Positions 1-10,749 of a stretch of 10,749 bases of DNA are shown here, in pieces. The notes beneath the pieces were generated by a model. It did no database searches and was not told the DNA's origin. It was given only the letters and a program-made list of their open reading frames with translations. The stretch is from NCBI GenBank assembly GCA_020725385.1, contig DYFC01000012.1:1-10749 (forward strand), written 5' to 3'. The position numbers and the translations under genes were made by a program. This DNA comes from Nitrospira japonica. Lineage in GTDB: Bacteria > Nitrospirota > Thermodesulfovibrionia > Thermodesulfovibrionales > SM23-35. Every line of letters starts with the position of its first letter. Positions within the stretch are counted from its first letter, which is position 1.

Positions 1-110
1 AAGATAAAAAATACTCTTTTCCAGTCAAATTTTGGTTTTGTCTCTGCAACAACTATCTCTGCCGGCGGCTCTGGCAAACCTTCTGTGCGTTTCTTTTCTT
101 TATCTGCCAT
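1..110 (-). CDS. 5' end of a gene running off the window, probably a membrane transporter (possibly SLC13/DASS-type anion permease)
   Basis: Not in the ORF track. ATG at 110, 10 nt after the CBS gene stop, preceded by SD-like GAGGTAGG. Open frame to the window edge: MADKEKKRTEGLPEPPAEIVVAETKPKFDWKRVFFI, a hydrophilic leader followed by the start of a hydrophobic segment. The family guess comes from recalled similarity and context only. Confidence 0.65.
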   Translation of the reverse strand, partial: MADKEKKRTEGLPEPPAEIVVAETKPKFDWKRVFFI

Positions 111-120
111 TTCCTACCTC

Positions 121-642
121 CTATTCCTTCAATATCGCATCAGAAATTGAATCAAATACCTCTATCATCCTTACAAGTCCCACAAACTTCTTCTTACCCT
201 CAAGTACAGGAAGAAGCACCAAATCATTGTGAAGCATTAAATATGCTGCCTTTGTCAATGGATCATTGGGTTCTACAAAATTCTTTGCAGGTACCATTAT
301 CTCGCTTACTGGCTTCTCTGCAAGTTCTTTCGACTCTTTTGTAAACAAAGTATCCCAGATTAATGACAATGTGCTCTCATCTTCTTTCGGCACCTGTGCC
401 TTCTCGCTCGGCTTTAGAAATCTCGGCTCAAGTCCCTTTAAAATGTCCTTCAATGTCAATGTGCCCATGAGATTGTACTTCTCATCAAATACAAGTACTG
501 CCATTGGTTCAGGATATTTCTTTGCGCTTAAAAATGATACCTTCACTATCCTGATTGCCTGACTGATTGTAAACCAGTAAGGTACATGCGGATATTCAAA
601 TATCCCTACCATTACATCCTTTGCTACCTTTCCGTTTGACAT
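121..642 (-). CDS. CBS domain-pair protein
   Basis: 173 aa. CBS motifs 'VAKDVM', 'AVLVFDEKYNLMGTLTLKDIL', 'KPVSEIMVP' and 'LLPVLEGKKKFVGLVRMIEVF'. Strong SD AAGGAGG upstream. Confidence 0.9.
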   Translation of the reverse strand: MSNGKVAKDVMVGIFEYPHVPYWFTISQAIRIVKVSFLSAKKYPEPMAVLVFDEKYNLMGTLTLKDILKGLEPRFLKPSEKAQVPKEDESTLSLIWDTLFTKESKELAEKPVSEIMVPAKNFVEPNDPLTKAAYLMLHNDLVLLPVLEGKKKFVGLVRMIEVFDSISDAILKE

Positions 643-660
643 TTCTTTTCCCTCCTTTTT

Positions 661-1398
661 TTATATTGCTTTTCTCTCAAACTCTATTAATAAATTGAAT
701 CTGCCAGGTTTCTTAACAGAACGTGTGTATATAAATGTGGTATCTCCTGAATAATAAAATTGCATTGTAACCAGTGATGCGGTACCCTCCGGTAATCCGA
801 ATATCCTTGCCTCATCTGTGTTTAAATATCCAATGTCTATAAGATTTCTTACCTTTGTGATTCTTATTCCATATTTCTTCTCTATAATGTCTATTAAAGA
901 ATTCCTTGCTATATCATCCTCAAGCAATAATGGACATATGTGGTAAGGTATAAAACTCTCCTGAATTATTAATGGTTCATTGTCTTTAAGTTGGAGACGT
1001 TTTATGTAAATAACATGCTTGTCAGGCGGTATGTTCAGTTTTATGTCAAGTTCATCAATAGGCATCATCACTGTCCTTGCAAGAACATTTGTTGTAATAG
1101 AGGTTGTTTCTTCAAGCATTGATTCTCTGAAGTTGGTAAGCATTGAAATGCCGTCCGAGATAGTGTTTCTATAAATAAATGTTCCCTTTCCCTGCTGGCG
1201 TTTCAGGTAACCATGTCTTACAAGTTCCAGTACTGCTGTTCTAACAGTTGCTCTGCTTACACTAAACATATTGCAAAGGTCTTCCTCTGTGGGAATCTGG
1301 GTGCCAACCCGCCATTCACCACTTTCGATTTTCTTCTTCAGAATCTCGTATAACTGAAGATATAGCTTCTGATGGTCTTCCCTGTCTATAAGTTCCAT
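661..1398 (-). CDS. GntR family transcriptional regulator, HutC/UTRA subfamily
   Basis: 245 aa. N-terminal wHTH 'LYLQLYEILKKKIESGEW...IPTEEDLCNMFSVSRATVRTAVLELVRHGYLKRQQGKGTF'. C-terminal UTRA-like region 'IKRLQLKDNEPLIIQESFIP'. Confidence 0.93.
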   Translation of the reverse strand: MELIDREDHQKLYLQLYEILKKKIESGEWRVGTQIPTEEDLCNMFSVSRATVRTAVLELVRHGYLKRQQGKGTFIYRNTISDGISMLTNFRESMLEETTSITTNVLARTVMMPIDELDIKLNIPPDKHVIYIKRLQLKDNEPLIIQESFIPYHICPLLLEDDIARNSLIDIIEKKYGIRITKVRNLIDIGYLNTDEARIFGLPEGTASLVTMQFYYSGDTTFIYTRSVKKPGRFNLLIEFERKAI

Positions 1399-1584
1399 AT
1401 ATTTCTTAATAATGTAATATCCTTATAACAAATAAATGTAATAACAAAATAAACTACATTATATTATCTGTTTAAGGATGTCTTAAAAACAATCAGTCAA
1501 GATATGTATTTTTGTAGATGAAATACTGTATATGGTGGGATTAATTCGGAATCAAGACAGGGATAGGCTTTTTTGGTTTGATCC

Positions 1585-2217
1585 CTACTTTAATTCAGAC
1601 AGACCGGATTTGATAGCATATCTAACCATATCAGCAGTTGTATGAACTCCGAGTTTCTGGAGGATTCTATTCCTATGGGTTTCTACAGTTTTCATGCTTA
1701 TAAAAAGTTTATTAGCTATTTGTCTATTTGTAAGACCCGATGCAATAAGGCTTAAAATTTGCTTTTCCCTTTCTGTTAATACAATTTGAAGACTTTCTAC
1801 AGATGCTCCTAAATTAATTAATTTATCTGAAACCGAAGGACTTATAAATTTACCTCCTGCTCTAACCGATTTAATTGCATATAAAAGGTCTTCGAAAGCA
1901 TTATCTTTAATTACATAACCATCACCGAAAGATTGGATAGCTTTCTTAGCAGTTATTGAATCATTATGCATTGTTAGAAATATCACCTTTGTTGACATCC
2001 CATTTTTTTGAATGGCTTCGGCAATTTCAAAACCGTTTAAATCAGGCAATGATATGTCAAGTATAGCAATATCAGGTTTTGTTTTACTTATGATTTCAAG
2101 AGCCTTACTCCCATTTCCGGTTTCACCAATAATATTAAAATCCGGTATCTCTTTAAGCATCTTAACCAATCCCTGTCTGAATATATGGTGATCATCTGCT
2201 ACGACCAAATTTATCAT
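1585..2217 (-). CDS. NarL/FixJ (LuxR-HTH) family response regulator
   Basis: Receiver domain 'VVADDHHIFRQGL...PDIAILDISLPDLNG...FLTMH...GYVIK' and LuxR HTH 'LTEREKQILSLIASGLTNRQIANKLFISMKTVETHR'. ATGA overlap with the kinase stop. Confidence 0.95.
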   Translation of the reverse strand: MINLVVADDHHIFRQGLVKMLKEIPDFNIIGETGNGSKALEIISKTKPDIAILDISLPDLNGFEIAEAIQKNGMSTKVIFLTMHNDSITAKKAIQSFGDGYVIKDNAFEDLLYAIKSVRAGGKFISPSVSDKLINLGASVESLQIVLTEREKQILSLIASGLTNRQIANKLFISMKTVETHRNRILQKLGVHTTADMVRYAIKSGLSELK

Positions 2218-4094
2218 TTTAGAGGCACCCTTATGTTTATGGTAGTTCCAACATTTTTATTACTTTTTATACTGATAATTCCTTCTAAAAGCTCAACCCT
2301 TTCTTTTATTGTATCAAGTCCCAATCCTTTGGTTCTATCTTTATAATTCGGGAATTCAAATCCCTTTCCATTATCTCTAATTTCCATTGAAATAAATTTT
2401 CCATCACGTTTTAAGATAATATCAACCATTGTGGCGTCTGCGTGTTTTATTATATTGGTAATTGCTTCCTGATATATTCTGTATAACGCTTCTTTTATAT
2501 CAATGTTTATATTTGTAATATCTTCAATATTGAGATTGATTACAATTCCAAATCTTTCCTGAAGTTTTTTTGCATGCCATAATATTGCATCCTTAATATC
2601 AGTTGTCTCAAGAAAAGAAGGCCTTAAGTCCATTGCTATAGTACGCATATCTTCAATTGAATGTGTTATTTCATGAATGAGTTCATTCACAGTTTCCTGT
2701 TCAGGAAATATTCCTTCTTTTATTTTTTTTGCAACCATTTGAATTTGCATCTTTATAGCAGTTAATGATGGCCCGATGCTATCGTGAATTTCTCTTGCCA
2801 ATCTTTTTCTTTCTTCTTCATGTGCTTTAAAAATACGGATAGATATTGTCTGTAGTTCTTTAATTCTTGTAAAACGTGCTGCTAAAGCATACATAACACA
2901 CGTCATAAAAAAAGCTGTTGAATAATCCCAGAGAAAAAAGCCTGTTGATTGAAGAAAATCAACTCCAGCTATAGATTCAAGAATAAAACCGGCTATTAAT
3001 CCTGCTATGCCTAATAGTGTAGAACCTGATTCGTAATAATGACGTTTAAACGCTTTTAATGCAAAGTAAAACAGAATAACTGCTGTTATAGCAAAACATA
3101 TTTTCCAAATTAGATATACGATTTGCCTTATTTCATAATATGGAAAGAAGAATATGGTTAATGAAAGAAGAACAAATATTAATAGTAATGATTTAATGAA
3201 ATTTGTTAATTTTTCTTTAAAAACATTTTTTAGAACCATCAATAAATTTGCAGGAAGCAGTAATGATATTGCGCTGATTATCTGTTGGACTAAACTATTC
3301 TTTATACCAAGATTATAAAAAGTAACACTGTTCAGAGTAAAAATTATTCCATACAAAGTAACAAACAACCAAAAAAATAGATATTCCCTTTCCCTAAGAC
3401 CTTTTAAGTAAAAGAAAAGACATCCGATGAAAAACATTAAGAAAAATGTAAAAAGACTATATTCAAGAGCAAAAGTAAATTTCTCCCTTTTCATTTTCTC
3501 TATTAACAAAATATTGTAGTCACCAAAGGCGATATTTTCATCGAATAAACCGCCGTTAAGATAAGTATTCATCACTCGTATGCATATTATATTATCTGAA
3601 TTAAATTTAATTAAATTCCCGGGGATTTTATAAAGTCTATGTATTTTAGAAGCTTCAACATAACGATTGCCAATAATGCCATGACTTCCTATCTTTTTCC
3701 CGTTAAAATAAACTTCATCAATATCACCGATTCTTCCAAGTAAAATTGCCGGCTCTATATTTTTAAATTGGTCGGTAATATTCAGATGTATTCTATACCA
3801 TCCCATTCCCTTGTCAGATTTTACTTTTTGTGATTGCCAGCTTCCCGGGATTTTGATTGTTTTCCATTTTGAATCATCAAATTCAATATTTGCCCACCCG
3901 GATTTATCACCTGCAGAAAATTTATGAAGACCATCAAGAATTATAACTCCACTTTGTGATTGACAAAAGGCAATTTCAGTAGGTGTAAGTAAAAAAGATA
4001 ATAAAAAAGCAATTTTCAATAGGTTTAAGAATAAAATCATTTTTCTAAAATTTGCTCCTGGATATATTATCATTATTATACATTTCATAAACAA
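2214..4094 (-). CDS. Sensor histidine kinase (HisKA_3 + HATPase) with extracellular galactose-binding-like/GH2-N-like domain and about 7 TM helices (7TM-DISM-like)
   Basis: H-box 'EEERKRLAREIHDSIG', N-box 'QEAITNIIKHA', G-boxes 'DNGKGF' and 'GLGL'. N-terminal 'FDDSKWKTIKIPGSW...GWYR...LLGRIGDIDEVYFNGKKIG' is typical of GH2 sugar-binding domains, followed by multiple hydrophobic segments. The true start may be the ATG at 4040. Confidence 0.88.
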   Translation of the reverse strand: MFMKCIIMIIYPGANFRKMILFLNLLKIAFLLSFLLTPTEIAFCQSQSGVIILDGLHKFSAGDKSGWANIEFDDSKWKTIKIPGSWQSQKVKSDKGMGWYRIHLNITDQFKNIEPAILLGRIGDIDEVYFNGKKIGSHGIIGNRYVEASKIHRLYKIPGNLIKFNSDNIICIRVMNTYLNGGLFDENIAFGDYNILLIEKMKREKFTFALEYSLFTFFLMFFIGCLFFYLKGLREREYLFFWLFVTLYGIIFTLNSVTFYNLGIKNSLVQQIISAISLLLPANLLMVLKNVFKEKLTNFIKSLLLIFVLLSLTIFFFPYYEIRQIVYLIWKICFAITAVILFYFALKAFKRHYYESGSTLLGIAGLIAGFILESIAGVDFLQSTGFFLWDYSTAFFMTCVMYALAARFTRIKELQTISIRIFKAHEEERKRLAREIHDSIGPSLTAIKMQIQMVAKKIKEGIFPEQETVNELIHEITHSIEDMRTIAMDLRPSFLETTDIKDAILWHAKKLQERFGIVINLNIEDITNINIDIKEALYRIYQEAITNIIKHADATMVDIILKRDGKFISMEIRDNGKGFEFPNYKDRTKGLGLDTIKERVELLEGIISIKSNKNVGTTINIRVPLK

Positions 4095-4149
4095 TTTCGT
4101 TGCATGAAAAATATATTTAAACTAAAAAACTTAACTGCTAAAATTTTTC

Positions 4150-4178
4150 TTGACAATTTATTTTTATAGGAATAAATT
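4150..4178 (+). promoter_or_regulatory. sigma70-type promoter for the riboswitch-kup transcript
   Basis: TTGACA (4150-4155), 17 nt spacer, TAAATT (4173-4178). This places the TSS at about 4185, just before the aptamer. Confidence 0.7.
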
Positions 4179-4192
4179 ATAGTCATATAGCA

Positions 4193-4314
4193 GCCTAAAT
4201 CCATTTAAAGAATGGATGCGGGGGAACCAAATTTTGGGGCGTATTTACCTGACTACCGGTAATAGGGAACTTCCAGTCCCGAGCCCGTCAGCTAACCCCG
4301 TAGGCATTTGGAAG
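4193..4314 (+). ncRNA. cyclic di-AMP riboswitch (ydaO/yuaA class)
   Basis: Hallmark segments in the expected order: GCCTAAATCC...GGATGCGGGGGAACCA...TGGGGCGTAT...ATAGGG...CCCGAGCCCGTCAGCTAACCCCGTAGGC. Pseudoknot CTTCCA (4270-4275) with TGGAAG (4309-4314). Located upstream of a K+ transporter, a typical target. Confidence 0.93.
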
Positions 4315-4332
4315 GGCATTGATGAGGATAAG

Positions 4333-4360
4333 AAACCGCTGGAATGCCTGCGGTTTTTTT
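4333..4360 (+). terminator. Riboswitch-controlled intrinsic terminator
   Basis: AAACCGC(T)GG-AATG-CC(T)GCGGTTT hairpin followed by a T7 run (4354-4360), between the aptamer and the kup start. Confidence 0.85.
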
Positions 4361-4388
4361 ATGCTTTTTGCCCTTTGAGGAATAGAAA

Positions 4389-6203
4389 ATGATTAATCAC
4401 GAGTCTCCTGTAAAGGGCATTATTAAATCCCTTGGTCTTGTTTTCGGTGATATAGGAACAAGCCCGATTTATACCCTAACAGTAATTTTTCTTCTTACCA
4501 GACCTTCAGAAAGCCATATTATTGGTGTCTTATCTCTTATTATCTGGACACTTGTAATACTTGTGTTTGTTGAATATGCATGGCTTGCTATGAGTCTTGG
4601 TAAAAAAGGTGAAGGTGGTACAATTGTTCTTAAAGAAATACTTATTCCACTTTTAAAGAAAGGGAGACAGGTATCTTTCATAACCCTCCTGTCATATATT
4701 GGCATATCCCTTTTGATTGGAGATGGTGTGATAACTCCTGCGATCAGCATACTCAGTGCGGTAGAAGGTTTATTACTTGTACCCGGACTTGAAAAAACTG
4801 ACCAGACAATACTTATTATTATTGCAGGACTTATTGCAATAGCACTTTTTTCTATTCAGAGAAAAGGCACTGAAAAAGTTGCAGGGACATTTGGACCTTT
4901 AATGCTCCTGTGGTTTTTATCTCTTACCACTTCCGGAATCCTTTCTATAATTAAATTCCCGATTGTATTGAAGGCAGTAAATCCATTTTATGCATTGCAA
5001 TTTCTATATGAAAACAGCATTGTTGGTTTCTTTGTCCTTTCAGAAGTTACCCTTTGTGCTACCGGAGGTGAAGCCTTATATGCAGATATGGGACATTTAG
5101 GCCGTAAGCCAATTCTTAGGGCATGGTATCTTGTTTTTGTTGCTCTTATAATTAATTATCTTGGACAGGGAGCTTATATGATTGAATATCCTGATGCACA
5201 TAATGTTCTTTTCGAGATGATTTTTCATCAATCTCCAGCGATGTATATCCCTTTCCTTATACTCAGTATTATCGCTACTATTATTGCTTCACAGGCTATG
5301 ATCAGCGGTATGTTTTCAATTGTATATCAGGGAATTACGACCCATATTATGCCAATGTTCAAAATTGACTTTACTTCTGCGGAATTAAGGTCTCAAATCT
5401 ATATAGGAATTGTAAATTGGTTTTTACTCTTTTCTGTATTGTTTGTAATGTATGAATTCAAAGAATCGAACAAACTTGCAACAGCTTATGGACTTGCTGT
5501 AACAGGAACAATGACAATTACAGGCATTATGATGACATGGATATTCTTACTTAGGAAAAAGTATCACCTTTGCTTTATTTCATTAATAGTAACTATAGTA
5601 GATATTATATATTTGCTTTCAAACAGCTATAAGATACCTCACGGTGGATACTGGTCAATAATTATCGGTTTGGTACCCTTTTTAACAATAATATTATATA
5701 CCAAAGGCCAGAAAAGGCTTTACACTAAATTGAAAGCAGTGCCGTTGTCAGAATTTTTAGAAAAATATAATTCTTTTTATAAAGCAAATAACAAAATTAC
5801 TGGCACAGCACTCTTTTTTATCAAAGACCCGAATGAGATACCTCCTTTTATGATCCGTAGCATGTTTGTGAATAAAATTCTTTATGAAAACAATATTATC
5901 GTTACGATTATAAAACGTGACGACCCGTTTGGAGTTACAGGTTTTTTTAAAGAAGACCTTGCCCCGGGTTTGAGGGTTTTTGAGATTCAGACAGGTTATA
6001 TGGAGATGCCTGACATTGAAGAGATATTAAAGGAAGCAGGTATAGAAGAGAATACAATCTTTTACGGTCTTGAGGATATAGTAACATCCAATCCTATCTG
6101 GAAAATTTTTTCAATTATTAAGAGGCTGAATCCAGCATTTGTGCAGTTTTATAAGTTACCTTCACACAAATTACACGGAGTAATGACAAGAGTTGAGATA
6201 TGA
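4389..6203 (+). CDS. kup: KUP/HAK/KT family potassium uptake transporter
   Basis: 604 aa. 'LGLVFGDIGTSPIYT', 'GEGG', 'GDGVITPAISILSAVEG', 'TGGEALYADMGH', 'IIASQAMISG', 'QIYI', 'AYGLAV'. SD GAGG at 4377-4380. Confidence 0.96.
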   Translation: MINHESPVKGIIKSLGLVFGDIGTSPIYTLTVIFLLTRPSESHIIGVLSLIIWTLVILVFVEYAWLAMSLGKKGEGGTIVLKEILIPLLKKGRQVSFITLLSYIGISLLIGDGVITPAISILSAVEGLLLVPGLEKTDQTILIIIAGLIAIALFSIQRKGTEKVAGTFGPLMLLWFLSLTTSGILSIIKFPIVLKAVNPFYALQFLYENSIVGFFVLSEVTLCATGGEALYADMGHLGRKPILRAWYLVFVALIINYLGQGAYMIEYPDAHNVLFEMIFHQSPAMYIPFLILSIIATIIASQAMISGMFSIVYQGITTHIMPMFKIDFTSAELRSQIYIGIVNWFLLFSVLFVMYEFKESNKLATAYGLAVTGTMTITGIMMTWIFLLRKKYHLCFISLIVTIVDIIYLLSNSYKIPHGGYWSIIIGLVPFLTIILYTKGQKRLYTKLKAVPLSEFLEKYNSFYKANNKITGTALFFIKDPNEIPPFMIRSMFVNKILYENNIIVTIIKRDDPFGVTGFFKEDLAPGLRVFEIQTGYMEMPDIEEILKEAGIEENTIFYGLEDIVTSNPIWKIFSIIKRLNPAFVQFYKLPSHKLHGVMTRVEI

Positions 6204-6217
6204 AAAAAGAAGGCTTA

Positions 6218-8290
6218 TTATTTTCTTAATTCCGCACCAGTTTGTTCGATGAGATATTTGACAAGGGATGTGTGTTTAGCTTCTACTTCCTCATCTGTTA
6301 AAGTGCGTTCTTTTGCTCTATATACAATATTAAACGCAAGACTCTTTTTCCCGGCAGGGATATTTCCGCCTTTGAAATGATCGAAAATAGAAACCTTTTC
6401 AATAAGTTCTGTTGAAAATGAAGAAATGAGTTCTTTTATTTTTATTGATGGCAAATCATCGTTTACAATAAGTGCAACATCACGTTCAACAGCCGGAAAT
6501 TTCGGAATTGGTTTATATTGAATAGTATCGCTTACTTTTGATAATAATTTTTCAAGATTTATTTCAAATAAGCAAATATCCGGCTTCTGTTTTTTGAGAC
6601 CGAGTTTTTCAATAATTTCAGGTGAAAGTACACCTAAATATCCAACTGGTAAATCTTCAATAAAAATATCTGCTGATTGTCCTCGATGAAGAAAAGTTTC
6701 GGAAGATGGAGAGAAATGATAATTCGATACCTTCAATTCTTCAAGAATAGCCTGAATTGCTCCTTTTACTATGTAAAATCCTGAAGCTTCTTCTTTCCAT
6801 AAAGAAGGTATTTTTTCCTTATAATAAGCACCGGCAAACATCTGAATTTCTTCAGGCAATGTTTTCCCTTCATTTATAAAAACTCTGGATATTTCAAAAA
6901 TGCGAATATCTTTTATGCCCCTGTCAAGATTGTATATTAGATTATTAATCAAAGCAGGTATCAGGGTAGTTCTTAACAAACATTCATCCTGACTTAAAGG
7001 ATTGCTGATTGAGACAAAGTTTCTTCTTGCATCTGAATCTGAAAGCATTAATAATTCGGGATGGGAAGGATTTGAAAAGCTGAAATTTATAACCTCATTA
7101 AAACCATTACTTCTTATCGTATGGCGGATTTTTTCTAAATAGATTGTTCTCTTATTTAAAATGCCAGAAGAAAGAGGTGTACTTGGATTTGTAACAGGTA
7201 TGTTGTTATAACCGTAAATTCTTGCAACTTCTTCAGCAACATCGCAACCGGTGCGTATATCTCTTCTGTTTGAAGGCGGTGTTACAGTGAAATAATCTCC
7301 CTTATCTTCAGAGATAATTCCAAGTCTGTTAAGAATATCAAGAATGTCAGTTTTTGTGAGAGATACGCCAAGAAGCTTATTTATTTTCTCGTATCTTACC
7401 GGAAAAGATTCCGGTTCATATTTAATTGGATAAGCATCAATAATTTCAGAGATTGTTCCGCCTGCGAGTTCTTGAATAAGCATTGCTGCTCTATTTAAAG
7501 CTTTTTCAAGAAACACAATATCTGTGCCCCGTTCGAATCTGTATGAAGATTCTGTTGAAAGTCCCAATCTTTTTGAAGTTCTTCTTATGGAGGAAGGGAG
7601 AAACCACGCGCTTTCGAGAAAGATATTTTTTGTGTTTGACGTTACCTCGGTATTAGCTCCACCCATAACGCCACCAATAGCAACAGGCCGTTCAGCGTCT
7701 CTGATAAGTAAAGTATCACCCGGAATTTCACGCTCTGTCCCATCAAGAGTCTTAATTTTTTCCACTCCTGTACCGGTCTTAAGCGTATCAGGTTTAGCAA
7801 CAATTATTTTTCTGCCATGCAATAAATCAGCATCAAAAGCATGTAAAGGATGTCCGAATTCGAGAAGAACATAGTTTGTCACATCTACAACATTATTAAT
7901 TGAACGTATCCCGCATTTTTCAAGTTTTTTCTTTAGCCATGAAGGGGAATCTGATATTTTTACACCTGAAATCACCCTACCAGTATATCTATTACATAAA
8001 TCCGGATCTTTAATTTCAACTATGAAATCAGATACAGGTAATCCTTGCTTAATATCGCACAAAGGAAGTTTTAGAGGCGATTTATACGTAGCAGAGATTT
8101 CTCTTGCAATACCAATTATACTTAGACAATCAGGTCTATTAGGTGTGACATTTACTTCAAAAACAACGTCACCATCAATGGATTCCTCACCCTCTACCTC
8201 AAGACCGATCATGGTTAGGGTGTCGGAGACCTCTTTAGGTGTAACCAAAATATCTGTAAGCTCTTTTAACCATTCAAACGAAACAAGCAT
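6218..8290 (-). CDS. pheT: Phenylalanine--tRNA ligase beta subunit (short form lacking the B2 OB-fold)
   Basis: 690 aa. 'VTPNRPDCLSIIGIARE', 'INNVVDVTNYVLLEFGHPLHAFD', 'ESSYRFERG', 'EEVARIYGY', and a C-terminal anticodon-binding domain 'KSLAFNIVYRAKERTLTDEEV'. Confidence 0.97.
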   Translation of the reverse strand: MLVSFEWLKELTDILVTPKEVSDTLTMIGLEVEGEESIDGDVVFEVNVTPNRPDCLSIIGIAREISATYKSPLKLPLCDIKQGLPVSDFIVEIKDPDLCNRYTGRVISGVKISDSPSWLKKKLEKCGIRSINNVVDVTNYVLLEFGHPLHAFDADLLHGRKIIVAKPDTLKTGTGVEKIKTLDGTEREIPGDTLLIRDAERPVAIGGVMGGANTEVTSNTKNIFLESAWFLPSSIRRTSKRLGLSTESSYRFERGTDIVFLEKALNRAAMLIQELAGGTISEIIDAYPIKYEPESFPVRYEKINKLLGVSLTKTDILDILNRLGIISEDKGDYFTVTPPSNRRDIRTGCDVAEEVARIYGYNNIPVTNPSTPLSSGILNKRTIYLEKIRHTIRSNGFNEVINFSFSNPSHPELLMLSDSDARRNFVSISNPLSQDECLLRTTLIPALINNLIYNLDRGIKDIRIFEISRVFINEGKTLPEEIQMFAGAYYKEKIPSLWKEEASGFYIVKGAIQAILEELKVSNYHFSPSSETFLHRGQSADIFIEDLPVGYLGVLSPEIIEKLGLKKQKPDICLFEINLEKLLSKVSDTIQYKPIPKFPAVERDVALIVNDDLPSIKIKELISSFSTELIEKVSIFDHFKGGNIPAGKKSLAFNIVYRAKERTLTDEEVEAKHTSLVKYLIEQTGAELRK

Positions 8291-8297
8291 GACGTAT

Positions 8298-8327
8298 ATT
8301 ATATATATGTTGGTAAAATCTTTACAA
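8298..8327 (-). promoter_or_regulatory. sigma70-type promoter directly abutting the pheT start (leaderless configuration)
   Basis: Minus strand reads TTGTAA (8327-8322), 18 nt, TATAAT (8303-8298), ATACGTC, ATG. No SD is present. Confidence 0.6.
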
Positions 8328-8420
8328 GGTATTGGTTTGGTTTTTTATGAATTTCCCGGATTTCTTTCAATTTTATATCAAAAGTGGTAATATTAAATAA
8401 AGTAATATTTAAAGAAAGTT

Positions 8421-9542
8421 GTGAGATCCATGAGTCTCATTGGGGTTGTTGAGGACATTCTAAATTCTGCAGATATTGCTTTAAACGGTTCCCGGCCGTG
8501 GGACCCGAAAATCAAAGATGAACGCTTCTTTAAAAGGGTTCTTGGTGAAGGAAGTCTCGGTCTTGGCGAATCTTATATGGACGGTTGGTGGGATTGCGAG
8601 AAACTTGATGAATTTTTCTTTAGACTCATTCCATTAAATCCAGAGGAAGTTATAAAAAATAATCTTAAACTCAAACTACATACCTTCAAAGCAATTATAT
8701 TCAATCTTGCAAGCAAGCCAAGAGCATTTACAATTGGAGAAAAACATTATAATCTTGGCAATGCACTTTTCAAGAGAATGCTCGATAAAAGAATGACATA
8801 TAGTTGCGGATACTGGAAAAATGCAGGCAGTCTTGATGAAGCCCAGGAAGCGAAATTAGATCTGATTTGCAGAAAACTTCGACTAAAGCATGGTGATAGA
8901 GTTCTTGATATAGGATGTGGCTGGGGAAGTTTTGCAGGTTATGCTTCGGAGAAATATGGAGTTAAAGTCACCGGAATTACTGTGTCGAGAGAGCAGGTTG
9001 AATTAGCCCGCAAATTATATTCAGTGTTGCCTGTTGAAATAAGACTTCAGGATTACAGAGATCTGAACGAAAAGTTTGATCATATAGTATCGATAGGAAT
9101 GTTTGAACATGTATGTTATAAAAATTATCGAAAATTTATGGAGATAGTTCATCGCTGTCTTAAAGACGAAGGTCTTTTTCTTTTACATACAATCGGTAAT
9201 AGCTATTCAAATGTTACAGTTGATCCGTGGTTTGAAAAATATATTTTCCCGAACTCAATGATTCCTTCTATGAGACAGATAAGTGAATCTGTTGAGAAAC
9301 TTTTTGTAATAGAGGATTGGCATAATTTTGGTTATTATTACGATGATACTCTTGTTTCATGGTTTAAGAACTTTGATAACAATTGGGATTCTCTTAAAGA
9401 TTTATATGATGAGCGGTTTTATAGAATGTGGAAATATTATTTATTAAGTAGCGCAGGCGCATTCAGGGCACGTAATCTCCATGTATGGCAAATTGTTTTC
9501 TCGAAAAATGGAATTAAAGGAGGATATGAACCAATAAGATGA
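8421..9542 (+). CDS. cfa: Cyclopropane-fatty-acyl-phospholipid synthase
   Basis: 'GSLGLGESYMDGWWDC', 'HYNLGN', 'MTYSCGYW', 'AQEAKLDLICRKL', SAM motif 'VLDIGCGWG', 'GMFEHV', 'KYIFP', 'RMWKYYL'. Start is GTG 8421 or ATG 8430. Confidence 0.95.
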   Translation: MRSMSLIGVVEDILNSADIALNGSRPWDPKIKDERFFKRVLGEGSLGLGESYMDGWWDCEKLDEFFFRLIPLNPEEVIKNNLKLKLHTFKAIIFNLASKPRAFTIGEKHYNLGNALFKRMLDKRMTYSCGYWKNAGSLDEAQEAKLDLICRKLRLKHGDRVLDIGCGWGSFAGYASEKYGVKVTGITVSREQVELARKLYSVLPVEIRLQDYRDLNEKFDHIVSIGMFEHVCYKNYRKFMEIVHRCLKDEGLFLLHTIGNSYSNVTVDPWFEKYIFPNSMIPSMRQISESVEKLFVIEDWHNFGYYYDDTLVSWFKNFDNNWDSLKDLYDERFYRMWKYYLLSSAGAFRARNLHVWQIVFSKNGIKGGYEPIR

Positions 9543-9565
9543 ACTCAGGGTCAGGGTTTTAAAGA

Positions 9566-10108
9566 ATGTCCGGAATTGCAATATGGATTACAGGATTGCC
9601 GGGTAGCGGAAAAAGCACAGTGGCAGAGGAGTTTATTAAAGCTTATCCCGGGTTTATGATTCTCAGGATGGATGCTTTTAGAAAATTTGTAACACCCGAG
9701 CCAGCATATACGGATACTGAAAGAAATTTAGTTTATAGGGCATTGATTTATTTTGCAAAAGTTTTAACCGGCATAGGGTACAATGTTATTATTGATGCTA
9801 CAGGCAATCGAAGGCTCTGGCGTGAGCTTGCAAGAAAGGAAATCAGCAAATTCATTGAAGTCTATTTAAGATGTCCTCTGGAAATTTGTGCCGATAGAGA
9901 GAAAAAAAGACTTGAAACAAAAGACGCCCCAAAGGATATATATAAAAAGGGTAAAGAAGGGTGGCCTGTGCCGGGAATTTCTGTGCCATATGAAGAGCCT
10001 TTAAATCCTGAAATTATTGCCGATACTGACAAAGAATCTCTATCAGAAATAGTAAATAAAATAAGTAGAACTCTTACAGAAAAATGGGGATTAAGAGGTA
10101 AGTTGTAA
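9566..10108 (+). CDS. Adenylyl-sulfate (APS) kinase-like P-loop kinase
   Basis: 'AIWITGLPGSGKSTVA', 'FIEVYLRCPLEIC..R', 'PGISVPYEEPLNPEI' are CysC-like, but the canonical LDGDNVR segment is replaced by 'LRMDAFR'. Confidence 0.75.
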   Translation: MSGIAIWITGLPGSGKSTVAEEFIKAYPGFMILRMDAFRKFVTPEPAYTDTERNLVYRALIYFAKVLTGIGYNVIIDATGNRRLWRELARKEISKFIEVYLRCPLEICADREKKRLETKDAPKDIYKKGKEGWPVPGISVPYEEPLNPEIIADTDKESLSEIVNKISRTLTEKWGLRGKL

Positions 10109-10152
10109 GTATTTCTCTATTTTACTTTTTCTACTAATCTCGCCTCTCGCAC

Positions 10153-10182
10153 CTGCCGTGTTTATCCCTTTTTAATCAGGTC
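10153..10182. repeat. Degenerate partial CRISPR repeat plus 5 flanking nt; direct repeat of 10651-10680
   Basis: CTGCCGTGTTTATCCCTTTTTAATCAGGTC versus CTGCCGTCGCAATCCCTTTTTAATCAGGTC: 26/30 identical, with 4 contiguous mismatches. Confidence 0.9.
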
Positions 10183-10222
10183 GGCTAAAGCAGTGAGTTA
10201 GACACAAGTGAATTAGTGAGTT
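10183..10222. repeat. Left-flank octamer repeats of the four-helix-bundle cassette
   Basis: AGTGAGTT (10192-10199), AGTGAATT (10207-10214), AGTGAGTT (10215-10222). These are inverted relative to the right-flank units. Confidence 0.7.
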
Positions 10223-10589
10223 AGAAAGACATCTTCTGGCCAATCATTTTATTAAGCATCTTCATGATTTCTTCTATTGTAGACTCTAAAAGTGTATATT
10301 CTTCTTTATTAATCCAACCTACATCTCGACTTTTTATAAGCCAGTTTAAAGTCTCTGTAGTTGACCCTCTTGCAACGATCAAGTAATGAATGTATTCCTT
10401 TCCCTGTCTTCTGCCAAATCCTTCAGCTATATTTGCACTGATTGAACCACATGATCTGAGTAACTGATCTATTACTACTTTTGTTGCTTGAGTTTTTGGA
10501 AATAACTCTACAATTTTAATAACATCAATGAATAGTTTGTGTGCCTTTTGCCATACAATAAGGTCTTTAAAACTACGGATTCTTTCCAT
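10221..10589 (-). CDS. Four helix bundle protein (23S rRNA intervening-sequence protein / S23-like family, Avd-related fold)
   Basis: 122 aa. 'SFKDLIVWQKAH', 'FPK', 'QLLRSCGSISANIAEGFGR', 'YIHYLIVARGSTTET', 'KMLNKMI' are family signature motifs. Confidence 0.93.
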   Translation of the reverse strand: MERIRSFKDLIVWQKAHKLFIDVIKIVELFPKTQATKVVIDQLLRSCGSISANIAEGFGRRQGKEYIHYLIVARGSTTETLNWLIKSRDVGWINKEEYTLLESTIEEIMKMLNKMIGQKMSF

Positions 10590-10604
10590 TTGCCTTTTCT
10601 TTTT

Positions 10605-10653
10605 CCCTAATTCCCTAAATCACTAATTTCTAATTCACTTCAGCCAAAGGCTG
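10605..10653. repeat. Right-flank octamer repeats and small hairpin of the four-helix-bundle cassette
   Basis: CCCTAATT, CCCTAAAT, CACTAATT, TCTAATT, CACT in tandem (10605-10639), then the hairpin CAGCC-AAA-GGCTG (10641-10653). Confidence 0.7.
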
Positions 10654-10655
10654 CC

Positions 10656-10749
10656 GTCGCAATCCCTTTTTAATCAGGTCTAATTTCCTACGTTAAAATA
10701 CAAACAGATTAATTATATTAATTATGTCGCAATCCCTTTTTAATCAGGT
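10656..10749 (-). CRISPR. End of a CRISPR array (about 36-nt repeat, about 34-nt spacer), continuing beyond the window; probably the trailer end of a type III-associated array
   Basis: GTCGCAATCCCTTTTTAATCAGGT is identical at 10656 and 10726 (70-nt period; the second copy is cut by the window edge). The inferred full repeat on the minus strand is GTAGGAAATTAGACCTGATTAAAAAGGGATTGCGAC, with the GT start and GGGATTGCGAC end seen in type III-type repeats. The repeat boundary at 10691, the orientation and the type are inferred. No cas genes are in the window. Confidence 0.8.

Follow-up and report, generated by a model that had tools for sequence, protein, structure and literature searches.

Results

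A protein gene in the place of a spacer

The window, by which we mean the whole 10,749-nt stretch of DNA analysed here, contains an intact gene for a four-helix-bundle (FHB) protein between two copies of a CRISPR repeat, and the recurrence of this layout in dozens of arrays suggests a gene cassette riding on CRISPR transcripts. In the sense direction, the cassette consists of the repeat tag, a GC hairpin, a 5' arm, the open reading frame (ORF), a 3' arm and the 3' part of a repeat. It takes the place of one spacer and the first 11 to 12 nt of the next repeat. It is probably a gene cassette of the intervening-sequence (IVS) type, as found in 23S rRNA, that lives in a CRISPR array and its pre-crRNA. 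Direct support comes from its anatomy, its recurrence, its sense orientation, a covarying hairpin, the pairing of its arms, the clustering of array copies in a protein tree and selection on the ORF. The features are as follows.

10726 to 10749, minus strand: repeat copy clipped by the contig end, 24 nt, sense-3' part, identical to 10656-10679
10692 to 10725, minus strand: ordinary spacer, 34 nt, with a repeat copy on either side
10656 to 10691, minus strand: last full repeat, 36 nt, sense sequence GTAGGAAATTAGACCTGATTAAAAAGGGATTGCGAC
10656 to 10663, minus strand: 8-nt crRNA tag ATTGCGAC, the 3' end of the full repeat in sense
10641 to 10655, minus strand: GC hairpin, sense GG-CAGCC-TTT-GGCTG, directly after the repeat tag
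10590 to 10640, minus strand: 5' arm of tandem octamer-like units (AGTGAATTAG and similar), from an inverted-repeat search, fold and duplex test
10221 to 10589, minus strand: FHB gene, 122 aa, PF05635/TIGR02436, in the sense of the crRNA
10183 to 10220, minus strand: 3' arm of inverted octamer copies, ending in GCTTTAGCCG (inverted repeats I2, I3 and I5)
10158 to 10182, minus strand: partial repeat, 25 nt, sense-3' part only, small repeat stem kept
10153 to 10157, minus strand: GGCAG (sense), the same as the hairpin start after the full repeat

The window is the entire contig C4 of genome G000, and its right end falls within a repeat. It thus holds a single full repeat, together with a partial copy and a copy clipped by the contig end; the assembly lacks the remainder of the array. 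The original prediction had placed a 122-aa gene between a full repeat and a degenerate repeat of the same orientation, 473 nt apart, and the sequence confirms this. The partial repeat has 4 mismatches to the full one, all in the tag (ATTGCGAC changed to ATAAACAC), and an exact 19-mer common to both was seen in 2 matches vs 0.00 expected from 200 shuffles. Beyond both copies, the same 5 nt follow (CTGCC, at 10153-10157 and 10651-10655). The GGCAG at 10153-10157 is possibly a remnant of the 5' end of a second cassette; likeness beyond these 5 nt was not above chance in C4, where 182 of 1,000 shuffles were as good for 10109-10157 compared with the 5' arm.

Further repeats beyond the window had been set beforehand as a test of the prediction, and they are present in public DNA runs, where other spacers adjoin the repeat and its depth is about 25 to 137 times that of the flanks. 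A covarying stem of 3 bp is present in the repeat family immediately 5' of GATTGCGAC, and in relatives the family makes up long arrays, as many as 17 identical copies being found at locus L134. Together with the public runs and the relatives, the locus shows the constant repeats, unique spacers and several units of a CRISPR array. The cas loci of the same genome are on contigs C29, C59 and C56, none of which can be linked to the C4 array. Where relatives have the neighbouring kinase gene, they carry no array there, and a search of Rfam gave no match for the repeats or the cassette and no rRNA family in the window.

The minus strand had been proposed as the sense of the array, and two observations bear this out. 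First, the canonical tag ATTGCGAC forms the end of the repeat. Second, the gene is directed away from the leader in those homologous arrays whose cas-leader side can be seen (C29, G006 and G070, in which the cassettes lie downstream of this side). A Cas6 cut would be expected between 10664 and 10663.

The encoded protein is a member of the IVS protein family

The predicted family and four-helix fold held up by several approaches. The protein matched PF05635 over positions 1-106 of 106 (E value of 2.6e-32, 111.7 bits, cut-off 33.8) and TIGR02436 (E value of 9.1e-32, 109.5 bits, cut-off 24). An AF2 model (pLDDT of 94.1) placed helices at residues 11-27, 34-59, 63-89 and 95-121. This model resembled the family's crystal entries 2GSC (TM of 0.86/0.93) and 2RLD (TM of 0.80/0.90), which have 5 chains each, and also the diversity-generating retroelement (DGR) protein Avd (4DWL_D; TM of 0.80/0.90, rmsd of 1.7 A) at 12% identity. 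When a profile of 10 array FHBs was searched, only 2RLD and 2GSC were matched at E<=0.01, and no Avd. No PHROGs family matched the two array FHBs of C4 and C29.

Among the 17 strain differences listed for the ORF, 13 were synonymous vs 4 non-synonymous; the ORF is under purifying selection. The C4 cassette has no other ORF, and a Pfam scan of 11 window ORFs gave no reverse transcriptase (RT). A weak ribosome-binding site (AAGG) precedes the ATG within the 5' arm (10590-10640). On the minus strand between the repeat and the ATG, no terminator-like site was found, in agreement with the earlier claim. The same interval has no match to a sigma-70-like promoter; promoters in this phylum may be of types that a scan for this consensus would miss.

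A hairpin follows the tag and paired arms enclose the gene

The stem-loop CAGCC-TTT-GGCTG spans 10641-10653. A hairpin scan was positive at 22 of 104 unique junctions; with the rows sorted by reading, these corresponded to about 18 of 26 cassette junctions vs about 4 of 78 ordinary spacers. At this position, other cassettes have about 12 different self-complementary stem sequences in which pairing is kept, and the stem therefore covaries, as judged by comparing stems sequence by sequence (27 rows, 4 of them read as ordinary spacers) with no formal count of pairs. The hairpin was missing in 6 non-array relatives of the same clade.

The two arms are inverted arrays of AGTGA(A/G)TTAG-like units of about 8 nt around the FHB gene, and neither they nor the hairpin had been noted in the original prediction. 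Their duplex reached -28.4 kcal/mol vs -18.1 +/- 3.3 for shuffled arms, with 3 of 500 shuffles as good, and the arms also pair in the minimum free energy (MFE) fold of the C4 cassette. Most other cassettes likewise have arms that pair better than shuffled arms; with fixed 75-nt arm windows, no such signal was obtained in L014, L015, L017, L045 and some others. The whole-cassette fold was no more stable than its shuffles (z of -0.88), only the arms-only test being significant. Wherever compared by eye, the type of repeat unit tracked the protein clade. This apparent agreement leads us to guess that the FHB protein binds the repeat-stem RNA of its own cassette.

Junctions and strain variation

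A partial repeat of about 25 nt also follows the cassettes in 8 other loci, and its sequence matches the local repeat variant. At L048, the repeat adjoining the cassette has GCGAC at its end, and GAGAC is found at the end of the four preceding array repeats and of the 3' partial repeat. The partial repeats of L015 and L038, of 12-14 nt, are without the repeat stem, so that retention of a Cas6 site is not general. Past the partial repeat, clear remnants of a second cassette are found in C29, L016 and L044. The repeat segment of about 25 nt flanks the cassette on both sides, either as a possible duplication or as a possible site of recombination.

Strain data cover the same junctions. One 1,022-nt contig from run X2 covers 9662-10683, and a strain in run X7, with about 6% differences, has the same cassette junctions. 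One low-depth contig in run X4 joins the same partial repeat to another cassette arm, which hints at a cassette swap between strains.

A second array with the same layout in the same genome

Contig C29 of the same genome carries a second array of this layout, near csx11 type III-D genes, an RT, cas1, cas2 and a leader. Its order is full repeat, hairpin, octamers, FHB gene, inverted octamers and a partial repeat of 24-25 nt, which is followed by a spacer, a repeat and the start of a second cassette. The RT matches group II intron-type models and adjoins cas1. Another FHB gene lies between cas6 and cmr1 on this contig, and 3 of the 8 FHB copies of the genome are in CRISPR-Cas loci. The array FHBs of C4 and C29 are mutually the best paralogues, with 48.7% identity and 121 bits; the other five compared reached at most 72 bits.

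The layout recurs across genomes and metagenomes

Other PF05635/TIGR02436 genes flanked by CRISPR repeats had been anticipated, and they are plentiful: among the matches listed, the layout was found at about 35 further loci, in related genomes, in metagenome-assembled genomes (MAGs) of other labelled phyla and in metagenomes. The case is thus not a one-off, and the many recurrences fit the suggestion of a small mobile cassette for which CRISPR repeats serve as landing sites. The counts below, for which the relatives are not independent of one another, combine scans for periodic repeats and tags with reading of the junctions and were partly classified by eye. Two automatic classifiers ('direct repeat on both sides' and 'cassette-like') were rejected, having missed cases and given false positives.

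In the order sample (201 genomes), 10 further matches, in 9 genomes including G000, shared 45% or more identity with the window protein, and every one of them was array-embedded. Among 21 loci at 33-41% identity in this sample, 4 were array-embedded and 1 lay between cas2 and cas1, the position of the FHB gene in G038. The phylum sample (401 genomes, E<=1e-28) gave 8 matches, 6 of them array-embedded, 1 between cas2 and cas1 and 1 unrelated to CRISPR. Genome contigs were searched with a profile from a 10-sequence alignment (a 2-sequence alignment had confirmed no relative); of the best 80 loci, 17 had an identity of 45% or more, and 7 of these were repeat-flanked; none of the 63 below that identity was embedded. 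Among the best 80 loci on metagenome contigs, 15 were repeat-flanked. No relative was found in viral contigs.

All embedded copies that could be oriented were sense to the array. With loci oriented by the gene, sense tags were present at 21 of the 160 loci listed and a single antisense tag at 1; this lone antisense tag looks like chance. In a tree of 115 FHBs, the array label required 6 changes vs a mean of 18.7 after shuffling, with none of 500 shuffles as low, and one clade of 16 held 13 array copies.

The host arrays include types III-A, III-D and I-B, and their repeats differ and fall into several families. The RT link proposed for the protein through its likeness to Avd did not prove general: Avd is alike in fold only, and an RT was adjacent in 1 of the 5 contexts examined, namely C29. 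G006 and L050 (both III-A) have none; L048 has cas1 only and the I-B context of G070 is also without an RT.

Six relatives with about 60% identity and the same octamers (L045, L046, L141, L143, L144 and L146) lie between ordinary genes with no CRISPR. The array is therefore not required by the cassette. Within arrays, the ORF of L038 has an in-frame TAA, and gene-less solo stems occur at L013, L018, L019, L038 and L152. The gene-less cassette of L013 has a terminator-like hairpin and is upstream of an intact FHB cassette; simple read-through fits badly with this arrangement. Most cassettes are at the trailer end of their arrays. Instead of pointing to repeated insertion, this position could equally mean that the cassette is an ancient feature passed down along with the array.

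Discussion

Proposed expression and movement of the cassette

Expression from the pre-crRNA with release by Cas6 would fit the anatomy, a full repeat lying upstream and a partial repeat with stem and tag downstream. The leader promoter would transcribe the array and continue into the cassette. Cas6 would cut the upstream full repeat, so that the cassette RNA would begin with the 8-nt tag, and the downstream unit could still be processed since the 25-nt partial repeat keeps the small stem and the tag. The long flanking stem, by analogy with the IVS elements of 23S rRNA, would be a likely RNase III substrate, which suggests release by this enzyme too. The cassette may thus be freed by Cas6 and/or RNase III, and the ORF would then be translated. 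Judging from the junctions, cassettes may move among arrays when their repeat-derived 3' end recombines with resident repeats.

CRISPR arrays are regarded as a memory made purely of repeats and spacers; in the present case, the place of a spacer is taken by a protein gene, always in sense and with fixed tag junctions, and the layout spans several repeat families, types III-A, III-D and I-B and MAGs labelled with several phyla. If the reading as an IVS-type cassette holds, the puzzle of the ORFs in rRNA intervening sequences gains a second and experimentally easier host RNA, maturation of an mRNA by Cas6 or RNase III becomes directly testable, and a natural design for protein expression from an array is at hand. 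A more far-reaching version, to which we give only a small chance, is that the arrays of many bacteria hold dedicated protein-coding cassettes with mRNA made by the crRNA pathway: the RNA would be leader-transcribed and Cas6-tagged, the conserved hairpin right behind the tag would keep it from entering the effector complex, and the Avd-like product would act on CRISPR function or on the spread of the cassette. If true, this would be the first Cas6-matured messenger RNA within an array and the first gene family specialised for CRISPR arrays. In practice, array finders that limit the length of spacers will break up or shorten such arrays, and they will wrongly label the cassette gene an ordinary neighbour.

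Other explanations

The array FHB might be a domesticated CRISPR accessory that serves immunity, in crRNA handling, type III signalling or adaptation, with the array as its regulated expression site. Purifying selection on the ORF, the strictly sense orientation and the confinement of the hairpin module to array contexts are all in line with this, as are the FHB genes within cas operons (between cas6 and cmr1 in C29 and between cas2 and cas1 in G038), the share of the genome's own copies that lies in CRISPR-Cas loci (3 of 8) and surveys whose available text places the family in cas loci (18 genes; PMC3936711) and among adaptation-module associations (PMC10910872). Against it, members of the same clade are also found away from CRISPR, among ordinary genes and next to tRNA genes, and broken and gene-less array copies are common (the stop codon in L038 and the solo stems listed above). 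The host arrays also vary in type and repeat, and the C4-type copy is present in only 9 of the 201 order genomes. We therefore regard this role as unlikely. A gene that is self-sufficient, having landed in the array with a promoter of its own within the AT-rich 5' arm and being independent of pre-crRNA and Cas6, would agree with the relatives at many non-CRISPR sites and with the terminator-like hairpin ahead of the intact cassette in L013, and a scan for the sigma-70 consensus may miss the promoter types of this phylum. Yet no promoter-like match was found between the repeat and the ATG in C4, and a gene with its own promoter would not need the sense orientation seen in all orientable embedded copies. 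Elsewhere, cassettes lie in operons or behind tRNA genes, co-directional with their neighbours where examined. Such independence seems to us quite improbable.

A retroelement-like cassette, in which an Avd-like FHB works with a CRISPR-linked RT and spreads via an RNA intermediate, is suggested by the fold (TM of 0.80/0.90 to 4DWL), by the RT-cas1-cas2 module that adjoins the C29 array and by a DGR survey that, in its available text, treats PF05635 as Avd-like (PMC10053308). The adjacent RT is limited to 1 of the 5 contexts, though, and the profile found no sequence match to Avd, the identity being 12%. A full repeat upstream with a 3' partial repeat downstream would also be unlike an integrated copy of a Cas6-cut RNA, and the cassettes are at the trailer end, not the leader end, so that this origin appears highly improbable. 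As for a one-off insertion or an assembly artefact at the contig end, the contig does end in a repeat and the window has a single full one; the 1,022-nt contig of run X2 spans the locus, however, the diverged strain of run X7 covers the same junctions and the layout recurs at the further loci counted above, which leaves this explanation with a negligible probability.

Comparison with known systems

In Coxiella, RNase III excises from 23S rRNA an IVS with an S23p ORF; as given in the available text of PMC4990558, this IVS is regarded as selfish and horizontally spread, with a protein that is probably not made and an ORF that is decaying. The array cassette, which we read as an element of the IVS type, similarly has a PF05635 ORF between inverted stem-forming ends (seen as inverted repeats, in the MFE fold and in the arm duplex), within a precursor RNA that is transcribed at a high level and cleaved anyway. 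It differs in its host, the pre-crRNA: it lies between CRISPR repeats and not inside a 23S rRNA helix, its ends abut the repeat tag and a partial repeat, its arms are arrays of tandem 7-8-nt units, and there is an extra GC hairpin after the tag. Its ORF looks selected, in contrast to the decaying one of Coxiella (PMC4990558, available text).

The family has been linked to CRISPR-Cas loci of several types, with one example between cmr3 and cmr2 (PMC3936711 and PMC10910872, available text). Zhang, Doak and Ye (2013) counted 18 23S_rRNA_IVP genes in cas loci (PMC3936711), and Altae-Tran et al. (2023) list the family among adaptation-module associations (PMC10910872). The genes in these two sources are among cas genes; array-internal genes, a repeat-bounded cassette, arms and the hairpin are not described in their available text. 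The literature searched, with subscription journals and supplements outside its scope, yielded no description of array-embedded FHB cassettes, only the coarse link between the family and cas genes.

DGR Avd proteins (4DWL and 8UBE) resemble the array FHB in their four-helix-bundle fold. Unlike Avd, which stands beside a DGR RT with template and variable repeats, the C4 gene has no RT among the 11 window ORFs and the RT of C29 is of the group II intron type; identity is 12%, with no profile match at E<=0.01. In crRNA-like regulatory mini-arrays and CreTA, too, an insert that is not a spacer lies between degenerate or partial repeats at the margin of a CRISPR locus. There, the insert is a guide of spacer size or a small toxin RNA and acts via Cas effectors, whereas the C4 cassette, at 473 nt, codes for a protein and has a stem of its own. 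Foreign DNA such as insertion sequences can also interrupt CRISPR arrays. In contrast to these, the cassette is without a transposase gene and strictly sense, its junctions are fixed at the tag and the downstream repeat is cut to a constant length.

An array end with an embedded four-helix-bundle gene

The Nitrospira japonica genome (G000) is assembled in 71 contigs totaling 2.46 Mb, and the contig studied here (C4; 10,749 nt) terminates within a CRISPR repeat. In the sense of the array, its end is organized as follows.

10749-10726, minus: repeat copy, truncated at the contig end
between this copy and the full repeat, minus: spacer, 34 nt
10691-10656, minus: full 36-nt repeat, GTAGGAAATTAGACCTGATTAAAAAGGGATTGCGAC
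full repeat to ATG, minus: 66-nt stretch
10589-10221, minus: four-helix-bundle (FHB) ORF, 122 codons
ORF end to partial repeat, minus: 38-nt stretch
10182-10158, minus: 25-nt copy of the 3' part of the repeat, with a degenerate tag (the last 8 nt)
partial repeat to the end of a convergent kinase-like gene: 49 nt of spacer DNA

The full and partial repeats have an exact 19-mer in common (2 matches versus 0.00 expected). The ORF matched PF05635 (E = 2.6e-32) and TIGR02436 (E = 9.1e-32), the family of 23S rRNA intervening-sequence (IVS) proteins, and the structure model of its product (pLDDT 94) had four helices and superposed on 2GSC and 2RLD. Layout, profile matches and fold model thus agree with the original prediction of a gene between a full and a degenerate repeat. 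Its coordinates were correct, but the inverted arrays flanking the ORF and a GC hairpin next to the tag had been overlooked. The arrays consist of AGTGA(A/G)TTAG-like units on both sides of the ORF and pair together in the minimum-energy fold; the arms alone reached -28.4 kcal/mol versus -18.1 ± 3.3 kcal/mol for shuffled arms, with 3 of 500 shuffles as good. The hairpin, CAGCC-TTT-GGCTG, lies between the last base of the repeat and the 5' arm. A scan of the repeat-to-ATG interval on the minus strand gave neither a sigma-70-like promoter match nor a terminator-like site. Elsewhere on the contig, a c-di-AMP riboswitch (RF00379, 90.3 bits) was found at 4182-4321 on the plus strand, just upstream of the gene for a Kup potassium transporter (4389-6203).

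The C4 array is real and its FHB gene is retained. In public DNA sequencing runs, the depth of the repeat was 25 to 137 times that of its flanks, and the repeat was joined to other spacers, in a repeat-35-nt-repeat contig of run X1 and in loose ends of run X7. A single 1,022-nt contig of run X2 covered 9662-10683, although the source sample may itself be X1 or X2. In a strain in X7, which differs by about 6%, the order from the kinase end through the partial repeat and the gene to the full repeat was unchanged. Among the 17 strain differences listed inside the ORF, 13 were synonymous and 4 non-synonymous, a ratio that covers the listed differences only, with 16 more over the whole compared stretch. 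A low-depth contig of run X4 departed from the C4 sequence exactly at the partial repeat and continued into a different heptamer-type arm, which is only a hint of cassette exchange.

Recurrence of array-embedded FHB genes

PF05635 had eight matches in G000, nearly all between their own inverted arrays of 7- to 8-nt units. One of them was embedded in the array of contig C29, whose repeat differs from that of C4 (GAGAGAAAATAAGCCTTGATGAATAAAGGACTGCGAC). The C29 locus comprises, in order, cas6, an FHB cassette, a cmr1-like gene, a RAMP gene, csx11, a cmr4-like gene and three unassigned ORFs, then a reverse transcriptase (RT) of 310 aa, cas1, cas2 and a leader with six repeats after it. Behind the sixth repeat come a hairpin (CTGCC-TTT-GGCAG), octamers, an FHB gene for a 118-aa protein and inverted octamers. 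Next are a partial repeat of 24 to 25 nt, a spacer of 41 nt and a full repeat, after which a second cassette begins and is present for its first ~70 nt. Since this FHB gene is directed away from the leader, the sense of the C29 repeat family is fixed, and the canonical tag ending agrees. The C4 and C29 array proteins are mutual best paralogues (48.7% identity, 121 bits), the other five compared scoring at most 72 bits. The FHB cassette between cas6 and cmr1 has heptamer arms of its own, and a SAM-I/IV riboswitch (RF01725, 52.4 bits; L008:662-778, minus) lies downstream of the C29 array, a few hundred nucleotides past the remnant of the second cassette. The remaining G000 copies were found between hsdS and hsdR, beside a methyltransferase gene, between beta-propeller genes, between kinase and response regulator genes and after a HEAT-repeat gene. 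A non-CRISPR cassette on contig C27 (L005) lies between two copies of a 29-nt direct repeat, which take in part of a sequence resembling a 3' arm, and looks like what is left of a tandem cassette. Dozens of G000 contigs start or end with the same few sequences (e.g., ...TGCCTCATTTAAAAATCTAAATGAAAT... and ...AATAAATTTTTGAGCAATGTCTGCATTATT...), which look like mobile elements present in many copies, at which the assembly broke.

In a sample of 201 genomes of the order (E ≤ 1e-10), 85 genomes had an FHB match. Apart from the C4 protein itself, 10 matches had at least 45% identity to it, and every one lay within a CRISPR array or at its end, in the same layout; they came from nine genomes (G009, G174, G087, G045, G153, G012 and G132, two in tandem in G169, and the C29 copy of G000). 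At 33 to 41% identity, 4 of 21 loci were array-embedded (G022, G067, G006 and G070), and one more lay between cas2 and cas1 (G038). The phylum sample (401 genomes, E ≤ 1e-28) gave eight matches in seven genomes. Six were array-embedded, and among these G496 belongs to another order and G272 to another class; the seventh lay between cas2 and cas1, and the eighth was unrelated to CRISPR. Among the best 80 of 588 relatives in genome_contigs, 17 loci had at least 45% identity and 7 of these were flanked by repeats (L044, L047, L048, L050, L051, L057 and L075; L055 was masked); none of the 63 below 45% was embedded. The MAGs with repeat-flanked loci were labelled Deltaproteobacteria, delta proteobacterium, Acidobacteria, Nitrospira, "bacterium" and Thermodesulfovibrionia, the contig of the last being the same as G153:C84 of the order sample. 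Fifteen of the best 80 of 591 relatives in metagenome_contigs were repeat-flanked, seven by direct reading of the junctions (including L152) and eight by tag scans, with junctions checked for some. A search of viral_contigs found no relative. The array-embedded FHB gene is real, recurrent and structured; a one-off insertion, which the original prediction had allowed for, is contradicted by the second case in G000 and by the recurrences in the order, phylum and metagenome samples.

Regularities at the cassette junctions

When 160 loci were oriented by the gene, sense repeat tags were found in 21 and a single antisense tag, which looks like chance, in one. At the 5' junction in ATTGCGAC-type arrays, the cassette begins with a GC hairpin right after the tag. 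The hairpin score was positive in 22 of 104 unique junctions; by our reading, the positives were about 18 of the 26 cassette junctions and about 4 of the 78 ordinary spacers. Pairing is kept in about 12 different stem sequences (among them CAGCC, CTGCC, CACGCC, CCGCC, GCGGC, CGGC, GCACAC, CCAGCAC, CTGC and CAGC), and the hairpin was absent from six same-clade relatives outside arrays. Being array-specific and covarying, it acts as a structure.

At the 3' junction, the next repeat is reduced to about 25 nt in eight loci and to 12 to 14 nt in L015 and L038, and the partial repeat agrees with the local repeat variant. Seventeen repeat variants have a covarying 3-bp stem just before GATTGCGAC (C-G to U-A in seven sequences), which falls within the retained 25 nt. 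Many Cas6 enzymes use a stem plus a cut site, so the 25-nt partial repeat would keep what they need. Other host repeats were a 37-nt ...AACTGAAAG repeat with the cassette start inside the tag (L020), a 30-nt ...GTTGAAAC repeat beside I-B cas1, with cassettes bounded by the 5' 24 nt of the repeat (L026 and L039), and a 32-nt ...GAGATTGAAAC repeat of another family (L168).

Most cassettes are at the trailer end, with ordinary units on both sides in L017/L159, L019, L038 and L048. Arrays also hold gene-less solo stems and broken genes (L013, L018, L019, L038 and L152). In L013 (G009:C2) and L026 (G022:C83), a terminator-like hairpin (A-run, TGCACCT...AGGTGCA, T-run) replaces the ORF of gene-less cassettes that belong to two different types. 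L017 and L019, from genomes of different families, have a common sequence after the terminal repeat, TCACAAGCAA.CGC... and then CGGAAGT-type heptamers, a third type of array-end cassette. Only one genome with an embedded cassette is complete, G006, and an in-frame TAA interrupts its FHB gene at the trailer end (L038; C1, ~1.5203 Mb); some array copies are thus decaying.

Phylogeny and host CRISPR systems

A total of 115 FHBs (123 columns; L075 left out as a duplicate of L017) were placed on a quick maximum-likelihood tree, which had many unresolved forks. The "array" label, assigned by us from the junctions, required 6 changes on this tree versus a mean of 18.7 in shuffles, none of 500 being as low. 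One clade of 16 (SH-aLRT 91) held 13 array copies plus L045, L046 and L055, and a second (99) held four array copies and two others. As far as compared by eye, the arm unit sequence appeared to track the protein clade, which fits the arms and gene moving as one unit; the sisters L020 (array) and L052 (Omnitrophota, non-array) both have AGTCTAA units.

The CRISPR contexts were III-D with RT-cas1-cas2 (C29), III-A with csm6, cas10, csm2-5 and cas6 and no adjacent cas1 or RT (G006 and L050), cas1 only (L048) and I-B cas1b (G070). The original prediction had linked the gene to RTs through Avd, the RT partner of diversity-generating retroelements (DGRs). The fold likeness held, Avd being the next superposition after 2GSC and 2RLD (4DWL, TM 0.80/0.90, 12% identity), and a DGR survey handles PF05635 as Avd-like (PMC10053308). 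A PDB search with a profile of 10 relatives matched 2RLD and 2GSC but not Avd, and an RT adjoined only C29 among the contexts seen, so that the RT link is not general. The C29 region at 40000-59999 (L011) is type III-D-like with csx11, and its RT is stand-alone, of group II type and directly upstream of cas1-cas2. G000 bears more cas modules on contigs C59 and C56, and the C4 array was assignable to none of them. C59 (L042) has a second adaptation module, cas1-cas2-RNase H-like ORF-cas6; its neighbors are a sigma-54 activator fused to a Csm6/CARF domain and a 1,000-aa protein without assignment.

Proposed processing, spread and precedents

The element is best filed as an IVS-type FHB cassette with a CRISPR array as host, whose expression and processing we infer. 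The array leader would drive transcription into the cassette, and Cas6 at the upstream repeat would make the 5' end of the cassette RNA. RNase III cutting the long stem, Cas6 cutting the retained partial repeat, or both would release the RNA, and translation of the ORF would follow. Our best guess is that the hairpin would block loading and trimming of the tagged RNA as a guide.

Cassettes would spread by recombination at the repeat. This fits the repeat segments on both sides, the match of the partial repeat to the local variant and the repeat endings of L048, where GCGAC ends the repeat next to the cassette and GAGAC ends both the four array repeats before it and the 3' partial repeat. However, repeats further down the same locus likewise end in GCGAC. 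The trailer-end position of most cassettes would be explained equally well by an old trailer feature inherited along with the array.

Genes of this family have been seen near CRISPR systems: Zhang, Doak and Ye (2013) report cas loci of types I-B, I-E, II-A and III-B that contain 18 23S_rRNA_IVP genes (PMC3936711), and Altae-Tran et al. (2023) place the family among new associations of adaptation modules (PMC10910872). Full-text literature searches, mostly outside subscription journals and supplements, gave no account of such genes inside arrays or of a repeat-bounded cassette, its arms or its hairpin. The closest precedent is the ORF-bearing 23S rRNA IVS, with which the cassette has in common the protein family and the stem-enclosed design; in Coxiella, RNase III excises a 428-nt element with an S23p ORF from the 23S rRNA precursor (PMC4990558). 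The common theme of the cassettes is riding on transcripts that are cut up anyway, and the tRNA, rRNA and CRISPR hosts together suggest a preference for processed stable-RNA transcripts. In the wider family, FHB cassettes lay directly behind or between tRNA genes (L053, L154, L156, L167, L197 and L201), and others were found between the genes of operons.
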